The notes beneath the pieces were generated by a model. That model saw only the letters and a program-made list of their open reading frames with translations. It was not told the DNA's origin and did no database searches. Both the position numbers and the translations under genes were made by a program. From Squalus acanthias (taxonomy: Eukaryota), in NCBI GenBank assembly GCA_030390025.1, contig CM059446.1, forward strand, positions 12,710,001 through 12,774,000: a stretch of 64,000 nucleotides of DNA, in the 5' to 3' direction. Positions 1 through 64,000 of this stretch are shown piece after piece (positions within the stretch are counted from its first letter, which is position 1; each line of letters begins with the position of its first letter).

Positions 1-550
1 TTGCTTGTCTTTGCCCAGCTGCTGCTGAAACCTTCATCCGCACCTTTGTCATCTCCAGACTGGACTATTCCCATGCTCTCCTGACTGGCTTCCCATTCTC
101 CATCCTCCATAAACTCGAGTTCATCCAAAATCCCGCTGTTTGTATCCTATCCCGCACCATGCCCCACTACCCATCATCTCTGTGCTCGCTGACCTACATC
201 GGCTTTCGATTTCCCCAATGCCTCAAATTCTAAAATTCTCATCCTCATGTTCAAAACGCTTCACGGCCTCTTCGCTCCCTAGCTCTATAACCTCCTCTAG
301 CTCTACCACAACAACTACTTGCATTTACATAGCGCCTTTAACGTAGTAATACTTCCCAAGGCGCTTAAAACCTCCAAGAACTCTGCATTCCTCCACTTCT
401 GATCTCTTGTGCATGTTGAAATCACTTTGCCCCACTATTGGCGGCTATGCCCTCAGCCCTACACATCTCTGCCTTGCCACCTCCCTCTCCCTCTTTCAGA
501 CTCTCCTTAAAACCTATCTCTGACCAAGCTTTTAGTCACCCCTCCTAATC
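1..550 (+). mobile_element. L2-clade LINE 3' fragment (degraded)
   Basis: gctgctgaaaccttcatccgc...tccagactggactattccc resembles the L2 ORF2 C-terminus (AAETLIHAF..SRLDYS); ctccttaaaacc...tgaccaagcttt end shared with 57345-57603. Confidence 0.75.
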
Positions 551-689
551 TACTGACAGTCTTCCTGTTGCAGTGCTCATTTTAGTGTTTTGAGGTGATG
601 CAGGAGACAAATATATCATCCAGCACTCCCTGTGGGAGTGCAAAAATAAGGAAATAGGTTAATCACCCCTAGAAATAAGGATAGTTATT

Positions 690-842
690 GGTGGACTCTG
701 ATCTAATCTATCTGGTGATTTATCTTGTGGTTTATGAGAACTTGCTGTGCACAAATTGGCTGCCACATTTCCCTGCATTACAACAGTGGCTACAGTTCAG
801 AAGCACTTCATGGAACGTCCAGGGGTGGTGAAAGGTGTTTAT
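690..842 (+). mobile_element. Deu-domain SINE 3' fragment
   Basis: cttgctgtgcacaaattggctgcc...cattacaacagtg matches the full copy at 11548-12005. Confidence 0.75.
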
Positions 843-848
843 CTAGAG

Positions 849-920
849 CAATGTTGTCCAATACATTCGCCACGAGCCACATGTGGCTGATTGGGAATCC
901 AGATGTGGCTAATTGTAGTT
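849..920 (+). mobile_element. hAT-Charlie (MER3/Charlie1-like) terminal fragment
   Basis: caatgttgtccaata...gccacgagccacatgtggct resembles recalled MER3/Charlie1 ends; preceded by atctagag (841-848), fitting the Charlie target consensus NTCTAGAN. Confidence 0.5.
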
Positions 921-1264
921 TTGATTAGTAAATAACACCATGAGTTCTGGAAGCCGTCATTGGGCATGTGATCTCGATACTCATTTGCGGGGTGTATCCA
1001 TGTGCACTTTAACTTTTTTGTGCATTTGTTGCTAAATGGTAAGATGAAAAGCTGAGTGCGAGTTGTTTTTGATTGCTTTACTTCCTTGGTTATTGCTTAT
1101 TGGCTAAAATGGTGTGTAACATGGGTGTAAACGCCAGACTGAAGCACCATGGAAACACCAGTAATGTTGTATGTAGAGGAGATCTGCCATCGTGGTCAGC
1201 TCGACCAATCGGAATAAGCGCTGCAGGCCAAGTCTGCCAACTGACTCTCCTTTTGTGGGGTTTA

Positions 1265-1625
1265 AAATGTTAAAATAATTAGATAGGGTAGATACGGAGA
1301 AACTATTTCCTCTGGTGGGTGAATTGAGAACAAGGGGACATAATCTTAAAATCAGAGCTAGGCCATTCAGGAGTGAAATCAGGAAGCACTTTTTCACACA
1401 TAGGGTAGTAGAAATTTGGAACTATCTCTCCCAAAAGGCTGTGGATACAGGCGATCAATTGGAACTTTCAAGACTGAGATTGATCGATTTTTTTGTTAGG
1501 TAAGGGTATCCAGGGATATAGAGCTACGGTGGGAAAATGGAATTGAGGTGCAGATCAGCCATGATCTAATTGCAGGCTCGAGAGGCTGAATGACCTACTC
1601 CAACTCCTAATGTTCCTATGTTCCT
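1265..1625 (+). mobile_element. CR1 LINE 3' fragment
   Basis: RTRGHNLKIRARPFRSEIRKHFFTHRVVEIWN ORF2 tail; ends in atgttcct repeats. Confidence 0.9.
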
Positions 1626-1690
1626 TAATCTTGTACAGAGCGACTCCTTGATTTTGCTGTTACTAATGTCTCCGATCTTTGTCGCGACAG

Positions 1691-1834
1691 ACCCAGCCCA
1701 AAGCCGAGCCATGACTATGAGAGACTGAAGATGCAGTGCATGAAAGCCATGTCAGATCTGCAGTCTCTGCAGAACCAGCACACAAAAACGCTGAAGAAAT
1801 GTGAGGAGGCCGTCAAAGAAGCAGACTTTTATCA
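1691..1834 (+). CDS. DLG5: DLG5 coding exon (about human exon 4), PSPKPSHDYERLKMQCMKAMSDLQSLQNQHTKTLKKCEEAVKEADFY
   Basis: acag|...atca|gtaagt; 144 nt, phase 2-2; matches recalled human DYERLKIQCVRAMSDLQSLQNQH...ETDFYH. Confidence 0.93.
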
Positions 1835-2712
1835 GTAAGTACAGCTGTCAAAATGTAAACTGAAGTGTAAAATATCTTTTAGACAGGTATACAAAATGAT
1901 TAGTTGGTGTTCCTGGATCTGCTCTGGCCTTGTTGATGCATAATCTGGGGACAGGAGTGAAGCTTATGATTTTACCATGGTCCTGCCCTGCCCTGCGGCC
2001 CTGGGACTCCTGTTCCCACTCTGAAGCAGCATCCCAACTGTGGCCCCAACTTATTTGGTGATAGTGGTTCCTCTGTGTGATTCCTGGAGTCTTAATCAAT
2101 GAGAAAGAAGAAAATTGCCAGATGCCCACAGCAGATACTACGCCAGCTAGACTTCAGCTGGTGCCAAGTGAGACAGGGTCCTGGAGGGGTTCTCGCACTA
2201 CATGACTTTAGCGCGTTTCAGAGTCAGATCACTGCCTGATTCTAGAGTTATAGTGGCGCTATTGCATTGATGCACATCTGAAACTGCTATTAATTAGGAC
2301 AAAAGCATAAATGTAACCTTGTGTATGTCTTCTCAGCTTATTGTTCACAATTCATACTTACTCGTAATGGTTTTGTTTCCCATTTTGCTGGTTTTTGGTT
2401 CATTTCTATTAATTGTTTTCCTCTTCTACATTTTTGCTGCTATTATATCTCTTTAGTTTTGCTGGGCCTATTGTTTATTTTTGCCCTATGATCTTATTGT
2501 TGTCTTGTCTGTTGTGCTTTTAAGTACAAATGTTACTGAGGACCACTGAGTTGTAACGTTACGGGGTTGGGAAAATCAGGCATGCACAGAAAGGTCACCC
2601 CTGTGCAGTGGTTCCAAAAACATTGCAAAACGCGTTCTAAATCAGCAACAATAGCGGTGGGAGCAGAGTAAATCACCAGACTGAGACTGGCAAGAGAAGG
2701 AAATTCTGTGAC

Positions 2713-2839
2713 GATAGCAAAATACTGTGGATGCTGGAAATCCGAAATAACAACAGAAAACGCTGGAAAAACTCAGCAGGCCAGGCAACATCCGTGGAGA
2801 GAGAAACAGAGTTAACGTTTCAGGTCGAAACCCTTCGTC
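2713..2839 (-). mobile_element. Short Penelope-like 3' unit with hammerhead motif, 14-bp TSD
   Basis: Perfect direct repeat ggaaattctgtgac at 2699-2712 and 2840-2853; body nearly identical to 63646-63773. Confidence 0.85.
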
Positions 2840-3724
2840 GGAAATTCTGTGACATGGGTTGGAGGGCCAGCGAGAACGCGTGAAGAAATATCGGATTGGT
2901 ATGGCGGGGGGCAGGTTGGTGAATCAATATGCCAATAATGGAGTGAGGAGAATGAAACGAGGGCGATTAGAGCACTGCTGTGACATCCCAAGTAGGCTGT
3001 GCCACTAATTGGCCAGACCAATGCTGGGCAGTCATCATCCTGTCCACACACAGGTGAAGCTTTTTACTTGATGTAGCGATCAAAATCCATACTTTAGCAG
3101 TTTTCAGTTTGGAAGATTTCTGAGTAACCATCCCCAAAAGGAGATGAATGGCCACCTCACCAATACCGTTCATCCAAAATTCTCACAAAACTAGCAGATT
3201 CTCTCCTGGTGTTGATTACGCTAAGTCAGATGGCACACTGTACTGACAGGAGCATTTATACCATGTAATGCACAACATATGACTATCCCATGTAATGCAC
3301 AACATCTTTCTTAATGCGACTACATATAAGCCTTCCTCTTTTCGGATCAGAAAGTCTGATCATTGTCTGTAAACACAGCCTGATGTCAATCAAAGTTTAT
3401 TTTTTTATTTGGCAAGGGTATTTTGCACATTAGAAAGTGCTTGTAAATTACTGCCTCCAAGTCAGGGAAAAAAAACTTGCCTTTTCATTTTTTTAAGCAC
3501 AACATTTGAAATTTAATAGCTGCGCTGAAAACTTTTATTTAGAAAGATAGATTGAAGCCTATACTGCATCTTTAAGAGGCTATGCTACACTGGAAGAACT
3601 ATAGTACACAAGTCATTGCAAGTACAATTATGCAAAATCTAAGGCAATGAATTGAAATGAGAATTCCAGGACTGTAAACTTCTGGTTGAATGTGATAGAG
3701 GGAGCACTGGGCTTGTCCTCACCT

Positions 3725-4460
3725 GGCACAGTTTTAAAGAGTGTGCAGGGACAGAGGGACCTGGGAGTTAATGTGCATAGGTCCCTGAAGGTGGCAGGAC
3801 ATATTGAGAGAGTGGTTAGCAAAGCATATGGGATCTTGGGTTTCATGAATAGAGGCATTGAGTTCAAAAGTAGAGAAGTTATGCTGAATCTTTATAAAGT
3901 GCTGGTTAGGCCACAACTGGAGTGTTGCGTCTAGTTCTGGTCACCACACTTTAGGAAGGATGTGAAGGCCCTTGAGAGGGTGCAGAGGAGATTTACCAGA
4001 ATGGTTCCGGGGATGGGAGATCTTAGCTACAAGGACAGGTTGGAGAAGCTGGATTTGTTTTCATTAGAGCAAAGGAGGTTGCGGGTGATTTGATAGAGGT
4101 GTACAAGATTATGACTGGTTTGGATAGGCTAGACGGGGAAAGGCTGTTCCCACTAGTTGATGGTACAAGGACTAGGGGACACAGATTTAAGGTTTTGGGC
4201 AAGAGATACAGGGGGCATGTGAGGAAAACCTTTTTTACGCAGCGAGTGGTGATGACCTGGAACTCGCTTCCAACGGAAGTGGTGGAAGCGGACACACTCA
4301 ATGTTTTCAAGGGGAGACTGGATAGGCACTTGAGGGAAATAAACTTGCAGGGCTATGGGGATAGAGCGGGGGAATGGGACTGACTGGATTGCTCTGCAGA
4401 GAGCTGGCACAGACTCGATGGGCCGAATGGCCTCCTTCTGTGCCGTTATGACTCTATGAC
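3725..4460 (+). mobile_element. CR1 LINE 3' fragment
   Basis: QRDLGVNVH...LVRPQLE, RTRGHRFK, WNSLP; one in-frame stop and a frameshift; atgactct tail. Confidence 0.92.
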
Positions 4461-4465
4461 CTGCA

Positions 4466-4525
4466 TCATTGATGAGGAGAAACTGATCAAGCTCATTGAT
4501 AAGGAGAAACTGATCGAGCTCATTG
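4466..4525. repeat. 27-bp tandem duplication (about 2.2 copies)
   Basis: tcattgatgaggagaaactgatcaagc / tcattgataaggagaaactgatcgagc / tcattg. Confidence 0.9.
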
Positions 4526-7329
4526 GTCGAGCATGCCCTTCTGGACCTAGCTCTCTCAGCAGTGGCTACTTTGACACTCGCTGAGATTTGCCACAGGAAG
4601 GCTGTGCCTCAACCTCCTGCTGGTGTCTCATCCAAGGAAGCTTGCAATTCCAGTTTAAAAGTATGCAGCAATTTATGTGTGACTCAGCTTCCCATTGGAA
4701 CAAGTGCACGTGAGAAAAATCACTGGGGTAGGGGCAGATGTTTTAGCTGGGGGGGTTGGAAAGGAGAGTGGGGCCTATAAGAGAGCAGGTAGTCTTAATT
4801 AAAATCATTTTAATATCACTGTATTCCCAACCATGTGAGAGAGTCATCAGTGCACCTGCTGTAACCACATGATGCATTAAAATCATTTTATATTAATGTA
4901 ATTATAAAGTAATTATAGTTAAAAAAAAAAATGATTTTAAAGTGATGTAATCCTTTATATAATTCATTAAATACATTTCGGTGCTAAGCCAGAAATTGAA
5001 TATGTAGCCTCAAAAAATTAGATATTGGATAGAATTAAATGAATATATAAACAGCAGACCTTGGAAATCCTCTGTGAATTACTGAGAAATAAATATCTTT
5101 CAGTGGAAAAGCTCTGCAGAGTATCGAGAAATAAATAAGTATATAATCAAATATATCAAGGGAAAGGCTGTGTGAAATAAATACATCTTGGAAAAGCTCT
5201 ATGCAGTGAGGAATAATAAAATATGAACATAAAGGCTCTTTGGAGAATGCGGTATTAAATAAATACCAGTGGAAAGCTTCTGGACTGAGGTATGAGGTAA
5301 TATTCATTAGAGAGGAGAGATCACGAAGGGGGAGACTGGCCCCCTGAGGCCCCCGGGTTCAGATTTACGTACAAATATTGCCTGATTTTTAAAAAAAAAT
5401 TTATTTGGACAGTATTCCAGTGGATGGGAAATGGTGCGGCAGTCTGGTGTGCCAGATCTCAGCCCACTTTAATGCCTGCTCAATTTTGTGCCTTCATTTC
5501 TGGCAGGTGGTGAAAACACCCACTGTAAAACGGGTGGGCGTATTTAAATAAGGTGGTAATGACTTGGTAACCTCATACATCTCATTTTCTGTTATTGTGG
5601 CCTCATTGACGCGCAGCAGAAATCATATCCAGGGTTGCTAGGTGATGAGCAAATGAAGGAAATACATTTAAGGAGTCGAACATGTTTTATTTGAATTTGT
5701 TCTTGGGATATGGATGATACTGACAAAGCAGTATTTATTGCCCATCCCTAGTTGCCAGGAGGGCATTAAGAGTCAACTACATAGTGTGAAATATGTAAGC
5801 CAGACCGGATAGGTCCCTTTTCACAACAACACAGCAGCTTTCATGGCAATGTTTTCTGGTGCCAGCCAACAAATTACCAGATTTATCAAATTCAGTTTCA
5901 CAACTTGTCATGGTGAGATTTGAACTTTTGATCTCTGGGCTGTTAACCACTAACCACTCTATGTATAATTTCAAGAGAATCCTTATTTCTCCATTGATTT
6001 AGGATTTTTTTTTCTGCTGCCCACTAATTAATCTTCTGCTTTTCTGCCATTTGGCGTGCGGCAGTCTTCATGCCACCCCTCCCCTTCAGTCTGTGCACAA
6101 ATTGGGTTCTACATTGGGAATTTCCCACTCTCTCTGCTTTCGGGAAGAGGAGGAAGAGGAATGGAAGGAGGCAAGGCTGCTCTGGAGATGTATGGCACTA
6201 ACCTGCCAGAACCTCCCACACCCGAGGATACAGGTAGAGGCGCTCCTATCTGCATTTGCGCAAGAAACAGGAGCAGCAGAGGCTGAAGAGGATGCAGAGG
6301 ACAAGGTTTTTCCTGGCTGCAAGATGCATTCATGCCATACTAATGCAGGAGACTTTCTCTTGACTGCCACATTTGGCCACTGCATGCGCAGCCGTATGCC
6401 CATCTTCCTCTTCCCACCACTAACATACCATCATCTACAGTAACTTCCCTGTGTGCATCAACTCACACAGCTTCCATTCCTACCAGCTGATGAAAGCACT
6501 TCTACACCGTGCCAAAAAATGTCTGTACGCAAACAACTTTAGTATAGCCATGTTGTTCTGAATTGCTGGCAGGGCTGGATGCAGACCAGCTGCCTTTTTC
6601 TCCCTCTGCTTCTTCCTCAGGTATATCTAGGGAGGAAGAGAGGTTAAAATAGGTTGCTGAGGAAAACCGTTCACTAGTCACTTTGAGTAGAAGAAGTGAC
6701 AAAAGTTTCATGATCCATTTTGATAACATGTACATTTTTAAAAATTGTTTATGGATAAGATTTCCCCCCCTTCTGTAACCTATCCCCTTCTTTGCCAACC
6801 TGGCCTGATGCCTCTCCAATCAAGACAACAAGAGCATGACCTGATCTGAAACCATCATCAGTGCACCTTATAACCAGCTGCCTGAATGGGAGGATTGCCA
6901 AAGACTTGCCCGGTCGTGACTCTGCACTCTAATTTTCACTTGCCTTTGTGGAAGACAAGACAGCTTCCACTTGGCACCTGTTTGGATCAGGAAGTGAATG
7001 GAGCAGGACTTGAATCTACTCTGTGGCACTGAGCATTTTATCATTCAATCCAACATTTTTCAAGTAGAGGAAAGTTATAAGAACTAACTAGGGCTCTGGT
7101 GAAGTTCCACTGGATGAATAGGAAGCAAACATAGTATTAACAAATTAGCTTAAAATAAGTGGAAACCATTTTAAGGAGATGGCTGGAGAAGAACCCGTGA
7201 AGCAATAGCTTAATAAAAAAAAAGCGAGCATCAATTTAGAAGGGAAAGAACCTGTTTCACAAACCTCCTTGATTTCTTTAAGGATATTATCAATAAAATA
7301 GACAGTTGAACTCCCTATATATTGTTTAT

Positions 7330-8015
7330 TTGTATTTTCAAAGAATCTCTGATAAGTCCACTTGAAAGGCATATTCATGCAAGTCTAAGGTAGGATAGGT
7401 GACGAGATAAGAGTTTGGTTACAAAATAATAAACAGAATTATCATGGGAAGGGTAGCGTTGGATGGTGGTGTTAGAACTTGGATCCTATTGCTTTTATGT
7501 ATGCAGAAGTGACTTGGCTGTGGAAACCAAGTTTGTATTACATTTGCAAACCCTAAAATAAGGGGAATCAGGAATGCAGTTAATGATGTGAAGGAGGATT
7601 TAGATCAGCTATCTAACTGGGCAAACATATAGAAAATTAAATGGAATAATAAATTTAAAGTCCAGAAAGAAGAAGAGGATCTCATCAGTGTATGCAAAAT
7701 ATTAAATGGTACAGATAAAGTGAGTCCAGAATATTATTTCAAGATGAATCAGACCAATGGGTTCAGATTAAAGGCGCAGGCATAAATTTAAACTAATGTA
7801 AAGTACATTTAAAACTGAGCTAGAAAAATTTCTCTGCTTAGAGTAGTCAATGTTTGACCTAATCTGCCAAGTAAGGTAACAGAATCAGCCATTAGGGACA
7901 TTGAAAATATAATTCAATGCTAGTCTTTTAGTGAATTAATCAGAAGAATAAGTATTAATGATCTGAATGGCCCTTTCTGGTCCTTGACTTTTTCTTGTGT
8001 TCTTCTAATGTTCCT
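7330..8015 (+). mobile_element. Old, degraded CR1 fragment
   Basis: Remnants such as gataagtccac, gatctcatcagtgtatgcaaaatatt, agagtagtcaatgtttg and the ctgaatggccc tail. Confidence 0.55.
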
Positions 8016-9099
8016 GCATGTTTCTGGATTTCATGAAATCTGTGCCAGAATTGTGGAACAATACAGAATCTAAACATATCCTACAGAGAATAGATCAAGT
8101 TATACCCTCAGCTATTCTGAAATGCAGCCAGTAGTTTATGCAAATTGAAGTGAGGGACTCCTCTCACAAAACCCAGTTTTGCTAGGATTGCCAAGTAATG
8201 GTTATATCTTTGTAAAGTAGTTAATCTACATATTTTAAATCCACATTGTCATAGTCGCAGCACCCCAGATGGATGTTATTGCACAGCTTCATTGCCAGCA
8301 GAATCCTGATAGGATGTAGATCATTTTTGATAAACAGGAATAGATGGAAAGAAACATTATTTACTTTGAGCAAAGTGATTAAATCAAAGAGATATTACAG
8401 ATGTGTTGAGGCTGATCTTTGCTTTTGGGTTTGTATGTGTAGAATGACTATCTTCTTGTCCAGATACTGGTCAAAATCTATTTGAGACCACATTCACCTT
8501 TGTAATGTGTCCCAATTATCCATTATTCCCTACAATTATTGTGCTTTTTTCACTTTGGAAGACTGCGTTAATATGTTAATTTGCTAGTGCAAGTTCTCAA
8601 CGTGTCAAAGGATTAAACCATGTACTTGCTTTCTAAGAGCAGAGGGCGTTTCTGGTTGTCATGCCATTTCAGCACAAAGTACAGTTGCAAAATAGTGCTA
8701 TCAAGGTAATTGTTAATCAATATGGCATACAAAAGCCACAGTTAAAGGTTGGGTAAATGTCGTGCTGTATATAAACAGAGAATTCAGATTGTTCATTGGC
8801 AGGTGCGAGTCCAGTCTCATTCTCTTATGTTAGCTACAGAATAAAAATAAATCTATATTAGACTACCTTTCTTTCAGTAACCTATGATGCAGTACCCTGT
8901 AATTATGTTTTCAACTCCCTACAGTTATCTATTCTAATGTAGAGCAAATTCTCATTCAGTGAACTATAATAATGAACCATGGCATTTTCTTAACCCTTTG
9001 ACAACTCAAGTAGCTTCTCCATTATCACAGTGCGATTCTTCCCATCATGCCTGTACTGGCTCTTTGAAAGAGCTATCCAAGTAATCCACACCCCTGCTG

Positions 9100-9266
9100 C
9101 ATTGTTCACTCTAATTTCCCCCCCCCCCCCCCCCCCCCCCGCGTCGCCCTTTAACTGACTGCATGGCCCATTCAAATTTTTGCGTATGCGCAGTTTCTTC
9201 AATGTAAAGCCAGTGAGCGGCCTGCGCAGGACCTCAAGACCGCTGTGCAGCTTAGCGGGAGCGCTG
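9100..9266. mobile_element. hAT-type MITE nested in a CR1 3'UTR, containing a poly-C tract
   Basis: Imperfect TIRs cattgttcactctaa / ttagcgggagcgctg; 8-bp TSD ccctgctg / ccctgctc; inverted relative at 14162-14325. Confidence 0.7.
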
Positions 9267-9469
9267 CCCTGCTCTTTCTCCATAGTCCTGCAAATTTTTC
9301 CTTTACATGTAGATACAAACTGAATTGTAATCAAATAGACTTCTTTGGTGTTGCTAAGTTTTATCTTGTTGAGTATGACAGAAATTGACTCTTGTTTGCA
9401 TACTGATCTGGAATCAATTATTTGGAACTGCTGTGGAGATGCGAGAACATGAACAATATAAAAGTATCT

Positions 9470-10135
9470 ATATTTATCTTTCCTTTTTCAATTTTCTTCA
9501 TCTTTTCCTCTCCGTGTTGGGGTACAGTTCCACTGGGTCCATGGGTGCCTTGCCCAGGTAGTGATTATGCATATTGGAGCATTGACTGTGAATGTGGCAG
9601 GCATGGAGCATTATAGGTAATGCTGATCCTGTCAAAGCACAACGTCTGCCGTGCTGTTCCAAAAGAAGTCATTGAATAGAGAGCAGGACTGGGAGCCGTA
9701 ACCATTTTTCCTTTGTCTAACCGATGGGCATTAACAACAACTGGAGCTTTTCTCCTTTCTCCTTCTTTCCTGAATGCAATGCCCCCTCACTGGGGTGTGG
9801 TTCCAGGGGTGCTCGTCTTTCTTCGGTACCTCCCTCAGCTGGCTATTATTTATGTGTGAGGCTTGGTAGTGAGTATTGGAAGGCTTTTCAATCCATGGGC
9901 TATCACATTTGAACCTGATCCTGCCCGCACTCATCATCCACACATTCACACTTCCAGCAGAGTTCTTAGATAGTGATAAGGAATGGGAACCATTGGTGAC
10001 TTTCCATTCCCAATACCAAGCATGTTGTGGGTGATTGTAGATCTGCTAACTCATCACACCCTGGAGATCTTGACCTTACTGGTCTGTGTGACTCAGCTAC
10101 CTGTTGATTAATTCAACTCTTTAATTGGGGGAGCT
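9470..10135 (-). mobile_element. Old SINE-like repeat with duplicated body (MamSINE1-like head, tentative)
   Basis: Block ggggtacagttccac...ctgatcctg occurs twice here and again near 28950, 41170 and 57040. Confidence 0.4.
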
Positions 10136-10169
10136 GTTTCCACATGCAGCCAAATACCTGGGACAGGTT

Positions 10170-10485
10170 TTTTTAAATTTGTTTTTATGGGATGTGGGTG
10201 TCGCTGGCAAAGCCAGCATTTATTACCCATCCCTAATTGCCCTCGAGAAGGTGGTGGTGAGCCGCCTTCTTGAACTGCTGCAGTCCATGTGGTGAAGGTA
10301 CTCCCACAGTGCTGTTAGGGAGGGAGTTCCAGGATTTTGACCCAGCGACGATGAAGGATCGGTGATATACTTCTAAGTCAGGATGATGTGTGACTTGGAG
10401 GGGAACTTGGAGGTGGTGGTGTTCCCATGTGTCTGCTGCCCTTGTCCTTCTAGGTGGAAGAGGTCGCTGGTTTGGGAGGTGCTGA
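10170..10485 (-). mobile_element. Non-LTR retrotransposon 3' fragment (same family as 16728-17088)
   Basis: Close reverse complement of about 16765-17088. Confidence 0.8.
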
Positions 10486-10511
10486 AGTAATTTATTTCAC
10501 CATCTAAATTT

Positions 10512-11232
10512 AACCAGATTTTGCTGTGAGTGGCGTTTGTTAGACTTGCACTTTTTCATGGCAAGTTGCTGTCAGTGGGTCATCCAAATGGCGTGGTGCC
10601 CTCTGCAGGGCATCTGGGACCTGTATGTACAGGGCAAGTAATTGTGTATCTCCTTAACCAATCAGCTTGAAGAATCCTTAATGAGGATTAATCTTTAATG
10701 AGAATCCTGAACCAGGAAGTGTCAGTTACAATAGTGAATTCAATGTCAAATCAGGTACAGAAAGTGAAATAAAGAGGGGAAAAGAAAGATTGGATTAAGA
10801 GAAAGCAAAGAAAGTTTTTAAAAATATTAAATTTTTAAAATCTCCAACAATAATTAAAAGCTTGAAGGAATGAGACTTCACACCTGTTAAAGTTAATATT
10901 CAGTGCTAGAGAGGTTGTTTGGCAGTAATTAAGACTTATCACACCGCTAAAAGGGTACTTAGACTGGAATGACTCGACTTAACTCTCTGTGGCGAGTTTA
11001 GTCTGTATTTACGATGTAATTACAGGAACTTTACGGCGTTCAGTACATTTGAATGCGGAGCCAGACGGTAAGATGCTGTTTTTGCGCAGTTTACAGAAGA
11101 GCGGCATATCTCAGACAGCAACTTCCAGGTTTAACTGCGCATGTGCAGTCGCCAGAAGCTGCTTCCAATTTGCACATAAGTAACGGTGAGCGCTATTAAC
11201 CTCACCCTTATTTTCACAGCAAAATCCGGCCC
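10512..11232. mobile_element. MITE of about 720 bp, same family as 34081-34790
   Basis: Ends ccagattttgctgtga / tcacagcaaaatccggccc; shares tctccttaaccaat, caggtacagaaag, attggatt and gagaggttg blocks with the 34-kb copy. Confidence 0.7.
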
Positions 11233-11547
11233 ATCTATGTGGAGTAGCCAACCCTGGGTATTGTGATGAAATAAATATTGGAACATAACCCATTTCATTC
11301 AACCAGTCTCACTTTCTTTTATTGAGGTACAGATGAATGTAGTCTGCCCTCAGCAACAATTGACATGTCAGTATTCAAGATCTTCAAAACTGTTTAAGGC
11401 TCCTGTTCCTTTCCAGCACCACCCATCGCCACCCCCCCCAACCACTGGATTTTTATTTGGGCTATTATTTAGAATTCACAAAAAATCTTTGCAAAATTAT
11501 CAACTAGAAAATTGCTGTTTATGTTATTTTTAAGTTTTCATTCTCAG

Positions 11548-12005
11548 TGTCAGCCGTGGGTCAGTGGGTAGCATCCTCGCCTCTGAGTCAGAAGGTTGTG
11601 GGTTCAAGTCCCGCTCCAGAAACTTGAGCACAAAAATCTAGGCTGACACTCCAGGGCAGTACTGAGGGAGTGTACTGTCTTTCGGATGAGACGTTAAACC
11701 GAGGTCCCATCTGCTCTCTCAGGTAGACATAAAAGATCCGATGGCACTCTTTCGAAGAAGAGCAGGGGAGTTCTCCCTGGTACCTTGGCCAATAGTTCTC
11801 CCTCAATCAACATCACTGAAACAGATTATCTGATCATTATCACATTGCTGTTTGTGGGAGCTAGCTGAGCGCAAATTGGCTGATGTGTTTCCTACATTAC
11901 AGCAGTGACTGAACTTCAAAATAGTACTTCATTGGATGTAAAGTGCTTTGGGATGTCCGGTGTTCGTGAAAGATGCTATATAAATGCAAATCTTTCTTTC
12001 TTTCT
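11548..12005 (+). mobile_element. Full-length tRNA-derived Deu-domain SINE (SacSINE1/AmnSINE1-like)
   Basis: A-box-like gtgggtcagtgggt, B-box ggttcaagtcc, Deu domain cacattgctgtttgtgggag...caaattggctg, L2-like tail gctatataaatgcaa then tttc repeats. Confidence 0.85.
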
Positions 12006-13754
12006 CTCTCAGTAGGCAATGCTGAGAAGGCTGTCATTATTGCCCATTTCAGGCTCGAAGGGCCGAATCTCCTACTCCTGCTCCTATTTCTTATTCCTAG
12101 TTGCCCTGTGACTGTGAGGATGGTCTTGGGATAATTCAATAATAACAACTTGCATTTATATAGCCTTTAACGTAGTAAAACGTCCCAAGGCGCTTCAGAG
12201 GGCATTAAGGGTCAGCCATGTAGTTTGTGACTGGAGCCGCGTCTAGGCTGCACAGGGTGGCAGGTTGGAGATTAGTGAAGCAATCGGGTCGCTGCTATGG
12301 TCATTTTTGAAATAATCGAAGAGATGCTGTTTGCTTATTTTGTAATATCTCGGCACCAGTTTTGCTGGAGTTGTATAAAATCTGAGCTATAATTTACCAT
12401 GTGTCTTTGAGGGTTGTGTACATTTAGGGCTGGATAAAATGGACTTTAATCCAATCAGACAGTTGGTTGCTGGTGTGTGTGACACACAGACAGGAGTAAC
12501 CAACTGTGTAACAGGACTAAAGTTATTGCTTTATTTGTACTATAGAACCGCTTCAACTTGGCAATTTGTTTTTGACTGTAATACTGTTTCCAATTGCTGG
12601 TGAGCAAAAAGAGAATGCAATTCTAGCATGTGCGGACAGCCAGAGTCTACCTATGTTTAAATTGCAGCTGTGAAAACCATCTCTTTAGCTTTGTCTCGCA
12701 GCTTCCAGTGCTGCAGGCATCAGCACTGAAGGGTAAATGCATCGCACCATTTTCCTGTGGTTTACTGCATAATTACATTGCCCATTAGTGTAACAAAAAA
12801 TGTTACTTTATACACGTGGAACAGTTTTACTAGTTTAAACAGAAGAAAATGCACAGTTTAAGACTGCTCTATTTTCCTCCCCATTCATTGTCAGACTAAA
12901 GCCTCTGGGGTATCTTTTTATTTCTTAAGCTCTTATTACGAGACCTAGAATCACCATGAAGTACTCTGTTCGGAAGTCTGATCATTTTTATATCAGCTAA
13001 ACATTATTTTAAATGTACGATTTGCTCATCATAATCACAAAAGCTTTCTGAAAAGTTACTATAAGGATTTACTTGGCAGCCATAGTCCTGCTGTCTTCAG
13101 TTCTCTTAAATCCCTGAACTGTGATATATATATAATTGCATAAGCTAAAAAAATGTGTGCTATGTTTAAAAAAAAAAGTAAAGTTTAAGTAAACCACCTC
13201 GAGAGAGCCAGAGATATGTTTGACATTTGATTTAATTCCTCTGTTTTGAAAATATTGCTGGAAGATATCCAGTGGTGTTATTCACATTGAGTCAGAGATT
13301 ATGTTATTCCGGGGCAGAGGCGGGCACAATGCACACCTGGAGTGAAAGTATTTGGAAGGAGGTTTGTAAGAATTCTGCCTAGAGACAGTGAAGCAAGTGT
13401 TTTGATTGATTCCTGAAAATAAATAACTAATGCTTTTGTACCCACTGTAGTATGATAAAGAACTAGCTCAAACAGCTGCATAATTAAAAACTTGAAGCAA
13501 TCATTATTTAAAAATTCTTGATATTAACAAAATAAAACACAAGTCCTGTAAATATATTCTCTACTCTTGCATGCACACTCTCTCCAAATCCCTCTGAAGT
13601 AAAAAAAAAATAAGTACTTAATAATAGGTTTGCTGTAAAACTTTACTCAAAAAGCCTTTAAAATTCATTTCCAGCTTGTTTTCAAGTAATTTGGAAGGAC
13701 AAATCAACTTAAATACTTCAGTTGTATGTTAAATGTTATTTAATTTTAAATGTT

Positions 13755-14092
13755 ATAGGCTGACAGATTTAGATTGTTGACCTATTTCCACTGGTGAGTT
13801 GGTAACTAGAGAGTATAAATTTAAGATCATCACCAAAGGAATGAAGAGAGAAGTTAGGAGTATTGTTCGTTATGCAGAGTATGGTTCGGACATGGAATGC
13901 CCCACCAGAAACAATTATGGACGTAGAATCCATGATCGCTTTTATAAGGGAAGTGGATAAATATTTGAAAAAGAAAATAAGAGATGTAGATGAAGGGCAG
14001 GGGAATGGGGTTAACTGGATAGCTCTTTCAGAGAACTGATGCAGGGACAGTGCACTTAATGGTTAAGTTCTGTGCTGTAAAACTCTGATTCT
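13755..14092 (+). mobile_element. Degraded CR1 3' fragment
   Basis: aactagagagtataaatttaag, atggaatgcccc and gggaatggggttaactggatagctct as in other CR1 tails here. Confidence 0.7.
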
Positions 14093-14161
14093 AAAAGGGA
14101 CAAGAATAGATTAGGTCAAACAAAAAAGTAAAATTAGAGTAAGAATGAGAGAAAATAGGGT

Positions 14162-14325
14162 CAGGAGTTCCCACTAAGCTGCGCAGTCGCGCAGCAGTCT
14201 GGAGGTCCCGCGCAGGCTGCTCACTGGCTTTACAATGAAAATAACCACGCAGGCACGAAAAATTGAATGGGTGGCACAGCCAATCCAAGGGCCCGCGCAC
14301 CAAACAAAAATTACATGGAACATTG
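14162..14325. mobile_element. hAT-type MITE, inverted relative of 9100-9266
   Basis: gttcccactaagctgcgcag...gctcactggctttacaatga...ggaacattg is the reverse complement of the 9.1-kb element. Confidence 0.7.
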
Positions 14326-14657
14326 GTCAAGAGTATCCGGGAAGAAAGAGAGGATAGGGCGAGCAAAATCTAAGTGCTTAACTTTGACTGTTTGTTTAAT
14401 TTTTTTAATTTACATTGTACATTTTTGTAGTATAGGATTAATATTCTACTAATAAAGATATCCATGACAATTTGGCAGCTTTACTTCTGTGAAGATGTTT
14501 CTTTCAACATGGCAATCCAAGAACTGAAACTGAAGAAACCATCTGGCCCAGCAAGATTGTCATTTTCTTGGATCTGCTGGTTGTCTCGAGGATAAGACTT
14601 CAGAATCATTTATAATGCTGAAATGTAATATTTGTGGAAATTCACTTGAAACATAAA

Positions 14658-15351
14658 GGGCTGGATTTTGTCTTGGGGTCGGGTTGGGGTCGTGTAATCC
14701 GCATTTCGTGTTTCCCCCCCGACTCCAGATTAATGTGGATGCCTGATGCAATTTTCACTTAATTGGGCAATTGAGTTGGAGCATGTGGGAACCCATGAAC
14801 TAATTAGTGTTTTCAGTCTGAAAGTCGCCTCTGATGATGTCATCATTGCTGACTGCCTAGTCTCAGAGACTGTTGGTGAGAGAGGACCTGCCGAGAGAGA
14901 GAGAGAGAGAGATTTTTTTTTTTGCCAAGCAAGTCCTCCCAGGCAGTCTCTGAAGACATTCAATGCAGCAGCATCAGAGGCGACGTTCAGACCTAATACT
15001 ACTACCTTCATCACATCTCCGTTGTAATAGTCGACCTGCAGCTGATAGTCAGCTATCCACTTGTGCTCCCGCCAGGTTTCACTGGAGTGTTTCACACCAG
15101 GCGTGCTTCACGTCAGAAGAGGGTTAAACTAGCGACAGCGTTTCAAAATGGCATTACAGAGCCAATTTACAGCTTGTTAAGGGCTTTAATGGCCTCTCCC
15201 GCCTCTTGAAGGCGGGACGGAGTCGGGAACCCCGCGACTGATTCTGTCAAAATTGCGTGGAGGCGGGATGGGGTCGGAAACCCCGACCCCGCAAATTTAA
15301 CCCCCCACACGCCTCCAAACCCGACTCCATGGGTCATTCAAAATCCAGCCC
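14658..15351 (+). mobile_element. MITE of about 695 bp with 12-bp TIRs GGGCTGGATTTT
   Basis: gggctggatttt ... aaaatccagccc; homologous in opposite orientation to 53473-54168. Confidence 0.85.
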
Positions 15352-15643
15352 ATGGTCCATTAACTTGTAATCCAGCAATTCGTTCTTATCAGTCTTCCAG
15401 GAAAGCTCTTTGTTTACAGATGATTCATCTTTACATTGAAGTATGAGAACAGAGGTCACTTTTTCTGAAGTAAACAAGTACATACTTAGCTTGAAAAGTG
15501 GAGGCCGTGCTTTTAATTAATTGTAAATTATTTACAGTGATTACATTCTAAATTTGTTAACCATTAAACAATAGGTTAGACCGGATACCTGATGGTGCAA
15601 CAAGAAAATCCTAGTTCCCAAAACACTTTTTTTACTCCTTCAG

Positions 15644-15827
15644 CACATTGCACAGTCGCCTGCGAAATGATCAGTCTCAACTCAAGGAAGAAATGGAGGT
15701 CATCAGGAGGGAGAACACCCAGTTGCTACGGGAACACAATCATGTACAACAGACCTGTGAGGAGCTGAAGAGACTCCATGAGGAGGATCAGAAAGAGATC
15801 ACTGACCTACGCAGCCAGCAGCAACAA
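15644..15827 (+). CDS. DLG5: DLG5 coding exon, (H)TLHSRLRNDQSQLKEE...DLRSQQQQ, coiled coil
   Basis: Pyrimidine tract + cag acceptor, caa|gtaggt donor; 184 nt, phase 2-0; matches human TLHSRLLSDQTRLK...LRAQQQQ. Confidence 0.94.
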
Positions 15828-16727
15828 GTAGGTGTTGAGCACATGCTCTCTTAGATGTTTTTCATTACAAATCAGCTGAGTTTAAAGCTGAAGCACATTC
15901 TTCTGAATTGTATGATTAAGGTGGTCTCTCAATTATCTTCTGTTTATAATGAGTTATATTTCTGAACTGCTGGGAGCAGACATTTTGTTTGGAATTCCTT
16001 CCCTTCGCCATGTGGTGACAATGAACAGGAACCATGGGCAGTGGACAGCACAATGCCCCATAAGGGGTTTGGGGCTGTTGTATGGAATGCTTGATCTTAG
16101 ACTGCCACTGACCACCACTGTTACCTAGCAATAAGGCACAACCAAAACACCATAATAAGTCTTCAGATACTTTCCTTTGGAATGCTGAAGGTTTATTGAC
16201 AGTTTGGTCTGGGGTATGGAACGTCGTTGTGATGTTTACTGTGTTTCTACTCTGAGCCAGCAAGGTGGAGCACAGTGAGGCTGGAAAATGGATTACAGTG
16301 GAAGGGCCCAAGGAATGGAGCACTGAGAGACCAAGGAGTAGGGTACAGAATTTTAAAATTAAATCCAGTGCACCACAAGGTTTGTTACGGCTTTCCTTTT
16401 GCTAGCTTGTTAACTGCTAAAACAAACTCACGTAACTCACCACAGCAGTAAAAAAAAATCTTTAGCTACACACAATTTCCATTACAGCTGCCACCCAAAC
16501 TGCTCTAAAAGGCCCACTAGTTCCATGTTGGGAAGTTAACATAGCTTGCTTGTCCACCTTTCGACAGAGTTTGCCTGTTGAGTAGTGCTGAGCGCATGGC
16601 ACACTGCGGTATTTTGAGGATTTGAATCCTGAATCTGATTTCCAATCAGAGGCTGTATCTGGGAGAGTTTTTGTTTGTATAGTTAGAACACTTTAAGTGA
16701 TGATTGACAGCAAGACTCATTGTTTGC

Positions 16728-17088
16728 TGTACAAGATGCACTGCAGCAACTCACCAAGGCTTCTTCGGCAGCACCTCCCAAACCCGCGACCTCTTCCACC
16801 TAGAAGGACAAGGGCAGCAGGCGCATGGGAACACCACCACCTCCAAGTTCCCCTCCAAGTCACACACCATCCTGACTTAGAAGTATATCGCCAATCCTTC
16901 ATCGTCGCTGGGTCAAAATCCTGGAACTCCCTCCCTAACAGCACTGTGGGAGTACCTTCACCACACGGACTGCAGCGGTTCAAGAAGGCGGCTCACCACC
17001 ACCTTCTCGAGGGCAATTAGGGATGGGCAATAAATGCTGGCCTTGTCAGCGACGCCCACATCCCATAAAGAAATGAATTAAAAAAATA
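16728..17088 (+). mobile_element. Non-LTR retrotransposon (CR1/L2 group) 3' fragment
   Basis: SFIVAGSKSWNSLPNSTV...FKKAAHHHL is typical of an ORF2 C-terminus; A-rich end. Confidence 0.8.
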
Positions 17089-19224
17089 AGCACTAACCCC
17101 AGTTTGAGCTCAAGGAAGTGGGCTTAAACTGTATTTTGGGAGTTGCAGTTAACCAGAGTAATACCGGTCCATTCTTGGAGTTCTGCATAGGATGACAATG
17201 ATGCATTCTGGAAGTTGTTGTCCACTACCTGGTTGAGCCTCCATGGATGATGCAAACTCTTGGAATGTAACTCAAGTTTCCCGGATCCAGAGCAGGATTG
17301 AGGTGGGAACAATTCCAGAAATGTCAAAGACAGAAAAGGTAACCCTGTGGGTAAACCACAAGACAGTTAATTAATTCCATTTTCTGTTATGACTTTGTAA
17401 GAATGCACCATAGCCTTTTTAAAAAAAAAAAGCCACCTTTTCCAATGGGCGCAGCTACCTTTGGAACTATAACAGCTTTAAGAAAAACCTACAGCATCCT
17501 GAGGATCCTACAGTTAGGAGAGAAAAGGTGATGGGCAACATCTATTCAGTTGAATATAGGTACCTGGACCAGGCAGGTGGAAGACTGGGAGCTGCTGGAA
17601 CGCATGTGAGTGAATTCGAAAATGGAGGGTCAGGGGAGGCAGAGGCCCTCAGTAAACAAGGGGTGGGTAGGGCTGGCATGGCCTTGGCTTGGCTCATGGG
17701 AAACAGTGAGTGCATGAGGATAAGGCCTGGAAGGAAATGGGGAAGGGGTTGCCGTCTGAAAACGCTGATGGGGGTTGGGGAATAGAAGATGTGCTTGTCG
17801 TGGCTTGGGAGCACTCAGTGAGGCTGAGTTCAGTAGTCTGAGTCCAACCCGCCCCCCCAAGTGCCCTAACCTATGTCATTAAAAGCTTTGCATCTAACAC
17901 GGATCCAACACATCTTGAGTCTTGTGTGTCACAGCTCAGAAGTTGAGATAGGACAAAACAAAATTGTGTAGTTACTATCACTGATATTTAATTCAGTCAC
18001 AGAGCAGTAGTTTTTAAGTGCACCATGCTAATTGGCTCAAATACCACTGCCATTAATTTACCAAAGGTGAAAAAATACTACCTAGCGGCAACTAAGAAAA
18101 AAAAATTTGCTCAAAAAAGGCTACCAATCAGGAACCAGCACAAAACAAACTACTTAACTCACTCAAATTAAAAATACTTTCAGTGGCTACTCTTCCTCAC
18201 ACACCCCAGTACACACAGACTTAAAAGATACATTTATACAAAAATAATTATATGAAAAATTATGATTTTTTTTTTTAAGAAAACCTTGACTTTATCTCTA
18301 AAGTTGTACGTTAAAAAAAGTCTTCAAGACGTTTCCGCCACACATGCCAGCCCGTTTCTCTGGGGCCTGGGCTTGAGTTCTGCTCTGTACTCAAAGCTGG
18401 GCTTTGTCAACTGAGTCTTCGTCCTGGGGCCTTGTAGTTCCTGTTGACGTTCTGTGCGTGTGTGAAAAATCCTTCATCGATTTTGTAATTTTCTTTCCTT
18501 TCCTGTGGAGCTGCAGTATCAAACTCCGCAACCACTCATATCACATGACAAACAAGTGGAACATTTACAAGTATCTCATAAGGAGTGAAAAGCAAAAAAA
18601 AGCAATATGATTCAATTTTTGTCAATATTCTGTACAGCATTTGTTGACAAATTCTCTCTCTGAATGGTACATCACGACAGCTGTCAACTTCACTCCTCAT
18701 CTGCAGAGCTATGAAATCCAGAGTGCAACCAAATAATTCGTGTAGCATGACCACCAGGCAGAACATTTACAAGTAACCACCCAGAGCAAGTAGCAGCGGT
18801 GGGGGGGAATTCACCTACATTTTCTATGATACATCGCTGTCTCACAAAATGCAGTTTAACCTTTATACAGTTTAATCCATTATGTAAAAATTCTGAACTA
18901 AAATGATGATGTTTGCCCTTGGGCAGGAGAGGAATGTGTAGGAGTTGCTTTGATGTTGAGTTTGGACATTGTGCCTCAAGTTGGTCAGTCAGCCAACCAG
19001 ACCTTGCTCATAGCAAGTGGTGACCTGCTGTATTGATCATTTGAGACTCAACTGTAGGAAAGAACATTCCTGGTTCCAGTGCACCGACCACAGCTTCAGC
19101 TAGAACTGTGAATCCACCGTGGTAACTAAGAGGGAGAATAGATATCATGTAAGTAACTGAAAGAGGCAAGGTTTTAGGGAGGGAGAAGGATAAGCAAATG
19201 AATAAAAATACTTACAACTTTAGC

Positions 19225-19625
19225 AGTCTGACTTTGCTGGTAGCATTCTTGCCTCTGAATCAGAAAGTTGTGGGTTCAAGTCCTATTATGGACTTAAGCA
19301 CATACTGTAATATACTCTGACACTTCAAGTACTGCATTGCTGAAGGGACTTTCGTTCAGATGAGACGTCAACCAAGGCTCCATCTGCCTGCTCTGGTACA
19401 CTTAAAAAAAAATCTTGCGGCACTATTCTCCTTGCTGTACTTGACCAACATTGCTTCCTCAACCAGCAGCACCAAAAACAGATTATATTATTGTTTGTGG
19501 GACCTTGCTGTGTGCAAATTGGCCACCATATTTGCTCGTTGCATTTCAAAAAGTAATTCACTGGTTGTGGAGTGATTTGTGACAATTTGAAATCACAATA
19601 AAGCATTATATAAAGACAACTTCTT
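19225..19625 (+). mobile_element. Degraded full-length Deu-domain SINE
   Basis: gcctctgaatcagaaagttgtgggttcaagtcc head and ttgtttgtgggaccttgctgtgtgcaaattgg Deu domain. Confidence 0.8.
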
Positions 19626-19786
19626 CTTCCTTTGCATAGCAAATACTATAAATCCACCATGGGAGGCAAGACAAAACATATATGCTGTATATAATATTGA
19701 TAACTGAGAATAAAGAGTTTTAAGAAGGGAAGATTGAACTTTTACTTGCATCTGAAGCAGGTTTTGCAAAGCGATAAGTGAATAGT

Positions 19787-19886
19787 AATAAAAACAGAAA
19801 ATGCTAGAAATACTCAGCAGGCCAGGCAGCATATGTGGAGAGAGAAACAGAATTAACGTTTCAGGTTGAGGATGACCTTTCGTCAG
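19787..19886 (-). mobile_element. Short Penelope-like 3' unit with hammerhead core, ~13-bp TSD
   Basis: agtgaatagtaat (19777-19789) / agtaaatagtaat (19885-19897); minus strand reads ctgacga-a-aggt-loop-acct-gaaacgtt. Confidence 0.8.
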
Positions 19887-22800
19887 TAAATAGTAATGTC
19901 TGTGAGGCCTCTTTCAGTGTCGGTAAGGTATGCAATATTTTCAACTTGTGTTACTTTGCTGCGTTACAATGATGGATGAACCACTGTTACGTTTAGATTG
20001 AGTGGGGCTGTGATAACCATGAGAAACCACACTCCAGTTCAGCGAGTACCCTTGCACATTGCCATGGGAGATCTCCTTGTATTCTTATATCTTACTGCAG
20101 CCTAAGTGCATTTTTCAAGAGCCAAATGTTGTGATCCATCATGAAAAAGGCTTTATTTTTCTAATTGTGTAACTTGATAAATTTGAATTTCAGTGGTGTT
20201 ATGTATCTGCCAGACACTGCCAAGTATAGCCACTTTAGGACTTAGTAGAATCCTGTTCTTTGTGAAAGGGGTTGAATAATTCAATACACCATTTTTGTAG
20301 AGGCTGAATAATGGGAGAAAGAATAGGTTTGCTTTCTATAAAGTGTCAGGGAAGATCGGTACACAATGGGCAATGCATTAATTTTAAATCATTCTTCCAT
20401 TATACAGTCTGATCTATCAAATTGTAATTATCCTTTAAATAATTCATTAAAGAATGATGCTTATTCTTTAGTAATATTCTACCTGAAGTCATTTTAATAA
20501 AATCTTAAACTTTTACAAAATAATCTGTTCACATGCATTTTTGACTTTTTTTAATGGCTTCTATTTTTTTTTTAAGTGTTTTTCCTTTTTATGGTGTTCG
20601 TGTGCCCAACACTATTCTGCATTTACTGCCTATATTCCTCGTCCATCTCAAATATGTGCTGGCTAAATTTAGGATTTTGCTGTGTGGCAACAACAGATAT
20701 AAACCTGAGTTCCATCCTCCTCGTTATTCCATGAGGAGTATGTCAGTATACCGGTATCAGCTCCACCTAGAGATTATAGGTGTTCAGAACCACGTTGTGA
20801 AATATTCAAGTGGAAAATCAGAAAAATCATTCCAGAGAACAACTTTTATTTTTTTTCTTTAAGAAACTGGTGATTTTACCTGGGAGAGGTTAATGGGATG
20901 AAATTTGCATGCAGAATTTGCTCCCAGTCCAATTCTGTCACTGTATTTTGCATAGTGAGCCTTGCATTTAGTGCAGTTTCGCAAATCAAATCAGAACCCC
21001 CCTCCATGCTAGGCCGCTCCGTGACGGCTGTGCGACCTCGAGTGACTCCATTGGAAACCAGTCCAGGAGCCAATCTGGACCCATATAACCCCGAGAAATT
21101 GTACTACCGTCCGTGACACCTAGCAGGGAGGGAGACACGACTGCAGATCTCTCTGCAGCTGACAAAATTCAAAGACATCAAATTAGATTCTTGTAAGTAC
21201 ATTATTTTTTTTCTCTAAAATGGTGGAGGACCAACAGACAAGGACCTGGACTTTCCTTCCCTTTGTACATTAAATATGAAACTCTGCATTTGAACAAATG
21301 GGTATTTCCTGAATTCCAGACGGTGATTATTCTGAAAATGCAATTTTTTTGGAAAGTATACATTCTGATAAGTATGTTCCCTGAATTTTTGACTTAGTTA
21401 ATCAATGAGGAAGAAAATATAAGGGGGATATGTTTATTTGCATTACATTTTTATTAGTGTAGTGATCTTTGAAAACCATCAGGTGATTTTCAAGTCTTTT
21501 TATCATTGTCATGAATGCTAATAGTGTATGAGCTGAAGTAAATAGAAAGCTTTACTTGGCTTGATGTGTTGAAACGTATATGAAATAAATAGGGGTAAAA
21601 CTACTGCCTTTAAGGTTGACTGATAGTGAAGGGTGGTGTTTTTATCCCTGATAGTGATGCATCAGCTTTGTTTTTTAGAGGAGCTGTAATAGATGACTTT
21701 TCCCTTCAGGCCTGAGACACTTAAAGGCCAAGGGAATGATTGAATAAAGCCTGCTTATTCAGGTTCACAGCTTCTATTCATGTAGGACAATGCTACTTGT
21801 TTGATGAATGCTTTTTAAGTTCAGATTAGAAAAAGAAAGCCTTTGCAAATTGAATGAAGTGAACATTTTGGAACTATATATAAACATTTAGCTGACACAT
21901 CTCCAAGGGGGAGATTTTATAGAAAAGTTCATGGTTTGGAAAGAAAGAACTGAAGCAGCGATGTGGCAAAGGTTCTTGGAAATGTTAAGTCCACGGTTCA
22001 TTTGATGCAAGAAAAGAGCTTAGTTTGTAAAACCAGCCTCTGTGCGTTAAAATAAGCAAAAGTGTGAGTGGAGCTGACTTTGTTTGACTGTGAAAAACAA
22101 TTCCTGAACTCCAAGTTAAAACTAAACCTTAGGAATCAAAATCAAAGTTTGTGCAAACAGAGTAACCACTTGACAGGCGTGAAAGTCAAAGGTCACTGTG
22201 AACCACACAAGCGAAGTTTTGTCCTTCCAGAGTTTGTTTTTCACATGTGGAAAGTTTCTGAAGTTACAGGACCATTTATGTTTTTCAATGCTTAATATGT
22301 GCATAAATTAGATTTTTTATAAATGCAAGTTCTTAATGCGAATTAAATCTTACCAAATTTGAGTATATACAGTAACTAATGTGCAGTGCACATGGAGGAT
22401 AACTCACTTATAAGTGTAAATACAGAATTTGCAACACATGTGAATAGATCGTCTTTGATTAGTTTGCAGTCGATTATTTTGAAATTGGCACTTACTGTTC
22501 TGATACCATGCAAAGCAACACTAACGCACGGACCTATTGACTCTGTTGCACGGTTTTCTACTAGGTAGAATTATTTAATTTTGTCCAAAAGTTTTTTTTT
22601 TCAAGTTTACCTTTGTGATGAAAAAAGAAACGTTGACTTATTTATACCACTGCACAGCTAGTATACTTCAATAGTGAACAGACAGACTAGCAAATTGCTG
22701 CATCAGCATGTAATATCTCCATGGCCTTCCACTACTTGAAAAGTGAACATCCATTGCTGCTGTACTGGAAGGCTTCTACCAAAGCATTGTGCCTCGTCAC

Positions 22801-23611
22801 TGTTTGGGAGAATCCACGAAGCCAAAAGATTTAGTTGAAGGGATTGCATGGAACTAATGAGTGTATCTTTATGATTTCCTAAGCCTCAGAACCAGTTATG
22901 GAATTAGAGCGCATCTGCTATATGTAAGATGAGTACAAACATCTGGCTCCATCCAACTTGAGATTGATGGTGTGGCTATTGAATGGGACAAATCAGTCTC
23001 GCGATTAAAACTCCAGATCCTGTTTTCTGTTGTAGCTCCTAAGCCTACTGTGCAGAAGTTTTATGACTTATAATCTTCCACTCCCTGTTAGTTAACATCA
23101 GGATAAACCAAACATAAATACAGTACTAGTTATAAAATTGATAACTTTCACATATATTTCCTCTCAAAGGAAGCGTTCAATGCTGTAGAAGTAGTAGTTT
23201 TGATTTCTACAGCACAGAGTCCATCTTTATTATCGAATATATCTAAAACACTCTCAAATGTTGCAATTTATTAACCTATTTAAAGCAGAGTTGTATTTTC
23301 AAGTTAACCTGCAAATTGTTACATAATGCACAGTGCTCTGAAAACCAGATTTCCTGATTAAATTGTAAACAAGTTTCCCCTCTCAACCCCTTGAGACTGC
23401 AATTGTGTTTGTTTTCAATTTCCTACTTTCTAGTTCCACTATGATTTGCCGAATAGACCTGACCGCTACCTGATTTATGGTTCAACATCTTCTACTTGCT
23501 TTTTGTTTTTTTACGCCACATCCCCAATAGATCTTATGCACCTTTAACAAGCAAGAGTATGGCAGGTGCATCTTGAGATTTAAGTAAATACTGCTTACTA
23601 AAGAATAAATT

Positions 23612-23861
23612 AACTTGCATTTATAAAATGCTTCATTGCATCTCAAGAAATGTTTCAAAGCACTTCACATAAATTGCTTTGAACTGTTATTATGTAGTTT
23701 CGTGTGGTAGCCATTTTGTGCACAGCGAGGTCTCAAACGGCAAATGAATGAATGACTAATTGATCTGTTTTTGGTGTTATTGATTGAGGGAGGAATGCTG
23801 GTTAGGGCACTGGGAAAACATCCTGCTTTTCCAAAAATAATGCCGTGGAATTTTTTAACAT
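23612..23861 (-). mobile_element. Deu-domain SINE fragment
   Basis: acttgcatttata...gccattttgtgcacagcgaggtctcaaac...ttgagggagga is the reverse complement of the SINE body and tail. Confidence 0.7.
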
Positions 23862-24722
23862 AATATAATATAGTAAATGATGATGATCTCCAAGTGTTCA
23901 CTGGAAAAGACATGAATAACGTGCTTTCCCTAAACAGCGATAATCTAAGTAGAATTAACAAATACTATCTAACTGAGATGAAACTTTCAGATGAAACTTT
24001 TAGATGAAATAAAGGGCTGAAAGCAAATAAATTCCCAGCAATGGATAATATTTCTCCTTAAGTTCTGAGAGACAAGGAACGAGGTCTGTGAGGCATCAAT
24101 AGTAATTATGATGGAGTTGATTAACAGTAAGAAGGCCCAGTAGATTGGAACTAGGCTAATGTGATGCTCATTTTCAAAACGGTTAGCAAAATGCCCAGGA
24201 AACTACAAATCCACCCGTCTTGCATGAATAGTGGGTAAAATAATGGAATAGATTTTCAGGAATAACCTTGTGAATCACCTGCATGAATTACAGAGTAAAC
24301 AACAGCCAACATTGATTCAGACATTGATTTGGTGAAGATCCTGTCTGGCAAAACTCTGCAGTCATAATTATTATTGCTTCTCTGCGTGACACTACAGTGA
24401 CAGCTGGTGCTGACATCCCAGCAGGTTCTGAACTACACCCTTCATTTAGGTGGGTGGCGCAAGAAGGAAGACAAGGCAGCAAAGGAAAATCACTCCAGCA
24501 AAGAGACACGAGGGAAATCTAAGTCACGGGTAACAAAGAGAAAATCAAAGACTGAGAAATAGAGGAATAATCTAAGACGAGAGATATAAAGAGAGAAAAA
24601 CAAAATTGGAGTAACTGAACAGAGGAGTAGGTCACCATCCAGTTCCCACAAATGTAAATTTATTTCTGGATAGTAACTTGTGGGTTGGGCATTTCCCAAG
24701 GCTTGACTGTCTGTGAGGAGTT

Positions 24723-25033
24723 ACATAAGAAATAAGAGCAGGAGTAGGCCATTTGGCCCCTCGAGCCTGCTCCGCCATTCAATAAGATCATGGCTGATCT
24801 GATCTTGGCCTCAACTCCACTTTCCCGCCCGCTCCCCATAACCCTTGACTCCCCTGTTGCTCAAATATCTGTCTATCTCCGCCTTGAATATATTCAATGA
24901 CTCTGCCTCCGCAGCTCTCTGGGGTAGAGAATTCCAAAGATTCACGAACTTCTGAGAGAAGAAATTCCTCCTCATCTCCGTTTTAAATGGGCGACCCCTT
25001 ATTCTGAAACTATGCCCCCTCGTTCTAGATTCT
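24723..25033 (-). mobile_element. CR1 LINE 3' fragment
   Basis: SRTRGHSFRIRGRPFKTEMRRNFFSQ..WNSLPQRA followed by the 3'UTR. Confidence 0.92.
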
Positions 25034-25526
25034 AGTTGGAGAAGATTTTTTGCCAGAGGGCTTCCTAATTGGCTACAGGTCTTTGCTTTTCCCCTAATGA
25101 GATTGGGGGAAGGGGCGGTTGGTAAATGGGATGAAATTGCCAGAAAAGAGGGACAAACATGTATGGGCCTGATGGGCCTTTTCCTATATGTGTAAACTTG
25201 AAGATTTTCTTTCATTGGAATGTAACTGAGATGGGATGCGATAAAAGTCTAAACTCTCTACTTGCCACAAGGCTACCATCTAATATTTATTTGTTCTGTC
25301 TTAATCCATTTGTCACTTGACATGGGTTGACAGCATAGAATCCCCATGATTTGTGCTGCTGAATTAAAAATCTGACCCCGATCTCTTGTCGATGTCTTTA
25401 GTGGGAATTGAGCGTGTTCACACTGGTGGAGTTATGGATTCTGTGCTGAGACTAGGGGGCGGTTAAAGCACATTATTGGAGTGGAGTTGGGGAGCTTTAA
25501 TCTGAAATTGGTTGTTTCTGACACTA

Positions 25527-25692
25527 GGGCCAGAATTTTCTTCGGGGGGTGGGTGGGCGGGGGTTCCCACAGGCCCTGCTGACTTTACTAGAGGTGGGAT
25601 CAGGTCAGGAATCTCATTTTTAAAAATTTAACTCTTCCCGCCCCCCCCCCACCGCAACGCTCCAACCCTTTTTTATGGGAAATTTCCAGCCT
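25527..25692. mobile_element. Short degraded MITE
   Basis: Ends gggccagaatttt / aaatttccagcc with G-rich left and C-rich right halves. Confidence 0.4.
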
Positions 25693-26552
25693 AGGTGTCA
25701 AAGGTAAAAACAAGTGTTCCATTTCCCAACACTGACTTCCCTTCTTGAAGACCACGGAAAAAGCATGTTATAACCACTTTTCCTGCATACTACATCTTAA
25801 TTTTCTTGTTACACAGACATTTTAACAACTTAATCATTTCCGTACTTGGCATGTTCTCACTTGCATATGTATACAGAAAAACCACAAGGGAAAACTATGG
25901 GAAAATCTGATTGTGATCTGGAAGCTCCATTTCCTGCTTTTCAGGCATTTAGCCTGTGAGTTTGCCCTCCAGCTGATTGTGATAGTTGAGTTAATGTGAA
26001 AGTAGTCGAGAGCTTTTCCATCATCCTTGGCACAAACAAAACCTTTCAAGAGCCTATCAAAGTTTGGAGACAGACGCCTTTGGAGTGGGAAGAAAAATGA
26101 GATATGTGTTTACGGGAAAATAAGAACATGAATAAGCTGTTACATCATAATTCTGTAGCCCTGTTACTGCACGTCGCTTCATTGTCGCTGACCATATAAT
26201 AGAACTGTCCAGTGTCAAACAATAATATCTACTACATGTTCAATTCAAACAAAAATTAATACAAGGTTTGTAAGTTGTTGAGATTTCCAGAATAATTCCT
26301 CATTTACAGTGTTCTTTTATGAAGTGCAACTGGAAAGGGGTCCATATGCAGATAAATCCAAATGTTGGAAAATAGGTTCTCATTATGTTTTTTATAATCT
26401 TTAGTGGTTAAAGTAGCTTAATTTTGAGGTGTACCCCGTTACTGAGCGCCCAGACAATGCAATCACATCTTTAAAAACAACATTTGTTCTGGCACCAGAC
26501 ATTTATCCATGGTTGAAACTGCTGGTTAAAGGAATGTTTAGTTTGGCTCAGT

Positions 26553-27304
26553 AAGAACATAAGAAATAGGAGCAGGAGTCGGCCATTCGGCCCCTCGAGC
26601 CTACTCCGCCATTCAGTAAGATCATGGCTGATCTTCTATCTCAACTCCACTTTCCTGCACTATCCCCTGATTTCCTTAATATCCAAAAATCTATCGATCT
26701 CTGTCTTGAATATAGTCAACGACTGAGCCTCCACAGCCCTCTGGGGTAGAGAATTCCAAAGACTCACCACCCTCTGAGTGAAGAAATTTCTCCTCATCTC
26801 AGTCCTAAATGGCCGTCCCCTTATTCTGGGACTGTGACCCCTGGTTCTGGACTCCCCAGCCAGGGGAAACATCCTCCCTGCATCTACCCTGTCGAGCCCT
26901 GTAAGAATTTTGTATGTTTCAATGAGATCACCTCTCATTCTTCTAAACTCTGGAGAATATAGGCCGAGCCTACTCAATCTCTCCTCATAGGACAATCCCC
27001 CCATCCCAGGAACCAGTCTGGTGAACCTTCGTTGCACTCTCTCTATGGCAAGTATATCCTTCCTTAGGTAAGGAGACCAAAACTGTACACAATACTCCAG
27101 GTATGGTCTCACCAGGGCCCTATATAATTGCAGTAAGATGTCTTTACACTTATACTCAAATCCTTTTGTAATAAAGGCCAACATACCATTTGCTTTCCTA
27201 ATTGCTTGCTGTACCTGTATGTTAACTTTCAGTGATTCGTGTACAAGGACACCCAGGTCCCTCTGAACACCAACATTTCCCAATCTCTCACCATTTAAAA
27301 AATA
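26553..27304 (-). mobile_element. CR1 LINE 3' fragment
   Basis: QRDLGVLVHESLK...LVRPYLEYCVQFWSPYLRKD...WNSLPQRA. Confidence 0.95.
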
Positions 27305-27599
27305 CAAAGCAAAGTTGACATTTAGATGCTCTTTTCTGATATGTACTGTACGTTGGTTTCTAATGCTTGGAAGTTGGTTACTCCACTGGTTTGAGTATGG
27401 CACCATCTGATGCCTATTTAGAAAACTGCAGGTTTCATTGTAGTTTTGGAGATAATTTCTTGTGTGAATTGACTTTTTCTTCAACCCAGTATGTTTCAAT
27501 ATTAGGGCACTTTTACATTAGTGCAGTACTGTCAGCCGCTGGATCTTTTGGAGTCGGTGGCACTAGCAATTATAAACTTACAGCCTTACAGCAGGAGAA

Positions 27600-27835
27600 T
27601 TCTCCCTGTGTCCTGTCTAATATTTATCCTTCAACCAACATCACTAAAACGGATTATCTAGTCATTATCACATTGCTGTTTGTGGGACCTTGCTTTACGC
27701 AGATTGGCTGCCCCGTTTCCTATATTACAACAGTGACTACACTTCAAAAATACATCATTGGCTGTAAAGCGCTTTGGGACGTCCTGAGGTTGTGAAAGAT
27801 GCTATATAAATGCAAGTCTTTCTTCCTTCTTTCTT
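27600..27835 (+). mobile_element. Deu-domain SINE 3' half
   Basis: High similarity to 11770-12005. Confidence 0.85.
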
Positions 27836-28929
27836 TGTTCAGCTGACTACAGCAGAGACCCACTTTTTTGCCTCCTTATATCACACTGGGACCCACCCTC
27901 CCTCGTTGGTCTATTAAACTTGCTGAGTTGGTCCGTGTCGCACTGGGTCAGCTTAGCAACTGTTAACAGCAACATTTCTTTTTTAATTGATTAAAAAAAT
28001 AAATCTAAGTATCCTTTATACTGTTCTGTGCCTCCTGTAAGCCCATTAGAGGCTGGTTTAGAAAATGGGCAGCAGGTCTACTGTGAATCCAGAGAAGACG
28101 CAGTCTCTGCTTTCCAAGTCCGCTTTCAATGGTCCTACAGGAGAATGGAGGTGCAGGACAACCTATGAGCAGAAGAGAGCAACACACACAGGTCAGTTTG
28201 GTGCCACTGTCCCAAGAGTCGGGTAAAAAGTGCTGCAGATGTTAAAATGCCTTTAGACGGTTTTACATTGAGGTTTTCTTTGAGTGAATTTCATAATTCA
28301 TCTGGTTCCAGACTGCATATAATTAATGACATTACTGTCAGCAAATACTAACCCAAACAGTAAACACACTGATCTACTGATTTAAAAAAAAAACTAAGCT
28401 CACTACATAGTGGCTGAGTTTTTGTTTGGGATTGTTACCTCCGCTATATTTTTGACATCAGCTGCTGAAACATGACACTTCATTCTTTAGTTGTTCTCCT
28501 CAGCAGTGCACACACTTTGAGTGAGGTTGTGATCAATGCTAAGAGCTGAGACTGAGTCAAGAAGCACCCTGTTTCAGTGACTATCATTGGAAATGCTACA
28601 AAGATACCAGAGTTGGCATTTTTCAAGCGGTGTGGAAATATATGCTTTGGAGGACTGATATTTCATTGTAAGGCCATTGTGAAGCCTTATTCCTTGAGTC
28701 TCAACTACAGGAGAACACAGCTGTACTGCTCACATTTTCAAAGGTTTTAAGCAAGAAACAATACTGGGTTGCATAATGTAGATGATACTGGGTCAAAATG
28801 AAACCGGACAAAATGCTGCAACCAGTTAGCAAAAACCCACAGAATATGCATCCACTTAAAAGAACATTAATGTGAAGGAATATTTCTTCTAAGAATAGCT
28901 TCAAATGGAGCTTTTTTTCCTCGCATCCT

Positions 28930-29310
28930 TCCGCTTCTGGTGTGAGTTCCTTACCAGGGTGTGATACCATAAGTCACTTTGTAGACCTTTGCTCAAGTGA
29001 CTGTTGCTGATTTGTGAATCTTGGCAGTGAGTGTCGGCAGGCAATTCAGCTGTGGAATACATCAAAGCTGGCCCTGATCCTGTTCTTATCCAGTTCTTAC
29101 ATAGTGCACAATTCTAGCAGGAGTTGTCAATAGCAATCAGCAGTGGTCGATTTTCCTTTATCCTGGGGCACTGCAGCCAGTTGTAGTATCCCTCCCTCTG
29201 CTTTGGTTGAGATCAGACAACTCAACACCAACCAAGGATCAAACTTGGGATCTGCCTGGTCTGTACAGATCAGAGTTACTGCCTTTTCACTTCAGCCATC
29301 AGTGGAGCCC
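28930..29310 (-). mobile_element. Old tRNA-SINE (MamSINE1-like head, tentative)
   Basis: Minus strand gctccactgatggctgaagtg...gaccaggcagatcccaagtttgatcc...ttgagttgtctgatctcaacc. Confidence 0.4.
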
Positions 29311-29922
29311 AGGAGGAATAATTCTAATTAAACCTCGTAAGGTGCGGACATTGGGTTAGTTTTACACAATATATTAGCCTTTGGTAGCATTGATGTATCT
29401 GGAAATCCAAGTATTGTTTCCCACTGATCTATTTTCAAACCTGTAGACCCATTATTTTTTATTTCTTCGTTACTTGTTGACAGTGCCGTTCATAAAAGGA
29501 GCAGGTAAGTTGGTGGGGGCAGAGGAGGAGTGAGTACTTTTAGTGGAGATTACTCTCCACCTCCCAGAAGAAAATGTTTATAATGGACAGCAGAGCCACA
29601 TAAGACTGGCATGTTTATCCATTGCATACACTCTCTCTATAAACAACAAAGACCTGTCATTAACAACTTTTGTTTTTAAGAAGCATTATCTATGCTTTTT
29701 GTAATATATATAGAAAATAAATGAGAAACAAAAACTTGTTGAAATGCAGTAAATCAGTGGCAGAATAAAAGCCACTAACACATTGCGAACTGTTTAGGGT
29801 ATTTTGGACTGTGATGATATCCACCAGCACTGTTAAAGCTTTTAGAAAAAGAACACAAAAATAGTAGCTCTTAAGATTTGGGCGGGAGTAAATGGATTCA
29901 ATTTTCTTGGGTTGTTTTGCAG

Positions 29923-30194
29923 GTTATGAGGGAAAATGGCTCGTCTGAGATTCTAAATAAACTATACGATACTGCCATGGACAAATTAGAAGGCTTAAAG
30001 AAAGATTATGATGCACTAAGAAAACGGTACAATGAGAAGATTGCCAACCATAACACTGACCTCAGCCGTTTGGAGCGGGTGGAAGAAGAGAATCGGCGTT
30101 TTCAAAAACAGAATGAGATGCTGATGAAACAGACAGATGCTGCTGTTGTGGAGAAAACAGCAGTTCAGCAACAATATTTATCCACATTGAAGAG
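29923..30194 (+). CDS. DLG5: DLG5 coding exon, VMRENGSSEILNKLYDTAMDKLE...LSTLK(R)
   Basis: ttgcag|gtt ... ag|gtgaag; 272 nt, phase 0-2; NGSSEILNKLYDTAMDKLE matches recalled human DLG5. Confidence 0.94.
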
Positions 30195-30644
30195 GTGAAG
30201 AACTAACCTGACACACAACAGTTGTGTTAGAAACTGGTACAGATCCTAAAAAAAAAATTGTGGTGTGAGGAAGGTGGTGTATTAATCTAATATAAATGGC
30301 ACAAAGAAGACTCCTTTGACAATCTCACTTTTTTTGAGACATATTTAATATTGTATTTTTGGAACACTGAACTCTAAGAAGGGAGGGTGGTATCAAAGAT
30401 TACATTGTGTAACTGAAAGGGTGAGCGTTGATGGCTTGATGATCTTTAGTCATTTTTTTCATCTGTTCAGATGTCTCTATCAGCCCGAACAGAATAGTAG
30501 GCCAGTGGAGAAAAACATGTGATTTACACTCTTCGTATATAATTTTATTAAATGATAGCCTTTCAAGCTTCCAGTATATATCTCCCTTCATCTCTTTTTT
30601 TTTTTGGTTAAACTTCTAAATATTTTCTCCAGGGGGATAGAACA

Positions 30645-31460
30645 TGTCCAGGAAACTATAGACCAGTCAGCTTAACATCGGTGGTAGGAAAAATAATGGA
30701 ATCCCTACTTAAGGAGAAAATAGAAGAACATCTAGAAACCAAAAATATAATAATGAATAGTCAGCATGGATTTCAAAAGAGAAAGTCTTGCTTGACCAAC
30801 CTGATTGAATTTTTTGAAGAGGTAACAGAGAGAGTAGACAATGGTAATGCAGTGGATGTAATTTATCTGGATTTTCAAAAGGCCTTCGATAAGGTACCCC
30901 ATAATAGACTGATGAGCAAGGTCAGAGAATGCGGAGTCAGGGGACAAGTAGCAGAATGGATTGCTGGCTGGATTCAGGACAGGAAGCAGAGAGTAGGAGT
31001 AAAGGGTAGCTATTCACAGTGGCAGAAGGTGAGTAGTAGTGTTCCACAAGGATCAGTGTTGGGACCACTGCTGTTCACAATTTACATTAACGATTTAGAC
31101 TTGGGAATCAAAAACACAATTTCTAAATTTGCAGATGACACCAAATTGGGGGGGGGGGGGGTCGTCAATTCTGTAACAAATTACAGGAGGACATTAATAA
31201 ACTTGCAGAATGGGCATATAATTGGCAAATGAAGTTCAACACAGATAAATGGGAGGTATTACATTTTGGTAGGAAGAATAGAGAGGTCACTTATCACTTG
31301 GAAGGTGCAAGTCTAGGTGGGGTAGAGGAACAAAGGGATCTAGGAGTACAGATACACAAGTCACAAAATTGTGACACAGGTTAGCAAGGCCATAAAAAAG
31401 CAAACCAAGCACTCGGGTTTATTTCTAGAGGGATAGAATTGAAAAGTAGGGAAATGGTAA
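30645..31460 (+). mobile_element. CR1 RT-domain fragment
   Basis: [47 protein letters not shown]; frame broken near poly-G 31148-31161. Confidence 0.95.
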
Positions 31461-32119
31461 ATGGTACAGTGTGTTATCAAGGAGTGTTGTGATACATATT
31501 CAATGCTCCACGCAGCTGAGTTCTCAGTCTTGGGTATGTTGTTCCAAAAGTTTGAATTGTTCCCTATAGTGAGGGAGAGAAAATTCCAGAGCAAGTTGGA
31601 AGCTATACAGGTGCCCGATAACCTCCTACGCTGCTATTGGTGTGTGGTCTGGGGAGACCAGATTTTGAGTTTTTTTTTTCCCCAATTTGTACCTGATTCT
31701 GTTCTTCGAAACAGAATGACAAGTATATAGTAAATACCAACTTAAAAACCACTTGTCTGTAATAACTACCTGGCACACCAAATTGGAATTTGAATTCTGT
31801 TTGCGAGAGTGTTCATCCATAAAGGCTATCTTAAGTTATTCCAAAGTTGTCCATTATATACTTTCTTCACTATAAGCATATTATCAGAAAATATTGTGTC
31901 TAGCGTGTAGGTGATGAAAGATTTGAAAGAGGAAATACCTAAATGATAATTCATTATGAAATTTTGTATTTCCACTGAACCTACTAAAAACATTGACATT
32001 GTTTGAAATATGTATTAAGAAAAAGTGGAGGATAAATGTATTTGTTATCGTAAAATGATTTTTGTGATTGTTTTAATTGAAAAAAATGAGCTTTGTCTAC
32101 TTTTGCATTGTTTCTAAAG

Positions 32120-32432
32120 GTATGATTCAATACAGCATGAGTTAAGTAAAGCAACGGTACAGAACAAAGAGCTCCAGAGGGAAATGGAACGGTTACAAAC
32201 TGAGGTGACTCGATACAAGACGTTACAGCTGAAAGCAGTAAAGGATGCAGAGAAGTACAAGGAAGAGAGGGATACGGTGCTGAATGAATACCGCCTGGTC
32301 ATGAGCGAAAGAGACCAGGTGCATAAAGAGATTGACAAGCTGCAGACTGAACTGGAGTTGGCACAGGGTCATCTAAAGAATACCTCGTCAGAAAGAAAAG
32401 TGGCTGGTGAAGAACTTGAAGCTCTTCGACAG
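32120..32432 (+). CDS. DLG5: DLG5 coding exon, YDSIQHELSKATVQNKELQ...EELEALRQ
   Basis: taaag|g ... cag|gtgaga; 313 nt, phase 2-0. Confidence 0.94.
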
Positions 32433-33582
32433 GTGAGATCAAACAGGGTGCTCGTACATGTCCTTTTAATGCTCTTCCAGCACCTCTAAACTGTGGAATT
32501 CCTTACCTCCCTTAATGTTCCATTTTTCTACTATCTACAGACCCTTCACCTAGGTTTCTCTATTTAAAAAAAAAAGTATTGTGATATCTTACTGTTTCAC
32601 TGTTCTCTTTCACACTACAAATATTAAGAGGTTTGAATTTAAGCACAAATACAGTGTTGTCGTTCTTGGTTTAAGTTTAGAAAAGCTGTTGGTATCAAAA
32701 TGATTATGTGGTAGCCAAGAGTAGCCTGTTTCTCTCTTCATCACTTCCCCTGGTGGGCAGCTGTGGTGCAGCCGTTTCTTCCATTTTTTTAAAATACAAA
32801 AACAAACACACATTCAGAAAGAATCCTTCATTTATGAAGGTGGTATTCGCAAGCAAGAAAATGGGGCAAAGCAACTTCTTGGAGCCAACTCTAAAAAGTG
32901 ATGTCCTTGTATCCATAATCCCTGAATAAGCTATTTACAGTTCCTGACATTCGCAGCTTTGCATTCCCAAGGAGATTGACCTTTCAGCCTCTGCACAATT
33001 ATAATTTGGGTGTAGTATAGTCTTTTTAAAATAGATAATATGTTGTAATACAGTACTTGATTCAGTATTGTTGAGAACTGGCTGATGGAACAGTTGAAAC
33101 CAACAATTACTTTATAGTTTAAGAATGGTGTCAAGTGCAAACTCATGAATAGGAAGCAATGTACTCTTTCTTATTGTGAAACTCATTGAGATTGATTGGT
33201 GTGTAATGCACAGCAGACACAATAAAATCATCTGATTAGAGCCATTTAGAATTTGAAATTATTGTAACCACTTAGAATACCCAATTCCCACATTCTCAGA
33301 GGACAAATTTCAGCCTCTTGGTATTGGGGAACTGATTAGGGGAAAGCAAATACATTTTTTCAGGAATGCTACTTTCAGCCGAGAAAGGGCCTTTATTAAA
33401 CTGCTGCTCAATTATGTTATGACTTATTCTGTTGGCAATAATTACTTTGGTTTTGCAAGAAAGGTATTTAGTTGGCGTTTTGAAAAGTATATTCCAATAT
33501 TTTCTGCTTGATTGAATCAAACATTTCTAATGATATTAAATGACTTCCATCCAAAAATAACACAGCTTTGGAGCAAACACAT

Positions 33583-33752
33583 TGGGGTCATTTTGAACTG
33601 TGCCGCCTGGGCAGTAACCTGGTGGAGCAGATCACCTGGCCATTGTAGAAGACGCCCAATTTTAATCCCGTTGAAATTAATGGGATGAAAATTAAGCGGG
33701 TTCTACAACAGCCGGCTATCTGCCCCCAGATAATGAAGTTGAAAATTACTCC
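33583..33752. mobile_element. Palindromic MITE of about 170 bp
   Basis: ggggtcattttgaact / agttgaaaattactcc ends; internal arms tgtagaa / ttctaca; centre atcccgttgaaattaatgggat. Confidence 0.6.
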
Positions 33753-34080
33753 ATTTTATTTGCATGTGGTCCCCCACCACCACCACCCAGCATTTGTTTG
33801 CTTTTGGCATGTATATTTTGGGGATTTTGAAGCTTGCATTCAAGGAGTTTTTGCTTATCTTGTAATCTGGAGGAACGTTTGAGCGCTGGTCTGGGGTCCA
33901 GGATCTACTGTTACTTGGTCTGAGCCGGTAGGAATTTCATGCCGGAACACTGATGAGATAGTAAGCTCAGTTATTTTGCTGCAGTCGTTCAAAGTTCCAT
34001 CCTTTATCCCTGTCATCCATTGATATATGTTATGCCTTGAAGACACAGCGGGATTTGAGTTAATCTCTTTACCATACAAT

Positions 34081-34790
34081 GGGCCGGATCTTGCTGGAGC
34101 AGGGCATCTCGCAGCGCGCGCCGTTAGTTAGACCTTTTCCTGCGCCCTTCAGGTCGAAATGCTTTTGCAACATAACTTGCTGGAAGTGTGAGCTGATAAC
34201 GGCATGGTGAGGGCAACGGGACATCCGGGACCGCAATGAATATCTCCTTAACCAATGAAATTTAAGGATTGAGGAACAAAGGAATGGCAGAGAAGGAGGG
34301 TGAAATAGAGTCAATTTCAGGTACAGAAAGAAATAGAGAGGGAAAGAAAAATTGGATTGAGAGAAAAGAAACAGAAAGGAAAAGTAAGAAAAGATTTGAC
34401 ATATTCGAAATCTCTAACAATAATTGACTAAATGCAAGACTGAGAGTGAACATTTTAAATTGTTCTCTTTCTGGGCCAGAGAGGTTGAACGGTTGCATTA
34501 ACAATTATCACGTTGTTAATAAAGGTTCTTTTGCTGTTAACTTCCAGCCCTAACTTTCTGCGGCAAGTTTAATGAGCAATTAATGAGCAAATCCAGCAAG
34601 TTCTTAGAGGCTCATGGCGCGATGCCATTTGTGCAAAGCAAACAGCGGAGAGGCGTAAATCGACCAGCAAGTTCTGGAGATTCACCGCTCGCGGCGTATC
34701 TCTTAATCCCCTGAACTTGCTGGCCAATTTGCGCATTAATAACGGTGTGCGACGTTAACACGCCGTTATTTTTCCAGCAAGATCCGGCCC
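34081..34790. mobile_element. 710-bp MITE with perfect 17-bp TIRs and 3-bp TSD (PIF/Harbinger-like)
   Basis: aat|gggccggatcttgctgg ... ccagcaagatccggccc|aat. Confidence 0.9.
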
Positions 34791-35901
34791 AATGAGCTGG
34801 AGTTATGGAACAGGTTTCATTCCGTTTTTATCTTATTTCTTTTTGGTGGCAGTAGAGATTGTGGCAAACGAGAATGGAAGGCAACCGTACATGGCAAAAT
34901 CTGGGCTAAATCTGATGATGCGAGCTGCAGTGATGGGCTTTATTTCACTGGAGGTCACAAAGGAATATGTTGTTTGATTTTGTATCTTATTCAGGCCACG
35001 ATGGCTGGACAGGTTTGCAGTGTGTTGCTCTATTCAGTATACTGCCATTAAGTGGCTTGAATAAGTATTACATCAATGTAATGGAATTAACCAATATTCT
35101 TCTGTAGTTGAAATACAGCGCTACAGCTTGATCAGAAAATTGAGTATTAAGAAAATTTTGCTAGAATAGAATTGCATGTTGATCAAAGGATTAAAAAGAG
35201 TGTTTTAAATTAAATACAGCACAGTGATGAAGTCCTCTGAACACCCTGTGCCACACAGCAATAAAAAGTGGGAACATGCTGATAATCTTCCAAGTTTCTG
35301 GTGTTAGCTGTGGTGTTGACAGAAGGAGCCAAGACAAGGATCAGGACTTCCTCACAACGATCGTGGAAAGGCCCAGTCATTGTGCATTTACCAACAGTTT
35401 AACAGAGCCATAAGGCTGGGAGCACATTGTTCACCTGGCCTCTCAAACAGGGTTAGTGCACACAAGAGGAAGACATGAAATAGAAGGAGATAAATGTATT
35501 AGGAAAATGGAAAGAGTAAAAGAAATTCAAATATAAAACCAGGTCATTGGGATCAACAGGAGAGAAACAAAAGAAAGAAAAGTCAGTGTTTCACATAGCC
35601 ACGAGAACAGTTGGACATTTCAATGATTTGTGCCTTTCAATGCTTGCGGGCGTTAGACCACTAACTCTTACAATAATACATTTTTGATCCATGTTTCTCT
35701 ATGAGAAGGGTGAGAAGGTTTAATGTAAAATATTCCATTTATGTAAACTATTGGGTTTAGAACTAAAACGATTGTTGCAGCACATATTTTCTGAAAATAA
35801 AATTGTATTTGGGTTCGAAGTGGGAGCAGCATGTAAGACAGTGTTTTTACCGTGTTGGATGAAAATAGTGATGTGACTTGTGTGTTGCGACTAAATTTCA
35901 G

Positions 35902-36132
35902 GAGCTTCATTCTGCGCTGGTAGAACGAGATCATGCTATCTGTGAAAGGAATGAACTGCTGGAGAAATACTGCCATGAAGTGAAGGACAAAGCAGAAGCT
36001 CAAAAGGAGCTTGATCAGGCTTGTAAGGATATTGAGACTGTGAAAGAAGAGAGAGATGTTGCTAGGAAGGAAAGAACAGAAGCTATCATCCAGAGAGATC
36101 AGTTGCTGCGGGAGTACTACCAGGCCCGACAG
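35902..36132 (+). CDS. DLG5: DLG5 extra coiled-coil exon, ELHSALVERDHAICERNELLEKYCHEVKDK...LLREYYQARQ (77 aa)
   Basis: ttcag|gag ... cag|gtgaat; 231 nt, phase 0-0, open, charged coiled-coil composition like its neighbours. Confidence 0.85.
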
Positions 36133-36954
36133 GTGAATTTTGCCCTTGTATGGAGTTGTTTTATTCGCTACTATCTATTATACATTTCCTTTAATCCTGT
36201 GAGTACCCCATTAAAATTTTGTACGATATATAAAAACTAGATTGTTTCAAATTTTCACGTTTTTAAAGGAAAACATCCAACACTGGCAAATTACTAATAC
36301 TTAATGTATTACTGGTTGCTTAGAATTGGAATGTTCTTTTAAGAAAATGAAAATTCTGATCTAAAACTGGAATATTGGCTACCACCACTGTCCTTTTTTA
36401 CTGCCCCTCAAACTGGCACGAGCAGTAGGTAGCTGCGTGCTGCCAAGTGCTTGGGGAAAGGGGCCAGCTAATGGTACTGCAGGCATGCTGCTCAGTTTAG
36501 TCACTACTGTTGGATGTAAAATCATCAAATAACGTTGTCCTCCCCGGGCTAAATCTGAACTGATGACCGCCTGGAAGTTTGTCCCCAATGAGACTGGAAA
36601 TGACAAAAATGCAAATAACACTGGAAAAAATGCACCAAGCTTTCTCTCTTCTGTAGTTGACTTACTGCCCACACAGTGAGTATTGGGATAATAATTAAGC
36701 ATATTAATAATGCATATGAATGAAAAATTAAATTTTCAAGCAGTGGAAGTACTAACACCAACATCACTAATGCCTAACTGGTGAAAACCAGAGTCCACAA
36801 GCCATAGCAATTCATATGTTCCCAATGTGATTGGACACAATTAATCTCTTGCAATGGTTTAAATTGTTTTTCTAACAACCAGATATGCATGGTAACTAAA
36901 CTGAAGCAACAATCATTATCCACAGTTTACTGGTAAGTAATATTTCAATGTTGG

Positions 36955-37090
36955 AATGTGCGAAAATTGGCTGCCGTGTTTCCTACATTACAACAGAGAC
37001 TACACTTCAAAAATACTTCATTGGCTGTGAAGCATTTTGGGATGTACTGAGGTTGTGAAAGGTGCTATATAAGTGCAAGCCTTTCTTTGT
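36955..37090 (+). mobile_element. Deu-domain SINE tail fragment
   Basis: aaattggctgccgtgtttcctacattacaacag...ggtgctatataagtgcaag. Confidence 0.8.
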
Positions 37091-37879
37091 ATTAAAGAAG
37101 TCAACTACAGTAGGTACCCATGGCAGGCACCTCGGGACCAAAGGGTCTCCAAAGGTCTGAAATAGGCTTAGTTTGGAGGTGTATGCTTTAGAAATTTTAG
37201 GGCAAAAGAGAAACTCAAAGCTTCTAATATTCACTGTACATTATTTCACTGTAAAATACAGTGCACAGGAGGAAAATTTCAAACCTTCCACTAATACTTA
37301 TATGACAAAAATTTACTGTTGAAACTTACAGTACTGGAATTTATGCCAAAAGAAAGCTCTCCACTTCAGTGCTGCCATGCATTGTCACTGCTTGAAGAGC
37401 ATGACATTTGTTGGTGTGGGTTTATGTTGCTGTTGCACATATTGCAATGCCATATTCCTTCACTGTGGAACATCATCTCTTCCTCGGGTCCCCTTCCCTG
37501 GGTCTTTTTGCATCACTCTTGGCTTCATCCTGAACTCCAGCAACGTTATCATCATTCGCTGACGTCCCAGGTCATTTTTGGACAGTAGCTACTTGCTGAC
37601 GTTGCCGCCTTCCGCCTCGTGGATTCCTGACAATTATTTCATTAGGTGGAAAAAGTGACTGCTGCTTTATACTGTGTCCACCTCTGTCTCTGCCAGACAA
37701 GATCTGAAAGCTTCAGATTCCCTCATAATAGTGCCAGCTTGAACGTTGGCTGGTGGCTGTTTCCAAGACTTGCTGAGTGTAACCTGAGGAACTACATCAG
37801 TCGTGTCCTTCATATGATGACATTGAGTTTTATCATCAGACTGGCTTCCTGTACAACCTCTGGTCCTTTTATCTCCTCT

Positions 37880-38740
37880 TACATACATAGATACATAGAA
37901 GATAGGAGCAGGAGTAGGCCATCCGGCCCTTCGAGCCTGCTCCGCCATTTAATGAGATCATGGCTGATCCTCCAATTCAGTATCCCGTCCCCGCCTTCTC
38001 TCCGTAACCCTTAACCCCTTTTGCCTGTAGAAATATATCTAATTCCCTCTTAAATATATTTAATGAGCTGGCGTACACTGCCCTCTGTGGCAATGAGTTC
38101 CACAGGTTCACCACCCTCTGAGTGAAGAAATTCCCCCTCATTTCTGTCCTAAATGGTTTAGCCCTTATCCTTAAATTATGTCCTCTAGTTCTGTTCTCAC
38201 CCGCCAAGGGAAACATTCCTTCTGCATCTAGTCTGTCTAGACCTGTCAGAATTTTATACACTTCTATGAGGTCCCCTCTCAATCTTCTAAACTCCAGTGT
38301 GTACATCCCTAAACTACATAGTCTCTCCTCATAGGTCAATCCCGCCATTCCTGGTATCAGCCTGGTGAATCGCCGCTGCACCCCCTCCATGGCAAGAACA
38401 TCTTTCCTCAGATGAGGCGACCAAAACTGTACACAGTACTCGAGCTGTGGTCTCACCAGTGCCCTGTACAGCTGCAGCAAGGTATCCCTGTTCCTGTATT
38501 CCAACCCTTTTGCTATGAAGGCCAGCATACCGTTTGCCTTCTTGATCGCCTGTTGCACCTGCATGCTCGCCTTCAGTGACTGGTGTACAAGAACACCCAG
38601 GTCTCTCTGTACTTCCCCCTCTCCCAATTTATTGCCATTTAAATAATAATTTGCCCTCCCGTTCCTGCACCCAAGGTGGATAACTTCGCACTTGTCCACA
38701 TTATAGTGCATCTGCCATTTATCCGCCCAATCACCCACTC
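37880..38740 (-). mobile_element. CR1 LINE 3' fragment with intact reading frame
   Basis: WADKWQMHYNVDKCEV...LEYCVQFWSPHLRKD...WNSLPQRA; tatct/tatg tail. Confidence 0.95.
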
Positions 38741-40289
38741 TTGACCCTCTCCAGAGCACCCTACAGGAATGATGTTACATTAAGGGAGGAAGAAGATACT
38801 TCTGATGCTCTTGCTGTGAAGGAATTCATCTGCATGGTGTGTTGGAGAAATACCCAATATGAGGATGGTCTTGGCTGGAACTCACTGCTGCCTTAAGTAA
38901 TACCTCACATGTGGTAGAAGTTCAGGATTAAGCTTTTCTGTGAACAACCAGACATTCATCTAATCATTAGACTGGGTTTTGCAGGACGGCTGGAATTCTT
39001 TGAAGTCCAGTGCTCAACAATTTCTGATCTTCATTAACAGTAGCTTATATGTCCTGCTTGCGTTGCAACATGGAAAGTTTGAGATGCCAATTGTTGTGCT
39101 TGTACCCAGATGTGACTGATTCTGCACATGCAGCAAGTGTTTTGATGGGTAGCACTTTGTAGAATAGGCTTATATCATTACAGTCGGAGACTCCTTTGGT
39201 GATGGCCTTTCTTTTTGTATACGTCTGTAAAGACATCCATGATGCCAGTTAGATGATAGCCTCTCCCCGAGGACAGGCAACAGCCTTACACCACAACCTT
39301 TTTTGCATTTATCCCAACCTTCCTATGGATTCGACTCTCTTCCATTCAATGCCGTTTTGAGGTCCAATGTTTTTCTCCTGAAAGATGGGTCAACTAAGAG
39401 ACATGCCCTTTCCCTCTGTTGCGTGCACTACTGGAAGAGTGCCTCATCTAGCTTTGAATTTTTAAAAAATGTTCACAGCTTTCTCACAACCAGTGCATCC
39501 TTCAAGACAATTTTACTGTAACACTCCTCTATTTTGCCACCTTCCCAGTTCTAGTCTGGCATGGTGGCCACTCTGAAACCAAAATAAGCTATGCCACCTT
39601 CTGTCATTCGCCTTCTTATTCTGTCTAAAAGAGCATTACTTTTATTTCTCTATTGTTCTTGCCACCTGTGAGAGGAGTAGACAAGGGTGATGAAGGTGTG
39701 AAAACTGAAGATTGTGAGACTGACAACCTGTTGCCCTGGTTTTACAGTAGAAACCTGCTGAGTATTTGCAGCATCTTCTGCTTTCATTTCAGATTTCAGC
39801 ATTGACAGGCTCTTCTTTTTCTTTTTAATTGTATTGCTCGTTGTTTTTCACAGTTCAAGTGTCAATAGCATGAAAATTTCCTTTAACTTAAAAACAAAAG
39901 TAATATACAGTCAAATACATAGAGAATTACATTATTGAGTTGTTTTAAGTTGCATTCTTCTATTATAAGAAATGAGCAACTTTTGTGAGTGTTCAATAAA
40001 CATGGATTCATTAAGTGCTGTTTGCATTCATTGATCTCAATGTTTAAAAGTAGTTTAGGTCAATCAAAAATCCCTTGCAGTGGTTAAAGAACAATATATA
40101 CTTCAAGTGATCGCGAAGTAATTATGTGATCGCAATTATCATAAAATTAGGCACATAAGGTGGCAATCTTGGCGTGAAAGTTGTGGGTGTGGTTATTTTG
40201 CGTGACAATTATTACAGTTCTACCTAAACTCAGCCAAAACTAAATCAAACCGGATTGAGATTTTTTTCCTTATTTTTGTTGCACTTGCT

Positions 40290-40440
40290 ATTTTTGGGAT
40301 CTTGCTGTGCACAAATTGGTTGCTGTGTTTGCACACATAACAACACTGGTTTCTTTCCAAAAATAATTCATTGGGTATAAAGCGCTTGGGGATGTCCTGA
40401 AGACGTGAAAGGTGCTATATAAATGCCAGTCTTTATTTTT
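40290..40440 (+). mobile_element. Deu-domain SINE tail fragment
   Basis: gggatcttgctgtgcacaaattgg...ggtgctatataaatgc. Confidence 0.8.
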
Positions 40441-40884
40441 CTGTTTCTCTTTTCCTGTTTCTTGACTCAATGTCAAATAGGTTTATTTCTGGAAAGCTTT
40501 TTCATTGCACTTTGTGAAATTACGTAAATTGACAATCACTTTCAGAACAATGGCAGTGGTCATCAAAATTAGCATTACTGAGCAAAGAGTGCCCGAGCAA
40601 AAATATCTTGTGCTTAAATGATTAAAGTGAGAAAGTTATCAAAATTTGAAATTTTTTTACAGCAGTTTTCTTTTGAATTTTTAAAAATAAAATGTGAACA
40701 TCTGGCACGTGTCCTCAGACCCGTCACTGAACAAATGTTTTGTATTTTTTTGATCCATTGTTCGCTACAAATGTGGTCTATTTAGAAGTTATTTGTTTTT
40801 CTATATTGGTTCACAATAATAGAATTTTAAATCACTGTTAAAATTTTCAAAGCAGCACAAATTGTTTAGTGTTTGAATTTACAG

Positions 40885-41069
40885 AAACAAGATTCAGCCA
40901 CATTGGACATGGAAAGGGCCAGTAAGGAAATCGAGATGCTTCGGAAGCAGTGCGAGGCAATGTCCCAGGAACTGAAGGAAGGAATACAGGAGGCAGAAGT
41001 AGCTAAACGTAGGCGGGACTGGGCATTCCAAGAGCGAGATAAGATAGTTGCAGAAAGAGAAAGCATACG
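40885..41069 (+). CDS. DLG5: DLG5 coding exon, KQDSATLDMERASKEIE...RRDWAFQERDKIVAERESI(R)
   Basis: tacag|aaa ... cg|gtaagt; 185 nt, phase 0-2; RRDWAFQERDKIVAER is a DLG5 signature. Confidence 0.95.
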
Positions 41070-42181
41070 GTAAGTGCACCTGTGAGCCATTTCCATCAAC
41101 AAATTAATTCCCAGTTAAGCCTCTCTTACAATTCGCAATTTCCTTTATTCCAGTGAAGGCAGTAACATGTCCTGGGTACAGTTCCAGTGGTGCTAGCCAA
41201 AGTCACCATTTATTTGGCAATGAGTACTGGCAGGCATTTCAACATAGGAGGGTGTGACGGCTAAGTCCACTTCACACCTAGGGTTGCCACCAAGCCAGTC
41301 TTTGCACCAGCTCAGCCAGGTTGTTCAAACTGTTGGCTGTTTTAGCAAAAGGGTGCCTTTTAAAAAAAATAAAATAAATAAATAAATAAAACATTGCTGA
41401 AGTTTTCAACATGAAGTATTTAAAAAAGGCCATTCTTCTGCTAATTGAAACTGTCAGTTGCCAGCAATGTCAAAATCCTTACCCTTATCTAATATTCACA
41501 TACGTGTACTGGGGTTACTGGATAGTTTAATATTTACCTTGAAAGAAATTCATTGGGTGAAATAAATCTTGCTGCAAAATATTTTTGTTTAGCCCCAAGA
41601 GCACTGACTCTATGCACTAATATGATGACTAAACTGATTTGTAACTTTCTCTGCACCATGAAAGCATTTTTGCCTTTTGGTCATTATTTCACATTACATT
41701 GTAGCTGTTACTTTCTAATGTTTCTCTTGCGCTCTCTCTCTCCTTCACTCTTTCTTTTGTCACTCACTCCCCCCCCCACTCTCGCTCCCTCCCCACTCTC
41801 TCATATATCTTAGAAATTTGATATTGCTGATTGACGTGCACATCTTCAGGTGCAATGTCATGGTGCAGGTGCTTCACAACAATGTCCACAGCCCTGCTGG
41901 GCTTTAACTGCATCATTGTCACTTCTAAGTGTTACACTAATATGACCCCCATTATATAAAAGAGTTATGTTAAATTGAGTTACAGGCTGCAACATAGTCT
42001 TGGGCTTCAGATGGTAAAAATAATATAAAAACGATATCGTCATGATTTGTCATGTCATCTGGACCCTTAGTTTTCAATCCTGCTCCAGCCTGAGAGTTGT
42101 CTGTAATCTGTGTTATGGCAAAGTTTGTATTCTTTAGGTTTTGGTTCAGCTCATCCAGAATGTGTAACATTTTTTGTGTAG

Positions 42182-42307
42182 AACTTTGTGTGATAACTTA
42201 CGGCGGGAAAGGGACAGAGCTGTGAGTGACCTGGCTGAAGCTCTTCGGGATCTAGACGATATGATGAAACAAAAGAATGATGCTATACGTGAACTGAAGG
42301 AACTGAA
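42182..42307 (+). CDS. DLG5: DLG5 coding exon, TLCDNLRRERDRAVSDLAEALRDLDDMMKQKNDAIRELKEL(K)
   Basis: tgtag|a ... aa|gtaagt; 126 nt, phase 2-2; translated by hand, not in the ORF track. Confidence 0.94.
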
Positions 42308-42484
42308 GTAAGTAGTGATGTCTTCACCTTTAAGTCTGGTATGGTTGATGCCAATCTATTCTATTGATGCAGAGTAGGGGAGCACATTCCTCAAGTTTCA
42401 TTTTTTGAATAAAGGAAGGGAAAAGGTGGGGGAACAAGTGCTTTGAACCTCACCTAACACATTGTTAGGTTTTTAAATAACTTT

Positions 42485-43742
42485 TTAAAACAAGTGTGGA
42501 TTAATTAAGGAAAGCTCGCACGGATTTGTTAAAGGCAAATCGTGTTTAACTAACTTGATTGAGTTTTTTGATGAGGTAACAGAGAGGATTGATGAGGGCA
42601 TTGCGGTTGATGTGGTGTCCATGGACTTCCAAAAGGCCGATGATAAAATGCCACATAATAGGCTTTCCAGCAAAGTTGAAGCCCATGGAATAAAAGAGAC
42701 AGTGGCAGCATGGATACGAAATTGGCTAAGTGATAGGAAACAGTGAGTAGTGGTGAACGGTTGTTTTTCGGACTGGAGGAAGGTACACAGTGGTGTTCAC
42801 CAGGGATCGGTACTAGGACCACTGCTTTTCTTGCTATATTTCAATGACTTGGGTGTACAGGGCACAATTTCAAAATTTGCAGATGACACAAAACTTGGAA
42901 GTATAGTGAACAGTGAGGAGGATACTGATAGACTTCAAGAAGACATAGACAGGCTGGTGGAATGGGCGGACACGTGGCAGATGAAATTTAACGCAGAAAA
43001 GTGCGAAGTGATATAAGCAGACACGATTTCATGAAAATTGCGTGGAGGCGGGCTTGTGCCCGCCTGCCAGTTTTCGCAATTTTAACCCCCCACACGCCTC
43101 CAAACCCACCCTCCACGGGTCAATGAAAATCCAGCCCATAGAGTACAAAAGCAAGGAAGTTATGATGAACCTTTATAAAACACTGGTCCGGCCTCAACTG
43201 TATTGTGTCCAATTCTGGGCACTGCACTTTAGGAAGGATGTGAAGGCCTTAGAGAGGGTGCAGAAAAGATTTACGAGAATGGATCCAGGGATGAGGGACT
43301 TCAGTTACGTGGATAGACTGCAGAAGCTGGGGTTGTTCTCCTTAGAGCAGAGAAGGTTGAGAGGAGATTTGATAGAGGTGTTCAAAATCATGAGGGGTCT
43401 GGACAGAGTAGATAGAGAGAAACTGTTCCTATTGGCAGAAGGGTCAAGAACCAGAGGACACAGATTTAAGGTGATTGGCAGAAGAACCAAAGGCGACATG
43501 AGGAAAAACTTTTTTACGCAGCAAGTGGTTAGAATCTGGACTGCACTGCCTGAAAGGGTGGTGGAGGCAGATTCAATCACAGCTTTCAAAAGGGAATTGG
43601 ATAAGTACCTGGTAGGGAAAAAATTTGCAGGGCTACGGTGAAAGGGCGGGGGAGTGGGACTAGCTGAAGTGCTCTTGCAGAGAGCGGGCACGGGCTCGAC
43701 AACCGAATGGCCTCCTTCTGTGCTGTAACCATTCTATGATTA
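42485..43742 (+). mobile_element. CR1 RT and 3' fragment interrupted by a MITE end
   Basis: [27 protein letters not shown], then resumes at IEYKSKEV...; attctatg tail. Confidence 0.93.
43017..43137 (+). mobile_element. One-ended fragment of the GGGCTGGATTTT MITE
   Basis: gcagacacgatttcatgaaaattgcgtggaggcggg...aaaatccagccc is a close reverse complement of about 53473-53604. Confidence 0.88.
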
Positions 43743-45235
43743 TGCCTAAAACTAGAAAAGGAATCAGCTGTAAAGTGTCCCAAACCAAGTCTCAGCAATT
43801 TTTCAGTTGCTTTAGAATTCTATGATCAGCACCCTAAGACTGGGAAGTTTGGAGATCTGTGCTTCTACAATTTAAAATAAAACACTTGCTGATGGACCCA
43901 TTACATAAGTCAGCATAACAGCTCTCTAGCTGTTAGACTTGACATGATAGCTCTCAAGCTGGCTGCAAGTGATTGTTTTTTGTTAACCCTTAAAAGAATC
44001 AATGTGTAGTTTTAGCTTTAATTAAATTATGGAAACGTGCTAATGCATTGGAAGTACTCTCCAGCCTCCAAAAAGGTGAATATTCCCTTTTTAAATTATT
44101 GATTTAAAGAATAGATACAAGATATATTCAGGAAAAAGTAACACGCTAAAACCTCTGCTGCATAATTGCAAAAATGTTCAAATTCTGCATGCTGTGTTTT
44201 TGGCAATATCAACATTTTCTATGAACCAATCATTGTGTACAAATATAAATCATTTTATGGTAAAGTATAATTCAACTTTAAAAGTGTTGCCGATTATACT
44301 GTTCTATCAGTGCGCAACTATTAGGATTAAGTAGGGATTTATTTGAAATAAAGCTTTTTAACTTAGTCCACAGACTAAAGTAGCAGCTACATCCTGCTGG
44401 ATATAGAAGATCAGTATTTTAAGCCTTTACAATGTTTCTGTGTAATTCTGTGTAACCCAAAGTAGGATTAAGACTTCAGTTATGCTCGTTATTGTTATTT
44501 ATTTGGCATTTTATAATATTGCTGGTTTAGTGTTCAATATAAATTTCTTGATGGTGACCTTAAAATAAATTGACTTTAAATTAAAGGACCTATTGTATTT
44601 ACAAGCCTGCAGACATTTCTGTAAAATGCACAGGCATAATTGATATCCACAGGCTTTTTGTTTCACATCCTCCCTGTCTACACATCTTGTCATTTTCTTT
44701 ATAAGAAGAGTGCACCCTGAAATAGATAATTCAGCCTCTGCTGTGGCAACCCAACAGACTTTGATGAGTCTGCATCAGTCAATGCTTGTGCAGGCGGACT
44801 TCCACACCTGTCCCTCTCCAACTCACTTCCAGGATAAATGTGTTGGTTTACAAACGAGCAGAAATGTGCTTCTGTAGCTTGGTTGCTTAATGCAGTTGCA
44901 AGAAGTGGGAGGGCTGGCAAAGTCGAAAGTTGCTTTTGAAAACGATGGGTCTTAAACAATCTAATAAAATTTGAAAAATAGCCATAAAATGTCCTCAATT
45001 CCGAGTGGAAAGATCCAAATTTGAATTAGACTGAAGAAATTAAATAAATACTTCAGGCAATATTTAAAATTTAGCAATGGTTCAGACAGACCCATCGAAT
45101 GCTATCGTTTACCTTGCATGCTAAAAAAAAATGTGACACAAACAACTCTATTCTCATTAAGCAAGTAAGTTGTTAATTTCTTCGTAATTTCAGTATTTCA
45201 GCTTATTCACAGTTAACACTTTGATAGTTCACTTT

Positions 45236-45548
45236 AGAACATAACAAATAGGAGCAGGAGTAAGCCATATGGCACCTTGAGCCTGCTCCGCCATTCAATA
45301 AGAACATGGCTGATCTTCGAGCTCAACTCCACCTTCCTGCTCGATCCCCGTATGCCTTGATTCCCCTGGAGTCCAAAAATCTATCTATTCAGCCTTGAAG
45401 ATACTCAATGACTGGACATCCACAGCCCTCTGGGGTAGAGAATTCTAAAGATTCAAAACCCTCTGAGTGAAGAAATTCCTCCTCATCTCAGTCTTAAATA
45501 GCCGACCCGTTATCCTGAGACTATGCCCCTTTATCTAGACTCTCCAGA
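45236..45548 (-). mobile_element. CR1 LINE 3' fragment
   Basis: Same 3'UTR and ORF end as the copies at 24723 and 26553. Confidence 0.9.
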
Positions 45549-46169
45549 TTTGACACCTTACTTTCTTGCTAAGGGCTCAATCACTTTCATGTTTTAGTTT
45601 AGAGATCTGACTATCCTGTTGGATCATTTTCTGCGATTATTCTGCATTAATTGATGGAATATTGGGTCGACGTGTAAGAGAAAGGCACCTGCTGATTTCT
45701 GCTGCTGTTGAGTGGCTTTGAGCACATGTATTCAAATACTTGTTTAGAGTTCTGCTCATTGACATCTGATGGGCTGGTGAAATTTCCAGCAATTGAAAGG
45801 CGGCTAAATTTCAATCATTAGATATGAAAAGGCAGTGCAAGTGATTACTGGAGTTGTGTTTTTTAATTTTAAAGTTTTAAAGAAATACTGATCACCTGCT
45901 GCATTATGCTGCAGGTCGTGTGTTGGAGTTTAATGATCCTTTGCATCAGTCCAACCCAAAACCTCAGTACCTAAGGGACTTTATTTTAGATTTGAATGGT
46001 GATTTACATGGACTAAAAAATTCTGAATTCAGTACTGAATTCTCACTTCGCTGTTAGCTCCAGGATCAGCATGCAGGACAGAGAGATACCAACCCATGTT
46101 ACTGTGAACCTCATTGTTTGGCGATGGATGAGCCCGTTAAGTGACTGTTTTCCATCTTTTGACATTTAG

Positions 46170-46332
46170 CGGGTAATTTTAACCTAACCCACATGGCGGA
46201 TTCGGGTCGGACGCCCATTTTGCACTCCGCCTATTGACTTCAGCAGGCAGCGATATTGGAAGGGGTGTAAAGCAGGCTTCTGAGCCAGTCCACCCCTGTT
46301 CCCACCGGGCACGTTAGCTTAAAGTTATTCCC
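46170..46332. mobile_element. Palindromic MITE of about 160 bp
   Basis: gggtaattttaacctaac / gttagcttaaagttattccc ends. Confidence 0.55.
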
Positions 46333-46748
46333 TTAGTATTTTGTTTCTCCAGCAGGCTGCTAATAAGGAAAAATCACTTGCTTTATTTTGAGGGGAGCAC
46401 TTGATATTACAGGGCCCGTCCCTTCTCCCAATGTAATTTCCACATTTCCAGGTTAACTTTTTGTCGTACTGTTATGCCAAGTTCCCCAAATGAGATCAAT
46501 TTCATTTGACATCCGAAATTGTAGTTATTTTACATACTTTATATATTTCAAATGAAGAAACCTGCAAATCATACAGACACACAAAACCTGCAACAAAAAC
46601 CAATTAAATATTTTAAACAACTCTGGGAGCCAGGGTGACCAAGTATTTGGACAATGAGGGAAGCTGAATTGCTGCTTCTAATTCCTGCTTAATATTTTAA
46701 AATCTGTTATTAAGTTGCATTCTCTAATTTTTCTTTTCCTTGGTAAAG

Positions 46749-46881
46749 GGAGAAGATGGAAAACCAGTTAGAGAAGGAGGCCCGGATTCGGCAGCTTATG
46801 GCTCACAATTCCCATGATTCAGCTATTGACACCGATTCCCTTGAATGGGAGACTGAAGTAGTTGAATTTGCAAAGGACAGG
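46749..46881 (+). CDS. DLG5: DLG5 coding exon, EKMENQLEKEARIRQLMAHNSHDSAIDTDSLEWETEVVEFAKDR
   Basis: taaag|g ... agg|gtatgt; 133 nt, phase 2-0; HDSAIDTDS.EWETEVVEF motif. Confidence 0.95.
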
Positions 46882-48249
46882 GTATGTTTGTAAACTTCGA
46901 CAGTGGTGATTTTTTTGTGGCTAGCAACGGGAGCAATCAGTGTGAAGAATGGAATAATAGCACTATATACAGAGTAAAACTCTCTCCACACTGCCTCAGC
47001 AACAGACCTGAAGGATGTGCCCTTATTTTTGTATCAGTGTAATTTTTTTGTTTCTACATTAGCTTTCAATGTAGCTTCTGACTGATATTATTAATTTGTG
47101 CTAAATTGTGATGAATTATGTTCTGTGGGCCTGCACAGTGTTTAGGTGCGGAGTTCAGATTGTCCTGTCTCATTTCAACAACTGGAGGGCAGTACTCTCA
47201 TCCCTTCATTTTGGGTTGGATATGAATGTGGTTCTAAGAAATGAAAGTATATTACATGCTCTCCTTGTCACCTCGTCCTCTTAAATAGGAAATATTTGTC
47301 ATTAAATTCTTCTGTTTCTATTTAAAGCAGTGACTTGCTTGAGACTTCAAATAAAATCTAATTGATGGCAATTTTTACCGTTCAGTGTTTTAACTTATCT
47401 TTTTTGCTGGCGAGCAGGATGGAATCGTGTGCAATCATGATCAGTTAGCAGAATTGATTTTGTTATTTCTGTATTTTGAATATCTTTACTACAGAGTAAC
47501 TACAGAGTTTAACTGCATATTTACACTTCCTCATCTCCCTCACCATTCACATTTCCCCATGCACCTCCTACCGACTACCCTCGATCCCACCCCTGGAGGA
47601 AAAAAAAACTCTGCTTCTCCACAACTCTGATCACCAACACACTATCTCTCAACACTCTCTCTTCTGCTCCTCCAACTGCCTCCGTTAACACATTCAACAG
47701 ATCCCTTACTTCTGCCTTTGATGTCTTAGCACCCCCCCAACAAGTCACTCACCATCTCCCACCCCTGCTGTTCTTAGCCAACATCCCGTGCAGTGTTACT
47801 ACAGTGCAGAGTCACCTACAACACACTTAGCCAACAAGTGCAAGACCATTGCCAGGAGCCCTGGGGCTTTGCTTTCATTGCAGTACAACAAAGCCAAGTC
47901 CATTGAACTGCTTAGGAAGTTTTTAAAACTTCCTTATTGTTAGCAGAGCATCACTTCTCCTGTCTGTTCTCTGGTCACATTTAAAATGTCACCAGCATTT
48001 GGGCGTCCATGAACAGAGCTCTGTGCATGGCTGCAGACAAGCTCTACCGCCCCACGGCATGGGAGCTGGCAGTGTCACTTGGGTCTGCCATCACTCTCTG
48101 CAGGTATGCGCACTATACAACACATTTGCGAAGGAAGTATTCTGTCTGCCTTAATTAATCTTTTTGTATTGAGGAATCTGTCATTGCTTATCTTACAATT
48201 GTAAACACAAGAATCTGTAGAATAAACTGCAGTTTTTTTTCTGATGTAG

Positions 48250-48377
48250 GATGACATGGATTTGAAGGCATTAGGCTTTGATGTAGCAGGAGGGGCTGAT
48301 GAACCTTATCTACCTGGAGACTCCGGGATATTTGTTATTAAGGTAGATAAAGGAAGTATTGCAGATGGAAGGTTAAG
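48250..48377 (+). CDS. DLG5: DLG5 coding exon, PDZ1 first part, DDMDLKALGFDVAGGADEPYLPGDSGIFVIKVDKGSIADGRL(R)
   Basis: tgtag|gat ... ag|gtatga; 128 nt, phase 0-2; LGF carboxylate-binding loop. Confidence 0.95.
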
Positions 48378-48524
48378 GTATGACCAGCTAATTTCTCATT
48401 TTCTGCTAATATAAAATCTCATTTTTAAGAGAAAATTACATTTTTCTAAAAGAAAAGTTCTTTCAAATGGTGCAAAAATTGTCTTCATGACTTTGTTTGC
48501 TGCATATTTTTATTTCTATTTTAG

Positions 48525-48700
48525 GGTGAATGATTGCTTGCTCAGGATAAATGATGTAGATCTTACCAACAAGGACAGAAAGCATGTAATTAAAGCTGTA
48601 CTGAATGGCGGAGGGGTCATTAATATGGTAGTTCGAAGGAGAAAATCCTTGGGAGGTAGAGCTATTACTCCAGTTCATATCAACCTTGTGGGTCACAAAG
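48525..48700 (+). CDS. DLG5: DLG5 coding exon, PDZ1 second part, VNDCLLRINDVDLTNKD...PVHINLVGHK
   Basis: tttag|g ... aaag|gtaatt; 176 nt, phase 2-1; follows a 147-bp intron. Confidence 0.95.
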
Positions 48701-49856
48701 GTAATTTAACTTTGATGCCTGTGTCCAAAGCAGTTTCTATCTCAAAAAACTCTAATTCACCTCAGATACTAATTAACTGCTGATTCAGATGACTGAGCAT
48801 GATGTGTCTTTTAAAAGTGTATTTGGAATAAATACAAATCAAATTTATGACCACTGCCACAGTTGCTTTACTTGAACTTAATGTGTTTTGCTCATCTGAA
48901 TAATGTATCCCCACTGCTGTGCTATGCTCAGTGGGTTAGACATGTTATTTTCATTGGTAGTGTAGCAACACATTTGTGTCCTTGACCTTGGGGCATGTTG
49001 AATAGGCAGGATTTAGTAATGAGGAAAACCGAGAAACGGTATGTTTATTTACAGCTGCGCTTCTGCTGGAAGAGAAATGAACATGGTTAATCTAGGGAGG
49101 GTAGCTTTTGCATTGAGGATGCATCTCACAAGTGGGACCTAAGATTTTCAATCCACTGGATAGTTGTGCATGGGCATATTTAACCTGCATGTCTCAGTAT
49201 ATGGGTCCCATCCTTTGAAGGAATCAGCTGTACTGAAAATGAATTCTGTTCCCATATAGAAAAGTGACTCATTTTTAAACATATAGTAACAACCAGTTCT
49301 TGTGTTGTATACAATTCATGTTCAAAGTACATTCTTCCAACAAACAAAACTTTGTAAATGAAACTGCTTTGACACTGATATGAAACAGAAGTGTCAAAAT
49401 TATCGACTGTGCTCTTTTTCCACACTATGAGCCCTGACAATCTGGTCCTTGAACCTTTGGTAACTGTTCTATTTGCATTTCGATTTTTTACTTGCTGCTT
49501 TGTCCTGTTTGAAGTTCATGTGCCTGGAAAGTTGGGAAGGGCTGTTTTTAGTGTTGTTGTCTCATTGGTGGATAAATCCTATATCAGTGCACCTAGATCT
49601 TTAGATCTACAGCTTGAGATCTTTGAAAATTAATGGGAACATTGAGTTACATTTTATGAGGCCTGTGGTATCTGCCTAATGGCCTATGAAGACAAAGAAA
49701 GCTTGGAGACCTCTGGTACATGGGAGAAATTAGCCTCTTGTTAAGTGGAACTAAACTGTATTTGTTAGTATTTAATGTGCAAAGGTTTATTTTGATGTTT
49801 AAATGTAGGGTGAGTAGCTAATACTGTGCTAATTGTGCATTTCTCTCTTTTTGCAG

Positions 49857-49960
49857 ACATTGGAATCAGCTTGGAGACTGGAGTATATGTAGCTACTGTT
49901 GCTCCAGGGAGCCCTGCTGCCAGAGAAGGATCCTTAACTGTGGGAGACAGACTCATTACA
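49857..49960 (+). CDS. DLG5: DLG5 coding exon, PDZ2, (D)IGISLETGVYVATVAPGSPAAREGSLTVGDRLIT
   Basis: ttgcag|ac ... aca|gttagt; 104 nt, phase 1-0. Confidence 0.94.
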
Positions 49961-50692
49961 GTTAGTAGTCTCAATTTACGGCTGTGCCTAAAGTATTTGC
50001 AGTTTTTCCCTCTGGCAAAACAGCGTGTTGGAGCTGCAACATGCTGTTCCAATGGGAGTAGTAGGACGCAGATTCAGTTCCCTCATGTCACTGAGTTTCC
50101 AATCTCAGGTATGATGCTGTAGGCGGGAGCAAGTGAAGGTCAGATATCCTCTAAATTAGGGTAAGGCATATAGGAAATGTAGGCTAATGCACACAGCAAC
50201 AGGTAATCATAAACATGTGCATAACATGAAAGGTCTGCATTGGAAGAAGCTGAAAAGGATTTGAGTGATCATTGCTCAGACTCTGAAGGCATCTGGTCAC
50301 CGTGGGGCAATTATTAATAAGGCAAATGTTATATTGACAATTTACAGATCAGTGGCAGGGCCACACAGTAGTGAGGCCAGTGTTGGAGTAGTTTCCAAGG
50401 ATATAGATGTTTTAGAAAGGGCAGTCGAAAAAGTGACCAGGATATAATTCTATGCCTTAGAGGATTGAACTATGAAGAAAGACTCAAGCAACTAACCATA
50501 TTTTCACTGCAGAAAAGGCTAAGGGGAAACATAATACAGGTATGGATGAGGTGGAAGTAAGCAAGTTAATTATCATAGACAACATGATGCATAAACTTAA
50601 TTCTCATTATTTATAAGATTTTGGAAACTGCAGAAAGACTGTCGCAGTTGATACTCTATGTTTGGTTATTAATTAATTTTTCTCTTTCGCAG

Positions 50693-50785
50693 ATAAATGG
50701 TATTGCACTAGAAAACAAGTCGCTGACAGAATGTGAAGCTTTGTTGCGAAATTGCAGGGATTCTGTCAGTCTTTCACTGATGAAG
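50693..50785 (+). CDS. DLG5: DLG5 coding exon, PDZ2 end, INGIALENKSLTECEALLRNCRDSVSLSLMK
   Basis: tcgcag|ata ... aag|gtatgg; 93 nt, phase 0-0. Confidence 0.94.
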
Positions 50786-51299
50786 GTATGGTTCACATGA
50801 AATGTTTTCATTACGTGATGAATATGTCAAGCTGGTCCAAAATGTACTTTCTGAAGTACTTGCTATCTTTAAAAGTTCTATCTTTAAATTACCTTGCATT
50901 CTTGTGTTAGTGTATTCTGTTCAGTTACATTTGTATAGCATGTCTCTGCAGAACAAATATCAAACCAGTTCGGATATATCTAAAAGAACTATGCATTAAT
51001 TTTGTAAATCTCAAATAGTGTAAGAATGTCACAGAAATGACACCTTGTAAAGCATAAGATGATTCCCTCAATTTTTTTTCCTTTGGTACACCTGAAGGCT
51101 TGCTAATAAGCTGACCATCTGTATCACTGAATCCAAACTACATAATTAAAAGTCTTGCAGCTAGCTCGCATCTGTAATCCCTTGAAGAGCCTCCCTTACC
51201 CAATGGGTAAAGATGCAGCAGACCTCGGCCTGGTCCTCAGGTGGTAGTCGCAGGTGGACAGTGTACTACAGGGCAGTTACCGTTGACAGCGATAACAGA

Positions 51300-51392
51300 T
51301 ATAAAGGAAGAAAGACTTGCATTTATATAGCGCCTTTCACGACCACCGGACAGCTCCAAGCGCTTTACAGCCAATGAATTACTTTTTGGAGT
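51300..51392 (-). mobile_element. Deu-domain SINE tail fragment
   Basis: aagacttgcatttatatagcgcctttcacgacc...agcgctttacagccaatgaa. Confidence 0.8.
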
Positions 51393-53472
51393 ATGTCCTT
51401 GGCAGTATAAATCTACAGGGAGAGTGGGCTCTGAGAAAAGGGGCAATAGAAGCGTTCATTTAGCACATCAGTTCTTTGTAAGTAGGTGCAGAAAGACTAG
51501 GTATGCAACACTTCCATAACATAGTGCACGGCAAGCCCTCTGTACATGTGGTTGTGCAGCACCGCAGTGGCCTGCTGCACTAAACCTTTTGGGGGAGGAC
51601 ACTCATCCCTGCTTTCTTTTTGAGATGAGATCTTAGTATGCTGGTGGCTAGATCACAGGATTACACTTTCAGCTCAGCATTTTTCCAGGGTATGCAACAG
51701 AGCAGCCAATTCTCTTAGTCAGCTGTTAGTTCATCTTTGCGAGTGGACCATCCACTCAGAGATAGTTGAATACGTTTTCAGTAGTTAGAGGCATCCAGAG
51801 ATAGACTTGTTTGCCTTTCTGGACAATCAACAGCTCTTAGATTTCTGCTGAAAATTGTGCATAATTATCCATTTGGCTACCGCTTAGTCATGCACTATAC
51901 TGTTATACTAGAGGGAAGATATCCAAGTATCCAGGAGGGAAGGGGCTCCTGCATTGGAGCTACAACACCAACAATGAAACATGGGTGTGTTAAAGGTTAT
52001 TCTGTGCTTACTAGGCATTAGGTTCCAGTTTATATAACATGTAAAGCTGCTACATGGAGCAGTTCTCAAACACTTACTGTCTCGACTTAACTGCAGCACA
52101 TGACTACACCTTTGGCAGATCGATCCTGACATCTGGTGTTCTAGCTGCTCTGCAGGAGTCTCCCCTTCCTAAACCTACACCACTTGCATATGCTCCCACG
52201 ATGTGTGGAGAATGTAGAACGACTATGACAGATATCTTGCCTGCCTTGAAAGGTTGTCTTCATTCTTTGAATGTGTTATGCACACACCACAATCCCACCC
52301 TGCAAAGGTGCAACATTGGTGCAGTTGTTAGTTTCAGTTTTGCTTCAGGTCAAAGTAAATAGGCACAGTAATGCTGGTCCTGTGGCTTCATTCAGTGCAA
52401 GAGGAGGCAACACCACCTATCTGCTCAGTGCATGGTTTCCCCAGAAACTATCAAGCTAGGCTATACTTTTGTAGTGTGTGGAGAATACAAATCATTTGTA
52501 AACTCCATAAGACCCCCCCCCCCCCCTTGGTGGATACTCCATTTTATTATATTGAAAGCATAGTTGCACAACACCATAATATATTGAATAGACATACAGA
52601 CTTTGCACCCATCCACATGTACAGACTGATTACATAGAATTACATAGTATTAAAATGTCCAAAGTAAAAATGAGTTCCTCATCAAAAACAAATATCTCAC
52701 GAAACTAATTGTAATTCTGATAACTGCCATCTGGAGCAAAAACATACTGCACAGTGGAATTTGAATTTTGTACTTGAATGACATTGTTTAAAAATACCAT
52801 CACCACCACTTATTCCGCCCACACTATGGCGGGCAACCGTCTATCACGGACAATTAACGATAACCATTTTGAATCGCCATAAAAATCAATTAGAAAGGCG
52901 CCGCTTACAATGTATTAAGTGCAATGGCTATTTTGGGCCGACTCGGCTGTTCAATAAACGCTTTGCAGCTCGTTAAAGTGCGATTACCTTAATCCTCTGT
53001 ACTTACAGTTTTAAAACCTCTGCAATCAAACGTTTTGTTCTTCTGGTTCTGAGTCTGTATATACATTTTATACTTGTATTTAGATATGAGCTTTCAAACT
53101 GCTTTGGAGAGGTATCGCAAACCTAAAAATAGATATTTAACGTCTTAAACGCAGCGCTCTTATAATAAGATCATTGCGGTGCCATTTCCTTCCAAACAAA
53201 CTTTTTTGTTGCATCTAGCCACTATTCATAGAAACCTGATAAAAATTGCTGCTCGGGTACTTTATTCTGGCATATGTATCTCCTTCTGTATTTAGTTTTT
53301 GAAATACCAGTGCTATTGTCCGACCACTTTTAGCTGGCAAATCGCGTTAACACCAACGTGTCCACTAAAAGCAATGGGGAGCTGTGCCAAAAATTCATCG
53401 TAAACTTTTCAATCCCAATTAAACTGTAACGTTTTACATTCACAGGTGTGTTGTTACCATTTGGTAGACCAT

Positions 53473-54168
53473 GGGCTGGATTTTCATTGACCCGTGGAGG
53501 CGGGTTTGGAGGCGTATGGGGGGTTAAAATTGCGAAAACTGGCGGGTGGGCACAAGTCTGCCTCCATCCCGCCTCCACGCAATTTTCATGAAATCGTGTC
53601 TGCTGGTCCCGACTCCGTCCCGCCTTTAAGAGGCGGGATAGGCTGTTAAGGCCCTTAACAAGCACTAAATTGGCTCTATAATGCCATTTTGAAAGGCCTT
53701 TGTGATTTTAACCCTTGTTCTACGTGAAGCACGCTTGTTCTAAACCACGATTGTGAAACCTGGCGGTAACACATTTCGAAAGCTGACTATCAGCTGCAGG
53801 TCCACTATTACAACGGAGAAGTAGTAGTAGTAGGAAAAATATCAGGGAGCAGACGGATGCTGCTGCTCATTTTGCCTTCAGGTCTTCTCACAGCAAAGGC
53901 CTGTCTCTCTGTGTCTCTCTGTCTCCAGACTTTTGTATCCAGGTCCTCTCACAGCAAAGGCCAGGCAGTCTCTGAAGACCTTCAATGCAGCAGCAATGAT
54001 GACATCATCAGAGGCGACATTCAGACTAAAAACTCTAATTGGTTCATGGGTTCCCACATGCTGGAACTCAATTGCCCAATTAGGTGAAAATTGCATCAAT
54101 CTCCCACATCCAATTGCAGTCGGGTGGATGCCACGACCCCAACCCGCCCCAGTATTAAAATCCAGCCC
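53473..54168 (-). mobile_element. MITE of about 695 bp with GGGCTGGATTTT TIRs and CAT TSD
   Basis: cat|gggctggatttt ... aaaatccagccc|cat; inverted relative to 14658-15351. Confidence 0.88.
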
Positions 54169-54407
54169 CATGTGTCCATAGCAATACGTTTTGTAAGTTT
54201 GCTGAAGAAAAGAGCACCTTCTCTTTTGAAATATATAAATATTCCATTACACTTAGTTTTTTAATCTAGTTGCAGATACAACTGATGTTGTCTCCTTAAC
54301 TGTTGAGGCAATATTTTGGCACATAAGCTATTATATTAAAAGCAGGTCCTAGTTGAATAGTATTGTGGATAATTGAAACTGTGTACTCATTTTTTCCCTC
54401 TTTGAAG

Positions 54408-55436
54408 GTGGTTCCTCAGAGTTCTTCCTGGAGTGGACAGAATATACTTGAAACACTAAAGGAGTCTGAGAAATCTGGTAACTGTAGGGTTCACGAGTCG
54501 GAAGTACAGGTTCCCAATACTCGAAACTTGAAACACAACAGCTCAACACAGACGGACATTTTTAGTACAGACTCGAGTATACTTGACAGCAAAAATGATA
54601 GAGTCGATCACAAAGATGGCTCTTATTGTGAACTCAAACAATTTTCAAGCCGTTCTTTGCAGCCTAATACACATAGGACAGCTGAACTTACTTGCCACAA
54701 TTATTCAGACCATAAAACTGGTCCCTTCAGCCCAGAGATATTTTCTGATAGAGGTTATGGGATTGCCGAACACGATAAAAGACGCTTCACCTTTGACCCA
54801 ACAGTTGCGGATTGTGTGATGGTCGAGAATGATGTTGAAAAAGGGCATAGTTCGAAACACAACGGTGGCACCTGGCCAAAAATGATGGTGGATGTTTCAC
54901 CTTCTGAACCTGGGAAACTCTCCATATTCAAACTGCCAAAACAGAGGAAGCCCATCTTTGATCCAGATACCTTCAAAAGGCCACAGACTCCTCCAAAGAT
55001 GGATTATCTCTCCCCAACACAAAAACAGACACATTCTTCACAGTCCTCAAAGGCTGAATCTGGTTCGACGCCTCCCACACCTCCTAAGAGGAGTGATTCA
55101 TTCAAATTTAAACACAAACAACAAACTAGCTCTGCTTCAGACTCTACGATAACCACTGGGTCACCTCCGACCAGCCCCGCAGGGCCCCAATCCCCTATTA
55201 CCCTTGGAGTAAAACAGGAGACTACACATGAAGCTCATGATAGAAATGCTGGCCACTATCAGCCTACTCAGTACTTAGAGGGGAGTGCTTTAATGTCTTC
55301 GAGGACTTCCTCCGAGGAGGAAGGTAACCAGCGAGTTGAGGAAGTCGAGCCTGTGAACAGACGTCGACCGAAATCTGCTCCTGCTTTAAGACCCAGCAAA
55401 CTTGCTCCCTTGACCATCTCTGGACTGTCCCCTCAG
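54408..55436 (+). CDS. DLG5: DLG5 large linker exon (343 aa), VVPQSSSWSGQN...GGTWPK...RPKSAPAL...LSPQ
   Basis: tttgaag|gtg ... cag|gtacgt; 1029 nt, phase 0-0; PQSSSWSGQN, GGTWPK, FKRPQTPPK and RRRPKSAP motifs as in human DLG5. Confidence 0.95.
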
Positions 55437-57344
55437 GTACGTGATGGGATTGATCTGTAAATGACAGAAATTTATGTCTTTTTTAAGACCATCGTGAACG
55501 GTAGTAATTTTGTAGACATGGAAAGGGTTACAAACTTGATTTTCACGGTCATCACTTTAAGGCTACTGCTCAGGTAATTCCTCTGGAAAGATATTGATAT
55601 AGACACGTCCTGAGGTAAGTTCAAGACTAATTGTTGTGTGGTGAGGGGTGGGGGGGAGTGGCGTTTCTATAGATTGGCAGCTGCTTGTAAATCTCAAACT
55701 CCTGCCCTTTGAGAGAAGCCTGATCATCAAGATCCGAAAAACCAGCAGGAAATGACTGGTTTATAAAAAATAATTTTTTGACGGACATGCACGTACACAC
55801 AACTTTTCAACTTTTTTATTTATATAGTTGACATTCAACAGGTGAGTTGACGGTCAGACTCCTCTAAATTGTTTACCACCTCCACTACAATTAAAACAAA
55901 GACTCCTCCTTGACCAGGTGAGGGACTGTAAGCAGCTCTCGGGAGTCTGTTTGCATGCTGGGTGTCAAGCCTCCCTATAAAAGCCATGTCCAACCTACCA
56001 CTGACAGACCGTGTTCAATTTCCTTATAAGGGTGGTCAGAAGGGTGGAACTTTTATGTGTGTGAAGAACTTACCGAATAATGAAAGGTATTGCGATAGTT
56101 GCCCTTTATCCTTCAAACTGGGTTCCATACAGTTGATTTACTTTATTATTATTATTAGGGGGAGGAGAATTAACAAGGAAACTGGTTAAGTAATCCTAAT
56201 TAATTAATAAATGTGACGAATAACAGTTTACAGGAGGAATGAAACTTAGAATCATATGTAAAAAAACGAAAGAATAGAGATCCCCTGTCCAGGGCTTTTT
56301 GGCCGACTGATTCCAGAACAAAGTGTTGGGCAAACCTATTAATGGAGGACCACGTGGCTGTCCTGCAGATTCTGTTAGGCAGCAATATGAGAGCATTTGC
56401 AATCCACAGGGCAGTTCCTGTAGTGGAGTGACTCTTGATATATGGAGTTAGATCACAGATCAGCCATAACCTCATTGAATGGCAAAACAGGCGCGAGAGG
56501 CTAAATGGCCTACTTTTGTTCCTATTAGGATAAGGCATTGGTGACAATCATTGATGAGGGATAATACATTCTATTATCTATCTGGGCAACTCTTGAATTG
56601 ACTTCCCCAAAGAGGGTCAATTGATATAATTGGCTTCGTTAGGTCAGTGTAGATGCAGAAACATCTGGAGGACATGGAGATAGAAATTTGTGTTGCTGTT
56701 CAGACATCTGAAGTCATCAAAAGGACTGCAGGCAATGTCAGACTGATGGTATGTGACAAACACGAGAACAGGCCTCAGCAACAGTGCACGGTTAGGTAGT
56801 GTGGAACTAAGGTAGCCAGTAGGAGTGGAACCATTCAGGGGATAGAACATTACATCTTTTTGATCACCATAAATGCAGTATTACCTAGACAGTTTTGAAT
56901 TTTTTTAAGGACTGTTGCAAGAGAACATTAGAAGATAGAAATGCATACAGATGTGCCAATCTATTGGACCAGGCTGCACAATAATTTGTCTTTCTTGCCA
57001 AATTTCTCCCCTACCCCTTTTCCTTAAGGCGCTGATTCCTTGCTGGGGTACAGTTCCACAGGTATAATTTATCCATGGTACTACTTCACGTGGCCGTTAT
57101 TCATGTGTGAACCTGGGTAATGAGTTTTGGCATGTTATTTAACCATGGGAGCCATCAGAGCAAAACGTCATCCTGTCCAGCATGAAAAATATGCACCTGG
57201 AATTTCCATAGGTGTTCCCTGGCGGGAACTCAACAGACAAACTGGAGAAACGGAGTGAGCAACTAAAAATCGATCTCCCACTGAAATTGTGGTAGGAGTT
57301 TGGGAGTCCCCACAGGACTTCAGGGGAGCATCCCTGATTATAAT

Positions 57345-57603
57345 CGCTCAACCATTGGCAGCTGTGCCTTCAGCTGCCAAGGCCCTAAGCTCTGGAATTC
57401 CCTGCCTAAACCTCTCTACCTCTCTTTCCTCCTTTAAGACACTCCTTAAAACCTACCTCTTTGACCAAGCTTTTTGGTCGTCTGCCCTCATTTCTCCTTG
57501 CGTGGCTCGGTTTCAAATTTTTTGCCTGATAACACTCCTGTGAAGCGCCTTGGGACGTTTTACTATGTTAAAGGTGCTATATAAATACAAGTTGTTGTTG
57601 TTG
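57345..57603 (+). mobile_element. L2 LINE 3' end with (gtt)n tail
   Basis: gccttcagctgccaaggccctaagctctggaattccct...tttaagacactccttaaaacc; tail ggtgctatataaatacaagttgttgttg. Confidence 0.88.
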
Positions 57604-59367
57604 AACACACAAGTTTTGCTGTCTATGCAGAAGTGTGAAATGAACCACATGCATTGTGAGCAATGATGTTTCACGATGCAGGATTAAATCCGTTGAAGTC
57701 GAATTGTCCTGTTTATCTCACGGTCTGGCATCAAGGGTATGAACACCATGCTATTATTTGCGGTGTGATCAAGTATTTAAAGATTTAACATTTGCGGAAA
57801 AAGGAAAATGACAGTGCCGAGAATTTAGTAAATGTATTCGTGCACGAGTGAACATCTCAATCTGAAAGTACTCAAAATGTAATCCATTCCTGTCCAGTCA
57901 TCCACGAAGCAATTTCTGCAGCCAGAATTGTGTGCTACAAACAGGTAGTGATAAACCAGGCACCGACGCAAATGCAATGTCCTTCTTTGTTGGAGGTTAA
58001 TAAATACAATGACCGACTGGAATAGCAATCTCATCTCACAGGAAAAGGCAGCTCCAACTCAAGTGCCTACCTTCTGAGACCGTTATCTACTCTCGCCTAT
58101 GCAAGCGATGATTTAAAGCAGATCTTGTTGATGTGTAATTAATAATTAAAGCACAGAGTTGAATTTTTTTTTTGGAGCGAGGTCTCGTGAAGAGGCTTCT
58201 TTTAGTCAGACATAGACTTCTGGGGACTGTAGAAATTAAGCACAGCTCGAGGAGCTGAGTTGAGCACATCTTCAGAGCCATCATTACATGCAGCTCAAGC
58301 GCTTGAGCAAAACAGTTAACACCTGTACTGTGTTTGAGTTTGGTTCCTTCACATTGTTGGACTTAGTACATTTATGCAGCTAGTTTGCCCGATGATATCA
58401 GCAGTACTTGATATAAAAGATTGCTTAAAATTGAACAGAAATAGGGAAGCAGTAACAGGTGGATTTTTAAGTTAGTCACTCATTACTCCTTTTTCACCCA
58501 TTTGATTTTTAGAAGGGGTACTGTTGGAGAGACTTCTTTAACACAAGTCTGCAGCCTAAACCAATAATGGCAAATAATAATAAATTCTGACATTGATTTT
58601 TTTTTTAATTGAATTTATAATTATGAATAATTGCAGAATTGTGTTTGGTGCAATGAAAATCAAGTCACTATTGCAATGGAATGGGAGTTATTGAAGAGTA
58701 GGGACAAATTCCTTGATGGTTGTACAACATGTTGATAGGGCCAGTATTACCAGCAAGGGCAACTTAATAGTACTGCTACATCTAGTAAGGTTTGTATTAA
58801 AATAAAGTTATATTATTCTTGATTGTAGCTGGTTGCATTGACTTGGAAAAGTGCAGTTTGGGAAGCAGCAAGAGTTGCAGGTGGAAAACTCCTCGAGAAG
58901 CAGACCGGCAAGAATTCCCTGAAAAGGGCAGTTTATAAACTAAACTAAGAGAAGGATGCGTGTAACAAGGATATCATGGAAATGATGAGAGAGATGGTGG
59001 GGTGGGGAATGTAACGGTTTTCCAGTAAGCTAAGCTCCCACAGCTTTGGGAAGTTCAGGGACTTCCAAATGTAGAAAGAGGGAAATTCTGAGCAAAATCA
59101 ACCTCGACTGTGCTTGCACATTTGCTGGTTGCAGAGAAGCAATGACATAGGGCGGGAGTGGGTTCCTTTTTTAGCAGGGTAAAAATGTTGTGGCACTGAG
59201 AAACAGAGGGATAAAATAATTAAGATGCCGTACAGAAAAAGTGGTAACGAGGTGCTGGAAAAATATGAAAAAGTAAGTTGAGAAAAAAATCTGGGAAACC
59301 CTTTTTGTCTTTTCACGAAGAACTGTTGTACGACTGATGATTTGAGTGCCGCTATTTATATTCACAG

Positions 59368-59551
59368 GAAAATGTTGACCCTCACTCACACTATGACCGT
59401 CATGCAACTCGCTCACCAATTCCCAATTACAATACAAGTGAAGAACGGCTGTCTTTGGAACTACATGAATGGCACCGGTACACACCAAAACGCTCACATA
59501 GGCACAGTGCTGGCTATGCATCAACGATGTATAATGGTCCAGCATCAGCAG
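59368..59551 (+). CDS. DLG5: DLG5 coding exon, ENVDPHSHYDRHATRSPIPNYNTSEERLSLELHEWHRYTPKRSHRHSAGYASTMYNGPASA(G)
   Basis: cacag|gaa ... g|gttggt; 184 nt, phase 0-1; LSLELHEW...SHRHS resembles human LSPELQEW...SSRHS; the acceptor is less certain than the donor. Confidence 0.75.
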
Positions 59552-60039
59552 GTTGGTTCCCAATCAGAAACCCTTGGGATCTCAGGTGCTATATTAAGAA
59601 CCATACTTACACCCCTTTGTATTTATTTCTTTTTGCCATTTTGAACCCCAGTCCTGATCCATTTCTTTCTTGAAATGTCATTAAAAATGTGTAAACAACA
59701 CTTTTGGATAGAGAATTAAAGATAGAGTTATTGTTGATCAATATTTTAAATTATTTACTTTACCAAATCTAAATTTTGTTGGCCAACCAAAGCTTCAATT
59801 AAATTAGTGGATATCTTGTTTGTACATAATTACATACAGAAGAAAAATGTTCGAGCTTCCAGTTAAGGAATGTGCATAACAAATTAAATATCACTCGATA
59901 GAATAGGTCTCTAGTATATCATGCAGACATACATGCTATGACTATAGTAGTTTATATGTAGTCGGTTGAAACTGTCAATTTCAATGCAGAGACTAAACAA
60001 AGGACTTCCAAATATTAATGTCTGAAGTTATAGACTCAA

Positions 60040-60542
60040 TACAGATGCATTTTGGAAAGAAGAATGAGGAGAGACAATGTAAACTGAATGCTACAATTTT
60101 AAAGAAGGTGCTGAAATAGAGAGACCTGGTGGGTGGTTCACCGACACAAATCTTTGAAGGTGACAGGACACGTTGATAAGGCGGTTAAAAATGCATGCGG
60201 CATCTTCAGCTTTATAAATAGAGGCATGAGAGTACAAAAGCAAAGAAGTTAAGCTAAGAGTTTATAAATCACTGGTTAGGTCTCAGCTGGAGTATTGTGT
60301 CCAATTCTGGGCACCACACTTTAGTAAGGATGTCGAGGCCTTGGCTAGCATGCAGAGGAGATTTACCAGAATGGTACCAGGGATGAGGGACTTCTGTTAG
60401 GTGGAGAGACTAGAGAAGCTGGGATTGTTCTCCTCAGAGCAGGGAAGATTAAGGAGGGATTTGATAGAGGTGTTCAAAATCATGAAGAGTTTTGATAAAG
60501 TAAATAAGGCGAAAAAACTGTTTCCACTGGCAGGAGGGTCAA
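60040..60542 (+). mobile_element. CR1 fragment
   Basis: ctggagtattgtgtccaattctgggcacc; LEKLGLFSSEQGRLRRDLIEVFKIM. Confidence 0.88.
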
Positions 60543-60764
60543 GTATTAAGTTTTCATTGGATGCCTCTCTGTACCATAGCTGCATTTTGTAAATTGACAA
60601 ATGACTTTACAGGATGCTTTAACAGAACAGTTAGCTTTTTCTGAGCAATGCGCACTTTTTCTGCTTCAATTTTGTCACCTACATTTCATTGAAGAATATA
60701 TAAATGAAGGTGTTTGTTTAGTTGATGAATTTAGTAAATTTAATTTCTACCTTTTTATACACAG

Positions 60765-60918
60765 GCAGTACACAGAGAAGCTTTGTGCCTTGTCCAGCGG
60801 TGACGGCGGTTCTGCGGAACCCAAATGTTCCTTTTTTCACTGTTCGCAGTCGCATGGTCCACAGTGCCAACTATCCTTCCATGGCTAGTCAGATGTGCTA
60901 TCCACATCCACAACATAG
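60765..60918 (+). CDS. DLG5: DLG5 coding exon, (G)STQRSFVPCPAVTAVLRNPNVPFFTVRSRMVHSANYPSMASQMCYPHPQH
   Basis: cacag|gc ... ag|gtatca; 154 nt, phase 1-2; resembles human GTVPRSLTPSTTVSSILRNPIYTVRSHRV. Confidence 0.88.
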
Positions 60919-62915
60919 GTATCAATCACCCAATAGATTTGGTTAGCAATCCATCTTCCCTGCTGTGAGCACTCTTGTGCACTTAGACAACTTTTAAAAC
61001 TAAGAGTTAGCAAAAATGTTCACTTGCAACATCTAATGTGCATATATTCTACATGCATACTTCTACACAGATTAAAAAATAAAATAAAACTGTTAATGGG
61101 CCTATGCAGCAATGCAAATAGCTGAGCTAGACTAGATAAGGATAAGTGTATTTTAATACTCCTGATTATAGCACTAGATCTTAGGTTTGATTCAACGTAA
61201 GTGGCTTAAAACAGGTATTTTAAAACCATTATTATGTTCTAATAATATACAATTGAGAAATTTATTACACAAACTTGTGCATGGAGTCAGAAGAGATAGG
61301 AGAGGTGATGAATGAATACTTTTCGTCAGTGTTCACCGAGGAGAGGGGCCATCTTCTTGAGGATGAGAGTGTGATAAAGGTGGATAGGCTGGAGGTGGTA
61401 GATGTTCTGAGGGAAGATGTTTTAGCAATTTTGAAGAACCTGAGGGTCGATAAGTCCCCTGGGCCAGATGGGATATATCCTAGGATTCTTTGGGAGGCAA
61501 GGGAGGAGATTGCAGAGCCTCTGGCTTTGATCTTTGGGTCCTCACTGTCCACGGGGATGGTGCCAGAGGACTGGAGAGTGGCGAATGTTGTTCCTCTCTT
61601 CAAGAAAGGAAATAGGAATGACCCTGGTAATTATAGGCCGGTTAGTCTTACTTCGGTGGTTGGTAAGATAATGGAAAAGGTCCTGAGGGATAGGATTTAT
61701 GACCATTTGGAAAGGGGTAACTTAATCAGGGATAGTCAACACGGATTCGTGAAGGGTAAGTCTTGCCTAACAAATTTGATTGAATTCTTTGAGGAGGTAA
61801 CTAAGTGTGTAGATGAAGGTAGAGCAGTTGATGTCGTATACATGGATTTTAGTAAGGCGTTTGATAAGGTTCCCCATGGTCGTCTCATGAAGAAAGTAAG
61901 GAGTTGTGGGATAGAGGGAAATTTGGCCGATTGGATAAGTAACTGGCTATCTCATAGAAGGCAGAGGGTGGTGGTGGATGGAACATTTTCGGACTGGAGA
62001 CCAGTTACCAGCGGTGTGCCACAGGGGTCGGTGCTGGGTCCTCTGCTGTTTGTGATTTTTATCAATGACTTGGAGGAGGGGACTGAAGGGTGGATCAGTA
62101 AATTTGCTGATGACACCAAGATTGGTGGAGTAGTGGATGAGGTGGAGGGCAGTTGTAGGCTGCAAAGAGACATTGATAGGATGCAGAGCTGGGCCGAAAA
62201 ATGGCAGATGGAATTTAACCCTGATAAGTGCGAGGTGATTCATTTTGGTAGGGCAAATGTGAATAAGGATTACAGGGTCAACGGCAGGGTTCTGAGGAAC
62301 GTGGAGGAGCAGAGGGATCTGGGGGTTCATATCCACAGATCTCTGAAGGTTGCCACTCAAGTGGATAGAGCAGTAAAGAAGGCCTATGGTGTGTTGGCGT
62401 TTATTAACAGAGGGTTTGAGTTTAAGAACCGTGAGGTTATGCTGCAACTGTACAGGACCTTGGTGAGACCACATTTGGAATATTGTGTGCAGTTCTGGTC
62501 ACCTCACTATAGGAAGGACGTGGAAGCATTGGAAAGAGTGCAAAGGAGATTTACCAGGATGCTGCCTGGTTTGGGGGGGAGGTCTTATGAGGAAAGATTG
62601 AGGGAGTTGGGGCTTTTCTCTTTAGAGCGGAGGAGGATGAGAGGCGACTTAATAGAGGTTTATAAGATGATGAGGGGGATAGATAGAGTGGATGTTCAGA
62701 GACTATTTCCTCGGGTAGAGGCAGCTGTTACAAGGGGGCATAGCTATAAGGTGCATGGGGGGAGATATAGAAGGGATGTCCGAGGTAGATTCTTTACTCA
62801 GAGAGTGGTTGGGGTGTGGAATGGACTGCCTGCTGTGATAGTGGAGTCGGAAATAACAACAGAAAACGCTGGAAAAACTCAGCAGGCCAGGCAGCATCCG
62901 TGGAGAGAGAAAGAG

Positions 62916-62952
62916 AGTTGACGTTTCAGGTCGATGACCTTTCATCAGAACT
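62916..62952 (-). ncRNA. Minimal hammerhead motif (mirror copy in the left arm)
   Basis: Exact reverse complement of 63640-63676. Confidence 0.72.
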
Positions 62953-63229
62953 GGGAAGAGCTGGAAATCAAATAGATTTAAGGCCAGGGTAAAGCTGGGA
63001 AAAGGGGGAGGGGATAAAGGAACAAAGGAGGAGATGAAGAGACATTAAGAGACATTAAGAGATATGCAAGGCTAGAGGTGGTGTTAATGTGACAGATTAA
63101 GGCTGAATGAAGTGTGAAATCCACTGGCAGAATGAAGGACAGCTGCCAGCTTCTAGGAGGAAAAAAAAAGGTGGGGGGGACAAATAAAAGGGTGGATAAA
63201 ATAAAATATAAATGTGATTGGAGCTGAGG

Positions 63230-63310
63230 TTATGATCTAAAATTGTTGAACTCGATATTGAGTCCAGAGGGCTGTAGCGTGCCTAAACGAAAGATGAGGT
63301 GCTGTTCCTC
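63230..63310 (-). pseudogene. Remnant of a Penelope-type GIY-YIG endonuclease C-terminus, EEQHLIFRLGTLQPSGLNIEFNNFRS*
   Basis: Hand translation; fits the recalled PLE ORF-end motif E..I..L.T..P.GLN; mirrored on + at 63312-63371. Confidence 0.78.
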
Positions 63311-63639
63311 TCGTTTAGGCACGCTACAGCCCTCTGGACTCAATATCGAGTTCAACAATTTTAGATCATAACCTCAGCTCCAATCACATTTATATTTTAT
63401 TTTATCCACCCTTTTATTTGTCCCCCCCACCTTTTTTTTTTCCTCCTAGAAGCTGGCAGCTGTCCTTCATTCTGCCAGTGGATTTCACACTTCATTCAGC
63501 CTTAATCTGTCACATTAACACCACCTCTAGCCTTGCATGTCTCTTAATGTCTCTTCATCTCCTCCTTTGTTCCTTTATCCCCTCCCCCTTTTCCCAGCTT
63601 TACCCTGGCCTTAAATCTATTTGATTTCCAGCTCTTCCC

Positions 63640-63676
63640 AGTTCTGATGAAAGGTCATCGACCTGAAACGTCAACT
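63640..63676 (+). ncRNA. Minimal type I hammerhead ribozyme motif
   Basis: AGUU CUGAUGA A AGGUC AUC GACCU GAAAC GUC AACU: stem I AGUU/AACU, intact core, 5-bp stem II, loopless palindromic ACGU stem III, GUC triplet. Confidence 0.75.
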
Positions 63677-64000
63677 CTCTTTCTCTCTCCACGGATGCTG
63701 CCTGGCCTGCTGAGTTTTTCCAGCGTTTTCTGTTGTTATTTCGGATTTCCAGCATCTGCAGTATTTTGCTATCGTAATAGTGGAGTCGGACACTTTAGGA
63801 ACTTTCAAGCGGTTATTGGATAAGCACATGGAGCACACCAGAGTGACAGGGAGTGTGATAGCTTGATCTTGGTCTCGGACAATGCTCGGCACAACATTGA
63901 GGGCCAAAGGGCCTGTACTGTGCTGTACTGTTCTATGTTCTATGTTCTTCTGACAGTAAAAACACGTTCGAATCAAATTACAGAGTTTTCTATTCTTAGT

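What the first reader, a model, noticed from the sequence alone, without database searches (positions are those of the whole stretch)
62838..63790. About 900-bp palindrome: Penelope-like 3' end inserted head-to-head with its own inverted copy
Seen: arms 62850-63290 (441 bp) and 63311-63742 (432 bp) differ only by a 10-bp duplication, one adjacent substitution and one homopolymer base that I could find. The 20-bp spacer continues the element on the minus strand (EEQHLIF). The right arm has a ~30-nt extra tail, and a 14-bp TSD (17 bp with one mismatch) flanks the whole. Each arm ends a GIY-YIG-like ORF. Knowledge: Penelope-like elements form inverted pseudo-LTRs with one copy bearing a short tail. 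Inference: a single insertion event with fold-back or template switch, preserved almost pristine, with a clean TSD.
Basis: partly seen in the sequence, partly recalled or inferred. Interest (0 to 1): 0.75.

Follow-up and report, generated by a model that had tools for sequence, protein, structure and literature searches.

The report
Head-to-head Penelope retroelement insertion
Two short mirror-image ends of a very common Penelope-like jumping gene sit head to head inside another jumping gene in a shark- or ray-type genome; this layout is already described for these elements, but this copy is fresh enough for its joints to hint at how it was made.

Summary
The palindrome is real: arms 62850-63290 and 63311-63742, no substitutions, one 10-nt indel, one poly-A base. 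It is the 5'-truncated 3' end of a high-copy Penelope-like element (probably Neptune clade) of a cartilaginous fish. The 26-residue peptide matches the C-terminus of RT + GIY-YIG proteins from sharks and rays. The unit interrupts a young CR1-type LINE whose frame is restored when the insert and one 14-17-bp TSD copy are removed. Corrections: the '10-bp duplication plus substitution' is one deletion in the right arm, and no GIY-YIG motif is present. A one-step fold-back cannot explain it, because each arm has bases the other lacks (20-nt spacer left, 31-34-nt tail right). Two priming events, one per target nick, fit best (inferred). Inverted 5'-truncated copies, one-sided tails and TSDs are described PLE hallmarks, and this scan noted such palindromes before in this genome and another. 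Read support for the central joint was not obtained. Ordinary; interest low.

The parts
61257..62851 (+). Host: 5'-truncated CR1-type LINE, ORF2 (reverse transcriptase) part upstream of the insertion
   Evidence: Open frame from 61257; RVT_1 E 1.7e-37; the frame runs 527 codons from 61341 without a stop across the computed empty site. CR1 label recalled, not tested by a tree.
62835..62851 (+). Left TSD copy (exact 14 bp at 62838-62851; 17 bp with one mismatch)
   Evidence: Uninterrupted paralogous LINE contigs read through this sequence once and continue as at 63791 (loose ends at 62851 in X1, X4, X18).
62850..63290 (-). Left arm: tail-less 3' end of the PLE (ORF end plus 3' UTR/pLTR), sense on minus strand; its first 2 nt are shared with the TSD end
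62920..62948 (-). Minimal type-I hammerhead ribozyme motif in the left arm (CUGAUGA core, helix II, GAAAC-GUC, helix I AGUU/AACU)
   Evidence: Motif scan; helix II hairpin predicted; no hammerhead family among the 13 Rfam matches; activity not tested
63054..63063 (.). 10 nt present in the left arm and in the family, deleted in the right arm, inside a short AAGAGACATT-type repeat
63230..63310 (-). Last 26 codons and stop of the PLE ORF (C-terminus of the GIY-YIG endonuclease domain)
   Evidence: tblastn of RT+GIY-YIG proteins, E 9.5e-9 to 2.7e-6; alignment
63291..63310 (-). Central 20-nt spacer, colinear with the left arm; on the plus strand it ends in a 4-bp hairpin GAGG (63296-63299) / CCTC (63307-63310)
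   Evidence: z = -2.06; 16 of 200 shuffles fold as well, so weak
63311..63742 (+). Right arm: 3' end of the same PLE, sense on plus strand, 20 nt shorter at its 5' end; last 19 codons and stop at 63312-63371
63644..63672 (+). Minimal hammerhead motif in the right arm, identical to the left one
63743..63773 (+). One-sided PLE tail (31 nt, or 34 nt to 63776)
   Evidence: the same tail ends the solo copy at 2711-2843
63774..63790 (+). Right TSD copy (exact 14 bp at 63777-63790)
63791..63949 (+). Host LINE continued: last codons of ORF2, 3' UTR and short simple-repeat end

Best explanation
One recent retrotransposition of an endonuclease-bearing Penelope-like element (probably Neptune clade) into a young CR1-type LINE left two 5'-truncated 3' ends head to head within one TSD (identity and single event about 0.9). 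Most likely mechanism (about 0.55-0.6, inferred): the GIY-YIG enzyme nicks both strands 14-17 bp apart and both 3'-OH ends prime reverse transcription of the element RNA. The top-strand nick at 62851 starts at the inner, tail-less site and gives the left cDNA, about 460 nt. The bottom-strand nick starts at the outer site and gives the tail. The left cDNA's 3' end then pairs through the short CCTC/GAGG match, either on itself (hairpin) or on the second cDNA, with a slip of 5 nt, and repair fills in the rest. Shown: anatomy, family identity, TSD, both end types in the family. Inferred: order of events, two primings, role of the hairpin.
For: One TSD around the whole unit and none at the centre (longest shared stretch 3-5 nt). 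Host frame restored and uninterrupted paralogues seen. Peptide matches the C-terminus of RT + CX4CX2C linker + GIY-YIG proteins named from sharks and rays; 9 of 15 proteins scanned hit Pfam GIY-YIG at E<0.1, 1 of 15 above the curated cut-off. Each arm has unique bases: spacer left, tail right. Both end types occur as solo insertions in the window: tailed at 2711-2843 with a 14-bp TSD; tail-less at 19787-19886 with a 9-bp TSD. Both arms share a minority base at 62920, where 92-94% of summed contig depth in X1, X2 and X4 has the other base. Frangieh et al. 2024 (PMC11167929) report both-strand cleavage and extension and two RT start sites that bracket the tail, for a Poseidon element in vitro.
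Against: No read or contig across the central joint or the two outer joints was shown: laid contigs only, on a one-arm reference, listed no such joint, and hid 4 joints and 962 loose ends. The family sequence upstream of the spacer was not seen, so the microhomology at the centre is unknown, and the 4-bp hairpin needs a 5-nt slip and is weak. The shared base at 62920 marks a sub-lineage and could also reflect gene conversion between arms. The 9-bp TSD of the tail-less solo copy is AT-rich; 64 of 20000 random draws reached 9 nt. The in vitro data are from a different clade, and that paper's main text does not discuss inverted insertions. No full-length copy of this family was recovered (searches found nothing).
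Confidence: 0.6

Rival explanations
1. The RNA template was already a palindrome: a transcript of a source locus with an inverted copy, or one made by self-priming on an antisense template as proposed for rotifer PLEs. It was copied in one pass from the tailed end.
For: Arkhipova et al. 2013 (PMC3846280) interpret head-to-head junction palindromes as self-priming on an antisense template (passage read). It needs only one priming event at the target. The arms share a minority base.
Against: The left end stops exactly at the family's tail-less terminus, where a solo copy (19787-19886) and a cluster of contig loose ends at 62850-62851 also stop; a one-pass copy gives no reason for this unless the source had that end. 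No high-depth joint at 63310/63290 was listed, but the reference ended there, so this is weak.
Confidence: 0.22
2. Simple fold-back: one cDNA snaps back and copies itself, and the one-sided tail arises later from endonuclease-mediated resolution of the intermediate.
For: 4-bp hairpin at the end of the spacer; no substitutions between arms; Craig et al. 2021 (PMC8557442) ascribe the tail to EN-mediated resolution (passage read).
Against: The spacer is colinear with the tail-less arm, so the folding strand began without the tail and cannot have templated it. Unless the first cDNA was trimmed by 31-34 nt afterwards, a second RNA-templated step is needed.
Confidence: 0.12
3. Two independent insertions, or a later DNA-repair fold-back of an existing copy.
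For: The family is very abundant (summed contig depth of order 10^5-10^6 over the arm), so neighbours by chance are possible. The arms differ by two indels.
Against: No second TSD at the centre; the flanks are colinear with no deletion or inverted flank; the arms have near-equal length, 0 substitutions and a shared minority base.
Confidence: 0.03
4. Assembly artefact from fold-back chimeric long reads.
For: Perfect palindromes are a known long-read artefact (own knowledge); no spanning read was seen; the best runs hold 0.80-0.81 of the sampled words of 59500-64000, not all.
Against: After the second arm the sequence goes on into tail, TSD and the host LINE in the original direction, not into the inverted left flank. 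The arms differ by a 10-nt deletion. The tail matches an independent copy.
Confidence: 0.03

Closest known systems
Canonical EN+ Penelope-like elements (Penelope/Poseidon, Neptune, Nematis), as summarised by Craig et al. 2021, PMC8557442 (passages read)
   Same: 5' truncation, an adjacent inverted 5'-truncated copy, a 30-40-bp tail at one end only, hammerhead motif in the terminal repeat; relatives have a C-terminal GIY-YIG with the CX2-5CxxC linker of Neptune/Nematis.
   Different: Minimal form: only two 3' ends, no internal ORF body and no direct pLTR pair; target is a LINE coding region, not a microsatellite, so the TSD is readable.
Adineta vaga Pen2a/Pen2/Pen3a insertions, Arkhipova et al. 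2013, PMC3846280 (passages read)
   Same: Inverted pLTR, 31-bp tail on one of the inverted copies, 8-10-bp TSD around the whole, head-to-head junctions, insertion into another retroelement.
   Different: TSD here is 14-17 bp; the junction is a 20-nt unpaired spacer with a 4-bp hairpin rather than an 18-38-bp palindrome; the truncation point is inside the ORF end.
PAc (Poseidon of Anolis carolinensis), Frangieh et al. 2024, PMC11167929 (parts 1-2 of 4 of the text read; supplements not read)
   Same: Two alternative 3' ends that bracket a tail; hammerhead motif shortly upstream of them.
   Different: Different clade; that work shows both-strand priming in vitro, but its main text does not treat head-to-head products.
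LINE-1 twin priming (5' inversions), as described in PMC11702581 (passages read)
   Same: Two target ends each prime reverse transcription; TSDs of 12-18 bp are kept; microhomology at the second priming site.
   Different: In L1 the two cDNAs cover adjacent, almost non-overlapping parts of the RNA; here they cover the same 430 nt, giving a palindrome.

Membership tests
EN+ Penelope-like elements | Single ORF with PLE-type RT and C-terminal GIY-YIG endonuclease | tested here: inconclusive
   Only the last 26 codons are in the window. They match the C-terminus of partial RT + GIY-YIG proteins (E 9.5e-9). The family's own full ORF was not recovered.
EN+ Penelope-like elements | Direct or inverted terminal repeats formed from 5'-truncated copies | tested here: met
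   Inverted 441/432-nt copies.
EN+ Penelope-like elements | 30-40-bp tail at one end only | tested here: met
   31-34-nt tail on the right arm; tailed and tail-less solo copies in the window.
EN+ Penelope-like elements | Minimal hammerhead motif in the terminal repeat | tested here: met
   Core, helix II and helix I found in both arms; core also in 2 solo copies; 4 motif hits in the window, all in this family. Motif definition from PMC4209133 (passages). Position 10.1-11.1 is A-U here rather than the usual G-C. Rfam gave no hammerhead hit. Cleavage not tested.
EN+ Penelope-like elements | Short TSD around the whole unit | tested here: met
   14-17 bp, host frame restored.
Neptune clade | CX2-5CxxC linker between RT and EN, plus two Cys inside the GIY-YIG motif | tested here: inconclusive
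   Present in the closest relatives, for example P0018 and P0012, not in the window; the linker is shared with Nematis.
Neptune clade | RT phylogeny | not tested
   No RT of this family was obtained and no tree was built.
MITE or fold-back DNA transposon | Terminal inverted repeats with symmetric ends and no retroelement 3' end | tested here: not met
   Ends are asymmetric and each arm is a retroelement ORF end plus UTR that also occurs as solo copies.
microRNA precursors (Rfam hairpin hits) | Score at or above the family gathering threshold | tested here: not met
   All 13 matches are below gathering score, best 58.6 versus 88 bits; they reflect the hairpin shape.

The most novel reading that the evidence does not exclude
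The crossed asymmetry (spacer on the tail-less arm, tail on the shorter arm) is the genomic footprint of 'double twin priming': a PLE enzyme dimer primes from both target nicks at the two RT start sites and copies the same RNA end twice. If this polarity holds across the many young palindromes in this genome, it would explain how PLE head-to-head repeats and one-sided tails form, which Craig et al. 2021 call undefined. I did not find this model in the library searched (the one paper listed was seen as a listing only), but the older subscription papers on PLE structure were not available.
Probability: 0.45. Interest if true: 0.45.

Novelty: new member of a known kind. Interest (0 to 1): 0.2.

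Why it matters
As a structure it adds nothing new: head-to-head PLE insertions with a one-sided tail are described. Its value is as a clean data point. A non-repetitive target, an exact TSD and zero substitutions make every joint readable, and a high-copy young family offers many more such cases. A genome-wide count of which arm carries the spacer and which the tail could test how PLE inverted repeats form. If transcribed, the unit would give about 430 bp of double-stranded RNA, a possible small-RNA source, as reported for inverted Penelope copies in flies (PMC3681739, passage read); expression was not tested here.

Tried and rejected
No genome is held for this window, so other palindromes could not be counted. 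Pfam gave 0 families for the 26- and 32-residue peptides and for 6 of 6 members of alignment A2. A search for long relatives with P0011 residues 168-274 found none among 39 candidates. DNA patterns found 0 matches in viral contigs and metagenome contigs; the protein-pattern scan found 183 candidates and confirmed 0. The two best hits (P0002, P0003; multi-stretch, matching partly the chimeric start of the query) were not followed up; 8 of the 10 hits were fetched. Laying contigs of 4 of 24 listed runs on the left flank, left arm and spacer showed no joint at the centre, which is no evidence of absence, and those runs may include the source sample. Runs X6-X20, with 0.41-0.45 of the words, were not used except X18. 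Rfam microRNA hits rejected as hairpin artefacts. Whole-3'-end RNA folds were no better than shuffles (z -0.28 to 0.74), so no claim of special stability is made. A second TSD at the centre was sought and not found. Literature searches; no paper on this shark family was found (listings only). The preprint 10.64898/2026.07.22.740005 (passages) does not discuss palindromes. Supplements of PMC11167929 (Figs S1-S2) were not read and may show inverted insertions.

Full report
Observation. The palindrome is present at the stated place. A gapped alignment gives arms 62850-63290 and 63311-63742 with no substitution, one 10-nt indel and one poly-A base. The spacer 63291-63310 continues the element on the minus strand. 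The right arm continues for 31-34 nt (63743-63773/6) beyond the point mirrored by the left arm. A 14-bp exact duplication (16 of 17 with extension) flanks the unit; 0 of 5000 random draws reached 14 nt.

Host. The flanks are one 5'-truncated LINE ORF2 (RVT_1, E 1.7e-37; the CR1 label is recalled). With the insert and one TSD copy removed in silico, the frame runs 527 codons without a stop. Contigs of uninterrupted paralogues continue from 62851 straight into the sequence at 63791 in 3 of the 4 runs laid. The host is very young: a low-depth contig in X18 differs from it at 1 of 202 positions. The PLE insertion is younger still.

Identity of the arms. The window holds only 26 codons of the element's ORF, and Pfam does not see them. 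A search of cluster representatives gave 10 hits; the 7 looked up are gene models from whale shark, rays and a skate that have taken in the same peptide. A profile of these pieces found 120 proteins among 7501 candidates. [quoted passage not shown] Of 15 scanned, 9 hit Pfam GIY-YIG at E<0.1 and 1 passed the curated cut-off. Three of them, run by tblastn on the window, hit the left arm and spacer at E 9.5e-9 to 2.7e-6 and the right arm at 1.8e-4 to 0.012, and nothing else below E 1.8. By the clade features in PMC8557442 (passages) this points to Neptune or Nematis; Neptune is the likelier in a vertebrate (preprint passages). No tree was built. Each arm carries a minimal hammerhead motif (62920-62948 minus; 63644-63672 plus) of the type described in PMC4209133 (passages); Rfam did not report it and cleavage was not tested.

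Family context. Three shorter relatives lie in the window. The copy at 2711-2843 ends with the same tail and has a 14-bp TSD. The copy at 19787-19886 ends near the tail-less site and has a 9-bp TSD, which 64 of 20000 random draws matched. In runs of organism A from two studies, 17,000-24,000 contigs per run were laid on the 661-nt reference of LINE flank plus arm, so the family is very abundant (depth is not a copy number). A 1203-nt contig in X18 matches the left arm and spacer with one substitution and one one-base gap, so the 10 nt are the family state and the right arm carries a deletion. At 62920 both arms have G, while 92-94% of summed depth in X1, X2 and X4 has A, so both arms come from one sub-lineage or were homogenised.

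Read support. The runs are kept as contigs only, the reference covered one arm, and the table was cut. No record crossing the central joint or the outer joints was listed. This neither supports nor refutes the inversion. An artefact is unlikely on anatomy: the sequence after the second arm is tail, TSD and host LINE in the original direction, and the arms differ by a deletion.

Mechanism. Each arm has sequence that the other lacks. The strand that could fold back at the centre is the plus strand, primed at the left nick, because the spacer is colinear with the left arm and ends in a 4-bp hairpin (weak, and the product needs a 5-nt slip). That strand started at the tail-less site, so it cannot have templated the tail. 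The simplest account is two RNA-templated primings, one at each nick, at the two start sites that bracket the tail, followed by joining of the left cDNA end to itself or to the second cDNA. This agrees with the in vitro behaviour of the anole Poseidon protein, which extends both strands and starts at two sites (PMC11167929, parts 1-2 of 4 read), and resembles L1 twin priming (PMC11702581, passages). It is inference, about 0.55-0.6. Rivals: a template that was already palindromic (0.22; compare the antisense self-priming idea in PMC3846280), simple fold-back with later trimming (0.12), two events (0.03; no central TSD), artefact (0.03). The TSD boundary is ambiguous: this insertion and the solo copy both have GT after the tail's GCTATC, which may be element, target or both.

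Comparison and novelty. Inverted 5'-truncated copies, a 30-40-bp one-sided tail, hammerheads and short TSDs are the described architecture of EN+ PLEs (PMC8557442; PMC3846280). Earlier notes of this scan, which I did not check, report a 3.7-kb palindrome and three more double copies in this genome and a 4.2-kb one in another genome. I did not find the two-priming explanation in the library, but older subscription papers and the supplements of PMC11167929 were not seen.

Verdict. Real, well preserved, a new member of a known kind. Interest 0.2. The most novel reading, that the spacer/tail polarity records double priming and can be tested genome-wide, has probability about 0.45 and would deserve about 0.45.

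Noticed in passing
window 2699-2853 (minus): Solo 134-nt copy of the same PLE 3' end, truncated inside the hammerhead core, with the tail and an exact 14-bp TSD (2699-2712, 2840-2853).
   Followed up: yes
window 19781-19897 (minus): Older solo tail-less copy (86% identity) with a whole hammerhead core and a 9-bp TSD; a more decayed 50-nt piece lies at 39754-39802 (plus).
   Followed up: partly
window 10169-10484 and 16769-17086: Two 318-nt copies of another dispersed repeat, 95% identical, in opposite orientation 6.3 kb apart; not identified.
   Followed up: no
window 34653-34734: Weak 83-nt self-complementary, GC-richer stretch (75% identity to its own reverse complement); not identified.
   Followed up: no
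proteins P0005, P0008, P0009, P0012: Annotated host proteins of rays and skates (VKORC1L1, ATP synthase subunit c, neuromedin-U receptor, a divergent kinase) carry the PLE endonuclease C-terminus; probably gene-model errors or exonised PLE pieces.
   Followed up: no
joints 63226 to 62966 and 62939 to 62849: Backward joints inside the element seen in both studies (X1, X4): other loci with tandem or inverted arrangements of this family; the kind of joint was not shown.
   Followed up: no
window 62954 (loose ends): 114-142 contigs per run leave the element just upstream of the hammerhead with a shared different sequence: a second family that shares only the terminal 100 nt.
   Followed up: no

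Follow-up and report, generated by a model that had tools for sequence, protein, structure and literature searches.

A minimal hammerhead motif in the pseudo-LTR of an abundant, young Penelope-like element within a shark DLG5 intron

The window, that is, the whole 64,000-nt stretch of DNA that was analysed, covered positions 12710001–12774000 of its chromosome in a 3.71-Gb shark genome. The exon at 54357–55460 shared 95–96% identity with shark DLG5, and a tblastn search with the shark DLG5 protein placed all exons on the + strand and in order. The hammerhead motif described below was intronic, as the preceding exon ended near 60916 and the following exon started near 64084, past the window end. 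This exon map bore out the claim of an earlier note that the motif is sense to the DLG5 pre-mRNA. The intron contained a reverse-transcriptase (RT) ORF of a LINE, which we take to be CR1-like. This ORF was entered by two head-to-head copies of a Penelope-like element (PLE), flanked by a target-site duplication. The features of the host intron and of the insertion were as follows.

60764–60916, + strand: DLG5 exon 5′ of the host intron, from tblastn of shark DLG5.
61257–62851, + strand: RT ORF of the host LINE, entered by the PLE (Pfam RVT_1, E 2.1e-37).
62838–62851, + strand: target-site duplication (14 bp), left copy.
62852–63310, − strand: left arm, an inverted 5′-truncated PLE copy without tail, carrying the same 2 substitutions as the right arm relative to the full-length unit L034.
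63311–63776, + strand: right arm, a 5′-truncated PLE copy with the last 19 endonuclease codons, a pseudo-LTR (pLTR), the hammerhead and a 34-nt tail.
63312–63371, + strand: 3′-terminal part of the PLE ORF, which stops at 63369–63371 and whose translation equals the C terminus of the PLE protein P0001.
63743–63776, + strand: PLE tail, an optional 30–40 nt extension (bimodal 3′ ends in 117 copies; PMC8557442, PMC11167929).
63777–63790, + strand: target-site duplication (14 bp), right copy, from which the LINE reading frame continued.

When the right arm was compared with L034, 2 substitutions and small indels were found. What set the two arms apart was a single 10-nt repeat unit, a single T and the tail; both were 5′-truncated within the final endonuclease codons. 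Known PLE traits include an inverted 5′-truncated copy and a tail of 30–40 nt on one end (PMC8557442), and the pattern of EN+ PLEs, with pLTRs from partial tandems, an inverted 5′-truncated copy and a one-end tail, was found in the shark element. The near identity of the arms could also be read as a fold-back read, in which case the palindrome and its antisense arm would be an assembly artefact. This was considered very improbable, as it would account neither for the differences between the arms nor for the 14-bp duplication that bracketed the pair, beyond which the LINE frame continued. Furthermore, 33 such head-to-head pairs were found, here and elsewhere in the genome, and PLEs are known to show this arrangement (PMC8557442).

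The right arm contained the sense hammerhead, and the parts of this motif and its relatives in the window were located as follows.

63640–63676, + strand: minimal type I hammerhead (min-HHR) motif, matching the min-HHR consensus (PMC4209133, Fig. S3) except at G10.1–C11.1.
63640–63643 pairing with 63673–63676, + strand: stem I, 4 bp.
63644–63650, + strand: core CUGAUGA.
63647–63649, + strand: ATG formed by core A6-U7-G8; in the full-length units of this subfamily, no other in-frame ATG of the 971-aa ORF precedes it.
63651, + strand: extra A after the core, the same base in 50/50 copies.
63652–63656 pairing with 63660–63664, + strand: stem II, 5 bp, closed by A10.1–U11.1, with a 3-nt loop.
63665–63668, + strand: GAAA.
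63668–63671, + strand: loopless stem III, the palindrome ACGU, with no loop III.
63672, + strand: C17, with the cut predicted 3′ of C63672.
62916–62952, − strand: identical mirror hammerhead, the antisense strand predicted to pair with 63640–63676 in DLG5 pre-mRNA.
2711–2843, − strand: short family copy with its motif at 2811–2850, antisense to DLG5, with U4→C and stem I truncated to 2 bp; 5′-truncated at the motif.
19787–19886, − strand: short family copy with its motif at 19850–19895, antisense to DLG5, with stem I broken and a 4-bp stem II; 5′-truncated at the motif.

All hammerhead parts and coordinates proposed for 63640–63676 were recovered from the sequence. The accompanying claim that three variants in the window keep the core did not hold for the motifs at 2811–2850 and 19850–19895, owing to the changes listed. 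With stem I of at least 4 and stem II of at least 5, a structural descriptor found 3 matches in the window, whereas 200 dinucleotide shuffles averaged 0.005 (1/200 had any). Looser settings added a chance-looking match at 54199, so the descriptor alone was non-specific. The exact 34-mer of the motif occurred in 3,272 copies genome-wide and 0 times in the reversed control. No hammerhead family was among the 8 matches of the Rfam scan at E ≤ 5, which is unsurprising where stem III is lacking. Those matches were miRNA-like hairpins caused by the palindrome and were all under the gathering score.

The window motif was therefore not a canonical type I hammerhead, for which an Rfam model match, a stem III and contacts between loops I and II are needed. 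It contained the CUGANGA, GAAA and NUH elements of the min-HHR, which was defined in the pLTRs of metazoan PLEs and has low activity as a dimer (Cervera and De la Pena 2014, PMC4209133). It shared with these elements the type I topology, the extra base after the core, the short helix I, the GAAA-C-GU-H order, and the palindromic 15.2–16.2 pairs of a helix III without a loop (63668–63671). The consensus pair G10.1–C11.1, a trait of >80% of min-HHRs (PMC4209133), was replaced by A–U in the window copy and by A–U or G–U in the shark family. This difference did not exclude the motif from the class, because rows with A–U and G–U occur in the alignment of PMC4209133. No cartilaginous fish was present in the 56-row alignment or Table S1 of that paper, as far as these were available. 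Reviews are in agreement with this comparison. The motif is thus of a known kind, and the addition of sharks to a list of many animals is a minor result.

Same-strand motif pairs, 3,198–3,199 bp apart, bracketed a single long ORF of 971 aa, which was intact in L034 and L035 and split in L036. The motif was found in both pLTRs around the RT and GIY-YIG ORF in L034, L035, L036 and L212, as in the ~3 kb RT+EN units of min-HHR PLEs (PMC4209133). At L212 and L213 (C4:15712500–15728000), three consecutive full 3.2-kb units each had an open 1004-codon frame. The ORF product matched RVT_1 and, at its C terminus, GIY-YIG in Pfam, both under the curated cut-offs. P0001 contained a DKG motif, a CxxC within the GIY-YIG domain and a CX4CxxC linker between RT and EN. 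The single ORF with RT, DKG and, at the C terminus, GIY-YIG with CCHH, which characterizes EN+ PLEs, was found in P0001 and P0002 at sub-cut-off Pfam scores. These full-length units supported the claim that the hammerhead belongs to a PLE.

The DKG, the CxxC in GIY-YIG and the Cys linker are features of EN+ PLEs and of Neptune/Nematis (PMC8557442). The shark element resembled Neptune PLEs (Craig et al. 2021, PMC8557442) in its C-terminal GIY-YIG with two internal cysteines, its DKG and its CX2–5CxxC linker, as well as in the partial tandems, the inverted 5′-truncated copy and the 30–40 nt one-end tail. Unlike in Neptune PLEs, the window site was without microsatellite targeting. The linker is also present in Nematis, and the clade was assigned by motif only, pointing to a Neptune or Nematis affinity. 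When homologues of the PLE protein were collected, 1,573 of the 7,999 scored candidates matched at E ≤ 1e-20, and no clade name was attached to any of the 120 matches listed.

The hammerhead was located 269 nt 3′ of the PLE stop codon, inside the pLTR. The description of this position as the 3′UTR was correct in that the motif follows the stop codon, and incomplete in that the pLTR also precedes the ORF in full-length tandem units, where it forms the ORF 5′ leader. The ATG of the core was 26 nt 5′ of the predicted cut. In PAc, a Poseidon element of Anolis carolinensis (Frangieh et al. 2024, PMC11167929), the hammerhead likewise lies where pLTR and ORF meet, and an in-frame ATG precedes the cut by 26 nt. 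However, the PAc ATG follows the core, whereas the shark ATG is inside it and is probably not the conserved start, which is Met57. The core ATG was missing in the C7 subfamilies, one of which kept only the Met57 start, and several homologues began at Met57; the core ATG may therefore be incidental. PAc also differs in lacking the Cys linker that the shark PLE has.

The downstream 30-mer anchor of the family had 49,523 genomic copies. Four core plus stem II patterns gave 40,692 matches genome-wide, of which 40,543 pair at 10.1–11.1, so that about 40,500 copies retained the core and stem II, compared with 4,000–9,000 in coelacanth and Xenopus (PMC4209133). The family is young and high-copy, with intact ORFs. 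As in min-HHR PLEs, the copies were mostly single and truncated, and opposite-strand pairs also occurred (PMC4209133). Eleven near-identical variant motifs were found within 0.64 Mb at C19:9273945–9910051, probably through segmental duplication.

The conservation sample consisted of 50 copies found by the downstream anchor and long enough for the motif (117 found, 7 segmental duplicates removed, the remainder too short). It was drawn from the first 7.5 Mb of C1, because eight 10-kb stretches of C2 and C3, sampled without targeting, yielded an anchor match in 0. Positions with a second letter in at least 5/50 copies numbered 0/11 in the core, 1/20 in the stems, 3/5 at free positions and 10/43 in the flanks, and the sole variable stem position was a pair-keeping A/G. 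The expectation that the core would be more conserved than the flanks was supported by a core without subfamily variation beside variable flanks, and weakened by a Fisher test giving p 0.08 for the core alone (0.016 for core plus stems), in copies related by descent. The anchor region 3′ of the motif was likewise well conserved. The C and G of the palindrome were retained in 49/50 and 48/50 copies, respectively. Four public runs carried the labels of four other organisms; in their contigs, aligned at ≥80% likeness, variants reaching at least 8% occurred in the motif only at N7, 10.1, loop II, H17 and 1.1.

In the genome as a whole, the 10.1–11.1 pair was A–U in 25,919 copies, G–U in 14,256 and G–C in 368, with an A–C mismatch in 149. 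The position was thus paired in 99.6%, and C11.1 was about 4.5-fold commoner beside G. These genome-wide counts replace those of alignment A1, in which 23/46 rows had been fetched by a pattern demanding G–C, so that its compensatory count at this pair was partly circular. A search for differing stem II sequences gave 73 matches, among which double mutants of the main families predominated, with a few old divergent copies; this set was too small to strengthen the case.

The earlier note had proposed a ribozyme-processed family with an end at 63673. When 5′ ends were mapped against 16 natural reference copies, 101/110 copies extended more than 3 nt beyond the predicted cut, and only 5/107 had an end no more than 2 nt from it (0.009 per nt), 2 of these 5 being rearranged. 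None of 11 ORF-bearing loci started exactly at the cut (nearest −7); nine of them reached −200 or further, and six entered the coding end of the preceding unit. The proposal was not supported by these ends. Because the genomic 5′ ends did not pile up at the cut and most ran past it, the templates were mostly uncut at the hammerhead. Truncation instead fell within the inactive hairpin described below, where 46/98 copies at risk ended at −42 to −10 (0.014 per nt, versus 0.003 per nt just upstream). Truncation and inversion junctions at the 5′ side clustered in this hairpin, at the window equivalent of 63631–63663. Tandems are derived from cut-and-ligated circles in the model of PMC4209133, and the seamless shark tandems fit either such circles or read-through transcripts.

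A pyrimidine tract with an AG at 63626–63641, ending at the start of stem I, resembled a 3′ splice site, and the D. virilis intron ends at helix I (PMC4209133). No splice junction at the stem I AG was found among the 15 listed of 25 joints. The GT[AG]AG donor was absent from the pLTRs of 7 long copies, and one was found in the endonuclease coding end of 5. An intron reading was unsupported, because neither a donor nor a spliced form was found in these sets.

In fold predictions, the minimum-energy fold of the monomer was a long inactive hairpin (−9.5 kcal/mol), and an active-like monomer fold with stems I and II alone had a probability of 0.001. The double hammerhead of a natural tandem was 13.8 kcal/mol above the ground state, in nearest-neighbour models that leave the core unscored. 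When the two folds were compared in A1, 97.7% of cells were paired for the hairpin and 96.7% for the ribozyme. In a different reading, hammerhead catalysis would have been largely lost in the family and the motif would be kept as a stable hairpin serving the RNP, through protein binding, RT pausing, translation or a 3′ splice signal. The inactive hairpin is preserved by all common variants and gathers 5′ ends that do not accumulate at the cut; U11.1, not the consensus C, is present in 99% of copies, and the pyrimidine tract and AG stand immediately 5′ of stem I. However, residues C3, A9, G12, A13, A14 and A15.1, unpaired in the hairpin, were also invariant among subfamilies, and a plain hairpin needs none of them. 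In addition, the homologous motif of the anole shows core-dependent cleavage with protein (PMC11167929), and S. mansoni min-HHR dimers are cleaved, at a low rate (PMC4209133). Loss of catalysis was therefore considered unlikely.

The motif is very probably a minimal hammerhead in the pLTR of a young, high-copy shark PLE that would cleave only weakly, as a dimer or aided by protein, with the copy in the DLG5 intron predicted to be inert through antisense pairing. Dimer cleavage of this motif is plausible from the literature. PLE hammerhead dimers were described by Lunse et al. (RNA Biol), as cited in PMC6765202, and 8/9 dimers of Xenopus retrozymes were uncleaved in vitro (Li et al. 2026, preprint 10.64898/2026.07.22.740005). 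In the anole PLE, the hammerhead needs protein for cleavage and is dispensable for insertion (PMC11167929), and PMC8557442 describes what PLE hammerheads do as unclear. The activity of the PAc hammerhead was measured (PMC11167929), whereas the shark hammerhead is known here from sequence and folding. In the proposed mechanism, the hammerhead would rest as the long inactive hairpin, where copying would often halt or flip. Cleavage, when it occurs, would require two motifs exchanging strands through the ACGU palindrome. It would take off the 5′ leader and would probably trim or circularise tandem read-through transcripts.

The 3′ ends of 117 copies were bimodal, at +61 to +72 and +93 to +111 from the cut (about +69 and +103). 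Two 3′ end classes also define the tail in PAc, in which insertion mainly uses uncut RNA as template (PMC11167929). Reverse transcription in the shark may likewise have two start sites, some 69 and 103 nt 3′ of the cut, as was measured for the anole PLE. Since these start sites would lie 3′ of the cut, the 3′ hammerhead would have to stay uncut on the template. Among head-to-head pairs (L009–L133, window included), 32/33 had one long, tailed 3′ end and one short 3′ end (binomial p 8e-9 versus one half), in a set that may include a few neighbours without relation to each other and for which some loci had been chosen as pairs. From this count we infer one cDNA per start site, primed on opposite target strands. 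The anole PLE protein nicks and extends both strands (PMC11167929). The two arms in the window would then be two cDNAs from the two start sites, primed in this manner.

Short hammerhead arrays were found among loci with the 5′ segment of the ORF (L172–L216), 14/27 distinct loci being short partial tandems with a period of about 270–390 bp. Examples are L202 (C6:31694500–31702500), L175, L198, L203, L207, L210 and L216. Their junctions were not at the ribozyme cut but joined +190..+254 to −61..−173, often at −131/−141. The same junction recurred 2–4 times per insertion, and some arrays were within a single target duplication. Target duplications of 9–15 bp were present in 8/22 loci tested (controls at most 6). 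In L178, L203, L207, L210 and L216, the middle unit contained sequence absent from both end units, and unequal crossing-over after insertion therefore cannot yield these five arrays.

The arrays resembled vertebrate non-LTR retrozymes (Cervera and De la Pena 2020, PMC7229834; preprint 10.64898/2026.07.22.740005) in their tandem units of about 270–390 bp with one type I hammerhead each, and tandem units with complete same-strand hammerheads were found in arrays such as L202. The window locus differs from retrozymes, being an inverted pair with one motif per strand and a single sense motif, not a tandem. Furthermore, the shark arrays carry minimal, not canonical, hammerheads, and their junctions are mostly private. 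Li et al. derived retrozymes from pLTRs, with a mean of 363 bp in one chondrichthyan, and ascribed array growth to unequal crossing-over (preprint 10.64898/2026.07.22.740005).

The short arrays look as if copied from small circles. We tentatively suggest, as a possibility short of an expectation, that these are retrozymes being born. The PLE RT would copy small pLTR circles, or jump repeatedly round a short RNA, with ends joined near −131/−141 and +190 to +254 and not at the ribozyme cut, and would lay down hammerhead tandems in one insertion. Every inverted insertion would use both RT start sites once, and the hammerhead would act as a conditional switch, shut on templates and armed only once tandems exist. 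A literature search, mostly of papers outside subscription, found no description of these junctions or of the one-long-one-short count. As tens of thousands of near-identical copies with intact ORFs are present in this young family, questions of PLE transposition can be read from the genome. The copies indicate mostly uncut templates, inverted pairs of tailed and tailless copies, and short hammerhead arrays arising during reverse transcription.

Masking of the DLG5-intron copy by its antisense arm, as had been proposed, is a strong prediction. The fold of 62801–63800 (−892.9 kcal/mol) formed the arms into one duplex in DLG5-sense RNA, and all 37 motif positions were predicted to pair with the antisense arm with a probability of at least 0.997. 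The antisense arm is transcribed before the sense motif in DLG5. The hammerhead of this intron is predicted to be inert because of this pairing. A host-recruited intronic ribozyme regulating DLG5 splicing or turnover would suit the motif's sense orientation in DLG5 and its position some 400 nt upstream of a splice acceptor. Such recruitment is hardly credible for an insertion this young, 2 substitutions from L034, inside another transposon and one among about 40,500 similar copies. The predicted full pairing of the motif and at least 2 further intact sense copies in later DLG5 introns also argue against it. For DLG5, the sole likely effect is that one intron would contain double-stranded RNA of 450 bp.

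Past the window, the DLG5 introns contained four further sense-strand family motifs, at window-equivalent positions 88224, 94372, 101675 and 103331 (L047–L049), 2/4 with an intact core and palindrome. A 317-nt inverted repeat (10168–10484 and 16769–17085), 94% complementary and 6.3 kb apart, was located around the DLG5 exon at 15639–15830. A second repeat family was present in both orientations at 14706–15370, 43016–43150 and 53454–54136, and one of its copies was apparently inserted in a LINE RT frame near 43016. Degenerate direct repeats (3 × 32 nt) were found at 5062–5220, with spacings of 42 and 85 nt.
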